Source of the DNA: Bacteroidota bacterium
Lineage (GTDB): Bacteria > Bacteroidota > Bacteroidia > AKYH767-A > OLB10
Length of the DNA stretch: 64,000 nucleotides
Direction of reading: 5' to 3'
Assembly: GCA_031366005.1 (NCBI GenBank)
Contig: JANLZB010000038.1
Coordinates: 41,208 to 105,207 of the forward strand
The position numbers were made by a program, and so were the translations under genes. The notes beneath the pieces were generated by a model. The model had not been told where the DNA came from and searched no databases. It saw only the letters and a list, made by a program, of their open reading frames with translations. The first letter of the stretch is position 1. Each line of letters begins with the position of its first letter. This document shows, piece by piece, positions 1 to 64,000 of this stretch.

Positions 1-112
1 AAATAATTGTGTTGCAAAAAGGAGAAATTGTTGAACGCGGAACACATCACGAATTATTAAACAAAGGCGGTTATTACAAAAAGTTGTATGAGATGCAAAC
101 GTTTGCTTGAAT
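1..112 (+). CDS. ABC transporter ATP-binding/permease protein, C-terminal fragment (5' end lies outside the window)
   Basis: Reading frame from position 2 gives ...[35 protein letters not shown], the typical C-terminal tail of MsbA-type ABC exporter ATPases. Confidence 0.55.
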
Positions 113-161
113 ATCGGTATGACGAGAAAAAAAATGATAACTTTGACATAAAGTATTAAAC

Positions 162-419
162 ATGGATTTGCAATCAAGAAAACTTTCGTTTATCGAAGAA
201 TTTATTCGTTTAACCAACGAGGAGATTATAGAGAAGCTTGAAAAACTTCTAAAACAAGAACGAACAAAAGCTTTTGAGCAATCATTAAAACCTATGACAC
301 ACGAAGAGTTGGAACAAAGGCTTGCAGATGCAGAAGAAGATATTGAGAATGGCAGGGTTTATACAACGGAAGAAGCCAAAGCGCTTACTAAAAAAAGATT
401 TAGTCAACGTAACTTATGA
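162..419 (+). CDS. putative antitoxin (addiction-module component) paired with a ParE/RelE-like toxin
   Basis: 85-aa hydrophilic ORF whose stop overlaps the downstream toxin start in ATGA. The charged helical sequence fits the 'putative addiction module component' antitoxins that pair with ParE toxins in Bacteroidota. Confidence 0.45.
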   Translation: MDLQSRKLSFIEEFIRLTNEEIIEKLEKLLKQERTKAFEQSLKPMTHEELEQRLADAEEDIENGRVYTTEEAKALTKKRFSQRNL

Positions 420-718
420 CAGAAGTTATTTGGACTAACCGTTCTATAAATGATGTTGTAATAAGTGCGCTTTATATTGCTAAAGAATCTATATCTGCAG
501 CAGATAAATTTATTGATAAAATATTTTCCAGCGAAAGAATTTTTTTAGGTGAGGTTAATTTCGAAGGGAGAAAGCATTTCTCTAAGAATAGAGCAGATCT
601 CGATTATCGTTATTATATTGAGGGTAACTATAAAATTATTTATTATAGGAAAATGGAAAAGGTTTTTATCGTTACAGTTTTTGAAACACGACAGGATCCG
701 GATAAATTAAACCTGTAA
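416..718 (+). CDS. type II toxin, ParE/RelE superfamily (plasmid stabilisation system protein)
   Basis: 100 aa. The C-terminal motif KIIYYRKMEKVFIVTVFETRQD matches the RelE/ParE signature (YR...V.I.R..H.RQD). Four-base overlap with the upstream small ORF. Confidence 0.6.
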   Translation: MTEVIWTNRSINDVVISALYIAKESISAADKFIDKIFSSERIFLGEVNFEGRKHFSKNRADLDYRYYIEGNYKIIYYRKMEKVFIVTVFETRQDPDKLNL

Positions 719-726
719 ACACAATA

Positions 727-1641
727 ATGAAAACACAAATATTATCCCGATACGATGTAAGCATCAGCCCTGCTGTTGATCAGGTGAATGTGGAAGAACG
801 CATTGCAAGGTTTACTAAACGAAGCATTAAAACCGAATCAAAAGGTTTTGCATTGCGGCTTGCATTAAGCATGATGGATTTAACCACACTGGAAGCACGT
901 GATACTCCCGGAAAAGTGCGCCAGCTATGTGTGAAAGCAATGCATCCGCATGATGCCATGCCTGACCTTCCTTCGGCTGCAGCGGTTTGTGTGTATCCTA
1001 ATTTAGTGCGTGTGGCTAAAGAATCATTGCAAGGAAGCAAAGTAAAAGTAGCAGCAGTAGCTACTGCTTTTCCAAGTGGAATGAGTACACGCAAAGTAAA
1101 AATTGAAGAAACAAAATTTGCTGTTAACGAAGGTGCCGATGAAATTGATATGGTGATTTCTCGCGGACATTTTTTAGCCGGTGAATACAATTATGTGTTT
1201 GATGAAATTGCAGCAGTGAAAGAAGCTTGTGGAGAAGCACATCTGAAAGTAATTTTAGAAACCGGAGAATTAAGCACACTTGATAATGTGCGCAAAGCAA
1301 GTGATCTTGCGATGTATGCCGGTGCTGATTTTATTAAAACATCCACAGGAAAAGTGCAGCCTGCTACAACCTTGCCTGTAACGTTAGTAATGTTTGAAGC
1401 CATCCGTGATTTTTATTACCGCGAAGGAAAAATGATCGGCATGAAACCAGCCGGAGGAATTGCTACTGCAAAACTCGCATTACAATATCTTGTAGTGCTG
1501 CGCGAAACTTTAGGCGAAGCATGGATGAATAATAATTACTTCCGTTTTGGCGCAAGCTCACTTGCCAATGATCTATTAATGCAAATTGTAAAACTGGAAA
1601 CAGGAGTTTATCAAAGCATTGATTATTTTTCTAAGGATTAA
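727..1641 (+). CDS. deoC: deoxyribose-phosphate aldolase (long form)
   Basis: 304 aa with a DeoC-type TIM-barrel signature. The Schiff-base lysine motif is FIKTSTGK. The N-terminal region MMDLTTLEARDTPGKV and AAVCVYP are typical of DeoC. Confidence 0.8.
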   Translation: MKTQILSRYDVSISPAVDQVNVEERIARFTKRSIKTESKGFALRLALSMMDLTTLEARDTPGKVRQLCVKAMHPHDAMPDLPSAAAVCVYPNLVRVAKESLQGSKVKVAAVATAFPSGMSTRKVKIEETKFAVNEGADEIDMVISRGHFLAGEYNYVFDEIAAVKEACGEAHLKVILETGELSTLDNVRKASDLAMYAGADFIKTSTGKVQPATTLPVTLVMFEAIRDFYYREGKMIGMKPAGGIATAKLALQYLVVLRETLGEAWMNNNYFRFGASSLANDLLMQIVKLETGVYQSIDYFSKD

Positions 1642-1696
1642 TGGTTAAATTGTGTCGTCCTGAAAAATCGATACAGATTTATTAGACAAAAATTGA

Positions 1697-2158
1697 TTAA
1701 TAGGGAATTTTCTCAAGCGAAACCAAGTGATGAAGGTGGTGTAATAGATGCTTGTTATAATATTCTGCCAACCATTTGATAGTATGAATCTCGGGTTGAT
1801 CTTTTCCAGAGTTGCACATTTTTTCCTTTGATTCAGCAGGCAATGCATCGAGCACAAAACAAATTTGCTTATTTAGCAAAGTCCATAGTGTGATAAGTTC
1901 ATCGGAAGATTGTTCCTGGTAGTTAGCTGCTTTATTCCAGAAGTTTTGATCATAAACAATTTTTGGTTGATGCTCATATTGAGCAACAATAAACCTGCGA
2001 AGGTTATTATGTGCTGAGTCAATTAAATGTCCAAGCTCTTCTTTTTTACTCCATGTGTCAGGGTGAGGTTTTTCTGAAAAATCTTTTTCACTTACTTGGT
2101 TAAGCTGTTCTCTATAGGAGCTGATTATTTGTTGAAGTTGATGAATAATTTTTTTCAT
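1697..2158 (-). CDS. DinB-family (DinB_2/YfiT-like) metal-dependent protein
   Basis: 153 aa with the His-rich motifs HLIDSAHNN and HHLHHL characteristic of the DinB/YfiT four-helix-bundle family. Confidence 0.6.
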   Translation of the reverse strand: MKKIIHQLQQIISSYREQLNQVSEKDFSEKPHPDTWSKKEELGHLIDSAHNNLRRFIVAQYEHQPKIVYDQNFWNKAANYQEQSSDELITLWTLLNKQICFVLDALPAESKEKMCNSGKDQPEIHTIKWLAEYYNKHLLHHLHHLVSLEKIPY

Positions 2159-2212
2159 CTCTTATTATTTGTAGTATAAAAATATTTAAAGAATGAATAT
2201 TTATTTAATATT

Positions 2213-3547
2213 TTAAAACCATAGTTGTGTAATTAAAAAATAAATGTCATAAATACTTAATGAGACAATGAGGCAAATAATAAGTAATGCTGTATTGCAG
2301 ATAAGTTTTGATTTCAGCATAATAAACCCTTGCATAAAAAATTTTATAAATGAGGGCAATGCAGGAAAAATAAAAATGGATTTCATTATGCTGAAATCGC
2401 GGTAACTGTATGAATATTTTATCATGAACAATAAAAAACCTGCTGCAAAAACAAGGTGAATCCAGTCATATTGAGCAGTAATTTTCTCTTTAAAGAAATC
2501 TCTTATAGTTTTCAGCATGCCTGCAATAAAAAGTATTAAGGGCACAATTCCTAAAACAATTAACCACCGGCCGGCATTTAATAAATTTGGATCCATACTT
2601 TTCCAGCTATCGGGGTGCTGATCAAAATGCATGAACATGGTTCTTCCATATAACTGTGACCATAATGAAGTGCGATGCAACTGATAATTATCAATGGTGC
2701 TCACAATAAATGGTTCCCTGATCATATCGAAATAGCGAAACGTGAAGTATCCATCAACAACAGAAGTAATTCCTGGTCTTCCTGCATAAGTGTGATTGAA
2801 AAATGGTGGTGGAGGATCTTTGCGCAATACCAGCACAAAAGGAGTTCCGTATTTAATATAGTTATGAATGTAACCGGCACCAACAGGTATGATTGCAATA
2901 AAACTTATTACCAGTATTGTTAAAATTTTTATGTAAAGTTTTCTTTCTTCAAAGTGAGAAGCCAATAGTTTTATTGAAAAAATTATAGCGAGTGAAGCAA
3001 TCAAAATAAGCCCCGATCCTTTAATGAGACAGGCAATTATCACAAATACACACAACAAAATTCCCAGCCGAAATTTCTTCTCACTGAAAAACCTGTCTGC
3101 AAAATAAATGGTGAGAATGCCTGCTAATATTTCAGGAGTATCATTGGTAGCTTGAATATTAATTCCCGTAAGGCATGGATTAAAAGCAAGAAATGCAAAG
3201 GCTGCAATTTTAATTTTTTCTGAAAACGGTTGCCTCGCAATAAATTTCCATAGATAAAAAAGTATAAAAAAACTCAAAACAAAATTGAACATTTGCATAC
3301 AGAGAATGCTGTCCATCCGGTTATCAATACCCAGCATCTGAATAATTCCTGCATTGATGATATAATAAAGTTTTGGCTGAAAGCACTCCCAGCAATTATC
3401 CTTATCCGGCAGCGCATTGTGATTAATAATCCACTCAACCACTTCTACATGAGGGTCGTTTGCTTCATAATTAAGGAGAGATAAAATAAAACGCAGGCTG
3501 AGGGAAAGGATAAAAATGGAAAGGATTAATATTCTATTTCGCGACAT
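2213..3547 (-). CDS. polytopic integral membrane protein, possibly a GT-C-fold (ArnT/PMT-like) glycosyltransferase
   Basis: 444 aa with more than 10 predicted transmembrane segments and a loop carrying acidic residues after TM1. The family assignment is tentative. Confidence 0.3.
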   Translation of the reverse strand: MSRNRILILSIFILSLSLRFILSLLNYEANDPHVEVVEWIINHNALPDKDNCWECFQPKLYYIINAGIIQMLGIDNRMDSILCMQMFNFVLSFFILFYLWKFIARQPFSEKIKIAAFAFLAFNPCLTGINIQATNDTPEILAGILTIYFADRFFSEKKFRLGILLCVFVIIACLIKGSGLILIASLAIIFSIKLLASHFEERKLYIKILTILVISFIAIIPVGAGYIHNYIKYGTPFVLVLRKDPPPPFFNHTYAGRPGITSVVDGYFTFRYFDMIREPFIVSTIDNYQLHRTSLWSQLYGRTMFMHFDQHPDSWKSMDPNLLNAGRWLIVLGIVPLILFIAGMLKTIRDFFKEKITAQYDWIHLVFAAGFLLFMIKYSYSYRDFSIMKSIFIFPALPSFIKFFMQGFIMLKSKLICNTALLIICLIVSLSIYDIYFLITQLWF

Positions 3548-3697
3548 ATGCGCAAAAGTAAATTCTATGAAGGATTAAGAATAGAATTTCAACCCCATAC
3601 GTCTGCAGAAAATGGTAGAATATTACTACTCCTCACTATATTTGTCGAACAACATACTATTTTAGTGAGTATAAAGTTATTATATTTTATTTAGCAA

Positions 3698-6382
3698 ATG
3701 ACCTTAAAACGGATATCATATCTTGCATCTATTGTGCTGTTATGCACTCTATCGGCATGCAAAACGCACAAGAATAATTTCTTAAGCAGGGGTTATCACG
3801 GCACCACTACGCATTATAATTATTACTTCAATGCGCGTGAAAGAATGAGACAGGGAGCGCAGGCATTAGCTGATGCGCATGAAGATAAATATGACCGTGT
3901 GCTGAGTGTGTTTAAGTATGGTGATGTAGCAAAGGCCAAGTCCATTTATCCTGACATGGATGAAGCAATTAAAAAAGCTTCCGTTGCCATTCAACGCCAT
4001 TCGATTTATGCGAAATCAAGACACGATAATAAGCTTGCTGAACGAAACAAATGGATTGAGGATTGTTACCTGGTGATTGGTCAGGCGCAGTTTTACAAGC
4101 ATGATTTCTGGACTGCCATTGAGACTTTTCAATATACTTCTGCCGAATATAAAAATGGTCATATCCGTGATGATGCCTTACTGTGGTTAATCAAATCTTA
4201 TCTTGAATTGGGTAAAACAGTAGATGCTGAATACCTGCTTGATTTTTTAAAGAATGATAAAGAATTTCCATTGCGTATTAAAGGGGATTATGCTGCCACG
4301 TATGCAAATTATTATCTTCAAAAAAATCAGATTCCGGAAGCAATGGAACAACTGAAAACTGCTGCTGCCAACACCAGGAAAAAAGATACAAGAGCCCGTT
4401 ATTATTTTATTCTTGGTCAGTTGCAGCAACGGCAGGATAGCCTGCAGCAAGCGTTTGCTTCTTACAGTAAAGTAATCCGGTTAAACCCTCCTTATGAAAT
4501 GGCATTTAATGCGCGCATAAACCGTGCACGTTGTTTTGATGTTACCAGTGAGAAGGGAGAGCTTGTAAAAAAAGAATTGCTAAAAATGCTGAAGGATGAA
4601 AAGAATAAAGAATATTTAGATCAGGTTTATTATGCTTTGGCAGGAATAGCGCAGCAGGAGAAAAAAGAAGATCAGGCTTTGGATTATCTTAATAAATCAG
4701 TTCGTGTAAGCTCCGGAAATACAACGCAAAAAGCAATCAGTTATAAAAGCATGGGTGATATTTATTATCAGCGTCCTGAATACATTCCTGCTGCTGCTTA
4801 TTATGATAGTGCTGTTACATCACTCACTATTGACTATCCTGATTATTATGATATACTGGAGAGAAAAAACAGTCTTGACCGGTTGGTTAAAAATCTCAAG
4901 ATTATTTTGATGGAAGATAGTATTCAGAACCTTTCGAAGATGAGTGCCGCTGAGCGCGAAGCAAGTATTGATAAAGTAATCAATCTCGAAACAGCGGAAC
5001 AGGAACGACTGAAAAAAGAAAAAGAAGATCAGCAACGTATAGAAGAGCAACAAGTGTTGGAAGAGAAGCAATTAAAAACCCAGCCGAGAAATTACCAGCA
5101 AAACCAAACTGGTGCCTGGTATTTTTATAATCCCACCACGCTAAATTTTGGTATCAATGAGTTTTTAAAAAAATGGGGATTGAGAAAACTGGAGGACAAC
5201 TGGCGCAGAAGTGACAAAGAGCTTGTTGCAGAAGCAGGCAGTGAAGAAGGTGAAACATCTATTGACTCATTGGTAGAATCACAGGCAGCACTCAACGATT
5301 CATTATCAAAACTTGGAGCAAAAGAAAGAAAGGAAGCATATCTTAAATTGATTCCATCCACTTCTGCTCAACTTAAAGAATCAAATGCAAAGCTTACAGA
5401 AGCTTATTACAATGTGGCAATAATTTATAAAGAACAGCTGGCGAATTATCCGCAATCCGTTTATCATTTTGAAAAACTGGATGAGCGCTTTCCGCAGAAT
5501 AAATATAAACAACCATCTTATTATAATCTTTACCGATTATATTTAGCAATGCACGATACGGCTAAAGCCGATGTTTACAAAAATTATCTGCTTACCAACT
5601 ATCCTGAGAGTGAATACAGCAAGCTTATTTTAAATCCTAATTTCTTTGCTGAAATAAAAAAGAAAACAGCAGTGCTCCAGGTCTTTTATGAAAATACATA
5701 CAGGGCTTATATCAATGGGCAGTATTCAGATGTGATAGAGCGGAAAACACTGGCAGACACTTTATTCCCAAAAAACAACATTCTTGCAGGCAAGTTTGCT
5801 TTATTAAAAGCTTTGGCAATTGGCAGAACTCAGCCTATCTCTTCCTTCGAAGTCGCGTTGGAGGATGTTGTGCGTGTTTATCCTAAAGACTCAGTGAGTA
5901 TTCGTGCGCAGCAAATTCTTGATTACATTCATAATCAAAACAAACAGGCACAGCAAAACCCCGGTGACAGCACGGTGCAAAAACAGCAGCTTAACCAGGT
6001 TATTGATTCCGCGGTGTTTACTTATGCGCCCGAATCTCCTCAGCTTTTTCTTATCCTGGTAAAAATTAACTCTACTGATCTTCCTGCTTTAAAGGGAAAG
6101 ATCACTTCATTCAACAATATGAATTATGTAGGTGAAAAAATGGATTTGCAAAGTGGCAACCTCGATTTAAACTATCAGTATATAACTGTAACAGGTTTAA
6201 AGAACAAGGAAGATGCGATGTCCTATTATGATTCTATTTCATCTGACGAAACTATTTCCGCTGAGTTAGAAACAGGCGAGCCAATGTTTTTTGTAATCTC
6301 CCAGGAGAATCTTACACAGCTTGCCCGCACGCATGATATAGAAAAGTATTCAGAATTTTTTCAGCAAAAATATACGCAGTAG
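3698..6382 (+). CDS. TPR-repeat lipoprotein with a central coiled-coil; possible SprE/PorW-like T9SS/gliding lipoprotein
   Basis: 894 aa. The signal peptide ends in the lipobox LSAC. The N-terminal half has TPR-like helical repeats. The middle has a charged coiled-coil (KKEKEDQQRIEEQQVLEEKQLK). The SprE/PorW identity is an inference from architecture only. Confidence 0.55.
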   Translation: MTLKRISYLASIVLLCTLSACKTHKNNFLSRGYHGTTTHYNYYFNARERMRQGAQALADAHEDKYDRVLSVFKYGDVAKAKSIYPDMDEAIKKASVAIQRHSIYAKSRHDNKLAERNKWIEDCYLVIGQAQFYKHDFWTAIETFQYTSAEYKNGHIRDDALLWLIKSYLELGKTVDAEYLLDFLKNDKEFPLRIKGDYAATYANYYLQKNQIPEAMEQLKTAAANTRKKDTRARYYFILGQLQQRQDSLQQAFASYSKVIRLNPPYEMAFNARINRARCFDVTSEKGELVKKELLKMLKDEKNKEYLDQVYYALAGIAQQEKKEDQALDYLNKSVRVSSGNTTQKAISYKSMGDIYYQRPEYIPAAAYYDSAVTSLTIDYPDYYDILERKNSLDRLVKNLKIILMEDSIQNLSKMSAAEREASIDKVINLETAEQERLKKEKEDQQRIEEQQVLEEKQLKTQPRNYQQNQTGAWYFYNPTTLNFGINEFLKKWGLRKLEDNWRRSDKELVAEAGSEEGETSIDSLVESQAALNDSLSKLGAKERKEAYLKLIPSTSAQLKESNAKLTEAYYNVAIIYKEQLANYPQSVYHFEKLDERFPQNKYKQPSYYNLYRLYLAMHDTAKADVYKNYLLTNYPESEYSKLILNPNFFAEIKKKTAVLQVFYENTYRAYINGQYSDVIERKTLADTLFPKNNILAGKFALLKALAIGRTQPISSFEVALEDVVRVYPKDSVSIRAQQILDYIHNQNKQAQQNPGDSTVQKQQLNQVIDSAVFTYAPESPQLFLILVKINSTDLPALKGKITSFNNMNYVGEKMDLQSGNLDLNYQYITVTGLKNKEDAMSYYDSISSDETISAELETGEPMFFVISQENLTQLARTHDIEKYSEFFQQKYTQ

Positions 6383-6398
6383 TTCCTTAATTTTTTTC

Positions 6399-7268
6399 AT
6401 GAGCCTCTCTAATATATTTCTGCAACCTTATCCGTTGTGGGATAACAATTGGCGTAAGTCTTACACCATTACAGGTATTTCAATATTCGTTTTTTTATTT
6501 CTTTTCGTCTTTCGTCCCTTTGGACTTATTCAGTTAGAAATCCCTTCTGAAGCCAATGTTTTAATTGGATATGTATTGGTGAGTTTGCTGATAATTTTAT
6601 TACTCCAGTTTGTTTTGCCATTTTTTATTTCTTCTGTTTTTAATGAGGATCACTGGAAAGTTTACAAAGAGATTCTTTACGCACTTATTATTGTTTTGTG
6701 TAATGGAATTGGCATAATGATATATTCAGCAGCGCTTGGTTTATTTCCGGTAACCCTAAGTTCATTCACCTGGTTTGAAATAGTTACAATGCTGGTTGCC
6801 CTCTTTCCAATTACATTAATTGTTTTATTGAAACAAAATTATCTGTTTAGAAAAAATGTTAAAGAAGGATTTGCACTCACAGAAAAACTTTATCATAAAA
6901 CACGTATTTCTCCATTTGAGCAAACCCTCGTACATTTAACTTCAGAACAACAGAATGATAATTTAACAGTGGAAGCTGCTGATATTTATTACATATCCGG
7001 TGCTGACAATTATATTGAAGTACATATAAAACAAAATAATCTGCTGAAAAAAATTTTTCTTCGTAGCACACTAAAAAATGCGCAGAATACCCTGAAACGT
7101 TTCTCCAATTTTTACCGTTGTCACCGTACCTATATTGTTAATCTTGATAAAGTAGAATCAGTTACCGGTAATTCGCAGGGATACAAATTGGTTTTAGCTG
7201 ATACCGAAAAGTCTATCCCCGTTTCGCGAACACTTACAAGAGAAGTTACGCAGCGGTTGAGTATTTGA
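6399..7268 (+). CDS. membrane-anchored LytTR-family DNA-binding regulator
   Basis: 289 aa. The N-terminal ~150 aa hold 4-5 transmembrane helices. The C-terminal LytTR domain reads DIYYISGADNYIEVHIKQNNLLKKIFLRSTLKNAQNTL...FYRCHRTYIVNLDKVESV. Confidence 0.7.
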   Translation: MSLSNIFLQPYPLWDNNWRKSYTITGISIFVFLFLFVFRPFGLIQLEIPSEANVLIGYVLVSLLIILLLQFVLPFFISSVFNEDHWKVYKEILYALIIVLCNGIGIMIYSAALGLFPVTLSSFTWFEIVTMLVALFPITLIVLLKQNYLFRKNVKEGFALTEKLYHKTRISPFEQTLVHLTSEQQNDNLTVEAADIYYISGADNYIEVHIKQNNLLKKIFLRSTLKNAQNTLKRFSNFYRCHRTYIVNLDKVESVTGNSQGYKLVLADTEKSIPVSRTLTREVTQRLSI

Positions 7269-7271
7269 AAT

Positions 7272-7850
7272 TCAGGTTGAAAATTCTTTTTGTATTAATT
7301 CTTCAATCACTTTTGGGAAATATTCCATTTCCAATTTATGGATTTTTTCAGCGACAAGTGCTGGTGAGTCGGTTGGATTAATACTTGTCTTTATTTGTTG
7401 AACAATATCTCCCTTATCATAATGTTCATTCACATGATGGATCGTAATTCCTGTTTCTGTTTCTCCTGCGTTGCAAACAGCTTCATGCACTTTCATTCCA
7501 TACATTCCTTTACCACCATATTTTGGTAACAGTGCAGGATGGATATTGATGATTTTATTTTTATACGCATTAATAATTTCTACATGCATGAGCTTTAAAT
7601 AACCAGCTAACACGATAAATTGAATTTGATAAGATTGTAGAATTTCTAAAAGTTTCGTTGGTGCCTGAAGTAATTCTTTTGAAAGATACACTGATGGAAT
7701 ATAATGCTTTTCTGCAACAATAAAAACTCCTGCTTCTTTGCGAGCTGATAGAATACAACCCACTTTAATCGAAGGATGATTATTAAAGTAAGTACAAATA
7801 TTATCAGCATTGCTGCCTTTGCCCGAAGCAAAAATGGCGATGTTAAACAT
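7272..7850 (-). CDS. purN: phosphoribosylglycinamide formyltransferase
   Basis: 192 aa. The N-terminal MFNIAIFASGKGSNADNI and the ...IINIHPALLPKYGG... motif are typical of the PurN formyltransferase fold. Confidence 0.85.
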   Translation of the reverse strand: MFNIAIFASGKGSNADNICTYFNNHPSIKVGCILSARKEAGVFIVAEKHYIPSVYLSKELLQAPTKLLEILQSYQIQFIVLAGYLKLMHVEIINAYKNKIINIHPALLPKYGGKGMYGMKVHEAVCNAGETETGITIHHVNEHYDKGDIVQQIKTSINPTDSPALVAEKIHKLEMEYFPKVIEELIQKEFST

Positions 7851-7856
7851 ACATTA

Positions 7857-8300
7857 TCACCGCATTAAAAAATTATCTCGGCCTGAACGCGGAGGATGTT
7901 TTTGCCAGTCAGTATTAATTACATCGCTTATCATTTTTTTTAGCTTCACAAATTCTGTTGGCTTTTTAATGTAAATGTTTGCACCATAACGAAAGGAGGC
8001 ATCAACATCTTTATCGACACCTGAAGTGGAATAGATCACTATGGGAATATCCTTAAACTTTTTATTGCCACGGATTTTTTCAAGACATTCAGTACCTGTT
8101 TTTCCCGGCATATTCATATCCAAAAAAATTACATCCGGTAAATTCGAATCATGATTGTGCAGATACTCCCAGAGGTCATCACCATTAAAAACAATGTGCA
8201 ATTGAATATCTGGCCTTATTTCTTTTACGGCATCCTTAAAGAAAAAGCAATCATCTTCATCATCATCAGCAAGTAGTATATGCATTTGCTTCTCAGCCAT
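7857..8300 (-). CDS. single-domain response regulator (CheY-like receiver)
   Basis: 147 aa. The receiver motif ILLADDDEDD, the phospho-acceptor context FLDMNMPGKTG and a lysine in KKP are present. It lies 6 bp upstream of purN on the same strand. Confidence 0.8.
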   Translation of the reverse strand: MAEKQMHILLADDDEDDCFFFKDAVKEIRPDIQLHIVFNGDDLWEYLHNHDSNLPDVIFLDMNMPGKTGTECLEKIRGNKKFKDIPIVIYSTSGVDKDVDASFRYGANIYIKKPTEFVKLKKMISDVINTDWQKHPPRSGRDNFLMR

Positions 8301-8449
8301 AACAGTAGCATTTTGAGCTTGTAAATTTAATTAAATAAATTCTTTTGCTGCTGTATCTTTGAACTCTGTTATGGTTTACAGGTTACAAGTTTTGGATAAG
8401 TTGCACCCGCTGAAAACTTTAGACCTTAAACCCTTAAACTCATTTTCTT

Positions 8450-9796
8450 TTGGCTGAAAGTTTTAAAATATTTGTTGTTGAAGATGATGCATGGTATGCT
8501 GAGCTTTTGGTTTATCATCTTTCACTTAATCCCGATTACGAGGTAATTAAATTTTCTACTGCACGTGAGTGCCTGGCTCAATTGCACCGTCAACCGTGTG
8601 TAATAACACTCGATTATACCCTGCCTGATATGAATGGGGCTGAGGTATTAAAAAAAATACTGGAGTTTAATCCTAACATACAGGTCATAATTATCAGTGC
8701 GCAGGAAAATATAAATACCGCCATCGACCTTCTTAAAAAAGGTGCTTATGATTATATTGTTAAAGATGATGATGCACGCAACCGTTTATGGAACACAGTA
8801 AATAATATCCGTAAAAATTTATTGCTCAAAGAAGAGGTTGAACAATTGCGCGAAGAGATTGGTCAGCGTTATGACTTCAGTAAAGCCATCATCGGTAACA
8901 GTGATGTAATGAAACGCGTTTTTGTAATGATGGATAAAGCTGCGCGTACTAATATTACGGTTAGTCTTTCAGGAGAAACAGGTACCGGCAAGGAGCTTGT
9001 TGCAAAAGCTATTCATTATAATTCTGCCAGAAGTCATAAAGCTTTTTTACCTGTTAATGTTGCTTCTATACCAAGTGATTTAATTGAGAGTGAACTTTTC
9101 GGTCATGAAAAGGGTGCCTTTACCGGGGCAATTGCTCGCAGAAAGGGAAAGTTTGAAGAAGCACATGGTGGCACTTTGTTTCTGGATGAGATAGCAGAAC
9201 TTGATATAAGCCTGCAATCGAAACTACTGCGTGTATTGCAGGAAAAAGAAATTACACGTGTGGGCAGCAACCAGGCAGTGCCGGTGGATGTACGCATCAT
9301 TGTGGCAACACATAAAAACTTAACCGAAGAAACGAGGAAAGGAAATTTCAGAGAAGACTTATATTATCGATTATTGGGATTACCAATTCATCTCCCCTCG
9401 CTTCGCGAACGTAACAGCGATATACTATTAATTGCCAAACACCTCATTGATGAGTTTTGCAAAGAGAATAAAATGAAACGCAAAACACTTTCCACTGCAT
9501 CACAAAAAAAATTACTTGGGTATACCTTTCCGGGAAATGTGAGAGAATTAAAAGCAATTGTAGAGCTGGCTGTTGTAATGAGTGATGAGGATATTATTCA
9601 ACCCGATGCAATTACATTTACACTTTCCACTTCCGTTGCTGATTTGCTCAAAGAAGAATTAACGCTTGATAATTATATCGGAAGAATAATCAGGCATTAC
9701 CTTAGCAAGTATGATAATAATGTTTTGAAAGTGGCGGCTAAACTCAAGGTAGGGAAGTCAACAATTTATCGTTTAATAAAAGAAGGAAAAGTTTAA
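8450..9796 (+). CDS. sigma-54-dependent response regulator (NtrC family enhancer-binding protein)
   Basis: 448 aa with an N-terminal receiver (FVVEDD..DYTLPDMNG). The AAA+ sigma-54 interaction domain has the Walker A GETGTGKE and the GAFTGA loop (HEKGAFTGA). A C-terminal Fis-type HTH is present. Confidence 0.85.
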   Translation: MAESFKIFVVEDDAWYAELLVYHLSLNPDYEVIKFSTARECLAQLHRQPCVITLDYTLPDMNGAEVLKKILEFNPNIQVIIISAQENINTAIDLLKKGAYDYIVKDDDARNRLWNTVNNIRKNLLLKEEVEQLREEIGQRYDFSKAIIGNSDVMKRVFVMMDKAARTNITVSLSGETGTGKELVAKAIHYNSARSHKAFLPVNVASIPSDLIESELFGHEKGAFTGAIARRKGKFEEAHGGTLFLDEIAELDISLQSKLLRVLQEKEITRVGSNQAVPVDVRIIVATHKNLTEETRKGNFREDLYYRLLGLPIHLPSLRERNSDILLIAKHLIDEFCKENKMKRKTLSTASQKKLLGYTFPGNVRELKAIVELAVVMSDEDIIQPDAITFTLSTSVADLLKEELTLDNYIGRIIRHYLSKYDNNVLKVAAKLKVGKSTIYRLIKEGKV

Positions 9797-9830
9797 ACCT
9801 TTTTTCAAATAATAATAATATTTTGTCATA

Positions 9831-12230
9831 ATGCTTTTAGCAAATAATACAAATTTGTATCAGTCGGCAATAGAGCAATTGCTCATTGACAACAAAGATT
9901 TTCTTTACGAGGTAATTAATGTATCTCCTTCGTTAATTTTTATCAAAGACAAAACCGGCAAATTCATTTTGGCTAATGATGCTTTTTGTAAAACTTTCGG
10001 ATACACGCTTGATCAGATATTAAATAAATGGAATCATGAAATTCATTCAAACAAAAAGGATACAGATCGTTATAGTAAAGTAGATGAGGAAGTAATAAAA
10101 ACACAAAAAGAAATTCACATTGAAGAATTTTATACCCTTCCCAATGGTGAAATAGCCTGGTATGATACAGTTAAGATTCCGCTTTTGCAGCCAAATGGCG
10201 ATGTGTATGTGCTTGCTATCTCCACTGATATTACTCAACGTAAGCATGTGCAGGAACAACTTAAGCTGAATGAGATAAGAATGAAAGAAGCGCAACGGAT
10301 GGCGCGTTTTGGCAATTGGGAATTTGATTTGGTAACACAGGCTATTAATTGGTCGGATGAGGTGTATCGTTTGTTTGGGGTTACTCCTTCAGCACAAGGG
10401 CCTTCTTATCACGAGTACCTGAGCCATATTCATCCAGATGATCTTGATAAAGTAATGGCAAATATTGAGCGAGCACTGGTAAAAGCTGTTGCTTATGAAA
10501 TGGATCACCGGGTAATAAGTAATGATGGCACAGTAAAAACTATTCATGCGTTATGCAAACCGTTGATTGATGAGAAAGGAAATGTGATCAAGCTCTTCGG
10601 CACTGTGCTGGAAGTTACTGACCGAAAAAAAGCAGAACAGGAATTGGTAATTGCCAAACAGCAGGCAGAAGAATCAGCGCGTGATAAGGAAACTTTTCTT
10701 GCCAATGTAAGCCATGAAATACGTACACCAATCAATGGGATTTTAGGAATGGCACGCCTGCTTCAAAAAACAAAGCTTGATTCAAAACAGCGAAGCTATC
10801 TCGATATTCTACGCATTACGGGCGATAATCTGTTAATGATTGTTAATGATATTTTAGACATTGCAAAAATTGAATCAGGTAAGCTAAGCATTGAAAAAAT
10901 ACCATTCAAGCTGGAGAACACCGCTGATATAGCACTTCAAACCCAAATGTACAAGGCAGAAGAAAAAGATCTTGGATTGCATTTCTATTTGCCGCAAGAA
11001 CCGTTTCCTATGGTGATTGGTGATCCACATCGCCTTAATCAGATATTACTCAACCTGCTTAGTAACGCAATTAAATTTACGGAGCATGGAAAAGTAGAAA
11101 TGAGTTGTGCCATTGTTGCAGAGGATAGTGTACAGCTTACAATTGAATTTTCTGTAAGAGATACCGGAATAGGGATTGCCGCAGATAATCCGGAAAAAAT
11201 ATTTGAGAGTTTCACACAGGCAACAGATGATACTTCACGTAAATATGGAGGAACCGGTTTAGGACTTGCGATTAGTAAAAATCTTGTGGAAATGCAGGGT
11301 GGACGGATTTGGGTTACGAGTCAACCCGGCAAAGGCAGTGATTTCAGATTTCAAATTCCTTATAACAAAGCACCAACTGATGTGGTTATTACTAAGTCAG
11401 CTTCACATATTGAATATACAAGCCTTGGCAAATTGCGGGTATTAATGGCGGAAGACAACAGGCTTAATCAATACGTAACAGAAGCAATGTTGCAGGACTG
11501 GGGATTTATTGTAGATCTTGCAAATAATGGAAAAGAAGCATTGTCACTTCTTACTCAGTTTAACTATGATATAGTGTTAATGGATATACAAATGCCTGAG
11601 CTAAATGGTGTGGAAACCACTAAGCTAATACGGAAATTATCTGATTCGCGTAAAGCAAATGTTCCCATCATTGCATTAACAGCAAACCCCAGCAGAACAC
11701 TTCATAAAAAATATTTATCTGAAGGGATGTCGGACTTACTGATAAAACCATACAAAGAAGAAACGTTGTTTACTAAAATAGCAGCACAAATAAAACTTAC
11801 CAATCCATCTCTGATAACGAGTCTTCAGCGTCCGCGGTTTCCTACCCGCAGAAAGCCCGTATCTAATAACGAAAGCCTCTATGATCTTTCATTATTAAGA
11901 AATAATGTGAGAAATAACGAGGAATTTATAAAACGCATGCTTGATATTTTTATTGATACCATTCCACCTTTAATTGCACAAATGCTCGATCATTTTAATC
12001 GAAACGAAATTGATAGTATTTGTTCTATTGCGCATAAAATAAAACCTACTTTGGATGGTGCAGGAATTATCAGTCTGCGAGAAACAATTCGCAACATCGA
12101 GAATTTCAGAGAGAAAAAACGCACACGAGACCAGCTTGGTCTTGATTTGAATAAACTTAATGAGGTGATAGGAAAGGTGATTGAAGAATTTCAGAAAAAA
12201 CGAAATTCGATGAATGATATAAAATCTTAA
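9831..12230 (+). CDS. PAS-domain hybrid sensor histidine kinase (HisKA-HATPase-receiver-Hpt)
   Basis: 799 aa with two PAS-like regions. The H-box is SHEIRTPINGILGM. HATPase_c motifs are present (DTGIGI, GGTGLGLAI). The receiver reads VLMAEDN...LMDIQMPELNG, and a C-terminal Hpt reads HKIKPTL. Confidence 0.85.
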   Translation: MLLANNTNLYQSAIEQLLIDNKDFLYEVINVSPSLIFIKDKTGKFILANDAFCKTFGYTLDQILNKWNHEIHSNKKDTDRYSKVDEEVIKTQKEIHIEEFYTLPNGEIAWYDTVKIPLLQPNGDVYVLAISTDITQRKHVQEQLKLNEIRMKEAQRMARFGNWEFDLVTQAINWSDEVYRLFGVTPSAQGPSYHEYLSHIHPDDLDKVMANIERALVKAVAYEMDHRVISNDGTVKTIHALCKPLIDEKGNVIKLFGTVLEVTDRKKAEQELVIAKQQAEESARDKETFLANVSHEIRTPINGILGMARLLQKTKLDSKQRSYLDILRITGDNLLMIVNDILDIAKIESGKLSIEKIPFKLENTADIALQTQMYKAEEKDLGLHFYLPQEPFPMVIGDPHRLNQILLNLLSNAIKFTEHGKVEMSCAIVAEDSVQLTIEFSVRDTGIGIAADNPEKIFESFTQATDDTSRKYGGTGLGLAISKNLVEMQGGRIWVTSQPGKGSDFRFQIPYNKAPTDVVITKSASHIEYTSLGKLRVLMAEDNRLNQYVTEAMLQDWGFIVDLANNGKEALSLLTQFNYDIVLMDIQMPELNGVETTKLIRKLSDSRKANVPIIALTANPSRTLHKKYLSEGMSDLLIKPYKEETLFTKIAAQIKLTNPSLITSLQRPRFPTRRKPVSNNESLYDLSLLRNNVRNNEEFIKRMLDIFIDTIPPLIAQMLDHFNRNEIDSICSIAHKIKPTLDGAGIISLRETIRNIENFREKKRTRDQLGLDLNKLNEVIGKVIEEFQKKRNSMNDIKS

Positions 12231-13387
12231 AGCAACTGATTTATTTTATTCACATTATTTTCCCAGGAAAAATTCTGCTTTACAAATGTATAAGCACGCT
12301 CAGCCATATCCTGAGCTTTATCCGGATTGTTTAATAAATCAATAATCATATCAGCATATTGCTGCGGATGATCAGCTACACGCACACAATTTTCAGGAGC
12401 TCCTATTGCATTGTTAGCAAGGCGGGAAATAACACATGGAGTTTTCATTGCCATAGCCTGCAGAATTTTATTCTGTAATCCAATACTGATCAACATGGGA
12501 GCAATCATAATTGCTGATGAGGAAAAAACCGAACGCACATCATCAATCCAACCTGTTACCACTACCTTGTCACTTTGTAAATTACGAACCTGCCTGGCTG
12601 GGGTTGCCCCGGCAATTAACATTGTAACATCGGGTTTATGTTTTTGTAATAAGGGGATAATTTTATTTACAACGTAAGTGGCTGCTTCGATGTTTGGCGG
12701 ATAAGCCATATTACCAATAAATAAAAGATCAAATTTTTTATCTGACAATTTTGGTTTGTAATAATCAAAATCAACACCGTTTGGAATTACCCTGATAGTA
12801 TTATTCATTGGATGCTGAATAAAACCCCTGTCCTGTTCAGAAATAATCAGATGATGTTTGAAGTGATCAAAAGTGCTGGTTTCATATTTTTTCACCCGCA
12901 GCTCTTCTATCTTCAGCAGCATTCTTTTCCACCATACACTGTGTTGTGCCAGCCTTTCCACTCCTTTGCCAAAAGCATCCATGTAATCAATTACTCCGTC
13001 AGGTAGCTGAACTACATCTGCATAAGCTGCCATTCTAATGAGGTGGCAAAAAACTTTGTCAGGATGATGTGTTTTTACAAATTCAGCTAATTTTTTTTTT
13101 ACACTATTACCTGTAAAGTATGCAACCTGGAACGGAACTGCTGTGGTTATTGCCACAAGCATCAGATGTATAGATTGAACAACGCTGATTTGGTCAACAT
13201 GAATTGCTTTGCAATAAGGAGCAACTTCGTTTATACTGTTTTGATCAGGTTGCTTATTATTAATTGCAAAAAGATAAATATCATGATAACGGCTGAGGTA
13301 TTTAATTAAATAATAGGCTCTGAGTTTATCTCCTTTTTCTATCGGGAATGGAAACCTGGAGGTAAGAAAAAGTAATTTCATTTGCAC
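12227..13387 (-). CDS. glycosyltransferase family 4 (GT1/GT4 fold)
   Basis: 386 aa. The C-terminal region has the GT4 signature (...AIMIAPMLISIGLQNKILQAMAMKTPCV...). The stop codon overlaps the convergent kinase gene by 4 nt. Confidence 0.65.
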   Translation of the reverse strand: MQMKLLFLTSRFPFPIEKGDKLRAYYLIKYLSRYHDIYLFAINNKQPDQNSINEVAPYCKAIHVDQISVVQSIHLMLVAITTAVPFQVAYFTGNSVKKKLAEFVKTHHPDKVFCHLIRMAAYADVVQLPDGVIDYMDAFGKGVERLAQHSVWWKRMLLKIEELRVKKYETSTFDHFKHHLIISEQDRGFIQHPMNNTIRVIPNGVDFDYYKPKLSDKKFDLLFIGNMAYPPNIEAATYVVNKIIPLLQKHKPDVTMLIAGATPARQVRNLQSDKVVVTGWIDDVRSVFSSSAIMIAPMLISIGLQNKILQAMAMKTPCVISRLANNAIGAPENCVRVADHPQQYADMIIDLLNNPDKAQDMAERAYTFVKQNFSWENNVNKINQLL

Positions 13388-13390
13388 GCA

Positions 13391-14122
13391 CTACTCAAAA
13401 CCATCCACAGATGCTTTGATCACAATACGTTTGAGTGAATCAGTAACATCCATAGATTTAACTTCATCACCGGCATCATTGAGTAAAAAAATCTTTTCCG
13501 TTTTGCGTGCATGTTCATTTAAATCTCCATGCTGTGGAATTACCTGCACTCTTCCGCTTCCGCCTTTAGGTTTATTACCAATGAAAACACGAACCGGTTT
13601 ATCTGCATTATTGTGGAATGTAAATTTAACCTGGTTCAACATATCTTCTTTTGCTCTTGCAATCATTAAACTATCATTCATACCCGGCTTTTGTACTTTG
13701 CGTTGCTGAATTTTATTAAGAGGAAGTCCGCGTTCATTACAATAAGCCTGCAAGCCAATTAAAGTTGCGTGTCCATTTACAAAAACCTTGTTACGGACAT
13801 AAGAGTCAAGTAATGTGATAATTTCCATTTGCGGATAGAGACACGCATACTGCACTTGCAAAGTCGGGAATGATCCGCTGAATTTTATTTTCCCATTATC
13901 AGGTATTAATATCAGCAGTGCTTCTGATTTGCTGTCAAGATTACGCAGCGAATAAAAATTGCCCTTTGCACCACTTTTTACATTGCAAATAAATTGTGGT
14001 ACTCCATTATTATAAACCGTATCGTTTTTCAAAGTAACATCATACTTTTCCTGCGCGTTGGAAAAAGTAATATGGAATATCAATGTTAATACAAGAATAA
14101 TTTTAATATGTGTGTTTATCAT
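13391..14122 (-). CDS. secreted hypothetical protein
   Basis: ORF with a signal peptide (MINTHIKIILVLTLIFHITFSNAQ) when started at the internal Met. No recognisable domain. Part of a same-strand cluster with GT4 and the DUF2807 gene. Confidence 0.35.
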   Translation of the reverse strand: MINTHIKIILVLTLIFHITFSNAQEKYDVTLKNDTVYNNGVPQFICNVKSGAKGNFYSLRNLDSKSEALLILIPDNGKIKFSGSFPTLQVQYACLYPQMEIITLLDSYVRNKVFVNGHATLIGLQAYCNERGLPLNKIQQRKVQKPGMNDSLMIARAKEDMLNQVKFTFHNNADKPVRVFIGNKPKGGSGRVQVIPQHGDLNEHARKTEKIFLLNDAGDEVKSMDVTDSLKRIVIKASVDGFE

Positions 14123-14123
14123 T

Positions 14124-14831
14124 CTATTCAGTCTTTTGAACATTTCCGCTGCCTGTTATATCTGATTTAATATGCGGATTTCCTTTGTAACGAATATTAC
14201 CACTGCCGGTTAAATTTGCTTTTAGCTCATCAGATGCGTTAACCTCTGCATCACCTGAACCGTTTATTTCAATGCTGGCATTGGCACTTTCTAATTCATA
14301 ACCATGAAAATCACCCGAACCATTTATGCTGATCTTTTGCTGATCACATTTTCCATTGAGAAAAATTTCACCCGAACCATTAATAGCACTTTCAATATCT
14401 AATATTTTTCCGCTTAGCTTTATTTTTCCTGAACCATTTAATTCCAGTTCAAGTTGTTTTTCATGAAGGTTGTTAATTCCCGAAATTTCACCGGAGCCAT
14501 TTAGTGTAATCGCACTTATTTTAGGAAGCGAAATAACAATCTGAACAGGTTTATTAATGTTAAAATTTTTATCCGATTCAATGGTGAGCTCACCACTACT
14601 CACTTTAGTTTTAATTAATTCTAAAATATTTTTCTGTGCAGCAATTACACAACTGAAACTGTCAGCTTCCACAAAATTGACAATGGCAGGAATGGAAAGT
14701 TCAATTTCCGTGGCATCAGTAATACTTCGGGTTTCGGTAACAATTGCTCCTTCTCCCTTTATTGATCTCTTGCAACTGCAAAACATCACAAAAAAAATTA
14801 AGAGCCAGTAACTATAAAGAAAATTTTTCAT
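14124..14831 (-). CDS. lipoprotein with DUF2807 (putative adhesin head, GIN-type) repeats
   Basis: 235 aa. The signal plus lipobox is FCSC. The repeated motifs GSG(E/D)I...NGSG... are typical of the DUF2807/DUF4097 beta-helical family. Confidence 0.5.
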   Translation of the reverse strand: MKNFLYSYWLLIFFVMFCSCKRSIKGEGAIVTETRSITDATEIELSIPAIVNFVEADSFSCVIAAQKNILELIKTKVSSGELTIESDKNFNINKPVQIVISLPKISAITLNGSGEISGINNLHEKQLELELNGSGKIKLSGKILDIESAINGSGEIFLNGKCDQQKISINGSGDFHGYELESANASIEINGSGDAEVNASDELKANLTGSGNIRYKGNPHIKSDITGSGNVQKTE

Positions 14832-14885
14832 TGCGGGATATAAATCACCGCGAATATAAGGAAGAACTAAAAGATGAGCTAAGTG

Positions 14886-15197
14886 TTATTTTTGATCTTC
14901 ACCCTTAACCCATGATTGCAATTTATTACGATTGCAAAGACCGTAATCAGGAGTGCTGATATTCCTCTTAAGTATAAAATCAGTTTCCTGCATATTTACT
15001 ACCTGAGTTAACCGGGCACCGCTATGACATCCGGAATGACCGGAACAGTTGGAAATAATTATTTTTCTTTCAGCAGTAGTTAGCGCATTTTTATCAGATG
15101 CATTTTGAGATGCGTAATTATTATCCGATTCTTTGGTACAGGAATATAAAACGGATGCAATGGCAAAAATTAATAAGGTGAGTAAGTTTGTTTTCAT
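14886..15197 (-). CDS. small Cys-rich lipoprotein, unknown function
   Basis: The start was chosen at the internal MKTNLLTLLIFAIASVLYSC signal and lipobox. The region CSGHSGCHSG is Cys/His-rich but carries no CXXCH motif. Confidence 0.35.
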   Translation of the reverse strand: MKTNLLTLLIFAIASVLYSCTKESDNNYASQNASDKNALTTAERKIIISNCSGHSGCHSGARLTQVVNMQETDFILKRNISTPDYGLCNRNKLQSWVKGEDQK

Positions 15198-15328
15198 GGT
15201 GTAGTATTTATAATATTTGAAATTATATTTGTTATTCAGGTATATCAAATATACGTAAGTTCATCTTTTCTTTAACAAAAGGCATTGAATTTTGACAAAC
15301 AAATGACGGGAAATTCAAAAAAAATAAA

Positions 15329-15769
15329 ATGAAAAACGAAACAAAACCGAGCACCTATAAACATAAAATACCTGTCCAGCTTAGGTTTAAAGATGGTGAT
15401 GTGATGGGCCATGTAAACAACGCTAATCACTTCACCTTTTTTGAACTTGCACGCATTCATTACTTCAGGGATGTGGTGAGAAAGGATATTAACTGGAATA
15501 AGGAGGGTATTATACTTGCCCGCATGGCGATTGATTATAAAAATCCATTATTGATTAGTGATGAGGTGTATGCTTACACAAAATGTGTGCGGTTAGGTAA
15601 TAAAAGTTTTGATCTTGAATATTTGTTAGTAGCGTTGAAAGGAAATCAGGAAACAGAAATTGCAACCGGTGTTTCTACTCTGGTATGTTATAATTATGAA
15701 ATTAAGGAATCAGTAGAAATTCCTGTTGAATGGAGAAAAAAAATGACTGCTTTTGATTTGATAAAGTAA
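15329..15769 (+). CDS. acyl-CoA thioesterase, hotdog (4HBT/YbgC-like) fold
   Basis: 146 aa. The N-terminus (IPVQLRFKDGDVMGHVNNANHFTFFELARIHYF) matches the 4HBT thioesterase family. Confidence 0.65.
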   Translation: MKNETKPSTYKHKIPVQLRFKDGDVMGHVNNANHFTFFELARIHYFRDVVRKDINWNKEGIILARMAIDYKNPLLISDEVYAYTKCVRLGNKSFDLEYLLVALKGNQETEIATGVSTLVCYNYEIKESVEIPVEWRKKMTAFDLIK

Positions 15770-15770
15770 A

Positions 15771-16571
15771 TCATTTACTCAATTCTTTTGCTCTTTTCTC
15801 AGCTGCAAGAATTCCTTTTTCAATATTAGCACCTAAATTATTTTCTTCAAAAACTTTTAAAGCTGCTTCTGTGGTTCCGCCTTTTGAAGCAACTATTTGA
15901 ATGAGTTCATCCAAAGATTTTGTTGCATTGTTAACGAGGTGATAAGCGCCAATCATTGTTTGTTTAACAAGCATAGTGCTGGTTGCTTCTTCAAAACCCA
16001 TTCTCTTGCCAACATCCACCATGTGTTTTAAGAAATAATAAAAATAAGCAGGTCCGCTTCCGCTTAATGCAGTTACAGCATCTAATAAATCTTCGCGTTC
16101 TAAATAAACTATTCTGCCAGTGGTGGAGAGCAATGATTCTGCTTTGCGGATTAAATTAAAATCCATTGCAGGATGATTGGTGTAAGCAGTCATTCCCAAT
16201 CCTAATTCAGCAGGTGAGTTTGTCATTGCACGAACGATGTTGGTATGATTCAAATCTTTTTCAATAGTTGCCATGCGAATGCCAGCCATGATGGTTAGCA
16301 CTACATTGTTTGGTTTGATTACTGATTTTAAGGTGGAGGCAATGGATGGATAATCCTGTGGCTTAACAGAGATCAGCACAATGTCACTGGTAGAAACTTC
16401 TTCAGTTAATGAAGAAATCACACGACCAATGTTTAGTGTTTCTAAAGTATGTTTTCGTTCATCGCTTTTAGCAACAAGCAATAAATCATTCCGTTGAACA
16501 ATATCATATTTAATAAAAGAACGAGCAAACGCAAGTCCCATGTTTCCGCAACCGATGATTGTGATTTTCAT
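15771..16571 (-). CDS. proC: pyrroline-5-carboxylate reductase
   Basis: 266 aa. The Rossmann motif is MKITIIGCGNMGLAF. The ProC dimerisation region reads ...SGSGPAYFYYF. Confidence 0.85.
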   Translation of the reverse strand: MKITIIGCGNMGLAFARSFIKYDIVQRNDLLLVAKSDERKHTLETLNIGRVISSLTEEVSTSDIVLISVKPQDYPSIASTLKSVIKPNNVVLTIMAGIRMATIEKDLNHTNIVRAMTNSPAELGLGMTAYTNHPAMDFNLIRKAESLLSTTGRIVYLEREDLLDAVTALSGSGPAYFYYFLKHMVDVGKRMGFEEATSTMLVKQTMIGAYHLVNNATKSLDELIQIVASKGGTTEAALKVFEENNLGANIEKGILAAEKRAKELSK

Positions 16572-16581
16572 TTATCTGTTT

Positions 16582-17994
16582 TTAAATATCCAGCAAAGAA
16601 GCATAATGTTTTGTAAAGTTTCCACCAAATCGCAGATCATTATATTCATCCTGCTGTGGCAGATAAAAAATTTTATAATCGTGATCGTGAAAAAATTTTA
16701 GTTCCTTTTCGGGAAGATAATAACGATAGATAATATTCGTGTTATCTCTTCCTTGTTGTTGCACTAAAATATTTGCCATCCACCAACCAGCAATAATGAG
16801 TGTTTTGTTTTTGATGATTGATGCTTTTTGAATCACTTCATCAGCATAATGCATTTGTTGTTTTCTTTTTAGACAATCTGCAATAACAGGCCCTTGTAAA
16901 AAATCAAATGAAACAGATTGATTGGAAATTGTTTTTTGAATTGATAATGGTGAAGCAGCAGCAGCGCGGTAAGGATCATAAAGATTGATACCAAAGAAAA
17001 ATGAACTGACAATCATTGCCAATGAAAATAATTTAAACTGGTTCTGCGAAAGCGTGATTGCAAATATTAAAATAACAAAAGGTATCAGTGGAATCATAAA
17101 TGCTGCTTTGAGCGGAAGCTTTATAAATGCTGTTGTATAAATCAATACAACAATCAAACTCATGTAAATTATTTTTTTGTGTTGAGAAAAAATTTCTTTT
17201 AAAATAATTTTTCGAAATGAAAACAATACTGCTGCCATTACGATTATAAAACCCAATGTTCCCCACACAGCAAATGTTCCTTTGTAAAAATTTTTAGCAA
17301 ATGATGGCAATGGAAAATGTTCATAATACTGAAAGAAACTTAGTCCGTACACTTTGATAACCGGGAGAAATAACAAGAGTGAAAAAAGCAAGGTTGAAAT
17401 TGTGAGTTTAACAATGTTTTTTATTGCGTGATTGTCTCGGAGAAATTTATTACCAGTATTTTGGCCAATACACCAGGTAAGATAAATAAAAGGAATCAGC
17501 ATTGCTCCGGAGGTAATTCTGCAGCCAACAGCAAGCCCGATAAACATTCCGGCAATCCAATAATTATTGCAAACAATAAAATAAAAGCTCATCATTAAAA
17601 ATGATAAAGCCCATGTGTAATCCAGTGCGTTGGTACTATTGACATAAACCACAGGAACAAAAGCCAGTGCAACACCTACCCATAAATAATTTGTTATTTG
17701 AAGTTTTCTTAATGTCAGCATAAAAAAAGCAATGGCTGCTGTGCTTAATAAAACAGTGAGGAAATTATAACTTGAGGCATCACGGTTCCAAAACATCACA
17801 TACGTTAATTCCTGCAATGGATGACCTGGTAATCTGGAAACTTCGTATTGACCTGTGTCGGCAATTCGTTCCGTTACTAATCGCATTGCCCATGCATCTT
17901 CCTCTGCACCATAACCCGCATTTAAAAATGGTAAGCGTGAAAGAAAAATCAGCAACAGCACCCACAAAAAATTACGATGCCCTGCTGATGTCAT
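16582..17994 (-). CDS. polytopic integral membrane protein, possibly a GT-C-fold glycosyltransferase (second copy of this type in the window)
   Basis: 470 aa with about 12 transmembrane segments. A loop GYGAEEDAW after TM1 resembles the D/E motif of ArnT/PMT-type transferases. The assignment is tentative. Confidence 0.3.
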   Translation of the reverse strand: MTSAGHRNFLWVLLLIFLSRLPFLNAGYGAEEDAWAMRLVTERIADTGQYEVSRLPGHPLQELTYVMFWNRDASSYNFLTVLLSTAAIAFFMLTLRKLQITNYLWVGVALAFVPVVYVNSTNALDYTWALSFLMMSFYFIVCNNYWIAGMFIGLAVGCRITSGAMLIPFIYLTWCIGQNTGNKFLRDNHAIKNIVKLTISTLLFSLLLFLPVIKVYGLSFFQYYEHFPLPSFAKNFYKGTFAVWGTLGFIIVMAAVLFSFRKIILKEIFSQHKKIIYMSLIVVLIYTTAFIKLPLKAAFMIPLIPFVILIFAITLSQNQFKLFSLAMIVSSFFFGINLYDPYRAAAASPLSIQKTISNQSVSFDFLQGPVIADCLKRKQQMHYADEVIQKASIIKNKTLIIAGWWMANILVQQQGRDNTNIIYRYYLPEKELKFFHDHDYKIFYLPQQDEYNDLRFGGNFTKHYASLLDI

Positions 17995-17995
17995 T

Positions 17996-19576
17996 TTATT
18001 TATTGATCACTTCAATGGCTTTTGCAAAAGCTTTATCCATCGTATGCAAAACAGGGAACAAACCATTGTTCTGCCAAAGCAACCGTGCAATAAATGCTTT
18101 TAACTGAACCTGGATTAAAGGTTTGGAATGTTGAAATCCCTTTTCAGCATATTTAATGTTTTTACTTTCTGCGTAAACAATAAACTTTTTCAACGTTGCC
18201 TCATCCACCATGAAGGATTTATTAAATGCATCAAAGTCTTTATAATTTTTAAGCATCGCACGATTGTCATCTACATAATCATAAGCAAACTGGGTGAGTA
18301 ATCCTTCACCAAAAATTTTATTCAGATAGTCGGAATTGTAATTTGTATCCAGCGGTACAAACACATCAGGTGTTATTCCGCCTCCGCCATACACAATTTT
18401 TCCACCGGGAGTTTTAAATTTCAATGAGTCAATTATATGAATGCTGTCAGCACTTTCAAGTTCGCCATGCTTGATACGCTCCATCAACTCATCATTGTAT
18501 GCTTCCACTCCGTTCTTATATGATTTCTGAATGCTTCTTCCTGTTGGTGTGTAATAGCGTGCGATCGTCAAACGCAGTGCCGAACCATCCGGAAAAACAG
18601 TTTGCTCCTGCACCAGTCCTTTTCCAAAACTTCTTCTGCCAATAATTGTTGCACGATCCCAGTCCTGCAAAGCACCGCTTAAAATCTCTGATGCTGATGC
18701 CGATCCTTCATCAATCAACACAACTAATTTTCCTTTTTCAAATCCTCCCGGTTGATCTGCATAATAATCTGTTCGTGGCCGTGCTTTGCCTTTGGTGTAA
18801 ACAATTAGTTTTTTTCCATCTAAGAATTCATCCGCCACACGGGTTGACGCATCCAGGTAACCACCAGGGTTTCCTCGCAAATCAAGAATGAGTTGTGACA
18901 TCCCTTTTCGATGCAGCTTATCAAACGCTTCCATGTATTCGTTATATGTGGTAGCTGCAAAACGACTGATCTTTATATAACCTGTTTTATCATCAACCAT
19001 ATAAGCAACATCAACACTGTAAATCGGAATTTTTCCGCGTGTAATAATAAATTCTCTCAGCCTGGTTTCACCTCTTCTGAGTATATCTACTTTTACTTTT
19101 GTCCCGCCCTTTCCACGCAATGTTTTTAATACCTGTTCATTGGTGATATGAATACCAGCTTTACTTTTTCCATCCACTTTGATAATCCTGTCACCCGCCA
19201 TAATCCCAACCGCTTCAGAAGGACCACCGCTTAATGCAGCAACCACCATGATAGTATCCTGCTGAATATGAAATTCAATACCAACTCCTTCAAAATTTCC
19301 TTCAAGCGGTTCATTGGCTGCTGCCAGCTCTTCTGCGGGAATGTATGCAGAGTGCGGATCAAGATTCTCTAATAGTTTTTCAATGGTTCCATCCATCAAT
19401 TGTTTTGAATTGATGGTGTCCACATATTCCTGCCTGACATAATTGAGTACATCGCTCAGTTTATTGTAATTGGTTGTTGCTGGCGCAGGACTTAACTTAC
19501 TGCCGAGATATAATCCAATAGCAAGCACAATTCCTAAAATAAAAGGAAGCCAGATTTTAAATTTTGTTTGATTCAT
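17996..19576 (-). CDS. C-terminal processing (tail-specific) peptidase, S41 family
   Basis: 526 aa. A signal-anchor is followed by a PDZ domain (GIMAGDRIIKVDG). The S41 catalytic region reads VVLIDEGSASASEILSGALQDWDRATIIGRRSFGKG. Confidence 0.85.
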   Translation of the reverse strand: MNQTKFKIWLPFILGIVLAIGLYLGSKLSPAPATTNYNKLSDVLNYVRQEYVDTINSKQLMDGTIEKLLENLDPHSAYIPAEELAAANEPLEGNFEGVGIEFHIQQDTIMVVAALSGGPSEAVGIMAGDRIIKVDGKSKAGIHITNEQVLKTLRGKGGTKVKVDILRRGETRLREFIITRGKIPIYSVDVAYMVDDKTGYIKISRFAATTYNEYMEAFDKLHRKGMSQLILDLRGNPGGYLDASTRVADEFLDGKKLIVYTKGKARPRTDYYADQPGGFEKGKLVVLIDEGSASASEILSGALQDWDRATIIGRRSFGKGLVQEQTVFPDGSALRLTIARYYTPTGRSIQKSYKNGVEAYNDELMERIKHGELESADSIHIIDSLKFKTPGGKIVYGGGGITPDVFVPLDTNYNSDYLNKIFGEGLLTQFAYDYVDDNRAMLKNYKDFDAFNKSFMVDEATLKKFIVYAESKNIKYAEKGFQHSKPLIQVQLKAFIARLLWQNNGLFPVLHTMDKAFAKAIEVINK

Positions 19577-20046
19577 ATAATTGTTTCCTGCGTAGGCTGA
19601 TAATGTAAAACTTCTATGCCAAATCTTTTTAAAAAATCAACGCCCTCATCTGCATTGATTCCTTTATAGTCAGCATAAGAATTCAGATAAATTACTTTTT
19701 TAATTCCAACAGAATAAATCATGCGTGCGCAGGGAAGACAGGGAGAAAGTGTGATATATAAAGTAGCACTATCTAATGTAATCTGATTTTTTGCAGCATA
19801 TAAAATAGCATTGGCTTCAGCATGCAATGCAAGTGAACATCCACCTTTTCTGTCACGCGGACAACCGGTATCAGGCCACTCTTCATCGCAGTTATGTGTT
19901 CCGGCAGGTGGTCCGTTATATCCTAATGAAACAATGCGTGTGTCTTTTGAAATTACTGCACCCACTTTTTTCTTTACACAATGCGATTTTCGGGCGAGGT
20001 TGCCAGCCAGGTCCATATAAATATCATCAAAACTCAATTTATTCAT
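19573..20046 (-). CDS. deoxycytidylate (dCMP) deaminase, cytidine/deoxycytidylate deaminase zinc-binding family
   Basis: 157 aa. The HAEANAI...PCLPCARMI zinc-binding signature (H-A-E ... PC..C) is present. Confidence 0.8.
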   Translation of the reverse strand: MNKLSFDDIYMDLAGNLARKSHCVKKKVGAVISKDTRIVSLGYNGPPAGTHNCDEEWPDTGCPRDRKGGCSLALHAEANAILYAAKNQITLDSATLYITLSPCLPCARMIYSVGIKKVIYLNSYADYKGINADEGVDFLKRFGIEVLHYQPTQETII

Positions 20047-20239
20047 AGAGCAAAGATAGTTTGGCTAATGCAGAATTCGGAGCGTGATTAATTTCTTAAA
20101 TAATTATGCTTTGGCCCGCGCTCACCCTTAATTCCCTAAAGGGATACCACACGCGACAATTCCCCTTTAGGGGTTAGGGGTTTTTGAAGATGAAACACAT
20201 TGGATTTAAAATTTAAACAGGCTCTAAGAATGTTGAATC

Positions 20240-21640
20240 CTAAATCACCGCTTCCACTTTCTCATTCAGCCATTTCAAATCAGCGACATTTTTTTCTGCA
20301 TCAATTTCCTGTTTTAGTTTTTGAAGTTTGGTATTGCTAATCCCTGCCCGCACCAATCGCGTTAAAAATTTAACCAGGTTGCGGTTGATTGTTCGCTGAT
20401 ATTCTGAAATGCTTCTGTTGCGTAAAAGAAATAAACGAAACGCTGATGCGTGATAAAAAAAAGTTTCCACCTCATCCAATTCATAAAATGCTTTTAATAA
20501 AACCACTCGTGCATCCAGTTGATAAAACACATCTGTGAAAACAACATCCTGCAACTGGCGGATTGATTTTTTAAAATCTGCATTCATAAAATACCAGTAA
20601 GCAAGATTATATGCTAATGCATTTTTACGTTCGGCAGGCAATAAGTAATTGATGTATTTGTGAATAAAAATACGGCACCATTCTTTTTCATTTAAACGCA
20701 AGGCAATGCTTACGATGTTCTTATACTCCCATTGCGAAAGATAATCTGCATTCATCAGCCGTTTGTCAGCAAGCATCGTTTTATAAATTTCAAAAAGTGT
20801 TTTGATGTATGCAGTGTTTCCCTGGTTAATTTTTTTAACACAATAATTTTTTACATACTGATACATGCCATTCAATTCTGCAACAGGAAAAAGATGTCCG
20901 TGTTTTTTCAACAGCTCACGCAAACGGTCAAAGTTTTTTTCCTTGTCAGCATCAGTGAGCGTTAAGAGTATGTGATAATAAATCTGAATAACAGGAATTT
21001 TAGCAAACGGTTCTTTAACGGCCAGTTTTTTGATTTCATCAAACAAGTGCAAATTAAAATCACCTGAAAGAATATTTTTAAGATTGATTACCTCGCAAAA
21101 CAATTGGAGCTTACGCGATAAATAAAATGTTTCTAAATTTTGTAATACATCCTGATAATCCAGTTTCTTTTTTCGTGATTGCTTGCTTCCTGTATAATTG
21201 AGATGCTGATCTGCCGCAACGAAACGGTGATAATAAAACTTGGAATTCTGAATCTCGTCCTGTTGTTTTATTAAGTGATAACGATACTGGTATGATTTCT
21301 CACAATCACGCTTGGCAAGTTCATTTGCGCAAATTGTATTTTGCAATAAATCATCTTTATCAAAACCTCTGAGTGAAATAAAATATTCAAGATGCTTGGT
21401 GAGATCAGTGAGCAGGTAACGCATTTGCTGATCGTTAAATCTAACAATACCAAATATTTTTTTATGCAAGTCCTTGCGTGAAAAACTTTTGTTTTTATTC
21501 AGCATTACTCTCACAGCAATAAAACAATCATCCAGCTTTTTGTTTTCTGTAAAGTAGGGTGAATGGAGATAAGATTTAAATGCTTTTACTTCATGCAGGT
21601 TGAGTGAACGAATAAGTTCTGTAAGCTTTGAGTTTTGCAT
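20240..21640 (-). CDS. hypothetical helical (regulator-like) protein; paralog of 50681..52159
   Basis: 466 aa, all-helical. The N-terminal segment LTELIRSLNLHEVKAFKSYL aligns with LQQLITGMNKEQIRFFKLF of the second copy. It lies divergent from a T9SS cargo gene. Confidence 0.4.
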   Translation of the reverse strand: MQNSKLTELIRSLNLHEVKAFKSYLHSPYFTENKKLDDCFIAVRVMLNKNKSFSRKDLHKKIFGIVRFNDQQMRYLLTDLTKHLEYFISLRGFDKDDLLQNTICANELAKRDCEKSYQYRYHLIKQQDEIQNSKFYYHRFVAADQHLNYTGSKQSRKKKLDYQDVLQNLETFYLSRKLQLFCEVINLKNILSGDFNLHLFDEIKKLAVKEPFAKIPVIQIYYHILLTLTDADKEKNFDRLRELLKKHGHLFPVAELNGMYQYVKNYCVKKINQGNTAYIKTLFEIYKTMLADKRLMNADYLSQWEYKNIVSIALRLNEKEWCRIFIHKYINYLLPAERKNALAYNLAYWYFMNADFKKSIRQLQDVVFTDVFYQLDARVVLLKAFYELDEVETFFYHASAFRLFLLRNRSISEYQRTINRNLVKFLTRLVRAGISNTKLQKLKQEIDAEKNVADLKWLNEKVEAVI

Positions 21641-21659
21641 TGAGAAGACCTTCCTGTAT

Positions 21660-21801
21660 TGTCATCCTGAAAGGAACTTGTGTAATAGTATTATAAAGGT
21701 TGACTTAGTGGGGAGTTGATTTAACAGAGGTGCGTTGAACAAACTTGCTTCGTATTCAAACTTTGGTGCAACTATTACACAAGTTCCTTTCAGGATGACA
21801 G
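21660..21801. repeat. perfect 30-bp inverted repeat (TGTCATCCTGAAAGGAACTTGTGTAATAGT) flanking an 82-bp spacer; MITE-like or operator palindrome
   Basis: Left arm 21660-21689. The exact reverse complement is at 21772-21801. Read directly from the sequence. Confidence 0.8.
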
Positions 21802-22074
21802 TTATTTCGTGTAAAAATACTTTATCCCGACAAATAACCATATCATTTCAAAAATATGTTTGCTTTGCCTGTAAACTGTAAACCGAAAAACGTAAACTAT
21901 ACTTTGACAAATCAAAAAAACTGTACTTTTTTACAACCTGTTCCCCGAGTATGTTTGTATCGTGAAAAACTATCTGGTAGAAACACTACCTTTAAACTTC
22001 AGCTTATGAAAACAATATTTACCTCCTGTAAGACGCAAAGTATTTTCTCCAAAACAATACATTGCTTCAAAATC

Positions 22075-25000
22075 ATGCGCATAAAAAAACATGTTTCTCT
22101 TTTTTCTATTTTGATAATAATTTCATTTCAGTCAAAAAGCATCAATGTTCAGATATCCAAAGTGGATGATGCATGTGCTGAAGGCATCGGATCTATTGGT
22201 GCTTTTGCTTCTGGAGGAACACTTCCTTACACTTTTGTCTGGTCGAATGGAACAACTGATATTTCAAATGATGCGGAAGATACCATTCATAATCTTTTTG
22301 CGGGGGTATATTCTTTAACCGTGTATGACGCGGCAGGGGACAGTGCGGTTGTCAGCGCTACTTTAACAAATTATCCTAACCTTGATCGCAACGGTTTACT
22401 AGGAGCAATGAATATGATGACTAATAGTGGTCCTCCATTTCCGGGAAATCCCGGTTTTGCATGTCCGAATACTTATGATGGAATTATGTATGGTTTTTTA
22501 AATATAGTAGGTGGAATCCCTCCTTTTTCAGTGACTTCTTTCAGTACTAATAATTTTAATCCGTATGCAGATGCATATATAGGTATAGGTACAATCGGCT
22601 ATTATTTTGCGGTTGATAGCCTGATGACAGGCGACCAGTTTTTTATAACAATAGCTGATAATGCAGGCTGCACCGGAAACTTCAGCGATATGGAATTTGG
22701 TCCTGATTATTTCAGCACCAATATTATTTCTACAACGCCAGCAACTAACGGACAAAGCAACGGGAGCTTGACTATTGACCATCACTCCGGACCTTTTACT
22801 TTAAATATTATTCTTAATGACAGTCTTGGTTCTGTTGGTTCATTCAACGGAGTATCAGGATTGATGAACCTGAGCAACACGCTGCATCCGGGAACTTATA
22901 CCATTTACATGGAATATAATAATACAAGGAATGTGTGTGATACTACATTGACTGTTACTGTTGGAAATACAATTTCCAATGCAGGATATTACTGGGTTGG
23001 AGGCACAGGCAACTGGAGCGATTATGCAAACCATTGGGCTACTACAAGTGGAGGTACAACATTTCAAACAGCTCCACCAGGACCCAATGGTGATGTTTAT
23101 TTTGATGCGAATTCGTTTCCAACTGCGAATGATACTGTTCATGTAGATGTAACAACTGCCTATTGTAATAATTTTGATTGGACAGGTGCAAATAACAGTC
23201 CTGATATTTATGGAAGCGGCACTACCGTTAATATCTATGGCTCATTTATTTTATGTCCAACAATGACCTGCGATTTGCCCAATATCAATTTTATTTCATC
23301 ACAAACCAATAACATCATTCGCACTTATGGTAATCTGTCACTATTAGGTACGAACTTCACATTTAATAATCCCACCGGTGAATGGGAATTAGCTGACAAC
23401 CTCACTTTGCCTGTAAATGGAGGTGTGGGCAATCTCGCTGTTGTTAGCGGAACTTTTAAATCAAATAATTTTAATGTAACCTGTTATAGGATTACGGCTG
23501 GCAGCGCGACTGGATTGTTTGGAACTTCCACAATCGAATGTTCTGAATTTCACATTCTGTTTGGCGCCTCTCTTGACCTCGATTCAACAATTATTCAAGG
23601 AGTTGGTACACTAACTTCAAATCAAAATGGTATCGCATTCAATATTGTTAATGCTGTAGATATTTATGTTGATTCTTGTACGGTTAATAAAATCGTGTGC
23701 ACAGGTTTCAATGGTTTAAGCAATTCTGTTAAAGAAATAACCACCTTTTATATAAGCAATCAAGCCACTGGTAATGCAATAGCCCCTAATCATTTTCAAA
23801 AAGCAATATTTCCTTTTAATGGACGAATTGACTCTAACACTTCTTATTTTGATACAGTATTCGTAGATCAATCTTCGAGTACCTTTCAACTTCAAGGTAA
23901 CAGCAGCGATACAGTTTTTGTAAACAATCAATTCATCATAAACAAACCATCCGGACAATCAAATTTTACAAGCAATGGTCCTGTTCTATCCGTTGCATCA
24001 GGAACAGTTTGTCTTCACAATGTAGCCCTGCAAAATGTTGCTGCTGTCGGTGGCGCACAATTTTATGCAGGTCAGGGATGTACTGATGCAGGAGGCAACA
24101 CTGGTTGGACATTTGCTCCATGTTCAGTAGTAACAGATGTGTGGCCCGGTGATGCAAATTATGATTTAACAGTAAACAATTTGGATGTGCTAAACATCGG
24201 CATGGCTTATGGAGATACAGGTGCTGTTCGTACTGGTGCATCAAACAATTATGTTGCACAACCTGCAGTTGACTGGAGTGGATTTTTTCAAACAGCAGTA
24301 AATAAAAAACATGCTGACTGTAATGGTGATGGAATAGTTGACAACAATGACACGGCTGCAATTGCTTTGAACTATGGACAAAATCATCCTGCACGTTTTT
24401 CAAATCCCGGAAATCAACTGTTACCATCTCCAGATTTATATCTTGAAATAAATCCTGACTCCGCAAGCTTAAGCGATACTGTTAATGTGGATGTTTTTCT
24501 TGGAACAAACACCACACCTGTTGACAGTATTTATGGAATTGCCTTCACCATCAATTTTGATACTGCTTATGTGGATACCACTTATATGCCTTTTGATTAC
24601 ACTGGTAACTGGATGGGAGTTTCAGGTGTTGATTTATTAACGTTTCAGAAAACACGTTTCTTAGAGGGTGCAGTTGACATGGCAATGGTTCGCACTGATC
24701 ATCAGAATATCGGAGGCTTTGGATTTTTAGAACGCATAGGAATTGTGGTGGTGGATAATATCGGTGCACGAATTACAACTCCTTTCACGCTTTCCAATGT
24801 TCATGCAATCACTTACTCGGAATATGTGCTTGCTATAAATACTTTGAATGATTCTCTTTCACTTGATACCATCTCATCTGTTGGAATTAATGAAGTTGGA
24901 AATCTTGAAAACATGATTTCTGTTTATCCGAATCCTGTAAAGGAAAAATTACATATTCACTCAGGTAGAATTAATATGAATGGTGTTGAAATTTATAACT

Positions 25001-25149
25001 GCATGGGTGAGATGGTTGTTAATGAAAAAATAAATTCAAATTTTGTTAGTTTAAATGTTACAAATTTGCAACAGGGAATTTATTTGATTCGTTGTTATAC
25101 TGATAAAGGAGTTTTCAATAAACGAATGGTAATTGCAGTCAGGAAGTAA
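22075..25149 (+). CDS. large secreted protein with a dockerin-like calcium-binding repeat pair and a C-terminal T9SS (Por) sorting domain
   Basis: The start was taken at the internal MRIKKHVSLFSILIIISFQS signal. Two dockerin-type loops are GDANYDLTVNNLD and DCNGDGIVDNND. The C-terminus (VYPNPVKEKLHIHSG...GIYLIRCYTDKGVFNKRMVIAV) matches the T9SS CTD. Confidence 0.75.
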   Translation: MRIKKHVSLFSILIIISFQSKSINVQISKVDDACAEGIGSIGAFASGGTLPYTFVWSNGTTDISNDAEDTIHNLFAGVYSLTVYDAAGDSAVVSATLTNYPNLDRNGLLGAMNMMTNSGPPFPGNPGFACPNTYDGIMYGFLNIVGGIPPFSVTSFSTNNFNPYADAYIGIGTIGYYFAVDSLMTGDQFFITIADNAGCTGNFSDMEFGPDYFSTNIISTTPATNGQSNGSLTIDHHSGPFTLNIILNDSLGSVGSFNGVSGLMNLSNTLHPGTYTIYMEYNNTRNVCDTTLTVTVGNTISNAGYYWVGGTGNWSDYANHWATTSGGTTFQTAPPGPNGDVYFDANSFPTANDTVHVDVTTAYCNNFDWTGANNSPDIYGSGTTVNIYGSFILCPTMTCDLPNINFISSQTNNIIRTYGNLSLLGTNFTFNNPTGEWELADNLTLPVNGGVGNLAVVSGTFKSNNFNVTCYRITAGSATGLFGTSTIECSEFHILFGASLDLDSTIIQGVGTLTSNQNGIAFNIVNAVDIYVDSCTVNKIVCTGFNGLSNSVKEITTFYISNQATGNAIAPNHFQKAIFPFNGRIDSNTSYFDTVFVDQSSSTFQLQGNSSDTVFVNNQFIINKPSGQSNFTSNGPVLSVASGTVCLHNVALQNVAAVGGAQFYAGQGCTDAGGNTGWTFAPCSVVTDVWPGDANYDLTVNNLDVLNIGMAYGDTGAVRTGASNNYVAQPAVDWSGFFQTAVNKKHADCNGDGIVDNNDTAAIALNYGQNHPARFSNPGNQLLPSPDLYLEINPDSASLSDTVNVDVFLGTNTTPVDSIYGIAFTINFDTAYVDTTYMPFDYTGNWMGVSGVDLLTFQKTRFLEGAVDMAMVRTDHQNIGGFGFLERIGIVVVDNIGARITTPFTLSNVHAITYSEYVLAINTLNDSLSLDTISSVGINEVGNLENMISVYPNPVKEKLHIHSGRINMNGVEIYNCMGEMVVNEKINSNFVSLNVTNLQQGIYLIRCYTDKGVFNKRMVIAVRK

Positions 25150-25193
25150 TTCTTATCACCCGGGTTTCTTTATAAATAAAATTTAATATTACT

Positions 25194-28100
25194 ATGGTAT
25201 ATAATTTTCGATTGTTAATCATAACAATTTTATTTGTGACTGGAATGCATTCCGTAAAGGCTTTCAACGGCATTATCTCTGCACCGATGCAAATAGTAAG
25301 CATCACTTCTTTTGGAACCGATACAGTTATTGCAGCCGGTGGATATAAATACAATCCTGTTTCAGGTTGGCCCGGAGATTATTCCTATTTATTACGCTCA
25401 ATTGATGGTGGTATAACATGGAAAGTTATTTACCGATTGCATTCTAATGCACAATTTCATTCTGTATATGCCCTTAATAACTCAACAGGGTTTGCCGTAG
25501 CTGACAGTGGACTAATGTATAAAACCATTGATGCAGGATCATCGTGGTTTCGTGTTGCATTGCCATCAGGAATTAATCTTTACAACATCGAATTCACTGA
25601 TTCTTTAACAGGTTATGCAACCGGTTCGCAGGAACGTTATTTAAAAACCATTGATGGCGGTTACACATGGACGCAAAAAGCAATTGGTGCCTCATACAAC
25701 GGGCTTTATGATATTACATGGGCAAGTGCAACACGAGGTTTTATTTGCGGAGAGCGTTTCTATACTACAACGAATGGAGGCAATTCATGGAATATCGGAA
25801 GTAATTTTTCCGGTTTTATAAAAACCAAAATGCATTTTAAAAATACACAGGAAGGTTTTGCTGCACCATTCAGCGGGGGTATCGGTAAAACAACTAATGC
25901 TGGTTTATCCTGGACAGTGGATACTACTGCTAACATTATTGATCTGCACGAATTTGATAACGCACATTTTATCGGGGTAAAGGATAGTTCAGTTTATGAA
26001 ACGGTAGATAGTGGCAATACATGGATTTTAAAATATACCTTACCTGTTGGTGATGCAGAAGCAATTCATTTCAGTAGTGCAATGAAAGGATGGATTGGAT
26101 GTGCCAACGAAATTTATAGTACAACTGATGGAGGTGCAACATGGATGGCAAGCGGCTATCAGCATGCAGGAACAGCCGATGTAATTGCATTTGATTCTTT
26201 AACGCTTTATTCTTATTCTGCAATCTGGCAGGATTTACTTTACCAGACTTTTGATGGTGGTGGATCGTGGAGGCATCATGTCACACCTTCAGGTTTAAAT
26301 ATTTCAAGCCTGGATTTTGTTTCGCCTGCAGTTGGTTTTGGAGCAGGACCGGGAGGATTGTATTCCACTCTTGATTCAGGATTTACTTGGACATTGATAA
26401 ACGCTACACCAATTGAAGATGTAAAAGCATTTAATCAATTAAACTTAATTGCATACGATGGTATAAATGGCAACCATGTATATACCAGCACCAACGGAGG
26501 CGTTACATGGAATCTGCTTCAGCCGGTTTATAATAATCCTTCAATAAAAAAATTAGATGCCAATGTTGGATTTGCTGTTACTTATCCAAATACGTTGTAC
26601 AGAACCATAGATGGCGGAGCCACCTGGCAAGTTATGAATTCAAATTTTACAATGAGCACCTGGGACATGCTTGATTCGTTAAACGGTATAAGTGTTTTAT
26701 CAACTAATTCTGATGTTTATAAAACAACTGACGGAGGAATTACGTGGAATTATTTAAGCACTAACAGCAATTTAGTGAATATAAAAATGATTGACCTGCA
26801 AACGGTTTGTTCCATTGGTTTAGGAAGTTATTTTTATTTGTCAATGGATAGTGGTGTTACTTTCAATATTGCTGAAAATGAAATTACACCTTACTTACGC
26901 AATCTTACAAAATCACCAACAGGCGAAGTAATTTTTTATGGTGATTTGATAACAGGTAATTTTATAAACGGATTTCCTCTTTGCGCAACCAAGGCTCTAT
27001 ACGATCGTCCTTATGCCGGAATATTTGAAAGCGATACCGAACATCTCATCAATCAATCGTTAAATGCACAGCAATTTCAATGGTATGATAATGGAAATTT
27101 TATCACCGGCAATACTGATTATGATTTCACAAGCAGCGATACTGGCAGTCACGCAATTTCTTTGATGGCTTCTGATGGCAACTGTAATGCTGATTATTCC
27201 AACAGTATTTATGTTCATCCATTCGGATCAGTTTGGTTGCAACGTACAGGTATCAATTATCGCAACCTGGTTAAGTCAGCCAATTTTCAGATTGGGAACT
27301 TTGGTTATCGTTGCAACGGTTCACTCAATGTTTCATCTACCGACTCTTGTTTTCGTATTAATTTAAAAACATTAACATGGGAACCGGTAGCAAACTTACC
27401 TGCCTCACCTCGCTATGGCAATACCGGATTTGCAATTGGTGGTTATGGGTACGAGGTAAGTTATGATGGAACCTTAAATCAAAATCAGTTATGGCGTTAT
27501 GATGCTTCTAACGATACGTGGATTCAAAAAGCACTCTTTCCGGGAAATGCAAGAATCGGAAGTTCTTCTTTTGTGTTGAACAATAAAGCGTATGTAATTT
27601 GTGGTTATAAAGTTGTTGCTTCCACTGCAATTTATAATAATGAATGTTGGGAATATGATCCTGCTAATGATACTTGGACACAACGAACATCCATGCCAGG
27701 TCTTGAACGAATCAGAGGAGCTGCCTTTGCCGTTAATGGCTTTGGTTATTATGGAGGAGGATGGCAGGTGACCAATTTATTTGATTATTATAAATATGAT
27801 CCCATCAACGATTCATGGAGTGTTATTCCTTCTATTCCGGGTAACCCCAATGTTTATCTTCCGCAAACGTTTGTAAGAGACAATGATGGATATTTACTTG
27901 CAGGAAATAATCCATCCTTTGTTTATAAATATAATTCGATAAGTAACAGTTGGGACAGTGCTGTTATGATCATTAACCAGCAAATTCTGGATGGTGTTTG
28001 TTTTATCAATGGAGACAGTGTGTTAAGTTGCCATAGCTCCAATCAGATAAATGCCTATCCTGATATTTGGTACATGCGGTTTGCGCCTTCTTCCATTCCT

Positions 28101-28376
28101 GTATCTACTCAGCAAAATGCATCAGCTGAGAAAATGATTGATGTAAATGTTTATCCCAATCCTGCAAAAGATCAAATAACTATTACATCAGGAAATTTAA
28201 AAATGAATGCGATTGAAATTGTTAATCCACTTGGCGGAATTTTAATTCGTGAGAAAATAAATAGAAATATGTTTATTCAAAACTTGTCAGGTTTTAACAA
28301 TGGAATTTACATGGTTCGTTGCTTTACTAAAAAAGGAATTGTAAATAAAAGAATAGTGATTACAGGCAGACAATAA
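25194..28376 (+). CDS. secreted BNR/Ycf48-like plus Kelch beta-propeller protein with a C-terminal T9SS sorting domain
   Basis: 1060 aa with a signal peptide. It has many S/TxDGGxTW repeats (TIDGGYTW, STDGGATW, ...). A Kelch-like region follows (GNTGFAIGGYGY, GAAFAVNGFGYYGGG). The CTD reads VYPNPAKDQITI...GIYMVRCFTKKG. Confidence 0.75.
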   Translation: MVYNFRLLIITILFVTGMHSVKAFNGIISAPMQIVSITSFGTDTVIAAGGYKYNPVSGWPGDYSYLLRSIDGGITWKVIYRLHSNAQFHSVYALNNSTGFAVADSGLMYKTIDAGSSWFRVALPSGINLYNIEFTDSLTGYATGSQERYLKTIDGGYTWTQKAIGASYNGLYDITWASATRGFICGERFYTTTNGGNSWNIGSNFSGFIKTKMHFKNTQEGFAAPFSGGIGKTTNAGLSWTVDTTANIIDLHEFDNAHFIGVKDSSVYETVDSGNTWILKYTLPVGDAEAIHFSSAMKGWIGCANEIYSTTDGGATWMASGYQHAGTADVIAFDSLTLYSYSAIWQDLLYQTFDGGGSWRHHVTPSGLNISSLDFVSPAVGFGAGPGGLYSTLDSGFTWTLINATPIEDVKAFNQLNLIAYDGINGNHVYTSTNGGVTWNLLQPVYNNPSIKKLDANVGFAVTYPNTLYRTIDGGATWQVMNSNFTMSTWDMLDSLNGISVLSTNSDVYKTTDGGITWNYLSTNSNLVNIKMIDLQTVCSIGLGSYFYLSMDSGVTFNIAENEITPYLRNLTKSPTGEVIFYGDLITGNFINGFPLCATKALYDRPYAGIFESDTEHLINQSLNAQQFQWYDNGNFITGNTDYDFTSSDTGSHAISLMASDGNCNADYSNSIYVHPFGSVWLQRTGINYRNLVKSANFQIGNFGYRCNGSLNVSSTDSCFRINLKTLTWEPVANLPASPRYGNTGFAIGGYGYEVSYDGTLNQNQLWRYDASNDTWIQKALFPGNARIGSSSFVLNNKAYVICGYKVVASTAIYNNECWEYDPANDTWTQRTSMPGLERIRGAAFAVNGFGYYGGGWQVTNLFDYYKYDPINDSWSVIPSIPGNPNVYLPQTFVRDNDGYLLAGNNPSFVYKYNSISNSWDSAVMIINQQILDGVCFINGDSVLSCHSSNQINAYPDIWYMRFAPSSIPVSTQQNASAEKMIDVNVYPNPAKDQITITSGNLKMNAIEIVNPLGGILIREKINRNMFIQNLSGFNNGIYMVRCFTKKGIVNKRIVITGRQ

Positions 28377-28411
28377 ATTTATCTGAAAACAATTCGCCTC
28401 ATCATCTTATG

Positions 28412-28443
28412 CCTCTCCCAATCCCGATAGCTATCGGGAGAGG
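28412..28443. repeat. GC-rich hairpin CCTCTCCC-N16-GGGAGAGG with a nested palindrome CCCGATAGCTATCGGG
   Basis: Intergenic between convergent genes. It shares the CCTCTCC/GGAGAGG core with the metG intragenic repeats. No flanking T-run. Confidence 0.6.
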
Positions 28444-28473
28444 GAAGTAGTGACCGATAAAAATAATGTGTGA

Positions 28474-29658
28474 TTAAACAGCAGCGCTTGCTTTTATTTT
28501 TTGTCCGATGGCTTGTTTTAAATCTTCGATCAAATCTTCCACATCTTCTATACCAACACTTAATCGCAATAACGAATCTGTAACACCTGCTTTATCTCGT
28601 TCATCTTTTGGGATGGAAGCATGCGTCATCGTTGCCGGATGATTGATTAATGATTCAACACCACCTAATGATTCAGCCAGTGAAAAAACTTTTGTGCGTG
28701 ATGCCATTGCAAATGTTTCTTCTAATGTTGCATCCTTTAAAGTAAAGCTGATCATACCACCAAAATCACGCATTTGTTTTTTTGCAATGTCATGATTTGG
28801 AAAATCTGCGAAGCCGGGCCAGTATAATTTATCAATCATCGGATGATTGCGTAAAAATTCAGCAACAGCTTTTCCGTTTGAGCAGTGGCGTTCCATCCGG
28901 ATGTGCAAAGTTTTAATTCCACGCAACACTAAAAAACTATCCATCGGTCCGGGTGTTGCCCCGCAGGAATTATGAATGAATGCAAGTTGTTCAAACAATT
29001 TATCATCATTCATACACAAAGCACCCATCACCACATCCGAATGACCACCGATATATTTTGTTACAGAATGTAAAACGATGTGTGCTCCGAAACCAAGCGG
29101 GTTTTGCAAATAAGGAGAAGCAAACGTATTGTCAACCACAAACAATAAATTATTTTTTGCAGCGATATCACCACAGGCTTTCAAATCAACAATCTGCATG
29201 GTGGGATTAGTTGGAGTTTCAACCCAAAGCATTTTTATGTTTTTGTTGAGATAGTTATTGATGTTTGCAGCATCATGCATATTGATGAAATGAAACTTAA
29301 TCCCAAAATGCGCAAACACTTTTGTAAACATCCTGTATGTTCCGCCATACAAATCATTGCCTGCTATTACTTCATCGCCAGGACGTAAAAGTTTAATCAC
29401 CGCATCACTTGCACCCATTCCACTGCTGAAACACAAACCATATTTCGCATTTTCCAGGGCTGCAATATTTTTTTCAAGTGCACTGCGTGTCGGATTTTTT
29501 CCGCGTGCATACGCATAACCTTTATGCTTTCCGGGTGATTCCTGCACATAAGTAGAAGTCTGGTAAATAGGAGTCATAATGGCTCCGGTGCTTGGATCTG
29601 GCTCTTGACCTGCATGAATGGCTTTGGTTCCGAATTTCATTTTACTGGTGTCTTTCAT
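28474..29658 (-). CDS. PLP-dependent Cys/Met metabolism enzyme (cystathionine gamma-synthase/beta-lyase, O-acetylhomoserine sulfhydrylase family)
   Basis: 394 aa. The N-terminus FGTKAIHAGQEPDPSTGAIMTPIYQTSTY and the PLP-lysine region (SVTKYIGGHSD) are typical of the family. Confidence 0.8.
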   Translation of the reverse strand: MKDTSKMKFGTKAIHAGQEPDPSTGAIMTPIYQTSTYVQESPGKHKGYAYARGKNPTRSALEKNIAALENAKYGLCFSSGMGASDAVIKLLRPGDEVIAGNDLYGGTYRMFTKVFAHFGIKFHFINMHDAANINNYLNKNIKMLWVETPTNPTMQIVDLKACGDIAAKNNLLFVVDNTFASPYLQNPLGFGAHIVLHSVTKYIGGHSDVVMGALCMNDDKLFEQLAFIHNSCGATPGPMDSFLVLRGIKTLHIRMERHCSNGKAVAEFLRNHPMIDKLYWPGFADFPNHDIAKKQMRDFGGMISFTLKDATLEETFAMASRTKVFSLAESLGGVESLINHPATMTHASIPKDERDKAGVTDSLLRLSVGIEDVEDLIEDLKQAIGQKIKASAAV

Positions 29659-29774
29659 AATGCAAAAGTATTAAATGTGTTTCTTAATAATCAATCTTTA
29701 TAAGAGTAATAAAATTTATCAGTCATAAAAAAAGCGACACCATTGATGTCGCTTTTAAATTTAAGAATCGAATT

Positions 29775-30212
29775 TTATTTTGCAGTGCTTACTCCTTTTA
29801 TAGTAAGGTTAATCGTTATCACAAATTCAGTTTCATCATCATGATGATTATTATTTTGATTGCAATTACCACCACCATTTGATTGATGACCGTCATGTTG
29901 TTCTTCAACGGATGAAATTACCACTCTGTCAGTACCTGAATAATTTGTTGATGGAATGTAACGATAGCTTGTTGCATTATTTTCCAACATACTTGATTTA
30001 AAATGTGAAGCCTGTGTTGTGATCTGAAAAGGATCATCTGATTTATTTTCCGGCATAGCGTAAGTGTAGGTTTCATTTGCATTGATAGTTGCCTCCACTG
30101 TGCGGTACTCCACTTTAGCATTATCCTTATGATCTTTTTTGAAATCCATTTTTTGGCAGGATTGTGTTAAAAAGATAATTGGTGTTACGAGTAAAAAAAA
30201 TAGTTTTTTCAT
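29775..30212 (-). CDS. lipoprotein, unknown function (His/Asn-rich C-terminal region)
   Basis: 145 aa. The signal plus lipobox is LTQSC. A stretch GGGNCNQNNNHHDDETE is present. Confidence 0.4.
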   Translation of the reverse strand: MKKLFFLLVTPIIFLTQSCQKMDFKKDHKDNAKVEYRTVEATINANETYTYAMPENKSDDPFQITTQASHFKSSMLENNATSYRYIPSTNYSGTDRVVISSVEEQHDGHQSNGGGNCNQNNNHHDDETEFVITINLTIKGVSTAK

Positions 30213-30318
30213 TTTCTTGTATGATTTATTGAGTTTGACTCTGGTTAATACGTAAAGTTTAATATAAAATTGGACAGATCACGGAATTGCGGTGAATAAT
30301 TAATCCTTGCGGTTAAAA

Positions 30319-31299
30319 TTACATTCCCAATATCCACGCAAACATCAGCGGAGCAACGATGCTCGCATCTGATTCCACAATAAATTTTGGTGTGTCAATT
30401 CCCAATTTTCCCCAGGTAATTTTTTCATTCGGCACAGCACCTGAGTAAGAACCATAGCTCGTTGTTGAATCACTTATCTGGCAGAAATAACTCCAGAATG
30501 GAATGTTCTCCATCTCCATATCCTGGTATAACATCGGCACCACGCAAATGGGAAAATCACCTGCAATGCCACCACCGATCTGAAAAAATCCGATTCCTTT
30601 TCCTTCAGAATTTTTTACATACCAGTCAGCCAGCCACGCCATGTATTCAATTCCTGATTTCATGGTGGAAGCTTTTATTTCCTTTTTTATTACATAGGAA
30701 GCAAAAATATTTCCCATCGTAGAGTCTTCCCAACCGGGAACAACAATCGGTAAATTTTTTTCAGCCGCAGCAAGCATCCAGCTGTTCTTCGGATCAATTT
30801 CATAATACTGATCTAATTCTCCGCTCAATAAGATTTTATACATGAATTCATGCGGAAAATACCGTTCGCCATTTGTGTCTGCATCTTTCCAGATTTTATG
30901 AATATGTTTTTGCAGTCTTCGAAAAGCTTCCTCTTCAGGAATACAGGTATCGGTTACACGGTTGAAATGATTCTCCAGCAAATCCCATTCATCCTGCGGA
31001 GAAAGATCACGATAGTGAGGCACACGTTTATAATGATTGTGTGCAACAAGATTCATAATGTCTTCTTCCAGATTTGCTCCGGTGCAGGAGATGATATCCA
31101 CTTTTCCTTCGCGAATCATTTCAGCCAATGAAATTCCTAACTCAGCAGTGCTCATGGCGCCTGCAAGAGTGATCATCATCTTACCACCTTCTGATAAATG
31201 TGTTATGTATGCTTCAGCAGCATCCATCATGGCAGCAGCATTAAAATGCAAATAATTTTTCGCCATGAATTGCGATACAGGTCCTTTACTCATTGTCAT
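30319..31299 (-). CDS. deoxyhypusine synthase-family protein
   Basis: 326 aa. The motifs TLAGAMSTAELG, GKVDIISCTGANLEED and the C-terminal region are characteristic of the DHS/homospermidine-synthase-like fold. Confidence 0.75.
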   Translation of the reverse strand: MTMSKGPVSQFMAKNYLHFNAAAMMDAAEAYITHLSEGGKMMITLAGAMSTAELGISLAEMIREGKVDIISCTGANLEEDIMNLVAHNHYKRVPHYRDLSPQDEWDLLENHFNRVTDTCIPEEEAFRRLQKHIHKIWKDADTNGERYFPHEFMYKILLSGELDQYYEIDPKNSWMLAAAEKNLPIVVPGWEDSTMGNIFASYVIKKEIKASTMKSGIEYMAWLADWYVKNSEGKGIGFFQIGGGIAGDFPICVVPMLYQDMEMENIPFWSYFCQISDSTTSYGSYSGAVPNEKITWGKLGIDTPKFIVESDASIVAPLMFAWILGM

Positions 31300-31325
31300 A
31301 AAAATTTTAGGAGTGCAAAAATAAT

Positions 31326-31799
31326 TTATTGAGCGGTTAAAGCCCTCAGGAATTCTTCAGGTTTATAAGTACCGATAAGATAATTCATTCCTTCACGGTC
31401 AGTGAGTTTAATGGCATCCTTTCCGCCTGAATAAAATTTTATCGTGTTTTTAGAATGAACATTAAATGCAGGATTATTTAAATGATAATTGCTGTAAACG
31501 GTTTTTTCAATATTAACAATACTGCTGCGGTCAATTTTAACCAACCGCGTTTTCCACATTCCTTTTAGGATAATTGAATTTTCAGTGACGATGATATGCA
31601 AATGTTTTACAAATAATAACACCACTGAAACAACAAGAATAAAAAGTCCCAGCACAAATAAAAGATCAGCGTCCTGTTCACGGTTTTCAGTGTAGTAATA
31701 AGCAACAAAACAAAAAATGGCGAGCACCATTCTCCGCGAAATGGAGTAAGGGTTGAAACCTAAATATTGTTTCTCTTCAAATAAAATTTTGCTATCCAT
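31326..31799 (-). CDS. small membrane protein, unknown function
   Basis: 157 aa with two predicted transmembrane helices. Its start overlaps the tilS stop by 8 nt. Confidence 0.4.
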   Translation of the reverse strand: MDSKILFEEKQYLGFNPYSISRRMVLAIFCFVAYYYTENREQDADLLFVLGLFILVVSVVLLFVKHLHIIVTENSIILKGMWKTRLVKIDRSSIVNIEKTVYSNYHLNNPAFNVHSKNTIKFYSGGKDAIKLTDREGMNYLIGTYKPEEFLRALTAQ

Positions 31800-33162
31800 T
31801 TTCTTTTACAGATTTTTTTATTTGCAGCTGAATAACTTTTTTTGTTTCATCCGTAACACGATAACGATTATCCAACCTGTGATTTACCACCCAAACAATT
31901 TCATCTCCCGATGGAGCCGGATTCACAATTAACCAGGTTCTTTCTTTATCAGCAAGCGAAAATTTTTCATCTGTAAAATAATCACTCAGCTTTTTGCGAT
32001 GCTCCATTCCGAGAGGATAAAAATAATCTCCTTTTTGCCATCTTCTTAACACCAACGGAAATTTAATTTTTGAGGCATCAATGACAGCATTTGTTTTGCT
32101 GCAATCAGAAAGATTAAAATCATCTGTTAGATTAATCTCAAGTATTGTATCATTAAAATAAATTTTATGATCGTTTTTATTGATCAGGTAAGTGGGATCA
32201 TCATTTATAAAAGGAGGTGAAGTAATAATAAACTGTTTACGGTTAACAATGAGGCGATGTGATACTGAGTAGAAAACAATTCCGCTATTGTCCGGTTTTT
32301 CAGAACACAGGGAATCTATTTGTGATGAATTGAAATTAAAATCTTTTAAAAGGTAATAAATTAAAGTTTTTTTAGCAGGATGATTATTTATTTTTTCTGC
32401 ATCAATGATTACATCATCACCTGAGTGAAGAATAATTTCATCGCTGTATCTTTTAATTGTTTCTTCCAGTAGCAGCAGTGATTCGCTGGTAAACTGTGAA
32501 ATGTTTTTTATCGCATCATGCACGGATGGATTAATCTCTTTTAGCAATGGAATTATTTTATGACGGATAAAGTTTCGATGGTAATCTGTTGTTGCATTGG
32601 AACTATCCTCACGCCATTTTAAATTATTCTCAGATGCATATTCCAATATTTCTTTACGTGTCGCAAATAATACCGGGCGAATTACAAAATTATTTTTTAC
32701 AGGAATTCCTTTCAATCCTTCCAATCCTTTCCCTCTGATAATGTTCAGCAAAACTGTTTCTGTTGAATCTTCCTGGTGATGTGCTGTAGCGATAAAATCA
32801 AAATTGTTTTCTGTTCTTAACTTCTCAAACCATTTGTAACGCAAATTACGCGCTGCCATCTGAATAGAAATATTTTCTTGCTCTGCAACTTTTAATGTAT
32901 CGAAATGCTGAGAAAAAACTTTTACATCATATTTATTTGCCAGTTCGTTTACAAACTTTTCATCAGCATTTGATTCCTCACCACGCAAATTAAAATTGCA
33001 ATGTGCAATGGCAAAAGTATATTGACACTGAAAAAACAATTGAGTCAGTACTACAGAATCCAATCCTCCACTCACAGCAAGTAAAAATTTATTTTGTTTT
33101 GAAGCACCACATTGTTCTTCAAGAAATAATTGAAAAGCAGCAATCAGTTTGTTTGAATTCAT
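31792..33162 (-). CDS. tilS: tRNA(Ile)-lysidine synthetase
   Basis: 456 aa. The PP-loop is LLAVSGGLDSVVL (SGGxDS). A C-terminal TilS domain is present. Confidence 0.85.
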   Translation of the reverse strand: MNSNKLIAAFQLFLEEQCGASKQNKFLLAVSGGLDSVVLTQLFFQCQYTFAIAHCNFNLRGEESNADEKFVNELANKYDVKVFSQHFDTLKVAEQENISIQMAARNLRYKWFEKLRTENNFDFIATAHHQEDSTETVLLNIIRGKGLEGLKGIPVKNNFVIRPVLFATRKEILEYASENNLKWREDSSNATTDYHRNFIRHKIIPLLKEINPSVHDAIKNISQFTSESLLLLEETIKRYSDEIILHSGDDVIIDAEKINNHPAKKTLIYYLLKDFNFNSSQIDSLCSEKPDNSGIVFYSVSHRLIVNRKQFIITSPPFINDDPTYLINKNDHKIYFNDTILEINLTDDFNLSDCSKTNAVIDASKIKFPLVLRRWQKGDYFYPLGMEHRKKLSDYFTDEKFSLADKERTWLIVNPAPSGDEIVWVVNHRLDNRYRVTDETKKVIQLQIKKSVKENG

Positions 33163-34469
33163 TCTTTAATGATTTTGAAAGTTTCTTTAATACCTAATGC
33201 ATTTAACATGCCTTGGGCTTTCAGAATACATTCATGGTATTCCTGTATGGCATCACTCTTTGCTGTTATCGCACTTCCCACGGGAATACTCAGTTGGTTT
33301 GTTTTCGAATTATAAATGATACTTCTGATCACAACATTAAAATCAAAATCTCCATCTGGATCAATATATCCTGCTGAACCGGAAAAAATTCCACGCTTAA
33401 AATTTTCAAACTCTTCAATCAGTTGCATCGCTCTCACCTTTGGCGCTCCGTTCATTGAACCCATCGGAAACATAGCTTTAATAATAGTTGTAAAAGAAAT
33501 TTCATCTCTTAGTTCAGCCGAAACTGTGGAGACCATCTGATGTACTCTTGGAAAAGTATAAACACCAAAAAGCTCATCCACTTTCACGCTGCCTTTTTTT
33601 GCAATACGCGATAAATCATTGCGTACCAAATCTACAATCATTACATTCTCTGCACGTTCTTTTTCACTCTGCTGTAGCTGTTGTTTTAAAATATGATCTT
33701 TTGTTTTATCATCTGATCTCTTGCTTGTTCCTTTCATTGGCTGAGAAAAAATTCTTGTTCCTTGTTTAGCAATAAATCTTTCAGGACTTGCACACATCAG
33801 GTAGTGATCCTTAATCCGCGCAAAGCAGGAGAATGGTGAAGGCGAATATTCAGTTAATCTTTTGTAAACATTCAACGGATCAATTTTGCTTTTCTGCAAA
33901 ATCTGAATACAATAATTCATCTCATAAATATCACCACGATGCAGATGATATTTTATTTTGTCAATGATTTTGCAATAATTCTCTGCTGAAGGCAATTCAA
34001 ATTCAAAGGTTGATTCTACAGTTTCACTATTGATAGGTTCCTTATTAATTAATCGCTGAAAAATATTTGCTGCTGCAATATTGTCGGAACATTCTATTTC
34101 AATATTTCCCTTTTTTAAAACAATTAATACTTCTGGTATAAAAAAATGAAGCATCGGGATTTGGATTGCATCAGGATTAGAAGATGTTAAATGTTCAATT
34201 TCATTTTTTAAATCATAACTGATCATTCCAAATTTCCAGGCATCAGCATTATGTTTAAGAAAGTCATTCAATTCACTTAAACAGTTTTGATTAACCGACA
34301 ATAATTTTTTTACCCCGAACCCGGCAATCATTTCATACTTAACAGGAATATTTTCAAATAAAACCTGCGGACAACTATCCAATACAGCAAAATGTTCATA
34401 TTGCGATGAGAGGTTTAGTATCCGCTCCCGCATTTCCTGCGTTGTGCCCGGGTATGAAAATCTTTGCAT
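33159..34469 (-). CDS. pabB: aminodeoxychorismate synthase component I / chorismate-binding enzyme (PabB/TrpE family)
   Basis: 436 aa. The C-terminal chorismate-binding signature reads ...FPMGSMNGAPKVRAMQLIEEFE...RGIFSGSAGYI. Confidence 0.7.
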   Translation of the reverse strand: MQRFSYPGTTQEMRERILNLSSQYEHFAVLDSCPQVLFENIPVKYEMIAGFGVKKLLSVNQNCLSELNDFLKHNADAWKFGMISYDLKNEIEHLTSSNPDAIQIPMLHFFIPEVLIVLKKGNIEIECSDNIAAANIFQRLINKEPINSETVESTFEFELPSAENYCKIIDKIKYHLHRGDIYEMNYCIQILQKSKIDPLNVYKRLTEYSPSPFSCFARIKDHYLMCASPERFIAKQGTRIFSQPMKGTSKRSDDKTKDHILKQQLQQSEKERAENVMIVDLVRNDLSRIAKKGSVKVDELFGVYTFPRVHQMVSTVSAELRDEISFTTIIKAMFPMGSMNGAPKVRAMQLIEEFENFKRGIFSGSAGYIDPDGDFDFNVVIRSIIYNSKTNQLSIPVGSAITAKSDAIQEYHECILKAQGMLNALGIKETFKIIKE

Positions 34470-34588
34470 TACATAGCAAAGTAAATTAAAAGAAAAAACA
34501 TCTGTACTTATTTATCAAAGCCTTTTATCTTCGAAAAAAATGTAATGGTTAATTATTTCAGTTTTATTGACACTCAAAAGCTTGATAA

Positions 34589-34882
34589 AAAGCTGTCTGC
34601 GGGAAATTTTCCCTTCAGCAATTTTTATTCTGGGATGTTGATATAGAAAAAATTGATCTGAAAAAAAATCAACGATATGTAATAGAAAGAGTTCTTTCAC
34701 GGGAATTCACTGAAGATTTTTATATGCTGTTGAAAATTTATACTGAGGATGAAATAAAAACCGCACTTCGCAAAAGCAGAGAATTAGATCCTAAAACAAT
34801 TAATTTTTGCAGCCATTTTTTTAAGCTCCCAAAATCTGAAATGAATGCTTCATCTTTCTACCGAGATAATAGAGTTCATTAA
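34589..34882 (+). pseudogene. remnant of a small conserved Bacteroidota ORF (LFWDxDIxKID ... LDxKT(I/L)NFCSxxFxxPKSE family) lacking a start codon in frame
   Basis: The open frame reads ...FLFWDVDIEKIDLKKNQRYVIERVLSREFTEDFYMLLKIYTEDEIKTALRKSRELDPKTINFCSHFFKLPKSEMN..., which I recognise as a recurring small Bacteroidota protein family. No ATG/GTG/TTG occurs upstream of FLFWD in this frame. An ATG-initiated 33-codon ORF in the +1 frame (34545..34646) ends inside it, suggesting a frameshift. Confidence 0.3.
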
Positions 34883-34981
34883 AAAGACTTGTGTTTGAAT
34901 TCGAACTATTTTTCCTTTCTATCAAGCGAAAATTTAACATCTTTACTCCGAAGTATTAATACCATCCAATAAATATTTTAA

Positions 34982-36520
34982 ATGCTAATAAAAACTTTCG
35001 GTAGTGCTGTGTATGGAATCAATGCGACAACCATAACGGTTGAAGTAAATGTGAGCCAGGGAATTAAATTCTGGCTGGTGGGTTTACCTGATAACGCTGT
35101 GAAAGAAGCGCAACATCGCATTGAAGCTGCTTTAAAAAACACTGGTTATAAAATGCCGGGACATAAAGTGGTGGTGAACATGGCTCCTGCTGATATCCGT
35201 AAAGAAGGTTCTGCTTTTGATCTAACTATGGCAATGGGAATTTTATGTGCATCAGAACAGATATTCGCTCCTGAAATTGATCAGTATATAATTATGGGAG
35301 AGCTTTCGCTTGATGGCGGATTGCAACCAATCAAAGGCGCTTTGCCAATTGCAATACAGGCACGCAAAGAAAATTTCAAAGGTTTTATTTTACCAAAAGC
35401 AAATGCACGTGAAGCCGCAATCGTAAGTGAACTTGATGTATATGGTGTAGATAATATGCGTGAAGTGATTGATTTTTTTATCGGGGAAGGTTCGCTGCAA
35501 CCGACAATTGTAAATACACGTGAAGAATTTTTAATGAAACAAAATCAAAGTGAAATTGATTTTTCGGATGTGAAGGGGCAGGAAAATATTAAACGTGCGT
35601 TAGAGATTGCTGCCTCTGGCGGACACAATGTAATATTGATCGGACCACCCGGTGCAGGTAAGACCATGCTTGCAAAACGATTACCAACCATTCTTCCTCC
35701 ACTCACTTTGCATGAAGCATTGGAAACAACAAAGATTCATTCTGTGGCAGGCAAGATGGGAAAAGATGCAGGATTAATTTCTATCCGTCCTTTCCGGTCA
35801 CCACATCATACCATCAGTGATGTAGCATTAGTAGGCGGTGGAGGCAATCCTCAACCCGGAGAAATTTCTTTGGCGCATAATGGAGTTTTATTTTTAGATG
35901 AGTTGCCTGAGTTCAAACGCACTGTGCTGGAGGTAATGCGTCAGCCGTTGGAAGAAAGAAAAGTTACCATTGCTCGTGCAAAAGCTTCTATTGAATATCC
36001 GGCAAGTTTTATGTTGGTGTCATCAATGAACCCTTGTCCTTGCGGATATTACAATCATCCGGAAAAAGAATGTGTGTGTGCTCCCGGTGTTGTACAGAAA
36101 TATCTCAACAAAATTTCAGGACCACTGTTGGATAGAATTGATTTGCATGTGGAGGTAACTCCCGTATCATTTACTGAATTAACTAAAGAAAGACTTTCTG
36201 AAAAAAGTGAAGATGTAAGACAACGTGTAGTGAAAGCAAGAGAAATACAGGAAGAACGATTTAAAGAAAATGAAAATGTGTATTGCAACGCACAAATGAG
36301 CAGCAAGCAACTGCGCACCATTTGTAAAATAACAGATGAAGGACAGCAGCTTTTAAAAACTGCAATGGATCGTTTGGGTTTATCAGCACGTGCATTTGAC
36401 CGTATTTTAAAAGTAGCAAGAACCATTGCTGATCTTGCTGACAGCGCAGATATTAAAACAGAACATCTTGCGGAAGCAATTCAATACAGGAGTTTAGATA
36501 GAGAAGGATGGGCGGGGTAA
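34982..36520 (+). CDS. YifB/ComM-family Mg-chelatase-like AAA+ ATPase
   Basis: 512 aa. The N-terminal Lon-like domain reads [22 protein letters not shown]. The Walker A is [14 protein letters not shown]-terminal Mg_chelatase_C domain is present. Confidence 0.85.
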
Positions 36521-36638
36521 GATTTTACTAATTCTAAATTAATATGATTGCAATTATTATAAGACGTGGGTAGTAAACAACTGGAAAGGAAGAAAAAACA
36601 TTAGAAAAGAAGAAGAGATAAAATTATTGAATGCTCAT

Positions 36639-36932
36639 TTAATAATTTATCAATTTCCCGTTTTTGATATAATAAATGACGACTGTGTTTTTAATAATTT
36701 TAAAGGCAAATATCCATGTCTTATCAAAAGTTGCACATTTCAGGGTTTCAACTTTCCACTTTGGGTATTTGCAAATGGTGTAGGCATTTGGGGCGTGCGA
36801 GATTGAATCTGCAAAGTTTAAAAGTTTATCAATGTACTTCAAAGCAGTATCAGGCATTTTAATAGTTTCTGAAATGTAATCAGCAATCGAAGTAATTGCA
36901 TTTTCAGCCGAAGGCTTTAAAACAGCCTTCAT
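36639..36932 (-). CDS. type II toxin, RelE/ParE family
   Basis: 97 aa. ...KTWIFAFKIIKNTVVIYYIKNGK fits the RelE/ParE C-terminal beta-sheet signature. Four-base overlap with the upstream small ORF. Confidence 0.5.
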   Translation of the reverse strand: MKAVLKPSAENAITSIADYISETIKMPDTALKYIDKLLNFADSISHAPNAYTICKYPKWKVETLKCATFDKTWIFAFKIIKNTVVIYYIKNGKLINY

Positions 36933-37126
36933 TTTTTGCTTGCCTTTTTCGCTGAATATCTTTTTTTAACTTCTTCTTTCAGTTTTTTACCAAACTGTTC
37001 CAAAGAAATAGAATCGCTCAAATCATCTTCATCAACAATAGAGGCAATTGTTTTCGGAAAGGTTTTTACTAAAGAAAGTATTGCTTGCCCTTGTTCGGTA
37101 TTTTCGTTGATATTTACTTGTGTCAT
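36929..37126 (-). CDS. putative antitoxin partner of the RelE/ParE-like toxin
   Basis: 65-aa hydrophilic ORF whose stop overlaps the toxin start. Organised like a typical type II TA operon. Confidence 0.4.
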   Translation of the reverse strand: MTQVNINENTEQGQAILSLVKTFPKTIASIVDEDDLSDSISLEQFGKKLKEEVKKRYSAKKASKK

Positions 37127-37191
37127 GATAAAATTTTATGCTCTAAAATTACAAATAAAATGTTTCCTTCTTCTATCGTTGGAGATAGCTA

Positions 37192-37345
37192 TCACTCCAC
37201 TTCCACCACCAAATCATCCGCTTCCACAAGTGTCCCTTCACACAACACTAAATTTTTTATTTTAAAATCATTGGAAGCTGTGAAGGTTGTTTCCATCTTC
37301 ATGGCTTCAATGGTAAAGTGAGGTGTATTGCGTTTTACCTGTTGA
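37192..37345 (-). pseudogene. detached duplicate of the 3' end (last ~51 codons plus stop) of the pyruvate carboxylase gene
   Basis: About 88% nucleotide identity to 38545..38700. Its minus-strand translation is IGQQVKRNTPHFTIEAMKMETTFTASNDFKIKNLVLCEGTLVEADDLVVEVE*. The genuine end of pyc is VGQQVKRNTPLFTIEAMKMETTITASNDFKIKNLVLSEGTLVEADDLVVEVE*. Substitutions are mostly synonymous. Confidence 0.75.
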
Positions 37346-37580
37346 CCGATTATTGAATTTGTTTTATCTGGCTACTTCAGGATGTTTAATAAGTTTGTGT
37401 TCTATAAAACAAACTTTCATCTATTCAATGAGTTAGTGTTTACATTATCATACGTGATAACATCAATGAAAAACATTCGTATAATTGCAGCAACAGTACT
37501 CACCACACTTCCCATAGGAACAGTGTCCCAGGGTGAGTCTTCTGCTTTTATACCTATCTGTAAACATTTTATTTTATAGT

Positions 37581-38489
37581 ATGAAGTATAACAAACCTCC
37601 CATAGCAATACCTCAGCAAATTGAACAGTTAAAACGCAGAGGCCTTGTTATTTCAGATGAGCAGGTTGCATCTCATTTTTTACAAAATGTAAGTTACTAT
37701 CGTTTGGCAGGTTACTGGTGGCCCATGCAGTTGGATAAAACATTGCACACTTTTAAGCCTAACAGCACTTTTGAAAATGTAATAGCCATTTACAATTTTG
37801 ATCGTGAATTACGAATCCTTCTTTTTGATGTGATAGAACGAATCGAAATTGCTTTCCGCACTAAATTAATTTATCACCTGTCGCGTGAAATTTCACCATG
37901 GTGGTTTGAATACGCTGGTCATTTCAAAAACGCAGTAGAACATACCGAAACATTATTAGCAATTGACAGAGAACTCAAACAGACCAAAGAGGTTTTTATA
38001 AAACAACATTATATTAAATACCATACCGATACACGCAGACCTCCAGCCTGGAAAACACTTGAGATAGCCAGCTTTGGTAATCTTTCAAAACTTTATGGCA
38101 ATCTGCTGCCGTCCATTAAATCAAAAGATTTGATTGCAAAGGATTTTGGAACTGTTAATCACACCTTTTTACCAAGCTGGTTGCAAAGCATTACACAGAT
38201 AAGAAACATTTGCGCGCACCATGGAAGACTATGGAATAAGAATTTGCCGGGGAGACCTAAACTCCTTCCTAAACCTCCGAATGTGTGGATTGCTAATGTG
38301 CCTGCGGTTACAGAGCACCATCTGTTGTATGTGCATTTGTGTTGCATGAAATACCTGATGAATGTGGTAAATCCCAACAGTCATTTTACACAAATGTTAA
38401 TGTCTATGATGATGAAGTACCCAAACATTGATCCTAATGCTTTGGGCATAAAACCTGATTGGCAAAACGAACCACTTTGGGAAATATAA
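37581..38489 (+). CDS. abortive-infection phage-resistance protein, Abi_2 (AbiD/AbiF) family
   Basis: The start was taken at the internal MKYNKPP. The motifs KPPIAIPQQIEQLKRRGLVISDE...NVSYYRLAGYW, ...FDRELRILLFDVIERIEIAFRT and QIRNICAHHGRLWNKNLP are the hallmark Abi_2 motifs. Confidence 0.85.
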   Translation: MKYNKPPIAIPQQIEQLKRRGLVISDEQVASHFLQNVSYYRLAGYWWPMQLDKTLHTFKPNSTFENVIAIYNFDRELRILLFDVIERIEIAFRTKLIYHLSREISPWWFEYAGHFKNAVEHTETLLAIDRELKQTKEVFIKQHYIKYHTDTRRPPAWKTLEIASFGNLSKLYGNLLPSIKSKDLIAKDFGTVNHTFLPSWLQSITQIRNICAHHGRLWNKNLPGRPKLLPKPPNVWIANVPAVTEHHLLYVHLCCMKYLMNVVNPNSHFTQMLMSMMMKYPNIDPNALGIKPDWQNEPLWEI

Positions 38490-38544
38490 CAATTAACAGT
38501 TATAAATTTTTCCTTAGTGTTTCTAAGAAACGCCTTTGTAATTT

Positions 38545-41500
38545 TTACTCCACCTCCACCACCAAATCATCCGCCTCCACTAAAGTCCCTTCACTCAACA
38601 CTAAATTTTTTATTTTAAAATCATTGGACGCAGTGATGGTTGTTTCCATCTTCATTGCTTCGATGGTAAACAATGGAGTGTTGCGTTTTACTTGTTGACC
38701 AACTTTCACAAAAATTTTACTTAGCAAACCTTGCAATGGTGTTCCGATTTGTTTTTCGTTACTTGCTTTTGCATGTGAGATTTTTTTAACGTTTGCTTTT
38801 TTGTCTATTACATCCACGCTGCGTGTTTGTCCGTTCAAACGGAAGTAAACAGTGCGATGTCCGTTTTCATCCACATCACCAACATAAAGCAAACGAATGA
38901 TGATTGTTTTTCCTTTTGCAATCTCAACTAAAATTTCTTCGTTGTTTTTCATGCCGTAAAAAAATGCAGGGGTGGGCAATGAACTCACATCACCATATTT
39001 TTTTACGAAAGCATAATACTCTTCAAAAACTTTTGGATAAAATTTCCATGATAAAAAAGCTAAAAATGTGCATTGTGAATCAAATTTATTTTGGAATGCT
39101 GCAAACTCTTTTTCAAAATCAACAGGTTGTAAATGTGCGTTGGGTAAATCAGTGTAGGGCTTTTCATCTTTTAAAATGATGCGTTGCAATTCAGCCGGAA
39201 ATCCTCCGTGCGGTTGTCCTAAATCTCCTTTGAAAAAACTTTTTACTGATTCAGGAAAACTAATGTTATCTCCTTTGGTAAAAATATCTTCCTTGCTCAA
39301 ATTATTACTCACCATGTACAAAGCCATATCACCCACCACTTTTGAACTCGGTGTAACTTTCACCACATCACCAAACAATTCGTTCACATCAGCGTAAGTT
39401 TTTTTTATCTCCACCATTTTATCTCCCAACCCAAGTGAAGTCGCTTGTGGTTTGAGATTTGAATATTGTCCTCCAGGAATTTCGTGTTGATAAACATCAG
39501 CAGTACCAGCCATCATTCCGGACTCAAAAGGATAATACCATTCGCGAACTGTTTCCCAATAATTGGAATGTTCGTTGAGCGTGTCAATATTAAAATCAAC
39601 TTCGTGAGGTGTGTTGCGCAATGCTTCCACCATCGAATTAAAATTTGGTTGCGATGTTAAGCCACTCATCGAAGCAAGAGCAACATCCACCACATCAACA
39701 CCTGCTTCAATTGCTTTTAAATAAGTTGCAGATTGAATGGAAGAAGTATCGTGCGTGTGCAAATGAATCGGAATATCAATTACTTTTTTTAATTCAGCGA
39801 TGAGCAATGAAGCGGAATAGGGTTTCAACAAACCAGCCATATCTTTTATGCAAAGAATATGTGCGCCCATATTCTCCAGTTCTTTTGCAAGGTCAAGGTA
39901 ATATTGAAGCGTGTATTTCTTTTTGCTCTTATCTAAAATATCTCCGGTGTAACTAATGCATGCTTCTGCAATTCCTCCTGTTGAATTTCGCACTGCATCA
40001 ATACTCACCTTCATGCTCTTAGTCCAGTTGAGCGAATCAAAAATGCGAAACACATCCACACCATTCTTCCAACTCTCTTCAATAAATTTTTCAACGAGAT
40101 TATTTGGATACGCTGCATAACCAATTGCATTGTTACCACGAATCAACATCTGCAATAAAATATTTGGAATGGCTTCGCGCAATTGTTGCAAACGTTTCCA
40201 CGGACTCTCATGTAAAAAACGCAACGCAACATCAAACGTTGCTCCGCCCCAAACTTCCATACTGAATGTTTGCGGATGTTGCAATGCAAACGAATGTGCA
40301 ACACGCATTAAGTCAACCGTACGAACGCGGGTTGCCAATAAACTTTGGTGTGCATCACGAAAAGTGCAATCAGTAAACTGGACTTGCTTTTGTTCTTTCA
40401 ACCATTTTGCAAATTTTTCAGGACCGAGTTCAGTGAGTTTTTGTTTGGTCCCTGATTGGAGAGATTGCTTCGTGCCTCGCAATGACGAATGGTTTGGAAT
40501 TCGTGGTTGACTAAAAATTTTTGATGAATCAATTTTAGTTACATCAGGATTTCCGTTTACTAAAACATCAGCGAGATAGTTCAACACTTTCGTTCCACTG
40601 TCTTGTTTTATTTTGAAATGAAACAGTTCAGGATATTGCTCAATAAATTTTACGGTTGCTCCACCTTCACGGAAAACAGGATGCGTTATTACATTTTCTA
40701 AAAAAGGAATATTTGTTTTTACTCCACGAATACGAAACTCTGTCAGCGTGCGATACATGCGTTTACTTGCTCCACTCAACGTGCGGCCTTGTGCAGTAAC
40801 TTTTGCCAACATCGAATCAAAAAACGGAGACACCTTTACTCCTTGATAACTACTTCCTTCATCAATACGAATTCCATAACCTCCTGCATTTCGATAGGCA
40901 ATGAGTGTTCCGTAATCAGGTTTGAAATTATTGGAAGGGTCTTCCGTTGTGATGCGACATTGAATAGCAACACCACGACATTGCACTGCATCCTGATTTT
41001 TAATTTCAATTTTTGGAGAATCCAAACGCTCACCATCCGCAATTAAAATTTGATTGCGGACAATATCAATTCCTGTGATTTGTTCTGTTACCGTATGTTC
41101 AACTTGTATGCGCGGATTTACTTCAATGAAAAAAATATTTTCTTTTTCGTCCGTTAAAAATTCAACTGTGCCTGCATTGTTATAACCCACCTGCTTTGCA
41201 ATTCGCAAAGCGTAATCATACAACCTGTCACGAGTAGTTTGTTTCAGCCACGGAGCGGGAGCAATCTCTACCACCTTTTGAAATCTTCGTTGCACCGAGC
41301 AATCACGCTCAAACAAGTGAACAATGTTTCCGTGTTGGTCGCCAAGAATTTGTACTTCGATGTGTTTTGGATTATCAACAAATTTCTCAATGAAAATAGT
41401 ATCGTCACCAAAAGCATTTCCTGCTTCGCGTTTTGCTTCGTTAAATTCTTTTTCTAATTCTTCAATTTTTCTAATCACACGCATACCACGACCACCACCA

Positions 41501-41994
41501 CCTGCACTTGCTTTAAAAATTATGGGTAAACCAATTCGCTTTGCTTCTTCAATGGCAACAGTTGCATCAGTCAATTTTATTTTATTGTCTTCAATAACAG
41601 GAACACCGCAATTACGAGCAACAATTTTACTTGCTACTTTATCTCCGAGTTGCTGCATCACTTCAGGCGAAGGACCAACGAAAATAATTCCTTCTTCACG
41701 GCAACGTGTTGCAAAATTTACATTCTCCGAAAGGAATCCATAGCCGGGATGAATGGCGTTCACATCGTTCTCTTTTGCAACCGCAATTATTTCTTCAATG
41801 TCAAGATACGGTTTCAGCGGCTCATTGTCTTTACCGATTTGATACGCTTCATCAGCTTTATAGCGATGCAATGAATAACGGTCTTCATAAGTATAAATGG
41901 CAACGGTGCGTATCTGCAATTCCGATGCAGCACGTAATGCACGAATGGCAATTTCGCCACGATTGGCTACTAATAATTTATTGATTTTTTGCAT
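38545..41994 (-). CDS. pyc: pyruvate carboxylase (single-chain biotin carboxylase + carboxyltransferase + biotinyl domain)
   Basis: 1149 aa. The N-terminus is a biotin carboxylase (MQKINKLLVANRGEIAIRALRA...). The central region is an HMGL-like/PYC carboxyltransferase. The C-terminal biotinyl motif is EAMKME. Confidence 0.9.
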   Translation of the reverse strand: MQKINKLLVANRGEIAIRALRAASELQIRTVAIYTYEDRYSLHRYKADEAYQIGKDNEPLKPYLDIEEIIAVAKENDVNAIHPGYGFLSENVNFATRCREEGIIFVGPSPEVMQQLGDKVASKIVARNCGVPVIEDNKIKLTDATVAIEEAKRIGLPIIFKASAGGGGRGMRVIRKIEELEKEFNEAKREAGNAFGDDTIFIEKFVDNPKHIEVQILGDQHGNIVHLFERDCSVQRRFQKVVEIAPAPWLKQTTRDRLYDYALRIAKQVGYNNAGTVEFLTDEKENIFFIEVNPRIQVEHTVTEQITGIDIVRNQILIADGERLDSPKIEIKNQDAVQCRGVAIQCRITTEDPSNNFKPDYGTLIAYRNAGGYGIRIDEGSSYQGVKVSPFFDSMLAKVTAQGRTLSGASKRMYRTLTEFRIRGVKTNIPFLENVITHPVFREGGATVKFIEQYPELFHFKIKQDSGTKVLNYLADVLVNGNPDVTKIDSSKIFSQPRIPNHSSLRGTKQSLQSGTKQKLTELGPEKFAKWLKEQKQVQFTDCTFRDAHQSLLATRVRTVDLMRVAHSFALQHPQTFSMEVWGGATFDVALRFLHESPWKRLQQLREAIPNILLQMLIRGNNAIGYAAYPNNLVEKFIEESWKNGVDVFRIFDSLNWTKSMKVSIDAVRNSTGGIAEACISYTGDILDKSKKKYTLQYYLDLAKELENMGAHILCIKDMAGLLKPYSASLLIAELKKVIDIPIHLHTHDTSSIQSATYLKAIEAGVDVVDVALASMSGLTSQPNFNSMVEALRNTPHEVDFNIDTLNEHSNYWETVREWYYPFESGMMAGTADVYQHEIPGGQYSNLKPQATSLGLGDKMVEIKKTYADVNELFGDVVKVTPSSKVVGDMALYMVSNNLSKEDIFTKGDNISFPESVKSFFKGDLGQPHGGFPAELQRIILKDEKPYTDLPNAHLQPVDFEKEFAAFQNKFDSQCTFLAFLSWKFYPKVFEEYYAFVKKYGDVSSLPTPAFFYGMKNNEEILVEIAKGKTIIIRLLYVGDVDENGHRTVYFRLNGQTRSVDVIDKKANVKKISHAKASNEKQIGTPLQGLLSKIFVKVGQQVKRNTPLFTIEAMKMETTITASNDFKIKNLVLSEGTLVEADDLVVEVE

Positions 41995-42070
41995 AGTTAA
42001 ATGTGATAATGAAAATAGCTAATAATTTTTACGAAGGATTTTGTGAATCGTTACAGTACTCAAAAGTAAC

Positions 42071-42140
42071 CGTCATGTTGAACTTGTTTCAGCATCTGTA
42101 CAAATAAATAGAGAGATGCTGAAACAAGTCCAGCATGACG
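42071..42140. repeat. hairpin repeat element, copy 1 (27-bp arms CGTCATGTTGAACTTGTTTCAGCATCT / AGATGCTGAAACAAGTCCAGCATGACG, 16-nt loop)
   Basis: Read directly. It lies in the divergent region between pyc and the 42234 gene. It is about 85-90% identical to copy 2 at 43483..43542, loop tail ATAGAG included. Confidence 0.8.
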
Positions 42141-42233
42141 ACATCCGGACGAAATATGCGCACAGAATTATTGTTTATTTTTCACCAAAATCTTAAAACT
42201 CCAAAATTAATTCAAACATAAAAAAACGCTTCT

Positions 42234-43469
42234 ATGAAAAAAAATATTTTACTTTTAATCACAATCACTACTCTGGCAAACAACATAAATGCACAATGGC
42301 AGACTACCAATGGACCATCTCCGGGTGCAACAGTTACCACTATGGCTGTTAACAGCACCAATCTATTTGCAAATGTGTATGATGGTGTTCATGCCTATTC
42401 AAATACTGCATGGAGTTATCCTGCAAACAGTGGATTTTTAATGGGTAGCAATATCAATGCTTTATTTGTGAGTGATTACAATTTATTTGCAGCGTTTCAA
42501 TTGGATGGTGGTGTGTTTATTTCTCCTGACAGCGGAGCAAGTTGGTTGCCTGCTTACAATGGTTTGCCAACTGATTTAGTTGGTCAGTTATATGCAGTTC
42601 ATGCGTTAAATTCTTCGGACATCACCTATCCGCTTTTTGCAGGAACAGAAAAAGGTGTGTATAGCACAACTAATAATGGCAGCTCGTGGACACCAGCAGG
42701 ATTATTGACAAGTGATATTCGTTGTTTAGCAAATCATGGCAATGAAGTTTTTGCAGGTACTTACAATAGTGGAGTGTATTACTCAAATAATAATGGAACA
42801 AGTTGGACAGCTATCAACAACGGTTTAACGGATACAACCATTCTATCATTGCTGTATGCAGGAATTGATACGTTGTTTGCCGGAACTATTTACGGTGTTT
42901 TTAGAACCACTGATAACGGAGCAAACTGGACAAACATCAGCACCGGTTTACCCACAAGTTTTACAGCTGAAGTAGTTGCTTTAGTAAAATATGGAAACAC
43001 CATTATTGCAGGAAGCAGAAATGGTGGAGTGTTTATCAATACAATGAACGGAAATAGTTGGACAGTAAACAATGCAGGATTTACTGCAGGAGGAGTTTAT
43101 TCATTAGCAATTAAAGGCACAAACGTGTATGCAGGCATCGGACAAGGAGGAGTGTGGACACGAGGATTAAGTGAGCTCACTACAGTGAATGAATTAGCTG
43201 ATGAAAATAATCAGGTCACGATTTTTCCAAATCCTGTAAAGGATGTTTGCACAATTGTGCTCAACAACAATTTAACAATGCAACAATTTAGCAATGCAAC
43301 TTTAAATCTTAATGATATTACAGGGCGAACAGTGCTACAACAAACTTTTAATTCTGATGATAAAATTGATTTAAGTATTTTGACACAAGGAGTTTATTTG
43401 TTAGAGTTAAAAGATATCCCCACTCAATCGGGAGGGCGAAGTTTAAAAGGGAAAGTTGTGAAGCAATAA
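42234..43469 (+). CDS. secreted BNR/Ycf48-like repeat protein with a C-terminal T9SS sorting domain
   Basis: 411 aa with a signal peptide. Repeats are SPDSGASW, TTNNGSSWT, SNNNGTSWT, TTDNGANWT and NTMNGNSWT. The CTD reads IFPNPVKDVCTIVLNNN...GVYLLELKD. Confidence 0.7.
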   Translation: MKKNILLLITITTLANNINAQWQTTNGPSPGATVTTMAVNSTNLFANVYDGVHAYSNTAWSYPANSGFLMGSNINALFVSDYNLFAAFQLDGGVFISPDSGASWLPAYNGLPTDLVGQLYAVHALNSSDITYPLFAGTEKGVYSTTNNGSSWTPAGLLTSDIRCLANHGNEVFAGTYNSGVYYSNNNGTSWTAINNGLTDTTILSLLYAGIDTLFAGTIYGVFRTTDNGANWTNISTGLPTSFTAEVVALVKYGNTIIAGSRNGGVFINTMNGNSWTVNNAGFTAGGVYSLAIKGTNVYAGIGQGGVWTRGLSELTTVNELADENNQVTIFPNPVKDVCTIVLNNNLTMQQFSNATLNLNDITGRTVLQQTFNSDDKIDLSILTQGVYLLELKDIPTQSGGRSLKGKVVKQ

Positions 43470-43482
43470 GGAATAAGTAATA

Positions 43483-43542
43483 CTGAACTTGTTTCAGCAT
43501 CTATTGCAATAGAGAGATGCTGAAACAAGTTCAGCATGACGG
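43483..43542. repeat. hairpin repeat element, copy 2 (CTGAACTTGTTTCAGCATCT - ATTGCAATAGAG - AGATGCTGAAACAAGTTCAGCATGACGG)
   Basis: Read directly. It sits immediately downstream of the 42234..43469 gene in the same orientation as copy 1, so the two copies flank that gene. Confidence 0.8.
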
Positions 43543-43588
43543 AATGTGTATAAATACTATTGTTTAATTTTTCAGCAAAATTGATTGG

Positions 43589-44905
43589 ATGTTTGCACGA
43601 ATAAAGAATTATTTATATAAACCCATTCCTTCCACGCAATTAGGATTGTTCAGAATTCTATTTGGTTTGTGTTTGGTGTATGAACTGTTTTATTATTTCA
43701 GTATTGATTTACTGGATAAAGGTTTGCGTGCTCCTGCAATGCGTTTTACTTACGAAGGATTAGAATGGGTTCAATTACTTCCCGGCAAAACAATGGAGGT
43801 AATGTTGTTTGTTTTGCTGTTATCCGCTGTTTGTATCACCGTGGGAATTTTTTACCGTACAGCAACGATTCTGTTTTTCACAGGATTCTCCTACATATTT
43901 TTTATTGATAAAAGTTTGTACAATAATCATCTTTATCTTTTCATACTACTTTGTTTTTTATTGATTGTGACTAAAGCAGATGCCGCAGTATCACTTAATA
44001 AAAAAAGTCTATCAACAACACTTCCTCAATGGCACCTGTTAATTTTTAAGATACAGATTTTTATAGTTTATTTCTATGGCGGAATAGCAAAGCTAAACAC
44101 GGATTGGCTTTTACATCATCAACCGATGCATGCAATGTTACAGATGAATGGATTCAATTCATCGTTAGTGGAAAATTTCCTGGTTTATGGCGGACTGATA
44201 TTTGATTTAAGTATCGGCTTCTTATTGTGGTTTAAGCGCACTCGCATTATTGGAATCATTGGTGTTGTGTTTTTCAATATCAGCAATGCAATTATTTTTA
44301 ATGATATAGGGGTGTTTCCGTTCTTTATGATAATGGCAACCATTTTATTTTTTGAGCCAGACGTTATTCATCAACTTATTTCAAAAAAACAAGCCACAAA
44401 AAAGAAAGATTCAAAACAAAAATTGCAACCGGTTGCATTTACACCTTATAACAGGGTAAATATTTTTCTTGCCGTTTATTTGTCATTTCAATTATTATTT
44501 CCTTTCAGGTATTTATTATTTCCAGGTAATGCTGAATGGTATGGAGTGGGCCAGCGTTTTTCTTGGCGAATGAAAATTCAACATCGTGATTATACGGAAA
44601 TGAAATTTACTGTGGTTGATTATACCAATAAGCGCTTAATGGATTTAGATCCGGCAGAATATCTGACATACGCACAAATGCAAACGCTTATTCTTGATCC
44701 AAAAATGATTTATCAGATGGCAACGTTTCTTGGTAATGATGCCAGGAAAAAAGGAATCTCCGGTGCAGGTGTTCGTGCAGCTGTAAAAGTTAAATTTAAC
44801 GGAAGGAGTGAACAATACATTGTAAATCCTGAAACAGACTTGATGAAAATAAAATACAATCCATTTGATTTGAGAAACTGGGTGCTGCCATTGAAAAATC
44901 CTTAA
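43589..44905 (+). CDS. HTTM-domain membrane protein (vitamin K-dependent gamma-carboxylase-like)
   Basis: 438 aa. The N-terminus LGLFRILFGLCLVYELFYYF and the multi-TM layout match the HTTM domain. Confidence 0.6.
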   Translation: MFARIKNYLYKPIPSTQLGLFRILFGLCLVYELFYYFSIDLLDKGLRAPAMRFTYEGLEWVQLLPGKTMEVMLFVLLLSAVCITVGIFYRTATILFFTGFSYIFFIDKSLYNNHLYLFILLCFLLIVTKADAAVSLNKKSLSTTLPQWHLLIFKIQIFIVYFYGGIAKLNTDWLLHHQPMHAMLQMNGFNSSLVENFLVYGGLIFDLSIGFLLWFKRTRIIGIIGVVFFNISNAIIFNDIGVFPFFMIMATILFFEPDVIHQLISKKQATKKKDSKQKLQPVAFTPYNRVNIFLAVYLSFQLLFPFRYLLFPGNAEWYGVGQRFSWRMKIQHRDYTEMKFTVVDYTNKRLMDLDPAEYLTYAQMQTLILDPKMIYQMATFLGNDARKKGISGAGVRAAVKVKFNGRSEQYIVNPETDLMKIKYNPFDLRNWVLPLKNP

Positions 44906-44906
44906 G

Positions 44907-45626
44907 ATGAAATCAGCTGCCAAAAAAATATTAAGTCAATTAAAAGAAATGTACAATCCGAAAGGAGTGCAAGCCATGGCTCGCTTTGCATTACCAACTC
45001 AAAATGTTTTTGGTATCAGTATGCCTGTGCTGCGAAAAACAGCAAAAGCCATTGGCAAAAATCATGAACTTGCATTGGAGTTATGGAAATTAAAAAATTA
45101 TGAAGCAAGAATTGTTGCCGCACTGATTAGTGAACCTTCAAAAGTTACAGAGCAACAAATGGAATCATGGGTGAGAGATTTTGATAACTGGGCAATTTGC
45201 GATTGCTGCTGCGGTGATCTGTTTGATAAAACACCTTTTGCTTTTGAGAAGGCGATCCAATGGAGTTATGCTGAAGAAGAATTTATCAAACGTGCTGGTT
45301 TTGCCATGATGGCTGTGTTGGCTATGCATGATAAAAAAGCAAGTGATAAAAAGTTTATTCCATTCTTTAAACGCATTGAAGAAGAGGCACACGATGAACG
45401 CAATTTTGTCAGGAAAGCGGTGAACTGGGCATTGCGGCAAATTGGTAAACGGAATACTACACTTCATGAAAAAGCAATAGCATGTGCGGAGAAAATCAAA
45501 AAGCAACCTTATAAAAGCGCGAAATGGATTGCAGCAGATGCATTGCGTGAATTGCATAATGAAAAAATTATTGAACGGATAAAAAATAAATCAAAAGAGA
45601 AAATGACCAGCCATGCAACGAACTAA
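44907..45626 (+). CDS. DNA alkylation repair protein (AlkC/AlkD-like HEAT-repeat family)
   Basis: 239 aa. ...YNPKGVQAMARFALPTQNVFGISMPVLRKTAKAIGKNHELALELW... matches the DNA_alkylation family. Confidence 0.65.
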   Translation: MKSAAKKILSQLKEMYNPKGVQAMARFALPTQNVFGISMPVLRKTAKAIGKNHELALELWKLKNYEARIVAALISEPSKVTEQQMESWVRDFDNWAICDCCCGDLFDKTPFAFEKAIQWSYAEEEFIKRAGFAMMAVLAMHDKKASDKKFIPFFKRIEEEAHDERNFVRKAVNWALRQIGKRNTTLHEKAIACAEKIKKQPYKSAKWIAADALRELHNEKIIERIKNKSKEKMTSHATN

Positions 45627-46125
45627 ATGGATTGATCGAAAATTTATATTTGATTTTCCGGAAGGATGGATATTTAATATTCTTGAGCGATTACGTGGCA
45701 CTGCTGTTCGAATGGAGCACTTGGTTAAAAATCTATCTCATGATCATCTTACCCGAAAAGCGAACGATAGTTGGAGTATCCAGGAGCACATCGGTCATTT
45801 GCTGGATCTTGAAGAGCTGCACGAAGGTCGCATTGATGATTTCCTTGCAAGAGAAAAAATTCTTCGTGCCGCTGATATGACCAATGCAAAAACGTTAGCT
45901 GCAAATCATAACAACTCTAACGTACAACAATTATTAAATGATTTTAAAAAATCACGTGAACGTTTTATCAAAAGAATTAAAACAATGGATGATGAAACGC
46001 AAAATTTTAAATCGCTTCATCCACGTTTGAAAATAATGATGCGACCAGTTGATATGGCTTACTTTACTGCGGAGCATGATGACCATCATCTTGCAAGCAT
46101 AAGAATACTTTTAGAAAAATTGTGA
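45613..46125 (+). CDS. DinB-family (DinB_2) protein
   Basis: 170 aa. The motifs HIGHLLDLEELHEGRID and HDDHHLASI are present. This is the second DinB-family member in the window. Confidence 0.6.
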   Translation: MQRTKWIDRKFIFDFPEGWIFNILERLRGTAVRMEHLVKNLSHDHLTRKANDSWSIQEHIGHLLDLEELHEGRIDDFLAREKILRAADMTNAKTLAANHNNSNVQQLLNDFKKSRERFIKRIKTMDDETQNFKSLHPRLKIMMRPVDMAYFTAEHDDHHLASIRILLEKL

Positions 46126-46132
46126 ATATTAT

Positions 46133-47104
46133 TCAATGCTTAAATGGCCTTTTCTTGATCATGCCTCCTTTTGTATCTTTAATACTATTCATCACAACAA
46201 AGGCATTTGGATCTATCTTATCAATTTCAATCTGTAGTTTACTTATTTCAAGCCGCGTAATTACAGTGTAGATAATATCAATTTCACTTTTGTGACCATG
46301 TGTACCGAATCCGCGTTTGCCTTTATAAACTGTCACGCCTCTTCCAAGATTGGAGGTGATCATTACACGAATATCTTCACTGTGAGATGAAACGATGGTA
46401 ATACCAGTATATTCCTCAATTCCTTCTATAACAAAGTCAAGCGTTTTGGATGCAGCAAGATAAGTGATCATGGAATAAAGCGCTGTTTCAATTGAAAGAA
46501 AATAGGCAGCCGATGAGAATACAAGTATGTTAATCATAATAATGATGTCACCTATTGTAGTTCCTAATTTACGGCTAAGGAAAATTGCTAAAACTTCGGT
46601 TCCGTCAAGTACGGCTCCACCACGTACAGTAAACCCGATTCCTGCTCCAAGGAAAAAACCTCCAAACACAGCCACCAAAAGTTTATCATGGGTAATATCC
46701 GGAAAATGTATAGTTGCAACTACCAATGCAAGACCACAAATGGCTGCAGTTGCTTTGATGGCAAAATTTTTTCCAACCACATTATACCCTAATATAATAA
46801 ATGGAATATTGATAAGTATGAGAAGAAGCGAAAGTGAGAAAGTGGTAAGCTCAGAAACAAGTAATGCAATACCTGTTGCTCCTCCATCAATGAAATTACT
46901 GGGCAATAAAAAACTTTTAAGTCCAAATGCAGCAGAAAAAATTCCGATCGTAATGAGCACAGCATCTTTAAGCAAATTAATCAAAGCTATTTTCAGCTTA
47001 TGAAATTCACGGGCTGTTTGATAACGACTTAAAGGATTTCCTGCTACACCCTTTTTATGCCGGCCGGTTGCATAAATTACCAATTGCTGAAATAATAAGC
47101 TCAT
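46133..47104 (-). CDS. YitT-family membrane protein (DUF161 + C-terminal DUF2179)
   Basis: 323 aa. LPSNFIDGGATGIALLVSEL and the paired-TM layout are typical of YitT. The N-terminal 45 aa are non-hydrophobic, so the true start may be a downstream non-ATG codon. Confidence 0.7.
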   Translation of the reverse strand: MSLLFQQLVIYATGRHKKGVAGNPLSRYQTAREFHKLKIALINLLKDAVLITIGIFSAAFGLKSFLLPSNFIDGGATGIALLVSELTTFSLSLLLILINIPFIILGYNVVGKNFAIKATAAICGLALVVATIHFPDITHDKLLVAVFGGFFLGAGIGFTVRGGAVLDGTEVLAIFLSRKLGTTIGDIIIMINILVFSSAAYFLSIETALYSMITYLAASKTLDFVIEGIEEYTGITIVSSHSEDIRVMITSNLGRGVTVYKGKRGFGTHGHKSEIDIIYTVITRLEISKLQIEIDKIDPNAFVVMNSIKDTKGGMIKKRPFKH

Positions 47105-47130
47105 AGTTTTTGATTTTAACAGTGGTTAAA

Positions 47131-47170
47131 GTAAAAAAAATACGGCATTACGTTAGAATGCCGTATTTGT
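47131..47170 (-). terminator. rho-independent terminator (12-bp stem AAATACGGCATT/AATGCCGTATTT, 7-nt loop, followed on the minus strand by T8)
   Basis: A perfect stem adjoins the A-run at 47133-47140 on the plus strand. It lies downstream of the small ORF 47180..47293 and only ~27 bp upstream of the yitT start. Confidence 0.7.
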
Positions 47171-47179
47171 ATCGCTCGA

Positions 47180-47293
47180 TTATTTTAGAACAAATATTTT
47201 AGCAAGCACTAAAATTGTTATTATGATTCCAACTGTCATAACAACAAAACCAAGTCCGGTTCCTTTTTCTTTATCTTCAATTTGATTTTCCAT
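47180..47293 (-). CDS. small hydrophobic ORF (37 aa, MENQIEDKEKGTGLGFVVMTVGIIITILVLAKIFVLK)
   Basis: ATG to TAA, single transmembrane helix. It is followed directly by the strong terminator. It is below the 60-aa cutoff of the ORF track. Coding status is unproven. Confidence 0.25.
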   Translation of the reverse strand: MENQIEDKEKGTGLGFVVMTVGIIITILVLAKIFVLK

Positions 47294-47393
47294 GTGATTT
47301 ATTTTATGTTTTAATAATAATAAGACAAGCACCATACATGCTGAAGTGGATTCAACATAGAATGAGCGTGCTTGAAAAAAAAATTACGGGAGG

Positions 47394-47756
47394 CTAAATC
47401 AGCAATACCCTAAAGGAAATGTAAATGGGAAGTGATGTGTTGAAATTGCGAATGGTATTGCAATAAAAAGTAATACATCGGGTGAAATTTGAATCAATTA
47501 ACGGATGAATTGAAGATTTGATTTCAGGATTTACACCACGAAACGTAAGTGGAATATTTTCAGCTATTCTTATGGAAGATTGAAGAATTCCATCTTTAAA
47601 TATCAAAATAGCATCATCATCAAACTCGGCTCTGCCAGAATTAAAATTTTCATTTTGTTTAACAATGGAATTGCCAATAACAGCGTTTGCATCATTACTA
47701 TAAAAAAAAGTAAAGAGAAAAAATAATAAAAATAATAAATGCCGTATCAATTTCAT
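47394..47756 (-). CDS. small secreted hypothetical protein
   Basis: 120 aa with an N-terminal signal peptide (MKLIRHLLFLLFFLFTFFYSNDANA). No known domain. Confidence 0.35.
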   Translation of the reverse strand: MKLIRHLLFLLFFLFTFFYSNDANAVIGNSIVKQNENFNSGRAEFDDDAILIFKDGILQSSIRIAENIPLTFRGVNPEIKSSIHPLIDSNFTRCITFYCNTIRNFNTSLPIYISFRVLLI

Positions 47757-48241
47757 TTGCGAAGCAAAGATATAACTCCGCGTAATTATGCCTTCAAAAT
47801 CAAGCTTCTTTAATTTTTTGCTTTGTCAATATTCTGCCGCTCTTCTTTCCTTATTCCCTGCTTATTTTTGCTGCTATCCATATCATCTCTGATTTCAGGA
47901 CGTGGTTTGTGACTCATTCCCTGTTTACTTTGTTTATTGGAGGTGCTTCTTGATGTTTTCATTTCTTTAAATTATTTTATAGATTTAAACTCTGTCCTCT
48001 GGAAAAATATGTTTTTTTCTTTCTTTTCAGTTTCTAAGATTTCTTCTGCTGTGGAATGTGATGCATCTTTGGTTTTATTATCAACCGGTGCATTATTAAC
48101 TTTTTCCTCGCGGATCATTAGTATTACCGGTTTCTTTTTTTTCTGTTTTATCGTATAAAGATTTATTTTGAAGAATAAAATACATGCCATTCAATGTTTC
48201 AATAGCTGTAAAGAAGTATCACTATTCAAGGCATATTTTTT

Positions 48242-48694
48242 TTGTATGAAGAAGAAAACGGAATTATGAAATCAAGGAAAAATAAAAAAGAAGAAAATGA
48301 AACGCTGCCGGGTTATCCACACTATCCTGAATCAGAAGATATTTTAGCGAATGAAAATAGAGTGGATGCTGATGTTGAAAATTTATCCCGTTCGCATAAG
48401 CATGAAGTGAATGAAATAAAACTAAATCCAGGAGAAGATGTCAAAGTTGATTATTCACCTGAAATTGTGGAGGGAACTGAGGCTGATCTTACTCCCGATG
48501 ATTTAAAAGTTTTAGGAACACTCGATGGTGATCAGGATGATGGCGAGGATGAAACATTAATTCCTAAAATTAAAATTGGTCCTGATCTTTTTGGTGATGA
48601 TCTTGATGTGCCGGGCGCAGAGTTAGATGATGATGCAGAAGATATCGGCTCAGAAGATGAGGAAAATAATTATTACAGTCGCGGACAGGATTAA
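48242..48694 (+). CDS. highly acidic hypothetical protein
   Basis: 150 aa, Asp/Glu-rich (DGDQDDGEDE, ELDDDAEDIGSEDEEN). No recognisable domain. Confidence 0.35.
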   Translation: MYEEENGIMKSRKNKKEENETLPGYPHYPESEDILANENRVDADVENLSRSHKHEVNEIKLNPGEDVKVDYSPEIVEGTEADLTPDDLKVLGTLDGDQDDGEDETLIPKIKIGPDLFGDDLDVPGAELDDDAEDIGSEDEENNYYSRGQD

Positions 48695-48712
48695 TAGTTG
48701 AGCAACAGGAAT

Positions 48713-48745
48713 AAAAAAAACCTCTTGAATTTCAAGAGGCTTTCC
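48713..48745 (-). terminator. rho-independent terminator (palindrome CCTCTTGAATTTCAAGAGG preceded on the plus strand by A8)
   Basis: On the minus strand the hairpin is followed by T8, so it terminates the convergent PKD/T9SS gene. It may also act weakly for the plus-strand acidic-protein gene. Confidence 0.65.
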
Positions 48746-48767
48746 AACAACTACTGATTAACTCAAC

Positions 48768-50603
48768 TCATTTCAATATTGAAATTTTTCGATAGGAAAT
48801 ATTATTATTTATATTCAAATGCAGCAGATATAATCCTGCCTGAAGTTTTGAAACATCAACCGTAATTTCTGAAGCACCATTCTGAATGGTTACATCCATC
48901 ACATTTAAAATATATTTTCCTGTAATTGAATAAACATCCAACATCACATGACTGGCTGATTGTAAATTCAATTTAACTGTTCCTGTTTCTGTTAATGGAT
49001 TCGGATAGATACTAAATGAATAATTGTTTTCATGCTCATTTACTCCAACCATTGACATACGATTTGAATACACGCTGTCACAATAAGTAAATGACCCGGC
49101 AGGACCACCCGCAGTTACACATACATAATACCATCCGCTGTCAGCATACTGATGTACAGGATTTAACCCGCTGCCAAATGTGCCATCTCCAAAATTCCAG
49201 ATGTATTGTGTCAATGCACAATTGTTAAATACGCCAAAGTTGATTGTGCCGTTTCCAAATGTTGAGTCAGGATAAGAATAGAAAACAGGTACACATGAAT
49301 TAGCAGGATTACCAACTATGATTGAATCGCAATAAGAATCGCAAATAGCCCCATTATAGTAGAGTGACAAACAAACAAGATAAGTACCTGATGCAGCATA
49401 TTGATGGAAGGGGCTGCTTTGAGTTGAACTGCTGCCATCACCGAAATACCAATATTGCCCAATGTAATTTCCTGAAGAAAGATTTGCGAATTGCACCCCA
49501 TTTGAAGTATCAGGCGATGCTGTGAAATAAGCCTGGCAGCCGGTAGAATTTCCTATGGTTATATAAGCACAATAAGTACTGGTGCAGCCTGGTAAAAAAG
49601 AAGTGATCGTAAGGCATACATAATAAGTTCCGTTTTGCGTAAATGTGTGATTAGGATTTTGAGAGGCGCTAAAGGTACTGTCGCCAAAATCCCAGTAATA
49701 CGAAGAACCGCCTGATGATAGATCTGTGAAGTTAACTATGCTTCCGTTTTGAGGATTATAATTGAAACTGAAATTTGCCTGGCACGAACCAGTGCTGGTG
49801 ATACTGATGCTGTCACAATAAGTATCAGTACAAGTTAGCGCAGAATCAGTGACGGTTAAACATACCTGGTAATTTCCAGTCTGCACATAAATATGAGTTG
49901 GATTTTGTGCGCTCGAATTAGTGCCATCACCAAATGTCCAGCTATAATTTAAACCGGATGTATTAGTGCTGAAAAAATAATAAGTGGATCCATTGTTTTG
50001 ATGGCTGAAATATGCATTGCATTGAGAGCCAATTCCCGAAACCGTTACCCAATCGCAATAGGAACAAGTTACCTGTTGATTTGAATCAAGTAAGTTTAAA
50101 CAAACAGAATATGTTCCGGATTGTGCATACACATGCAATGGATTGGATGCAGAAGAATATGTGCCATCACCAAAACTCCATTGCATACTCGAATATGTAC
50201 CCGTTGAATAATTGGTGAATGAAACATCCATTGTTCCACTGATTTGAAATCCTGTGAAATAAGCGACACAGTTTCCACCTGCAGGATTCCCAATAACCGT
50301 ATCACATGATGTAGATTGGCAAGGACCGTTGAAAGCATAAATAGTAAGGCATACATAAAAAGGTCCGACAGCATTATACTGATGTGTAATACTGGTAGTT
50401 TGTGAAGCTGTCATCATTCCTGTTCCATCACCAAACGACCACTGGGCAGTATCATACGTCCCTATTGAAGTATTGGTAAAGGTTGCAAGTCCATTACTGT
50501 CAATGGTCCAGTTAAATGATGCTGAGCATTGCGCGTTTACAAATTGTGATACTGATAACAGCAGCATCAACAGTAATAATTTTAAATAGGAGAATTGTTT
50601 CAT
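48768..50603 (-). CDS. PKD-repeat secreted protein with a C-terminal T9SS sorting domain
   Basis: 611 aa with a signal peptide. There are about 6 tandem repeats containing W(S/T)FGDGT...(S/A)xNPxHxY. The CTD reads SIYPNPLTETGTVKL...GLYLLHLNINNNISYRKISILK. Confidence 0.75.
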   Translation of the reverse strand: MKQFSYLKLLLLMLLLSVSQFVNAQCSASFNWTIDSNGLATFTNTSIGTYDTAQWSFGDGTGMMTASQTTSITHQYNAVGPFYVCLTIYAFNGPCQSTSCDTVIGNPAGGNCVAYFTGFQISGTMDVSFTNYSTGTYSSMQWSFGDGTYSSASNPLHVYAQSGTYSVCLNLLDSNQQVTCSYCDWVTVSGIGSQCNAYFSHQNNGSTYYFFSTNTSGLNYSWTFGDGTNSSAQNPTHIYVQTGNYQVCLTVTDSALTCTDTYCDSISITSTGSCQANFSFNYNPQNGSIVNFTDLSSGGSSYYWDFGDSTFSASQNPNHTFTQNGTYYVCLTITSFLPGCTSTYCAYITIGNSTGCQAYFTASPDTSNGVQFANLSSGNYIGQYWYFGDGSSSTQSSPFHQYAASGTYLVCLSLYYNGAICDSYCDSIIVGNPANSCVPVFYSYPDSTFGNGTINFGVFNNCALTQYIWNFGDGTFGSGLNPVHQYADSGWYYVCVTAGGPAGSFTYCDSVYSNRMSMVGVNEHENNYSFSIYPNPLTETGTVKLNLQSASHVMLDVYSITGKYILNVMDVTIQNGASEITVDVSKLQAGLYLLHLNINNNISYRKISILK

Positions 50604-50680
50604 AATATTTTTTTTGGTTTTATTAACGATACAAATGTATTCAGCTGTTAATCCTTTCTGAAACGAGTATTTCTGAATTC

Positions 50681-52159
50681 TTACGTGTTCAGTTTACGAA
50701 AACCAGCATTAATATTATTAATCCACTCTGCGTAACCAATGATTGCTGTTTCTTCCGTTTCCTTTTTATTTCTCTCCATAAAATGCGTTATTCTCATACG
50801 AAGATTTTTATTTTGTGAAGGCTGCGCTGAGTTGATTAAATCTTTCAGAATAAGCAATAAATCTTTCTCGTTCAGGTGTTCTTCTTTTGATAATAAATCC
50901 TTATAATCTTTTTTTACCTGCGCCATTTTATACTCTAAAACATCAAGGCTCTGTAATTCATAGCGTATGATCAACTCAGAAACCGCAATTTTAAATTTCA
51001 ATGAACGGTCAGCAGTTTTATAGCCATCTAATAAATACAATCTGGTGATGTGCTTAATTGCTTCTTTGTAGTTTTTTTTATCAAACCATTGCGTTGCCAG
51101 GTTGAGATAAACAAACAAATGATAAAACGAATTCGATTTTATTTTTTCATTGTCCTTTAAATCTTCAAGAATTTCAATCGCTTTGTCTTTATCAAGAATG
51201 GAATAATTAATCACCAGCGAATTATAATAAAAGAAAAAATATTTGTCATAAAGTATATGATGAAACTCTTCCATTGCAATGCGTAACCGTTCAGCATATT
51301 GTAATGATTGTCTGATCTTATTGTTTTTAAAAAGTGTGTTTACAATATAGGTAAGCATTTGCAGCTTGGTGTCATGATTATTTTTATTAAATAATTTTTC
51401 TTTTTCAAACTCTTTGTAAATATTCAATAGATATTGTTCCAGTGGTTTGTAATCATGCCGTTGTAACAACACCTGGCTTACTGCCCGATAAATTCTAAAT
51501 CTAAGCGTAGGGCTTTTTTTCAAATCTCTGTCTAAAACAAAATCATCAGTTGTTTGTTTTAACAAATCCAGCAAGGGGTTTTTTTCAGGAGAAAAATTTT
51601 GAGTGGTCTTCAAACGATAAGTAACCACCGCCAGCAAATCATCAATAGCTCTTAATTCATGAATCTGTTGCTGATTCTTTTTTCTTTTCTCAATATATCC
51701 TTCCGGATTGATGTGTAAAGTTTCCTGTGATAAACGAATGTATTCTCCGTAAATAATATCCAGCAACTCAAAGCTTTCCAATGATTTTGCTCCACCTTCT
51801 GCTTTTTTTAAATAATATTCAGCCTCGTTCAGCTTGATGTTATCTGCAAAATATTTGTACAATGCCAGCATGTGACAGGTGTAAATAAAATCATCGTCTT
51901 CAAAATGCTGAATAGAAATACTTTTATTCAAATCATTCAGCAACCGGTGCTTCAAGCGGTAAAATGCATTCTTGTCCTTTGAACCATATAGCTTATTAAA
52001 AATTTTTTCCTCATTGTGTGCTGCACCGTTTTTACGGATATAATCAAACAGTAAAATATCTTTCCGGTCATCGGGTGTCTTTGTTCTGCCTGCAAATAAT
52101 TTAAAGAAACGAATTTGCTCTTTGTTCATGCCGGTAATTAATTGTTGTAAAATATTCAT
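50681..52159 (-). CDS. hypothetical helical (regulator-like) protein; paralog of 20240..21640
   Basis: Start taken at MNILQQLITGMNKEQIRFFKLF. The longer ORF would overlap the divergent gene. All-helical, TPR-like. It lies divergent from one T9SS cargo gene and adjacent to another. Confidence 0.4.
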   Translation of the reverse strand: MNILQQLITGMNKEQIRFFKLFAGRTKTPDDRKDILLFDYIRKNGAAHNEEKIFNKLYGSKDKNAFYRLKHRLLNDLNKSISIQHFEDDDFIYTCHMLALYKYFADNIKLNEAEYYLKKAEGGAKSLESFELLDIIYGEYIRLSQETLHINPEGYIEKRKKNQQQIHELRAIDDLLAVVTYRLKTTQNFSPEKNPLLDLLKQTTDDFVLDRDLKKSPTLRFRIYRAVSQVLLQRHDYKPLEQYLLNIYKEFEKEKLFNKNNHDTKLQMLTYIVNTLFKNNKIRQSLQYAERLRIAMEEFHHILYDKYFFFYYNSLVINYSILDKDKAIEILEDLKDNEKIKSNSFYHLFVYLNLATQWFDKKNYKEAIKHITRLYLLDGYKTADRSLKFKIAVSELIIRYELQSLDVLEYKMAQVKKDYKDLLSKEEHLNEKDLLLILKDLINSAQPSQNKNLRMRITHFMERNKKETEETAIIGYAEWINNINAGFRKLNT

Positions 52160-52242
52160 GTTTGAGCGCGTAATATTTTCCAAAATTAAGCCTTGTGATC
52201 CGATTAACAATACATAGATTTGTTTCACACAATAAGAAAACA

Positions 52243-52929
52243 ATGAACAGGCTGTTGGCAATATTGAGTTTTGTATTCGTTATGATGGGCGGGTACAATC
52301 AAAAGGCACAGGCACAGGTGCACTTAACGATTGATTCGCTCATCAATTTTCCTGATACCGCTTTCATAGGTCAGGCTTATCCTATAGCTATACGCATTAA
52401 GAACATTGGCAACCAACCTTACCAGGGACCATTACAAGTTGGCTTGATGCAGGATAGTGCTTTTACTTATCTCTATTACAATCAAAACCCTTCAATTGTT
52501 ATTTTTCCTAACGATACATTAACCTTATATACTGCAAACGGAATGTTAGGTTTTGTATTCGATTCGGCTGTTTTTCGTCCGGGTAATAATGTGGTGGTGG
52601 TATGGCCTTATTCAACGCAGAGTTCAACTCAGGTTGACAGTATGACAACTCAAGTATTTGTGCAGTACACTACAGGAATTAAAAATAATCTGACTGATGT
52701 TAAATTGCAGGTGTATCCTAATCCATTTAAAGACAAAATATCTTTTACAGGTAACATCAAATCAGATATTGAACGCGTAAGAATTATTTCACTGGAAGGG
52801 ATTGTTATATATGATAAAAAGTTTTTAAATCCATCCCTCTTGTTAAATGGATTACAACCCGGCTGGTACATGGTTGATGTGGAAGTGAGAGAAGGAAAAC
52901 ACCTTTATTGTAAAATGATAAAAGAATAA
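52243..52929 (+). CDS. small secreted protein with a C-terminal T9SS sorting domain
   Basis: Start at MNRLLAILSFVFVMMGG (signal peptide). The CTD reads VKLQVYPNPFKDKISFTGN...GWYMVDVEVREGKHLYCKMIKE. Confidence 0.6.
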   Translation: MNRLLAILSFVFVMMGGYNQKAQAQVHLTIDSLINFPDTAFIGQAYPIAIRIKNIGNQPYQGPLQVGLMQDSAFTYLYYNQNPSIVIFPNDTLTLYTANGMLGFVFDSAVFRPGNNVVVVWPYSTQSSTQVDSMTTQVFVQYTTGIKNNLTDVKLQVYPNPFKDKISFTGNIKSDIERVRIISLEGIVIYDKKFLNPSLLLNGLQPGWYMVDVEVREGKHLYCKMIKE

Positions 52930-52947
52930 TACTTAATCAAATAATTC

Positions 52948-52985
52948 CTCGCAACCGGGCTGCAGGGTTGCGCATAATTTTTAGC
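52948..52985 (+). terminator. rho-independent terminator (GC-rich stem CGCAACC/GGTTGCG with 9-nt loop, followed by T5)
   Basis: It lies directly downstream of the 52243..52929 gene. Confidence 0.55.
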
Positions 52986-53311
52986 CACTAATTTCAAGAA
53001 TTAACACAAACCCATTTTATCTTATACAAATCAATTAGTGCCAATTTGTGTAATTTGTGGCAAGATATCTCGCAGCTTGGCTACGGGAGGTATTCATTAT
53101 TTTCTTTCCAATAACTCTTATTTGAAATTATCAGGAGTGTAGTTTACAGTCTAACTAAACACTATCAAATAAAATACAATGAATGCATTTGATATTTTTG
53201 CCACTCTGAAAAAGTTTACGGTTTTCAGTTAACAATTTCTTGCGATAGTCATTCACACATTCGTTTAGTTACGTTAGAAGAAAAACCGTAAACCGTAAAT
53301 TGTAAAATTCT

Positions 53312-55561
53312 ATGCGTTATCTCGTTACAGCTGCGCTTCCTTATGCAAATGGTCCTCTTCACATTGGTCATATTGCAGGATGCTATTTGCCGGCTGATAT
53401 TTATGTGCGTTACCTGCGACTGATCAATGAAGATGTAAAATTTATTTGTGGTTCAGATGAGCATGGTGTGCCGATCACAATCAAAGCGCGTAATGAAGGC
53501 GTAACTCCTCAACAGGTTGTAGATAAATATCACAGCATAATGAAAAATTCTTTTGCGGAGTTTGGAATTTCATTTGATATTTATTCGCGAACAACAAACA
53601 AAGTACATCACGAAACAGCGCAGGCATTTTTTAAAAAGCTGTATGATGATAAAGTTTTTACAGAAGAAATTACGGAGCAATATTATGATGAGGAAGTAAA
53701 ACAATTTTTGGCAGATCGCTATATTGAAGGTACTTGTCCTCGTTGTGGTTTTGCACGTGCTTATGGTGATCAGTGCGAGAACTGCGGTTCATCATTAAAC
53801 CCCACTGATTTAATAAATCCTGTTTCAAAGCTGAGTGGTAAAGCGCCTGTGTTACGCAAAACAAAGAATTGGTTTTTGCCTTTAAACAAGTTTGAAAAGG
53901 ATTTAAAAAAATGGATTGGCTCGCACCAGGAAGACTGGAAAGTAAATGTGTATGGTCAGTGTATGAGTTGGTTGAACACAGGATTGCAGCCGCGAGCAAT
54001 GACGCGTGATCTTGATTGGGGTGTAAAAGTTCCGTTGCCTGATACAGAAGGAAAAGTATTAGACGTTTGGTTCGATGCACCGATTGGTTATATCTCTGCA
54101 ACAAAGGAGCTTTTTGAAAAGGAGGCAGGAGGCAGGAAGCAGGAGGCAGGGGAAAATAAGTTGGCAATTGGCAGTGGGCAGTTGGCAAAAGAAAAAAAAG
54201 AAGAAGAAAATAAAACAAGTGAACAATTATCCGAGACGACTCCCCTCTCCTTTGGAGAGGGGCAAGGGGGAGAGGTCTGGGAGCAATATTGGAAACAACA
54301 ACCCAACCCAAAAGATAATCCAAAGCTCATTCATTTTATTGGAAAGGATAATATTGTTTTTCATTGTTTGATATTTCCTGCCATGTTGAATGCGCATGGT
54401 GATTATGTGTTGCCAACCAATGTTCCGGCTAATGAGTTTTTAAATCTGGAAGGAGATAAGATTTCCACTTCACGAAACTGGGCAGTGTGGCTGCACGAAT
54501 ATTTAATTGATTTCAAAGACAAGCAGGATGTGTTGCGTTATGTATTGTGTGCAACAGCACCCGAAACAAAAGATAATGATTTTACCTGGAGAGATTTTCA
54601 GGCGCGCAACAACAATGAGTTGGTAGCAGTGTTTGGAAATTTTGTTAACCGCACGTTAGTACTCACACAAAAATATTTTGAAGGGAAAGTTCCTCCACAT
54701 CACAAACTGACAGATGCTGATCAGGAATGTATTTCTGCAATACAGGCAGCAAAAAGAAACATCAGTGACAGCATTGAGAAATTCCGTTTCCGTGAAGCGT
54801 TGAATGAGCTGATGACATTAGCTCGTGTAGGAAATAAATATTTAGCCGACACGGAACCGTGGAAAGTTTATAAAACAGATCCGCAACGTGTGGAAACAAT
54901 ATTATATATCGCTTTAGAAATAACAGCGTATCTCGCTGCATTATGCGAACCGTTTCTGCCGCACACATCTGCAAGCTTATATACAATGCTCAATCTTGAA
55001 AAATTAAACTGGGCAAAAGATTTAAAAGGACAAATATTAAAACCCGGACATGTAATGGGCGAAGTAAAATTATTGTTTGAAAAAATAGAAGATGAAATGA
55101 TAGAGAAACAGGTGGATAAATTACATGCTTCGAAAGAAGTGAATGCAATTCAGGAGGCAGGAAGCAGGAAGCAGGAAGCAGTGGGAAACAAAGTGGACAA
55201 AATCACGAAAGACGATTCCCTCTCCTTGGGAGAGGGTAAGGTCTCTTACGATGATTTCAGCAAGATGGATTTGCGTGTTGCAACAATAATTGCTGCAGAA
55301 AAAGTTGAGAAGGCAGATAAATTATTAAAGCTTACGCTTGATACAGGCATTGACCAACGCACAGTGGTAAGTGGAATTGCATTGCATTATAAGCCGGAAG
55401 AAATTATAGGACAACGCGTGACATTGCTTGCAAATCTTGCACCGCGTAAAATCCGTGGCATTGAATCAAAAGGAATGATTTTGATGGCAGAGAATGAAAA
55501 AGGAGAATTGTGTTTCATTGCTCCTACAAAAGATTTTGCTAATGGGAGTGGTATCAGTTAA
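53312..55561 (+). CDS. metG: methionyl-tRNA synthetase with C-terminal tRNA-binding (EMAP-like) domain; carries two in-frame repeat-element insertions
   Basis: 749 aa. The HIGH motif is [11 protein letters not shown]. The zinc knuckle is CPRCG...CENCG. KMSKS-type and anticodon domains are present. The C-terminus reads ...[27 protein letters not shown]... Extra segments interrupt the conserved connective peptide and the linker: [13 protein letters not shown]...[11 protein letters not shown] and [13 protein letters not shown]...SLSLGEGK. Confidence 0.9.
54118..54280 (+). repeat. intragenic repeat element copy 1 inside metG (GGAGGCAGGAGGCAGGAAGCAGGAGGCAGG ... CCCCTCTCC-TTT-GGAGAGGGG CAAGGGGGAGAGGTC)
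   Basis: Read directly. It is in frame with metG and has the same 5' and 3' modules as copy 2. Confidence 0.75.
55152..55247 (+). repeat. intragenic repeat element copy 2 inside metG (CAGGAGGCAGGAAGCAGGAAGCAGGAAGCAG ... CCCTCTCC-TTG-GGAGAGGG TAAGGTCTC)
   Basis: Read directly. It is in frame, located in the linker before the C-terminal tRNA-binding domain. Confidence 0.75.
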
Positions 55562-55600
55562 GAGCGAATTAATTTTTTTCAAGCTCCTTCAAATCCAAAT

Positions 55601-55662
55601 AAGTTGAATAGTTAATAGACAGAAATATTTTTTTGTCTATTAACTATTCAACTTACTTTTTT
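55601..55662 (+). terminator. strong hairpin terminator (perfect 20-bp arms AAGTTGAATAGTTAATAGAC / GTCTATTAACTATTCAACTT) followed by T-run; shared by convergent metG and the downstream T9SS gene
   Basis: Read directly. ACTTTTTTG follows the stem on the plus strand. Confidence 0.7.
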
Positions 55663-55674
55663 GATTAACAAGTT

Positions 55675-58647
55675 TTAATTCTTCACAATTCTTAAAACAG
55701 CATTTCCGTTTTCAGTTATCACATGCACAAAATACAACCCTGTTGCACCATGAATATTCTCAATAATATTACTTGTTGAATGAGGTTGCTTTTGTGAAAT
55801 TACCTGTCCGAATACATTGCAAACTTTTATATCCACATCATGATAAATTTTCCCCAAGTCAATATTAAAAGTTCCGTTATTGGGATTTGGATAAATATTA
55901 GCGCTCAATCCATTGCCTGAATTTTCTTTTATTCCAACTACATCAACAAGCGTGTGTGCAACATTAGTTGCTACAGGAAGATTGTAATCAAAATAAATAT
56001 AAGCAGAATTATTTATCGTGTTTCCAATCGTAAGCGTGTTCTGTGGCTTAATTTTATAGGCAATATAACCATGACTTGCTGTTTCATTTACATTACTGTC
56101 AGGAAGATTGATATTGTTAAACTGCCATTTTAAAATATTTCCATCTGTTATTGTGAGGTTGTAAGGATGGCTCGCACTTTCCATTTCTAAACTGTTCCAG
56201 TTAAGATTTGTACTCAAAGTATCTTTTACTATTACTGTAAATGCTGTATCTGTTCCGGTATTCTGAAACCGGATGAGATAATGTAAATACTCTCCACTAT
56301 TTACTTGTGTAGGAGTTATAGATGGTCCTCCAAGCATTGTTTTATCATTGGGATCAAAGGAGCCAGCAATATCTTGAGTAATTATCATTCCATTATCTGA
56401 TGGAATACTGTCAGACGTTATAGGATAAATAAATGCTATCAGACCTATTGTATCACCAATGTTTAAGAAAGGGGTTGCCGCATTGTGCAAACGGACATTT
56501 AAAATCCTGGTTTCGTTCGGGGAAAGATTGTAATAATTAAAAACAAGAGTGTTGGCTATTATGCTACTTGTTCCAATGGATGAGCTTACATAGGTTTGAT
56601 TATTATTAATTATAAAATAAATATTTCCGGTAATTGTTAATGTGCCCACATTCGAATAAATCAACTCGTAAGTCCCATCAAAACCTGGAACTGCATTAGT
56701 GGTAGGTATAAGGCTAATCTTCAAATCTTGTATGCCTGGTATAGGTGCCAATGCAAAATTTACTGTATCAATATTATTGTAAGTTGCAAAGGTGGAAGCA
56801 TGTTGTGTAGGATTTGAAATATAATAATGAAGGTTTGGTAAGAAAGTAGTACTCGTACCTGTATCTAATGAGTTTTCAAAGTATCCATTATTATCCGTCA
56901 TGCTTGAATAGGTCAAATTATTACCTGTTGATTGAACTTTTAAATGTTTATAAGCGGATTCATTATTATCCCAAATACCATTCTGATTAATGTCAATGAA
57001 GCAATGTCCGGAAATTGTATTGGAGTATATCCTGGAAAAAACTCTTGCATAAATAATGTCACTTGGACTAAGCAGATTATTTGACATCTGAGTAGCATTA
57101 TCAGATAACGAATGCCCCGGTGCAGGATCACGTTGATAAACAATATGAACATCCTTATCTACAAAGGATGCAACGCTGGGCCACACAGCTTCCTGAAAAT
57201 CTCCATCCGGAGAAGGGTTTAATGTGTAGGGTGATGTCCATGTTAAACCGCCATCAGTAGAAGAAATCAAAAAGATATGCCGAAAAGATTCTTGCCATGC
57301 AGTGGTATCTGCTCTTTCATCAAGCGCAGAATAAGCTATATAAATATTATTGCTGCTGTCAATACCGATGGAGGGCTGTGCGCATAAACCAACATTGTAT
57401 AAACCCACTCCCGGATCAGTAGTGTCCATAGGATTAGTAGCCACATCTATAAAACCATTGCCATTGAAATCTTCTGCTGAAGCTATAATAGCAGGAGCTG
57501 TCATACCTTCTCTCCAATAATATAGGCCAGTGTTATCAAGAGGGTAATAACTTACTTCAGTGTTGCCGGAATCTTCTGAAACAAACATGTGACTGAATGA
57601 AACATGGCAAATATTCCCTGTATCAATTATTACAGTTACATCACCTGCATTACTAGAAACTAATTCACCTATTCCATCTCCGGTTGTATCTGTGTTCATA
57701 GTGTTCGGATTATATATCGATCCGAGAGGAAAAGGAAGGATAACAGTCCGTACCCAGGATATTCCACCATCAATAGATTTTAAAAGAACTACATCATTAG
57801 TAAACCCGCCAATTACAATCGCTACAACATCACCGCGCGCATCAATATGATAATCTTCAGCTCCTACGCCATACATGAAAGTTGAATCGGTACCGGGAAT
57901 TTGTATGTGATCATCCACCCATGTAATTCCTCCATCCGTTGAACGGCTATAAGTAAGGGGGTCGTTTTGCCCTAAAATGGGTACAGTCTCCATTCCTTGT
58001 GAGTTTGTTATAACATGCAATGTATTTCCTGTGCTACCACCAGCAGCAAAACGTGGCCATAAATCTTGCTGAATCGGAAATAATGCCCAATTTCCTACTG
58101 TATCCTTAGTCCATGATCCTGTTCCTTTAATAAATCTTTTAGCTAATGTTATTCCTGAATCACCATGTGCAACTATAAATTCTCCAGCTTGGGTTATGTC
58201 AATATTAGGAAAAGCTCCAGATGTATCAAGAGAATTCATTGGGGGAGGAAGCCAAGCTGTTCCATTATAATAGTTGTAGCCTGTGTTACTTTTATCAGGT
58301 AAACCACCTGGATTAACCTGTGTCCAAACTGCCGAAATTGTTCCATCACCATTATTTGAAACACGATTTCCAACACTCTTATTACTTTGTAAATCATAAA
58401 TGGTTCTGCCAATTAGAGTTTCCGTTAAAGTTGATGAAATCTTCTGCTCTCCAATTTCAGTAGAGGGGGATTGCATTTTCTTTCTCTTGGAAATAACATC
58501 TTGGATTGAACAAGCCATTTGCGCTTTCATTGTTTTCATTTTAACTGATGCTGGTTTACTTTTTATAGCAGTAGAGTGATTTAAAGTTTTTGTGTAAGCA
58601 GAAAGGCTAATGTTTACTGTTAAAATAAAGAGTAGTAGTTTTTTCAT
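55675..58647 (-). CDS. large secreted BNR/sialidase-like repeat protein with a C-terminal T9SS sorting domain
   Basis: Start at MKKLLLFILTVNISLSAY. The Asp-box repeats are STDGGITW and STDGGLTW. The CTD reads IYPNPNNGTFNIDLG...GLYFVHVITENGNAVLRIVKN. Confidence 0.75.
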   Translation of the reverse strand: MKKLLLFILTVNISLSAYTKTLNHSTAIKSKPASVKMKTMKAQMACSIQDVISKRKKMQSPSTEIGEQKISSTLTETLIGRTIYDLQSNKSVGNRVSNNGDGTISAVWTQVNPGGLPDKSNTGYNYYNGTAWLPPPMNSLDTSGAFPNIDITQAGEFIVAHGDSGITLAKRFIKGTGSWTKDTVGNWALFPIQQDLWPRFAAGGSTGNTLHVITNSQGMETVPILGQNDPLTYSRSTDGGITWVDDHIQIPGTDSTFMYGVGAEDYHIDARGDVVAIVIGGFTNDVVLLKSIDGGISWVRTVILPFPLGSIYNPNTMNTDTTGDGIGELVSSNAGDVTVIIDTGNICHVSFSHMFVSEDSGNTEVSYYPLDNTGLYYWREGMTAPAIIASAEDFNGNGFIDVATNPMDTTDPGVGLYNVGLCAQPSIGIDSSNNIYIAYSALDERADTTAWQESFRHIFLISSTDGGLTWTSPYTLNPSPDGDFQEAVWPSVASFVDKDVHIVYQRDPAPGHSLSDNATQMSNNLLSPSDIIYARVFSRIYSNTISGHCFIDINQNGIWDNNESAYKHLKVQSTGNNLTYSSMTDNNGYFENSLDTGTSTTFLPNLHYYISNPTQHASTFATYNNIDTVNFALAPIPGIQDLKISLIPTTNAVPGFDGTYELIYSNVGTLTITGNIYFIINNNQTYVSSSIGTSSIIANTLVFNYYNLSPNETRILNVRLHNAATPFLNIGDTIGLIAFIYPITSDSIPSDNGMIITQDIAGSFDPNDKTMLGGPSITPTQVNSGEYLHYLIRFQNTGTDTAFTVIVKDTLSTNLNWNSLEMESASHPYNLTITDGNILKWQFNNINLPDSNVNETASHGYIAYKIKPQNTLTIGNTINNSAYIYFDYNLPVATNVAHTLVDVVGIKENSGNGLSANIYPNPNNGTFNIDLGKIYHDVDIKVCNVFGQVISQKQPHSTSNIIENIHGATGLYFVHVITENGNAVLRIVKN

Positions 58648-58802
58648 GATTAAGTAGATTAAGAACATATCAAATGTAATCTCTTTTGATGCAGTTCAGT
58701 ACTGAACGTGTAATTGCAGTGTCATATTAGCAAATCGCATCAATAAAAAATTTCTTTCTTGCCTATGTTTGTTGCAAGTGATCAGCGTACATTAGCAATC
58801 AA

Positions 58803-59153
58803 TTGTATTTGAAAATGACATCTTTTTCCATCGCTCCTTACCGTCACGATCTTGAAATAATTCGTGATACGATTGCGCAGATAAAAAAGGATTTGAGCAT
58901 TTTTGATTTGGATATTGTTTTTAGCGGTAACGAAAAAACTGCTTATCGCGAAGTGAAAGATCAGCTAATTATTCTATTCAGAGATTTATTAACCCGTGAT
59001 GCTGAAAAAGTTTTTAATCTGCTTTACAGAATTGATGTTTCAGAAAACAAAGTGAAGGAAGCGCCTTCTTCAGTTGCCTTTGAAGAATACATTGCAGAAC
59101 TGGTTCTTGAACGTGAATTGCTAAAAGTGGTAATGAGAAAGTTGAACCCATAA
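58803..59153 (+). CDS. hypothetical protein
   Basis: 116-aa ORF, helical, with no recognisable motif. Confidence 0.3.
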   Translation: MYLKMTSFSIAPYRHDLEIIRDTIAQIKKDLSIFDLDIVFSGNEKTAYREVKDQLIILFRDLLTRDAEKVFNLLYRIDVSENKVKEAPSSVAFEEYIAELVLERELLKVVMRKLNP

Positions 59154-59281
59154 CTCTTTCCTTAATTTCCTCAATTACCTAATACCTATGACTAATGCCT
59201 CATACAATATTCCATCCGCATTTAAGTTTTTATCTTTGACTCGCAGAAAATTTATGATTCCTTGTTAAAATATTTGTTTGA

Positions 59282-60967
59282 ATGAAAAAATTGCGTAAGC
59301 CATTACTATTGTTATCCGTCTGCCTGGTATTTATCCTCAGCGTTGGATTTGTAGATGATTATTTTGAGATCAGTAAACAGCTTGATATTTTCTCCAATGT
59401 TTACAAAACCGTAAACCAGCTTTATGTTGATGAAGTTAAGCCAGGTCAGTTATTAAAAAACGGTATTGATGGCATGTTAAAGAACCTAGATCCTTACACT
59501 AATTATTATCCTGAATCAGAAATTGAAGATTACAGGATGAAACATGTAAGCACAGAGTATGGTGGATTAGGCGCTTCTTCTTTCAGACGTGGTGACAGTA
59601 TCGTGATTGCTGATGTGTATGAAGGATTTGCTGCGCACAAAGCCGACCTGCGGGCTGGAGATATTTTGCTGGAGGTAAATGGTCGTCCTTTAAAAGGATT
59701 GGCTCCTGACCAGGTGGATGATTTGATGAAAGGACAGAGCGGAACTACCATCCGCGTTAAGGTTGGAAGACCAGGAGTTGCCCAGCCCATCGAAAAAACC
59801 ATTATGCGCGAAGAAATTAAAATCAATAACGTTCCCTATTACGGAATGATTAATGACAGCATCGGATACATCAAGCTGGATAAGTTTTTACAAAACTGTT
59901 ACAGCGAAATGCGTGAAGCGTTTACAGAACTCAAGAAAAATCCAAAATTAAAATCGCTTGTGTTTGATTTACGTGGCAACGGTGGAGGATTGCTCGAAGA
60001 GTCAGTGAATATTTTAAACTTATGGATTCCCAAAGGAACACTGTTAGTTAAGCAGGTTGGTAAGATACAAGGCTCCACCAATACCTATGCAGCCAAGGTA
60101 GATGCCATGGATTCTGACATACCAATTGCAGTGCTGATAGATCGTGGCTCTGCTTCCGCCAGTGAAATCACTTCGGGCAATTTCCAGGATTTAGATCGTG
60201 CAGTGATTATTGGTCAGCGAAGTTTTGGAAAAGGATTGGTACAACAAACCAAACCATTAAGTTATAATACCCAGGTAAAAATTACGGTAGCAAAATATTT
60301 TACCGCAAGCGGACGATGCGTTCAGGCACTTAATTATGCTTCGCGACATGAGGACGGAAGTGTGGATCATGTTCCTGATTCACTTATGAAACCATTTAAT
60401 ACTTTACATCAACGGGTTGTATATGATGGAAGTGGTGTGTATCCTGATCGTTATATCGAACCTCCCATCACAGCAAACATCACCAGTAGTTTAGCTAAGA
60501 AGTTGTTGCTTTTTGATTATGCAACTTATTACCGCAATCACCATGATTCAATTCCGGGAGCACGACAATTTAAATTAACAGATGCAGATTATAATGACTT
60601 CATTAAATTTCTTGCTGATAAAGATTATGACTACAGCACTGATTCAGAAAAAAATCTTGAAGAATTAAAAGTGATTGCCACCAAGGATAAATATTTTGAC
60701 AACATTAAAACTGAATTTGAAAAATTAGGTCAGAAATTAAAGCATGATAAAAACGCTGACTTAATTAAATTCAAACCTGAAATAAAACTACTGCTCGAAA
60801 AAGAAATTGTTGCACGCTATTATTTTCAAAAAGGACGTTATGAATATTCTTTCAATAATGATCCTGTTGTTGCAGATGCAATTTTAGTTTTAAATAATCC
60901 TACGCTTTATGCAAGCATTTTAAAAGGCGAAGGAGAGTACAAAGTGATTGGTAAACCGAAGAAATAA
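59282..60967 (+). CDS. S41-family C-terminal processing peptidase (second paralog)
   Basis: 561 aa with a signal peptide. The PDZ domain reads LRAGDILLEVNGRPL. The catalytic region reads IAVLIDRGSASASEITSGNFQDLDRAVIIGQRSFGKG. Confidence 0.8.
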   Translation: MKKLRKPLLLLSVCLVFILSVGFVDDYFEISKQLDIFSNVYKTVNQLYVDEVKPGQLLKNGIDGMLKNLDPYTNYYPESEIEDYRMKHVSTEYGGLGASSFRRGDSIVIADVYEGFAAHKADLRAGDILLEVNGRPLKGLAPDQVDDLMKGQSGTTIRVKVGRPGVAQPIEKTIMREEIKINNVPYYGMINDSIGYIKLDKFLQNCYSEMREAFTELKKNPKLKSLVFDLRGNGGGLLEESVNILNLWIPKGTLLVKQVGKIQGSTNTYAAKVDAMDSDIPIAVLIDRGSASASEITSGNFQDLDRAVIIGQRSFGKGLVQQTKPLSYNTQVKITVAKYFTASGRCVQALNYASRHEDGSVDHVPDSLMKPFNTLHQRVVYDGSGVYPDRYIEPPITANITSSLAKKLLLFDYATYYRNHHDSIPGARQFKLTDADYNDFIKFLADKDYDYSTDSEKNLEELKVIATKDKYFDNIKTEFEKLGQKLKHDKNADLIKFKPEIKLLLEKEIVARYYFQKGRYEYSFNNDPVVADAILVLNNPTLYASILKGEGEYKVIGKPKK

Positions 60968-61014
60968 GTTTTGCTCTACTAATTCTTTTTCAATGTATGT
61001 TTTGCTAAGCAATT

Positions 61015-61338
61015 TTATTTTTCAATTAAATACGCTTTGGATTTTTGAAGATTACCTGCTTGCGCTTTAAATGAGGGAATAAATAATTTGAGTTCTTCTA
61101 TTTTACTCGAAGAACTATGCAACACGGCAATAGTGATTTTATATTTTGAAATATTTTGTTGAAACATCAGATTCTTATCAATCGTCAATAATAAATCAAA
61201 GCCATTTTCAACTCATAAGCTTAACAATTTTCCATTTTTAACTCCACTCCAACCCATCTCGGTAACGGTAAAAACCTCGTATTCACGCAGAAAATTTTTT
61301 AGCCTTTTGGTGACGCACTCGTCAAGTAAAATTTTCAC
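61015..61338 (-). pseudogene. DUF5615 (Mut7-C/PIN-like) toxin partner of DUF433, interrupted by an in-frame TGA
   Basis: A GTG start overlaps the DUF433 stop in GTGA. The translation is VKILLDECVTKRLKNFLREYEVFTVTEMGWSGVKNGKLLSL*VENGFDLLLTIDKNLMFQQNISKYKITIAVLHSSSSKIEELKLFIPS... The TGA lies at 61213-61215 in the same frame. Confidence 0.55.
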
Positions 61339-61553
61339 AATTTGTTGGGCTTTTCTTCAATAAGCCGTTGTGACATTTCAAGCACTCCGATTACCTGTTC
61401 TTTACGTACCGAATCGAAATCGCTCAGAAAGGTTTCAATAGTATCACCTGACTCCAAATAATCAAATAGATTTTTAATCGGTACACGGGTTCCAAAAAAA
61501 ACAGGAGTACCTCCTAAAATTTCAGGGTCTATGTTCACAATTTGTGTTTCCAT
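61335..61553 (-). CDS. DUF433-domain protein (antitoxin-like partner of DUF5615)
   Basis: 72 aa. The motif IVNIDPEILGGTPVFFGTRVPIKNLFDYLESGDTIETFLSDF is the canonical DUF433 motif. Confidence 0.7.
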   Translation of the reverse strand: METQIVNIDPEILGGTPVFFGTRVPIKNLFDYLESGDTIETFLSDFDSVRKEQVIGVLEMSQRLIEEKPNKL

Positions 61554-61622
61554 GATTTTTTTTATACACTCAAATTTACAAAGGATATATATAACATTAT
61601 TAATGCAGAGTTAATTGAGGAA

Positions 61623-62867
61623 TTAATTTCTTTCCGGAAAATTAATCTTGAGATAATTCATCACTACATCAGTTGCACCTTTTCTGCTTTCAATGTATCG
61701 TTTGTTTTTTTTACTGATTTCTTTTCTGCGCTCCACATCTTCTTTTAAATCTTTTACAATCCTTATCAATTCTGTATCGTCATTGATTACAAAAGCTCCT
61801 TGTTGATTTACAAGATCGTTTGCTTCATGAAATTTTTTATAGTTAGGTCCGAAGATTACAGCAGCACCGTATGCGATTGCTTCCAGGGTGTTGTGTATTC
61901 CTGCGCCAAACCCTCCTCCGACATAAGTTATATCTGCATAAGAATATAAGCGGCTTAACATACCAATGTTGTCAATTATCAAAACATCACATTGAGCAGC
62001 GTCCTCTTTATTAATATCTGAATAAAGCAGACACTTTTTTTTCAATGAACGAGATAAAGTCCTGATATGATGAGGATGGATTTCATGCGGAGCAATGATA
62101 AATTTTATTGCTTCACTTTGATTAATCAATTCAACCAATAATTTCTCATCTGCATGCCAGGTACTTCCTGCAATAAAAAGAAATAGATTGTTTTTAAATT
62201 TTTCAATCCCAGGTATTGCCTGTGCATTGCGGCTGTTTTGATAAACGCGGTCAAAACGTGTATCACCGCTAACGGATACATGAGCCAGTTCATGCTGATA
62301 CAATAATTCTAATGATTGCTGGTTTTGCACAAATAAATGTGTGAATCTTTTCAAAATGTTCTTAAAGAAATTTCCATAAGGCTTAAAATAAATTTGTGAA
62401 GGACGAAATATTGCTGCTATGCTAAAGACAGGAATTTTATTGTCGTGCAATTCTTTAATATAAAAATGCCAGAAATCGTACTTTACAAAAAACGCCATTG
62501 ACGGCTGCACAGTTTTCACAAACCATTTACTGTGCGATGGTCCGTCAATCGGAAGGTAAAAAACATAGTCAACGCTCGGTTCATTTTTTTTATTCTCATA
62601 TCCTGAAGGAGAAAAAAATGTGAGTACAATTTTATGATCCGGATAAACATCGTGTAAAGCATTAAGCACCGGTTTGCCTTGTTCAAATTCACCTAAGGAA
62701 GGACAATGAAACCAGATGCGTTTTTCTCCCGGCTGCAATGTGTTTTCAACGTGCTTAAAAAGCCCAATCCTTCCTTTAATAAATCTTGCAGCTTTTTTAT
62801 TGAAAAAAGAAAAAAAAGTTAAAGCAATACCATACGATTTAAGAGCAAAGTAATACAGGATCCACAT
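61623..62867 (-). CDS. waaA: 3-deoxy-D-manno-octulosonic acid (Kdo) transferase
   Basis: 414 aa. The N-terminal membrane anchor precedes IWFHCPSLGEFEQGKPVLNAL, and the C-terminal GT-B half matches KdtA/WaaA. Confidence 0.75.
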   Translation of the reverse strand: MWILYYFALKSYGIALTFFSFFNKKAARFIKGRIGLFKHVENTLQPGEKRIWFHCPSLGEFEQGKPVLNALHDVYPDHKIVLTFFSPSGYENKKNEPSVDYVFYLPIDGPSHSKWFVKTVQPSMAFFVKYDFWHFYIKELHDNKIPVFSIAAIFRPSQIYFKPYGNFFKNILKRFTHLFVQNQQSLELLYQHELAHVSVSGDTRFDRVYQNSRNAQAIPGIEKFKNNLFLFIAGSTWHADEKLLVELINQSEAIKFIIAPHEIHPHHIRTLSRSLKKKCLLYSDINKEDAAQCDVLIIDNIGMLSRLYSYADITYVGGGFGAGIHNTLEAIAYGAAVIFGPNYKKFHEANDLVNQQGAFVINDDTELIRIVKDLKEDVERRKEISKKNKRYIESRKGATDVVMNYLKINFPERN

Positions 62868-62966
62868 AAAGTTATTGAAATATTATTCTTTCTAAATTCA
62901 ATAAAGTGGCTAAATGTAGAGAACCAGTACTAAAAGCGGAATGAGGGAAATGCGGTTTACCATAAT

Positions 62967-63356
62967 TCATTTGATATTCCAGGGATTTAACAATTTTAAA
63001 CCCGGAATATTTTGAAAATCATTTTCGTTTCTGGTGATTAAGGTAAGGTTGAAAACTAAAGCGGTTGCAGCAATAATGGCATCAGGAATTTTTATTTTAA
63101 GCGCTTTTCGCAAAACAATAGTTTGGTTTATTACATCACTGGTCAACTCCAGCAAAATGGAAGATTCCACAAAATCATTGAGCAATTGATAGGAAGCAGT
63201 GGGGGTATTATAACCCAAAACTTCAATCTTTGTGATAACAGAAATTTTATGAGTGTGGTTCACAATTCCGCTGATAAAATCCATTCCTGTTGAAGGAAGC
63301 TTGCCACCGAGATAATCAATAACGGAATTGCTGTCGGTCAGATATTGTTGTCCCAT
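62967..63356 (-). CDS. PIN-domain toxin (VapC-like)
   Basis: 129 aa. The N-terminus is YLTDSNSVIDYL (the first acidic residue of a PIN domain). The C-terminus reads DAIIAATALVFNLTLITRNENDF. Confidence 0.6.
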   Translation of the reverse strand: MGQQYLTDSNSVIDYLGGKLPSTGMDFISGIVNHTHKISVITKIEVLGYNTPTASYQLLNDFVESSILLELTSDVINQTIVLRKALKIKIPDAIIAATALVFNLTLITRNENDFQNIPGLKLLNPWNIK

Positions 63357-63550
63357 TCTTTGCGGCTTTGAGAAATATGTTTTTGCAACTCATCCGCAAC
63401 GTCAACAGGAAGCTTGCCTGCAAATTTTTCAGAAAGCTTTTGGTTGGAGTCATTATTTTTTTCAAGCAGCTTAATGATGTGCATCTCTTCAAGCTTCTGT
63501 AATAAAGCCAATGCATTTTGATTAGTGAGCTCAACAATTACCGTTTGCAT
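63338..63550 (-). CDS. putative antitoxin of the VapC-like toxin
   Basis: 70-aa hydrophilic ORF. Its 3' end overlaps the PIN gene start by 19 nt. Confidence 0.4.
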   Translation of the reverse strand: MQTVIVELTNQNALALLQKLEEMHIIKLLEKNNDSNQKLSEKFAGKLPVDVADELQKHISQSRKEWDNNI

Positions 63551-63713
63551 AGTACTTTTCTTTTTGTCAAAGATACGGTAACAATGAAAATATTTATTAA
63601 TCAGATTTTATTACAATAAATGTTGATTTTTGTTTATTTCAAAAATCAATTCCTCTAATCCACTTAGCTGCTTTTTTACTTGAAGAATGAAAAAAAGTAA
63701 TAAAAGATCCACA

Positions 63714-64000
63714 TCAGTAGATATAAAATTTTTCAGGAGCCTGACGGTATAATGGAAGAACCCAACCAATGCGCGCACCAAAAAGCAAATCCAATCGCTG
63801 ATTATTTTCTGAACCCATGTCATCAAAATTATATGTCCTGCGGCTTTTGGTAAATCCCTGCACCGCATCCGCTGCAAAATAAAAATTAACTAAACGATAA
63901 TTACTGATAAACAAATAACCCACACTTTCATGTAAACATATTCCGTTGGTCAACCGGTCGTAGCCTTTTTTATAATCATCGCGTAAAGCAGGAACTGTTT
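63714..64000 (-). CDS. C-terminal part of a putative outer-membrane beta-barrel protein (possibly lipid A deacylase PagL-like); 5' end outside the window
   Basis: The open frame continues to the window edge. The tail ...HESVGYLFISNYRLVNFYFAADAVQGF...RLDLLFGARIGWVLPLYRQAPEKFYIY has alternating hydrophobic residues and an aromatic terminus. An HxS motif is present. The family call is weak. Confidence 0.25.
   Translation of the reverse strand, partial: TVPALRDDYKKGYDRLTNGICLHESVGYLFISNYRLVNFYFAADAVQGFTKSRRTYNFDDMGSENNQRLDLLFGARIGWVLPLYRQAPEKFYIY

Follow-up and report, generated by a model that had tools for sequence, protein, structure and literature searches.

Within the 64-kb stretch of Bacteroidota DNA analysed here (the window), two near-identical imperfect palindromes, at 42071–42140 and 43476–43541, were located by sequence inspection and with a repeat finder on either side of a 411-aa T9SS ORF. 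The hairpins enclose exactly this one ORF, with pyc divergent to the left and HTTM to the right. This arrangement raises the question of whether the palindromes delimit a gene cassette or are copies of a repeat that reached the two intergenic spacers without the gene, and a preliminary description had left both readings standing.

Copy 1 has 27-nt arms (42071–42097 and 42114–42140; 93% complementary) around a 16-nt loop, GTACAAATAAATAGAG, while copy 2 has 26-nt arms (43477–43502 and 43515–43540; 92% complementary) around a 12-nt loop, ATTGCAATAGAG. As had been described, the two loops share the ending ATAGAG, and the repeat finder aligns the right arms of the two copies at 97% identity over 34 nt. 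Copy 2 had been placed from 43483, but it begins at about 43476, its outer left end having decayed to AGTAATA in place of CGTCATG. When up to three mismatches are allowed, the 27-mer arm matches only these four arms in the 64 kb (0 expected from 100 shuffles), in agreement with the original observation of near-identical hairpins bracketing the gene. Folding of both copies as RNA, which had been suggested as a check, yields long hairpins (−41.3 kcal/mol for copy 1 and −33 kcal/mol for copy 2; z = −10 and −8), and both also form long hairpins as DNA (−24.3 and −22 kcal/mol). Each arm forms a small palindrome of its own, ATGCTGAA-CTTGT-TTCAGCAT, which makes every hairpin an inverted dimer built from a 28-nt unit. 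The earlier reading of the hairpins as direct repeats in the same orientation consequently holds for the spacer and not for the arms. A hairpin scan and a covariance model (R1) recovered four REP units in two dimers in the 64-kb window, and none besides. These units and their surroundings are as follows.

42071–42098, + strand: REP unit 1 of the upstream dimer (R1 42.6 bits, E = 1.2e-9; hairpin scan; sequence), with tag CGTC at 42071–42074, stem ATGTTGAA, loop CTTGT, stem TTCAGCAT (one G-T pair) and tail CTG.
42099–42112, no strand: spacer of the upstream head-to-head dimer, whose right end, AATAGAG, is common to the downstream dimer.
42113–42140, − strand: REP unit 2 of the upstream dimer (R1 41.1 bits, E = 3.1e-9; hairpin scan), CGTC-ATGCTGGA-CTTGT-TTCAGCAT-CTC, with the tag pointing outward.
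42166–42191, + strand: promoter-proximal 26-nt motif AATTATTGTTTATTTTTCACCAAAAT (context, outside the REP), also found in L085 and L088 upstream of the gene, where both are hairpin-less (alignments A1 and A2).
42234–43469, + strand: flanked gene (context, outside the element), whose 411-aa secreted product carries a C-terminal T9SS sorting domain.
43476–43503, + strand: REP unit 3 of the downstream dimer (R1 24.6 bits, E = 1.5e-4), with an intact core, a decayed tag and outer stem (AGTAATACTGAA...) and 3 mismatches to the consensus arm.
43504–43513, no strand: spacer of the downstream dimer.
43514–43541, − strand: REP unit 4 of the downstream dimer (CGTCATGCTGAACTTGTTTCAGCATCTC; R1 46.6 bits, E = 8.7e-11), the best-preserved unit.
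43556–43581, + strand: second copy of the 26-nt motif, ACTATTGTTTAATTTTTCAGCAAAAT, upstream of HTTM (context), conserved in L078, L079, L081, L084, L085, L088 and L089.

The encoded 411-aa protein has a Pfam Por_Secre_tail match above cutoff and a sub-threshold match to Sortilin-Vps10 (28.9 bits against a cutoff of 33). The direct repeat runs about 45 nt beyond the hairpins (42166–42191 against 43556–43581), but because the 26-nt motif is also found in relatives without a hairpin, it lies outside the repeat element. A direct repeat of about 110 nt, combining hairpin and motif, was considered as a gene-inserting duplication and rejected, as the motif precedes the gene in hairpin-less relatives. 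Comparison of the window with 4227 Rfam models gave no match at the gathering score, the best sub-threshold match being AaHKsRNA41 (45.7 bits, where the gathering score is 97); matches at the level of E-values, to AaHKsRNA41 and plant miRNA precursors, were rejected because they fall below the gathering score and reflect a generic long stem. A search of literature full text for the core sequence found no paper.

In the unit, a CGTC tag precedes an 8-bp stem that begins with AT; the stem encloses the loop CTTGT and is followed directly by a C. Tagged REPs include a family termed CGTC-2 (Di Nocera, De Gregorio & Rocco 2013, BMC Genomics 14:522, PMC3733652); the hallmarks of CGTC REPs are a CGTC or TGTC tag, an 8-bp stem starting AT, a 5-nt loop and a 3-nt tail, and head-to-head dimers with outside tags predominate among them (PMC3733652). 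In the window, the CGTC tag is carried by three of the four units, the fourth having decayed, and the CGTC-2 stem of 8 bp, with A/T pairs at positions 1 and 2 and a 5-nt loop, is present (ATGCTGAA-CTTGT-TTCAGCAT). The head-to-head arrangement is seen in both window copies and at 19/19 named-genome loci. The tails of the window units (CTG, CTC, CTA and CTC) keep the C but otherwise deviate from the CGTC-2 consensus CCA, which is found in GC-rich copies of the unit. Among the published CGTC-2 units is one within a Sulfurovum gene that is translated as RHSELVSGS (PMC3733652), and this peptide back-translates to a CTGAA-CTTGT-TTCAG core, as in the window unit (RHAELVSAS). The suggestion of a REP-type element is thus borne out, both by the defining features of CGTC-tagged REPs that were tested and by the occurrence of the element across phyla.

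Conservation within the unit extends to its unpaired flanks. Among 290 units (68 distinct) ascertained by the 15-nt core only, G2, T3, C4 and C26 are conserved at 96%, 98%, 97% and 98%, respectively. Stem positions 5–7 and 23–25 covary (ATG/CAT, ACC/GGT, ATC/GAT and ATT/AAT), with full complementarity in 46 of the 67 N-free distinct units versus 14 in shuffles; the units counted had been selected by their loop or core only, since a set chosen for both pairing and GTC is partly circular.

These flanking positions point to a nuclease. The GIY-YIG nuclease SsnA recognises the Neisseria repeat NTS/dRS3, CGTCATTCCCGCGMAVGCGGGAATCYRG (Chenal et al. 2025, Nat Commun 16:2388, PMC11893778); it binds and cuts NTS as single-stranded DNA only and is inactive on RNA. 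The C that follows the palindrome matters most for binding, the 3 nt that precede it for cleavage, and copies of the motif flank ssnA genes across phyla (PMC11893778). The window unit likewise has GTC before the palindrome and C directly after it, the features of a 'Ssn-related motif' (SRM), a class founded on NTS/dRS3. Matches to R1 adjoin small GIY-YIG genes in Spirosoma, Novosphingobium, N. gonorrhoeae and Planktothrix, and at 30 Ssn-like loci on viral contigs 53/57 R1 matches lie no more than about 350 nt from the gene. A DNA-only pattern of two inverted unit cores, CTGAACTTGTTTCAG-N335-365-CTGAAACAAGTTCAG, retrieved at least 120 metagenome loci, 112 of which encode an Ssn-like GIY-YIG ORF between the cores; as these loci were selected by spacing, the resulting 93% means that such pairs enclose ssn and not that most units lie near ssn. 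The ORFs between the cores carry the GIY-YIG domain PF01541, and the L210 protein is 50% identical to an NTS-flanked gonococcal ORF. On the low-GC metagenome contigs L210 and L133 the flanking units are of the window subtype, and copies identical to the 28-mer of unit 4 are among the units beside Ssn-like genes in the metagenome loci. Identical units therefore form the two outward-tagged ends of an element of about 400 bp that encodes a small Ssn-like GIY-YIG nuclease. Within the 64-kb window itself, an HMM search found no Ssn-like ORF. Among the first 89 loci, a regex search for GIY-YIG ORFs gave nothing real and an HMM search found one, in L054; two scans of viral contigs for the unit-gap-unit pattern gave no matches.

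The published SRM pattern, HGTCWYN(0-2)YYVSBRHN(0-5)WNVSBRGN(0-2)RNCYNB, matches neither the window units nor their CCCTGAA variant, but it does match NTS and a GC-rich sibling of the unit, CGTCACCCCGGACTTGATCCGGGGTCCC. The AT-rich subtype fails because the pattern needs G or C where the window unit has A. Having been derived from 29 genomes, the pattern serves as a search aid and does not define the motif functionally, and one allowing A/T at the stem positions, e.g. YGTCAYNCYGRAYTYRKTYCRGNRTC, would admit the AT-rich subtype.

Dimers identical to those of the window occur in Bacteroidota, Alphaproteobacteria and Gammaproteobacteria, mostly singly and in short intergenic spacers. At 16/19 named-genome loci the dimer is alone within 8 kb, and genes are not bracketed. 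Two dimers are found within the 64 kb examined of the source genome, while the Bacteroidales MAG PL25a_bin.72 contains at least 8 exact dimers. A blastn search of plasmids with the dimer returned 3 records only, from Treponema and Novosphingobium.

We conclude, with a probability of roughly 0.8, that each window hairpin is made up of two 28-nt CGTC-tagged REP units of the CGTC-2 type, joined head to head with their tags facing outward, that this type is the SRM class, and that the dimers are gene-less counterparts of the SRM-ssn-SRM element that were inserted separately. As non-autonomous counterparts, the dimers would keep the termini of that element, with a spacer of 12–16 nt replacing the gene, and they probably entered the two intergenic spacers in separate events and then decayed at unequal rates. 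In single-stranded DNA, during replication, repair or transformation, each arm could fold into its own small hairpin. By analogy with Neisseria, the folded arm could be bound and nicked by a cognate Ssn nuclease with its gene elsewhere in the genome; the nuclease would contact the GTC ahead of the stem and the C behind it, as measured for SsnA.

More tentatively, and in our judgement somewhat doubtfully, a GIY-YIG Ssn could still be moving the dimers in trans as MITE-like derivatives of SRM-ssn-SRM devoid of the gene, which would amount to single-stranded DNA transposition without HUH or DDE enzymes, moving between phyla. Trans-mobilisation is consistent with the turnover of the locus within about 10–30% protein divergence, with the presence of two different subtypes in one upstream spacer of the two closest relatives, and with the spacer end that the window dimers have in common and that is not found in orthologous dimers. 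If it does take place, the window dimers would be traces of recent targeted insertion. The likeness of the ssn element to an insertion sequence has already been raised by Chenal et al. (PMC11893778), and only the demonstration would be new.

The orthologous locus in relatives bears directly on the alternative of cassette boundaries, by which the 411-aa gene would be mobile between the hairpins through attC-like or direct-repeat recombination and would have arrived, or been exchanged, along with them. This reading accounts for the single gene between direct repeats and for one relative (L079/L080) in which pyc is directly beside HTTM, with gene and hairpin both missing. Orthologues with 69–85% identity are, however, located between pyc and HTTM in several relatives, where hairpins are found on neither side (L088), on the downstream side only (L085–87 and L089), or as a different subtype upstream (L084). 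The presence of the gene without flanking hairpins in L088 settles the comparison of pyc-gene-HTTM with pyc-HTTM synteny, proposed earlier as a check, against the cassette, by the refuting criterion of the preliminary description itself. The divergence of the gene tracks that of HTTM (72–90%) and pyc, and L079 is not an outgroup, which indicates that the gene is old at the locus and was probably lost in L079. Since hairpin presence varies among relatives that carry the gene, gain and loss of hairpins are independent of it; filled-versus-empty alignments are too divergent in the intergenic DNA to define insertion boundaries or target duplications, and dimer mobility is accordingly read from presence and absence only. 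The gene has the GC content of its neighbours, with no compositional anomaly, the dimer occurs singly in unrelated phyla, and the unit is a conserved 28-mer with neither an integrase nor attC-type variable sequence. The cassette reading is thus hardly credible, and with it falls the idea that the gene was acquired or exchanged as a unit. The dimers are not gene-cassette boundaries, and any transcriptional effect on the flanked genes would be secondary.

Such an effect is the substance of another reading, in which the downstream copy terminates or attenuates transcription or protects the mRNA 3′ end, while the upstream copy modulates the divergent pyc and 411-aa gene promoters. The very stable RNA folds speak for it, as does the position of the downstream dimer about 7 nt past the stop codon (stop ending at 43469, first unit from 43476), and dimers elsewhere are mainly between tandem or convergent genes, as is the case for REPs generally (PMC3733652). 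Neither hairpin is followed by a T/U tract on the + strand, however, and a search for intrinsic terminators (hairpin plus T tract) found no + strand site at either dimer, the only matches being to arm hairpins on the − strand. The elements are missing or decayed at these sites in close relatives, which argues against a conserved regulatory need, and because the upstream copy is absent from most relatives, any regulatory role it has is not conserved. The positions that are conserved, the unpaired GTC of the tag and the C that follows the stem, are, moreover, contacts of a single-stranded DNA nuclease that is inactive on RNA. We consider a primary role at the RNA level unlikely; as a side effect or later co-option, it would be compatible with the dimers being gene-less SRM-ssn-SRM counterparts. 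It is very improbable that the dimers are REPINs in the strict sense, i.e., REP doublets replicated by a RAYT, an IS200/IS605-type Y1 HUH transposase. The inverted doublet that forms a hairpin is the architecture of a REPIN, but the tag is CGTC and not GTAG, Di Nocera et al. did not find a tyrosine transposase flanked by CGTC repeats (PMC3733652), and the enclosed gene at 112 of the 120 metagenome loci described above is a GIY-YIG nuclease, with no Y1 transposase seen.

Read as gene-less CGTC-2/SRM dimers, the window hairpins belong to a repeat family known since 2013, whose likely protein partner was identified in 2025. If an Ssn is present in this organism, genes flanked by the motif would be cut sites of incoming or replicating single-stranded DNA, as in Neisseria, where NTS repeats cluster around particular genes; the flanking of one gene here could likewise be non-random. 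The AT-rich CTGAA-CTTGT-TTCAG subtype is common in Bacteroidota and missed by the SRM pattern, and this phylum is probably undercounted in surveys of Ssn motifs. At the pyc-gene-HTTM locus, filled, decayed and empty sites form a natural series that could serve to date REP turnover. Logan contigs encoding the window proteins are short and end in the hairpins. Dimers break short-read assemblies right at the hairpin, as in several of these contigs, which leaves loci such as pyc-gene-HTTM fragmented.

Among known systems, integron attC sites share with the window an imperfect palindrome after a single promoterless-looking gene and repeats on both sides, but here there is no integrase and no array, sequence is conserved and not structure alone, and the gene is found at its locus without hairpins. 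REPIN-RAYT systems of Pseudomonas and Enterobacteria and the BIMEs of E. coli are closer, with short palindromes in inverted pairs that form long hairpins scattered between genes and, for REPIN-RAYT, a presumed enzyme gene flanked by the same units; they differ in the GTAG tag and Y1 HUH transposase, in place of CGTC and a GIY-YIG nuclease. In addition, REPINs are lineage-specific and vertically inherited, whereas the window unit is identical across phyla. The CGTC-2 REPs of Di Nocera et al. (2013) agree in the unpaired CGTC/TGTC tag, the 8-bp stem beginning A-T, T-A, the 5-nt loop and 3-nt tail, the intergenic head-to-head dimers with outside tags in Bacteroidetes and Alphaproteobacteria, and the core implied by the listed Sulfurovum unit; the tail is CTN in the window and CCA in GC-rich hosts, and no associated enzyme was found for them in that study (PMC3733652). 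That enzyme is suggested by the comparison with Neisseria NTS and the SRMs. The window unit differs from NTS in its 5-nt loop (CTTGT, against 4 nt), and from published SRMs in an AT-rich stem outside the SRM pattern and in the lack of an ssn gene in the 64-kb window. It has CGTC, an AT-started 8-bp stem, loop, stem and C in the same order as NTS, its identical copies flank Ssn-like GIY-YIG genes with tags outward, as in NTS-Ssn, and the conserved GTC and C of its family coincide with the cleavage and binding determinants of SsnA measured in Neisseria.

A pair of long hairpins flanks a 411-aa gene between pyc (pyruvate carboxylase) and HTTM, as the preliminary description had claimed from the sequence, and both arm searches and folding confirm the pair.

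Features of the locus in the window
42071-42097 and 42114-42140: arms of hairpin 1 (upstream), 27 nt, 93% complementary, 16-nt loop
42234-43469: flanked ORF, 411 aa; T9SS C-terminal sorting domain; Sortilin-Vps10 match below threshold
43477-43502 and 43515-43540: arms of hairpin 2 (downstream), 26 nt, 92% complementary, 12-nt loop
Neighbours of the ORF: pyruvate carboxylase to the left, divergent; HTTM/vitamin-K-carboxylase-like gene to the right

Across the 64 kb, the 27-nt arm (allowing up to 3 mismatches) matched the four hairpin arms only, with 0 matches in 100 shuffles, and both copies form long hairpins as RNA or DNA (z-scores −8 to −10). A covariance model of the 28-nt repeat unit (R1) recovered exactly four units in the window, which are the two dimers. 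No Rfam family reached threshold for these hairpins. AaHKsRNA41 (RF02901) matched below threshold at 42012-42208 and 43387-43593 (30-46 bits vs. a gathering score of 97); the repeat unit is similar to the consensus hairpin of this family, GCUGAgCUUGcCGAAGCAUcu, and the Aggregatibacter ‘sRNA’ may likewise be a repeat of the REP-dimer type. Directly downstream of pyc, at 37533-38489, is an Abi_2 (abortive-infection-like) gene (Pfam E=1.8e-55).

Each hairpin arm is a palindrome of its own, ATGCTGAA-CTTGT-TTCAGCAT, with CGTC before it and C-T-N after it. In viral contigs the 19-mer TGCTGAAACAAGTTCAGCA has 55 matches, where well under 1 is expected, and its contexts reveal the same 28-nt unit in GC-rich and AT-rich DNA. 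These units are often paired, in inverted orientation, with units of another stem type (CCCTGAA/TTCAGGG, TTCCGAA/TTCGGAA, or CCCCGGA/TCCGGGG), so that the small per-arm hairpin, and not the long hairpin, is what is conserved. Among 25 stems unlike the searched one, from units chosen by tag and loop only, 12 are perfectly paired and 13 appear random-like. An earlier count of double-sided changes at 7 of 8 stem pairs is partly circular, because its units were selected for pairing and the GTC tag. We therefore rely on 290 units (68 distinct) ascertained solely by the 15-nt core, with unselected flanks, in which G2 (96%), T3 (98%), C4 (97%), A5 (97%), T25 (93%), and C26 (98%) are conserved. Stem positions 5-7 covary with 23-25 in four main types and are fully complementary in 46 of the 67 N-free distinct units, vs. 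14 in shuffles.

This anatomy agrees with one of the two described REP superfamilies, which are GTAG- or CGTC-tagged (Di Nocera, De Gregorio and Rocco 2013, PMC3733652). CGTC repeats have 8-9 bp stems that nearly always begin with complementary A/T residues, a loop of 4-5 nt, and a 3-nt tail, mostly CCA; the majority are ‘HH’ (head-to-head) dimers with tags outside, their hosts span five phyla, Bacteroidetes among them, and an associated transposase was not found in that survey (PMC3733652). Family CGTC-2 is defined by an 8-bp stem and a 5-nt loop, and among the intragenic units in its supplementary list is one from Sulfurovum with the translation RHSELVSGS (PMC3733652), which would back-translate to the CTGAA-CTTGT-TTCAG core of the window; the window unit translates as RHAELVSAS. 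On these sequence features (stem, loop, and listed Sulfurovum unit) the window elements are HH homodimers of CGTC-2 REPs, and the REP-type reading offered in the preliminary description is thus borne out. A REPIN-RAYT identity was rejected, as the tag is CGTC and the enclosed gene GIY-YIG, i.e., the wrong tag and the wrong enzyme.

The same description had also proposed that the hairpins behave like cassette boundaries and that the gene may have been acquired or exchanged as a unit. Contigs of relatives were reached through homologues of HTTM and the 411-aa protein, and the intergenic DNA was aligned and scanned with R1.

The pyc-gene-HTTM locus in relatives
L084/L078 (one organism; HTTM 90% identical): gene present (82%); upstream, long hairpin, but of another subtype (GTCATGCTGAGGAATGAAGCATCT...); downstream, dimer with decayed left arm
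L085-87: gene present (85% identical), split 360 + 41 aa; upstream, none; downstream, intact dimer with different spacer
L088: gene present (81% identical); upstream, none; downstream, none
L089: gene present (69% identical); upstream, none; downstream, decayed dimer
L079/L080 (HTTM 81% identical): gene absent, pyc adjoining HTTM; upstream, none; downstream, none

This series indicates that hairpins are gained and lost independently of the gene. The cassette reading is contradicted by the gene without hairpins in L088 and with one dimer only in L085-87 and L089, the outcome that the description itself had named as refuting it. The pyc-HTTM spacer of the gene-less relative is 112 bp (L079 3811-3922, L080 620-731). 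Since HTTM and pyc identities are star-like across relatives and L079 is not an outgroup, the gene is old at the locus, and its absence from L079 probably reflects loss there and not a failure ever to gain it; its GC content equals that of its neighbours. The orthologue at L085 3480-4687 (also L086 and L087), called as 360 + 41 aa, has lost its T9SS tail and may carry a frameshift or stop, which would make it a pseudogene there. In the closest relative of the window, the upstream spacer holds a second hairpin subtype, GTCAT-NNN-GAGGAAYGA-NNN-ATC (L084 1040-1112), which also forms the dimer beside a Spirosoma oryzicola GIY-YIG gene (L090 2339-2418); Bacteroidota thus harbour several motif subfamilies side by side, and one and the same site can be taken by different ones. 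Logan short-read contigs from several samples (L056, L057, L077, L078, L086, and L087) terminate inside or at hairpins, so the dimers fragment assemblies of the locus. A small addition of this analysis is the locus series itself, in which filled, decayed, and empty sites can be compared cleanly.

Past the hairpins lies a direct repeat of about 26 nt (42166-42191 and 43556-43581; A[AC]TATTGTTTA(A)TTTTTCA[CG]CAAAAT), which precedes the 411-aa gene and HTTM at a distance of 40-70 nt in each case. Relatives keep it ahead of the two genes irrespective of hairpins, and it is therefore a promoter-proximal motif outside the repeat. The two genes may share it as a promoter or operator, and the gene deletion in L079 could plausibly have used the pair as its substrate.

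An exact-dimer search (18 + 16 specified bases, 8-30 nt spacer) of species-representative genomes, a set outside which the source genome of the window falls, returned 19 loci. Hosts include Bacteroidota (several MAGs, Lutibacter, and one Bacteroidales MAG with 8 loci) and Proteobacteria (Sphingomonas jinjuensis, a Sphingomonadales MAG, two Alphaproteobacteria MAGs, and a Competibacteraceae (Gammaproteobacteria) MAG). The dimers are mostly solitary, with a second site in only 3 of the 19 8-kb loci, and do not systematically bracket single genes in this set. They sit in short spacers, 8 between tandem, 4 between convergent, and 2 between divergent gene pairs, with 4 left unclassified, and one is intra-ORF.

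The neisserial repeat dRS3, Di Nocera's CGTC-1, has been re-described as the 28-nt NTS, CGTCATTCCCGCGMAVGCGGGAATCYRG, which SsnA, a small single-domain GIY-YIG protein, binds and cuts solely as single-stranded DNA in one orientation (Chenal et al. 2025, PMC11893778). Binding depends mostly on the C directly after the palindrome and cleavage on the three nucleotides before it; motif-flanked ssnA genes (NTS-ssnA-NTS) occur across phyla, and the SsnA system lowers transformation by NTS-containing DNA (PMC11893778). A tblastn query, a consensus of small GIY-YIG proteins, retrieved real genes, among them a gonococcal NTS-flanked ORF and genes in Spirosoma (Bacteroidota), Novosphingobium, and Planktothrix; R1 matched directly beside all four of these. 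At 30 further Ssn-like loci in viral contigs, 53 of 57 R1 matches fall within ~350 nt of the gene. Loci L116 (loop CTTGT) and L119 (loop CTTGA) have GC-rich CGTC-2 units on both sides, tags outward. A DNA-only pattern, in which 335-365 nt separate an inverted pair of CTGAA-CTTGT-TTCAG cores, found at least 120 metagenome loci; among the matches listed, 112 of 120 enclose an Ssn-like ORF within the pair (E-values as low as 4e-42). These ORFs carry PF01541, and their flanking units include CGTCATGCTGAACTTGTTTCAGCATCTC, identical to window 43514-43541. The window subtype also accompanies Ssn-like ORFs in low-GC contigs (29-41% GC; e.g., L210 and L133), and the protein encoded on L210 shares 50% identity with the gonococcal NTS-flanked ORF. 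On a Planktothrix agardhii plasmid (L093 2243-2971), the Ssn-like gene has an MmeI-type restriction-modification gene on one side and DISARM drmA on the other, and is itself flanked on either side by short arrays of tagged hairpin units. Downstream of the Spirosoma gene, a truncated palindrome, TTTTGTCATCCTTCCTGTCGTCAGGATGACAAAA (L090 2815-2845), retains outer dimer ends only and may be a deletion footprint.

No ssn gene was found in the 64-kb window. An HH dimer has the termini of the ssn element, its tags pointing outward and its tails inward, and 12-40 nt where the gene would be, and on the basis of these shared termini and short spacer we infer that the window dimers are gene-less counterparts of a motif-ssn-motif element. 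The hairpins may also act at the RNA level, as a terminator or stabiliser, as a side effect; against this, no T tract follows them on the coding strand, the hairpin sites show no conservation, and the bases that are conserved within the unit are unpaired ones that would, by analogy with NTS, serve in DNA recognition. The repeat family, dimer organisation, cross-phylum spread, and GIY-YIG partner are already published, and the window copies are new members. The published degenerate search sequence for the Ssn-related motif (SRM; Chenal et al.) matches GC-rich siblings of the window units but not the AT-rich units at 42071-42098, 42113-42140, and 43514-43541, and surveys using it would therefore undercount low-GC hosts, a second small addition of this analysis. 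Compared with the neisserial NTS, the window unit shares its layout, and the GTC and C26 conserved in units ascertained by the core only coincide in position with the cleavage and binding determinants of SsnA.

Follow-up and report, generated by a model that had tools for sequence, protein, structure and literature searches.

How does an essential gene come to carry two in-frame pieces of repeat DNA, and from what could they derive? The metG gene of a Bacteroidota bacterium raises this question. We analysed a 64-kb stretch of DNA containing the gene, referred to here as the window; type IX secretion-type proteins are also encoded in it. The genome is AT-rich (36% GC), and both inserts in metG are GC-rich hairpin segments. 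The features on which our argument draws are the following:

53312..55561, plus strand: metG, methionyl-tRNA synthetase (MetRS), the host gene, 749 aa (ORF list)
54124..54276, plus strand: insert 1, 153 nt (51 codons), in-frame (gap in the closest orthologues)
54120..54150, plus strand: heptamer tandem repeat (AGGAGGC/RGCAGGA), 4.4 copies, the 5' module of insert 1 (TRF period 7, 91% matches)
54159..54188, plus strand: second heptamer array (TTGGCAR), about 4 copies, encoding LAIGSGQLA (TRF period 7/14; copy span 54161-54188)
54189..54239, plus strand: A-rich spacer of insert 1 (similarity to an element in the LeuRS gene of contig L366)
54240..54277, plus strand: full hairpin-plus-tail unit, CCCCTCTCC TTT GGAGAGGGG CAA GGGGGAGAGGTC (model R1, 40.9 bits, E 2.8e-9)
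about 55150..55247, plus strand: insert 2, a related composite in the linker before the C-terminal tRNA-binding domain (alignment, pLDDT)
55151..55181, plus strand: heptamer tandem repeat (CAGGAAG/RGCAGGA), 4.4 copies, in insert 2 (TRF; DNA alignment with L002)
55210..55244, plus strand: hairpin unit without tail, AGACGATT CCCTCTCC TTG GGAGAGGG TAAGGTCT (model R1, 27.7 bits)
28405..28441, minus strand: intergenic variant unit, palindrome TCCCGATAGCTATCGGGA + TT + GGGAGAGGC tail (model R1, 15.9 bits, E about 0.012)

The protein P0001 is 100% identical to the metG product and has the Pfam domains tRNA-synt_1g, Anticodon and tRNA_bind. With its 749 aa against the 679-688 aa typical of orthologues, those with a source name being labelled Bacteroidia or Bacteroidota, this MetRS is indeed about 70 aa longer than usual, as an earlier note on the sequence had claimed. 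In the match with PDB 1rqg (E 5.6e-175), query residues 271-321 had no counterpart. The DNA of the two closest orthologues, L001 and L002, shows a clean 153-nt gap at insert 1; in the protein alignment the insert is missing from P0002, P0003 and P0004, and the three closest orthologues, at 87-90% identity, are all without it. Insert 2 lies in a linker that is hypervariable among orthologues and measures 38 aa here against a baseline of 16-25 aa; its heptamer part is common to L002/P0004 at the same position in both the DNA and the protein alignments. The comparison with relatives that the earlier note had called for thus found insert 1 to be lineage-specific, but not the heptamer part of insert 2. 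Because this part is shared with a relative and perhaps older than insert 1, two equal insertions are unsupported. The AlphaFold model gives pLDDT below 50 for residues 273-320 (insert 1, no secondary structure predicted) and for residues 609-651 (the insert 2 region), so that the supposed placement in surface loops is supported in so far as both inserts fall in predicted low-confidence regions.

Both inserts are multiples of 3 nt without stop codons, and both consist of a period-7 repeat (RGCAGGA)n, a spacer and a GC-rich hairpin. Aligned with each other, they score 107.6 (shuffles 45 ± 6, maximum 62.6). Within the window, the GGAGGCAGGAAGCAGGA-type motif was found only at 54121-54151 and 55153-55183, with 6 overlapping matches at ≤3 mismatches against 0.02 expected, and CCCTCTCC-N3-GGAGAGGG only at 54243-54261 and 55218-55236, with 0 expected from 100 shuffles. 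The two segments therefore do share a 5' motif and a 3' hairpin in frame, each pattern being confined to the two metG sites. The 5' motif, present at both as had been noted, is however a period-7 tandem repeat (TRF, 4.4 copies each). What had been taken for the same element inserted twice is repeat-derived and in-frame at both sites, but it is a composite of two unrelated modules rather than a pair of equal insertions.

The modules can be considered separately. TRF reports period-7 arrays of 4.0-4.4 head-to-tail 7-nt units at 54120-54150, 54161-54188 and 55151-55181. QLAVGN-type peptides, comparable to the LAIGSGQLA of insert 1, are present in linkers of other MetRS. Nostocales and other phyla commonly have (GGCAGGA)n arrays, in many cases paired in inverted orientation, and 17 of 124 sampled arrays elsewhere lie in long ORFs. 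The heptamer repeat is a simple-sequence repeat of many phyla and is not generally tied to the hairpin. A general composite element of heptamer array plus hairpin was considered and rejected, as no association was seen in either direction: period-7 arrays lay near 2 of the 133 hairpins among the matches listed and near 5 of 546 controls, which is no enrichment, and the 4 hairpin matches in 710 kb around (GGCAGGA)n arrays included none that adjoined the array of its locus. In Nostoc, hairpin-forming small dispersed repeats (SDRs) of about 21-27 nt, treated by Elhai et al. in 2008, reportedly adjoin tandem heptamers and are nested within other repeats; compared by description, the sampled hairpin family and heptamer arrays differ from them in being unassociated. 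The metG arrays resemble the cyanobacterial STRRs, or heptamer simple-sequence repeats, as period-7 tandem arrays; they differ in lying inside a coding region, and presumably also in their units, which we take to be distinct from the published STRR heptamers. In bacteria, heptamer repeats are known to be in excess, which has been attributed to polymerase slippage (PMC4692102). The arrays in metG may be slippage-prone filler outside the mobile unit.

The hairpin, by comparison with metagenomes, belongs to a family of its own. Its unit of about 32 nt reads CCCTCTCC-TTN-GGAGAGGG-N-GGGG[T/A]GAGG, or with variable spacer CCCTCTCC-loop-GGAGAGGG-N1-5-GGGG[T/A]GAGG[TC], and was captured in model R1 as an 8-9-bp C-rich/G-rich stem, a 3-4-nt loop, a 1-5-nt spacer and a GGGG[T/A]GAGG tail. 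A metagenome scan with the hairpin pattern gave at least 133 copies. Among the matches listed, copies occur in contigs of 30-66% GC from many genomes, and in the 92 that were aligned (alignment A2) conservation of the tail goes further than the pattern used for the search. A separate scan of viral contigs matched the pattern as well. Of the 133 copies listed, 30 lie within ORFs that continue for 60 codons or more to each side; Pfam, run on 17 of these 30, found host-gene domains in 15 (MetH, LeuRS twice, ValRS, AspRS, IspG, a MeaB-mutase fusion, UvrA, Pol III delta', a Y-family polymerase and restriction-modification enzymes among the hosts), and in most of these proteins the domains flank the hairpin on both sides. 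In other genes the repeat is read in all frames and both orientations, and inverted pairs of it are seen in L129, L174, L209 and L366. Searching Rfam gave no match at gathering scores and only chance-level matches at relaxed thresholds, and literature searches with the hairpin sequence and its peptide readings returned no relevant description. This agrees with the earlier note, which knew of no description of such a family. The family is real and very widespread.

Both metG hairpins can be placed in this family. The insert 1 unit covers the whole of model R1, fits alignment A2, folds as RNA at -25.2 kcal/mol (z -2.1) and stops directly 5' of the Trp323 codon. That of insert 2 (arms of 16 nt, 81% complementary; -19.7 kcal/mol, z -2.5) matches model positions 4-27 only, that is, stem and loop with the tail lost; judged by this match, it is a truncated copy of the family unit. 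The same hairpin core had also been reported at 28412-28443. There, between convergent genes, the minus-strand unit at 28405-28441 does match the family model at 15.9 bits, mainly through the common GGGAGAGGC tail, but its core palindrome differs. This TCCCGATAGCTATCGGGA palindrome occurs in 8 other sampled loci carrying the main hairpin, and is translated as PIAIG in the MetRS of P0116 and P0008. Beyond this variant and the metG pair, TRF, pattern search and model R1 revealed no further copy of the composite or hairpin in the 64-kb window.

MetRS seems to have been used by the family more than once. Site 1 is empty in L001 and L002 and occupied in two further lineages: L366 has an end-to-end hairpin doublet there, and L365 has one unit in reversed orientation. 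The window and L366 share the Trp codon at which the right junction of the site lies. The L366 doublet fits the definition of a MITE (terminal repeats of an autonomous element, no coding capacity). The roughly 20 kb surrounding metG in L365 and L366 contain family matches only inside aaRS genes. Many MetRS orthologues are expanded at the same two sites, with no sequence conservation among the expansions. The repeated use of one MetRS site could reflect tolerance, not targeting.

A candidate source of the hairpins emerged from loci in which they are paired. In L130, L145, L178 and L363, inverted hairpin repeats, 81-94% complementary, surround a DUF559 ORF of about 400 nt. The hairpin is here the terminal inverted repeat, of 27-35 nt, of compact DUF559 endonuclease mini-elements of about 470 nt, whose sole cargo is the ORF for this Vsr-like PD-(D/E)XK enzyme (PF04480). 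The elements sit between genes and also, without a start or stop of their own, in-frame inside conserved genes, those for LeuRS and MetH among them. One such LeuRS is encoded on L366, the contig of the MetRS orthologue P0009 from a relative, and the right end of its element (GGAGAGGGGATCAAGGGGAGAGGTG) closely resembles that of insert 1. Hairpin-coded peptides were found at the termini of 34 of 120 DUF559 homologues, against 1 of 120 when shuffled. In 23 of the best 150 DUF559 entries the domain is internal and has over 100 aa to each side of it; hits of at least 400 aa comprise 39 DUF559 copies, 24 of them flagged as flanked by hairpin-type peptides. The in-frame copies retain the DF...E[VI]DG..H motif. 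Among the DUF559-bearing host proteins that were scanned, Pfam saw host domains and DUF559 but no intein (Hint) domain, and the junctions of insert 1, L130, L363 and L366 show no target-site duplication. Judged by their titles and abstracts, the papers listed on DUF559, a family of 22,533 representative clusters, report no such elements. From these arrangements, DUF559 appears to be a candidate mobilising enzyme for the hairpin family. Since most sampled hairpin copies are solo, with only 4 of about 120 loci having an adjoining DUF559, the hairpins could also spread independently of it or be relics.

How far, then, do the metG inserts belong to these elements? Of the two terminal repeats of a MITE, the right one would have its counterpart in insert 1, whose right end matches the ends of DUF559 elements, and the left one is missing from both inserts. 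As insert 1 has a right end only, and tblastn detected no DUF559 similarity in the 64-kb window, nor is a DUF559 ORF present there, insert 1 is at most a derivative of such an element. Its spacer can be aligned, with gaps, to the part of the L366 LeuRS element that lies upstream of the right inverted repeat. The whole insert scores 73 against that element (shuffles 40 ± 5), mostly driven by the repeat; that the spacer is a sub-terminal part of a DUF559 element is suggestive only, the similarity being weak outside the repeat. A protein search with the insert 1 peptide covered 1 candidate and gave no match.

Taking these results together, we propose that the inserts are probably relics or non-autonomous derivatives of a hairpin-ended, DUF559-bearing selfish element, tolerated in flexible and probably surface-exposed regions. 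They would be remnants of selfish repeat DNA that keep the reading frame and, on the simplest view, are translated into disordered loops. The endonuclease would mobilise or home the elements together with ORF-less derivatives such as solo ends and end-to-end doublets. In essential genes, the survivors would be those copies that keep the frame, are without stops and lie in flexible regions, and the same two permissive MetRS sites would for this reason be hit repeatedly. Insert 1, its right end intact, would have been gained recently; insert 2 may go back further, since its heptamer part is common to a relative and its hairpin has decayed.

Another account does without a mobile element in metG: local replication slippage of heptamers would have lengthened the linker and the loop, together with the copying of insert 1, by ectopic gene conversion or template switching, from an earlier and fuller insert 2. 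The heptamer arrays are simple-sequence repeats, the inserts are alike over both modules and their junctions, the only two strong copies in 64 kb share one gene, and several orthologues carry the same motif at both MetRS sites (SGSGSG in P0007, TPEGG in P0013 and P0014), all of which suits such copying; since the modules are not associated elsewhere, their shared composite would point the same way. However, the hairpin-plus-tail in the insert that should be the copy belongs in full to an external family (40.9 bits) and is more complete than that of insert 2, and L365 and L366 carry the family at the same MetRS site in other orientations. The hairpin needed one entry into the gene in any case. 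We therefore consider purely intragenic copying unlikely.

The remaining alternatives fare poorly. That the inserts are host-adaptive extensions of MetRS (interaction or localisation loops) kept for their peptide is very improbable: expansions do recur at the same two sites in many orthologues, the frame is kept in both inserts and aaRS proteins are known to acquire appended domains, but the expansions are not conserved in sequence, the closest relatives are without insert 1, the segments are predicted to be disordered, and the peptide is a mere reading of a DNA repeat found elsewhere in all frames and orientations. We also give little credence to intervening sequences removed before the mature protein, whether by RNA excision, by translational bypass like that of the GC-rich 'byp' inserts of yeast mitochondria, or by protein splicing. 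GC-rich hairpins in a genome of 36% GC recall such sequences, and the paired inverted ends of DUF559 elements could join the flanks in RNA; yet stop-free inserts in multiples of 3 nt are not required for removal, no Rfam intron or other RNA family matched, and the scanned DUF559-bearing hosts have no Hint domain by Pfam. Repeats misjoined into metG of a metagenome-assembled genome are likewise very improbable, since, although the MetRS protein is known from one contig, two independent frame-keeping errors at known variable sites are unlikely and equivalent in-frame inserts occur in many independent assemblies.

We thus return to relics or derivatives of a DUF559 element, and compare them with known systems. 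The likeness to Rickettsia RPEs drawn in the earlier note is apt as a mode of action, namely repeat-derived, in-frame inserts. RPEs (cited in PMC3733652) are short palindromic repeats, in-frame in many conserved genes and, as in metG, seen as additional loops of proteins that probably remain functional. They belong to Rickettsiales, whereas the host here is of another phylum, Bacteroidota; they are presumably unrelated in sequence, and the resemblance is in behaviour only. They measure about 100-150 bp against the hairpin unit of about 32 nt, and are without a known enzyme, whereas our hairpin family flanks DUF559 endonuclease ORFs. REPs and REPINs are likewise GC-rich palindromes of 20-40 nt, often in inverted pairs, and REPs surround RAYT genes much as the inverted hairpins surround a small nuclease gene; intragenic in-frame REPs are documented, including in tRNA synthetases (PMC3733652, PMC3116915). 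The hairpin family differs in that it has no conserved GTAG/CGTC tag (three columns 5' of the stem are variable in alignment A2), in that the flanked gene encodes a PF04480 PD-(D/E)XK nuclease rather than an IS200/IS605-type tyrosine transposase, and in being conserved across many genomes rather than confined to one species. VSR and DUF559 have been grouped with a proven homing endonuclease in the I-Bth0305I family (PMC2677866, PMC3424549). With Vsr-like homing endonucleases our elements share the nuclease clade, the location of their genes inside conserved genes and the reuse of the same sites in different lineages. Known members, in contrast, ride in group I introns or inteins or in a split gene, whereas the DUF559 ORF here forms one reading frame with the host protein, no intron or intein having been found, and is bounded by hairpin inverted repeats.

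It is possible, though we lean somewhat against it, that the elements constitute an undescribed class of selfish DNA: a unit of about 470 nt with two hairpin inverted repeats and a Vsr-like DUF559 ORF without start or stop, which would home into conserved sites of essential genes (LeuRS, IleRS, MetRS, MetH and SpoIIE-type phosphatases) and be expressed within the host protein without an intron or intein. The MetRS inserts would then be ORF-less relics, and the heptamer arrays may be scars of junction repair.

In-frame invasion of essential genes by palindromic repeats, best known in Rickettsia, is apparently common in Bacteroidota-like and cyanobacterial genomes as well. The repeats are here tied to a concrete candidate enzyme, DUF559, a family of more than 22,000 representative clusters to which no role has been assigned. 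If the mobile-element reading is true, a DUF559 copy with ends ...CAAGGGGGAGAGGTC is expected in the source genome. Many small 'hypothetical' ORFs and odd loops of tRNA synthetases would be readings of hairpin repeats, and the insertion sites would form a map, of use in protein engineering, of positions in conserved enzymes that tolerate added sequence. If the link to DUF559 is causal, in-frame fusion within loops that tolerate it offers endonuclease genes a third way to persist, beside introns and inteins.

The methionyl-tRNA synthetase (MetRS) encoded by metG has 749 aa, against 679-688 aa for most of its orthologues, and carries two inserts.

53312-55561, plus strand: metG ORF, 749 aa
54124-54276: insert 1, at MetRS site 1
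about 55150-55247: insert 2, in the linker before the C-terminal tRNA-binding domain

Our motif scan found the GGAGGCAGGAAGCAGGA-type motif at 54121-54151 and 55153-55183 (6 overlapping matches in the 64-kb window vs 0.02 expected) and CCCTCTCC-N3-GGAGAGGG at 54243-54261 and 55218-55236 (0 expected), exactly where an earlier note had placed them and nowhere else in the window. The two insert segments align to each other with a score of 107.6 (shuffled controls, 45 +/- 6), and in a window of 36% GC the insert 1 hairpin region is among just seven short GC-rich islands found. Residues 271-321 of the protein are unmatched in PDB 1rqg; AlphaFold2 gives pLDDT < 50 at residues 273-320 and 609-651 and predicts zero secondary structure for insert 1. 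The MetRS inserts are in-frame repeat DNA. Immediately 3' of the metG stop, between convergent genes, lies a further hairpin (55597-55658; 29-nt arms, 93% complementary, 4-nt loop, then a T-run), probably a bidirectional terminator. AT-rich heptamer-like repeats occur just 5' of the metG start codon (53283-53299, AAACCGT x2.4) and just within the ORF starting at 21856 (21869-21898, CTGTAAA x4.3); they may be a common leader or promoter feature, or merely further heptamer slippage.

We compared 20 aligned MetRS sequences and the DNA of L001 and L002, the contigs of the two closest orthologues that could be fetched. The earlier note took both segments to be lineage-specific, and for insert 1 the alignment bears this out: it is a clean gap of 153 nt (51 codons) in relatives at 87-90% protein identity, where the empty site runs directly from ...ELLPND into WEKYW. 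Its flanks (12 nt upstream, about 45 nt downstream) are more diverged than the gene as a whole, at 0.63-0.77 identity where the mean is 0.865 +/- 0.057. The residues in the diverged 12 nt read LFEKE vs LLPND, and just downstream, within the diverged patch, is a 15-nt indel at 54281-54325 (QQPNPKDNP vs DKDS); a more distant orthologue, P0005, has a similar five-residue insertion downstream of site 1 (TQPDEKDNP) that is absent in the closest orthologues. The diverged upstream 12 nt together with the indel suggest a recombination or co-conversion patch around insert 1: the flanks may have been co-converted, or the loop there may just be under weak constraint. Insert 2 lies in a hypervariable linker, where the orthologue on L002 (P0004) has the heptamer array at the same place and no hairpin, so that the heptamer part may predate the split or have arisen in parallel.

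A metagenome scan for CCCTCTCCTTNGGAGAGGG returned at least 133 copies, and in nearly all of them GGGG[T/A]GAGG[C/T] follows after a short spacer, although it lay outside the searched pattern. This tail is conserved throughout our alignment of 92 copies; the insert hairpin belongs to a huge family of hairpin-plus-tail units of about 32 nt. A covariance model built from the metagenome copies has three matches in the window.

insert 1 hairpin: 40.9 bits, full model
insert 2 hairpin: 27.7 bits, stem and loop only
28405-28441, minus strand: variant unit, 15.9 bits, different palindrome, same tail

The restriction of the insert 2 match to stem and loop indicates that its tail has been lost. The hairpin core reported earlier as shared at 28412..28443 proves to share the tail, with a palindrome that differs from those of the inserts. 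In the 92-copy alignment, by eye, the number of tail Gs follows the number of initial Cs in the 5' arm (CCC...GGG TGAGG vs CCCC...GGGGG TGAGG), which would make the 3' arm and tail a purine mirror repeat (GGAGAGGGG-N-GGGGGTGAGG). The core is also frequent in viral-classed contigs (L243-L362); among the matches listed, the richest locus (L279) has 5 copies. The window also holds a second palindromic repeat, (C)GTCATGYTGAACTTGTTTCAGCATCT / AGATGCTGAAACAAGTYCAGCATGAC(G), in two intergenic copies (42071-42140 and 43477-43540; arms of 26-27 nt, 92-93% complementary); the first starts with CGTC, as do the "CGTC-tagged" REPs reported from Bacteroidetes (PMC3733652), and a related in-frame motif, GCTCAGCATGAC...GTCACACTGAGC (VLSMT...VTLSEVEV), lies in the L001 MetRS linker. 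An inverted repeat of 30 nt, TGTCATCCTGAAAGGAACTTGTGTAATAGT, has perfectly matching arms 81 nt apart (21660-21800); this apparently MITE-like feature is intergenic, lies 5' of the ORF at 21856 and has no second copy in the window.

The 5' module of the inserts is a period-7 tandem repeat (TRF: AGGAGGC x4.4, TTGGCAA x4, CAGGAAG x4.4). In a scan for (RGCAGGA)3 covering one genome per species, the matches listed come from Nostocales, Oscillatoriales, Acidobacteriota, Chloroflexota, Gemmatimonadota, Bacteroidota and others; these arrays often adjoin other heptamer arrays or an inverted array, and 17 of the 124 listed lie in long ORFs. Bacteria are known to have heptamer repeats in excess, which has been put down to polymerase slippage (PMC4692102), and the heptamers here would be slippage filler. 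Period-7 arrays are no more frequent near hairpins than at control positions, and in 710 kb around (GGCAGGA)n arrays none of four hairpin matches adjoins the heptamer array of its own locus. The two modules have no general link, and the composite common to both inserts must hence be peculiar to this gene or genome. Of the proposal that the same element had inserted twice, what remains is that both inserts are in-frame repeat DNA, not that they represent one general element.

Among the matches listed, 30 of the 133 hairpin copies are embedded in reading frames that stay open for 60 codons or more to either side, in both orientations and all frames. Pfam found host-gene domains in 15 of 17 such ORFs and none in the other two; hosts include MetH, LeuRS (twice), AspRS, IspG, UvrA, Pol III delta', a Y-family polymerase, ValRS with two tandem copies, a MeaB-methylmalonyl-CoA mutase fusion with two copies, restriction-modification enzymes and type IX secretion proteins. 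Among 120 MetRS orthologues, site 1 is typically 3-10 aa and the linker 16-25 aa, and in scattered lineages expansions occur at both sites, as peptides resembling translated repeats: the same hairpin reversed (LTPDPSPKERG in P0060, LTPNPSPQERG in P0009), heptamer arrays (KSEIQNPKSEI, QLAVGN) or the palindrome at window position 28420 (PIAIG). At the DNA level, site 1 holds one reversed unit in L365 (P0060) and an end-to-end doublet of 69 nt in L366 (P0009), whose right junction falls at the same Trp codon as in the window; in L001 it is empty. In L365 and L366, family matches in the roughly 20 kb surrounding metG are confined to aminoacyl-tRNA synthetase (aaRS) genes.

The same hairpins form inverted ends around ORFs for DUF559 (PF04480), a Vsr-like endonuclease. 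In the MetH of L130, a complete DUF559 domain lies between two inverted units (35 nt, 94% complementary, 367 nt apart), in-frame throughout and without its own start or stop. Four contigs (L145, L178, L167, L366) carry an element of the same architecture at one identical LeuRS site, after WIG[RK]S.G...F and before I.VFTTRPDT; in L366, the public gene call is a single protein with tRNA-synt_1, DUF559 and LeuRS editing domains, as Pfam confirmed, and the right end of the element (GGAGAGGGGATCAAGGGGAGAGGTG) closely resembles its counterpart in insert 1 (GGAGAGGGGCAAGGGGGAGAGGTC). Intergenic elements have both ends intact (L363) or a clear unit at the left end only (L364). Hairpin-coded peptides occur at the termini of 34/120 DUF559 homologues vs 1/120 shuffled, mostly in stand-alone ORFs of 100-240 aa from Bacteroidota and Cyanobacteria. 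An exhaustive search gave 22,533 representative clusters; among the best 150 matches, 47 reach 300 aa or more, the domain is internal in 23 (>100 aa on either side), and 24 of 39 domain copies in matches of at least 400 aa have flagged hairpin-type flanking peptides. Hosts among the best matches include LeuRS, another class I aaRS (putatively IleRS, as we read its AWTTTPWTLPSN motif), SpoIIE-type phosphatases, trehalase and restriction-modification proteins. The in-frame copies keep the DF...E[VI]DG..H motif. ORF-bearing and ORF-less forms both sit in-frame in conserved genes, recurrently at identical sites.

In the L167 LeuRS (1-420, minus strand), an (AAAGTTY)n array directly adjoins the in-frame DUF559 element at its left inverted repeat, the sole other junction where heptamers touch an element; its reading, KVQSLK, also occurs at MetRS site 1 of P0031. 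In the L145 LeuRS (1343-4741, minus strand), the element (aa 337-441) precedes the editing domain, and a solo hairpin unit stands apart from it at aa 697, in front of the TMPGWAGSSWY motif; in P0249 a hairpin peptide stands just ahead of a similar motif, STMPGYA. P0250, an Eco57I-like methylase of 1214 aa, has two DUF559 copies, and in the SpoIIE-type phosphatases P0299 and P0347 DUF559 lies within the phosphatase domain, between its conserved motifs GDFYW and DCTGHG. Among the viral-contig loci listed, no DUF559 match to the L130 query was found.

DUF559 is classed with Vsr and the proven homing endonuclease I-Bth0305I (PMC3424549), and Vsr-like homing endonucleases are found in phage introns, inteins and stand-alone inserts (PMC2677866). 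We propose that DUF559 would mobilise the elements, by homing or by recognition of their ends, and that selection would retain just the frame-preserving, stop-free copies within flexible loops; insert 1 would be recent, and insert 2 older and decaying. Insert 1 may instead be an intragenic copy of an earlier insert 2, although this leaves the hairpin's entry into the gene unexplained. That the inserts serve as adaptive peptides is unlikely, since the MetRS expansions are unconserved and predicted to be disordered. It is also unlikely that the inserts are removed from the RNA or the protein: frame and stop constraints would then be unnecessary, and our search for an intron or intein signal found none. 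An assembly artefact, likewise unlikely, would need two errors, each keeping the frame, and many independent assemblies show inserts of this kind.

Palindromic repeats read in-frame within genes are known from RPEs and intragenic REPs, the latter including copies in aaRS genes (PMC3733652), and the hairpin family resembles both in this respect. The earlier note knew of no description of the family; within incomplete search coverage, which leaves absence unproven, we likewise found none, nor any account of in-frame-read DUF559 elements with hairpin inverted ends. The finding offers a lead to what may be a new class of selfish element.
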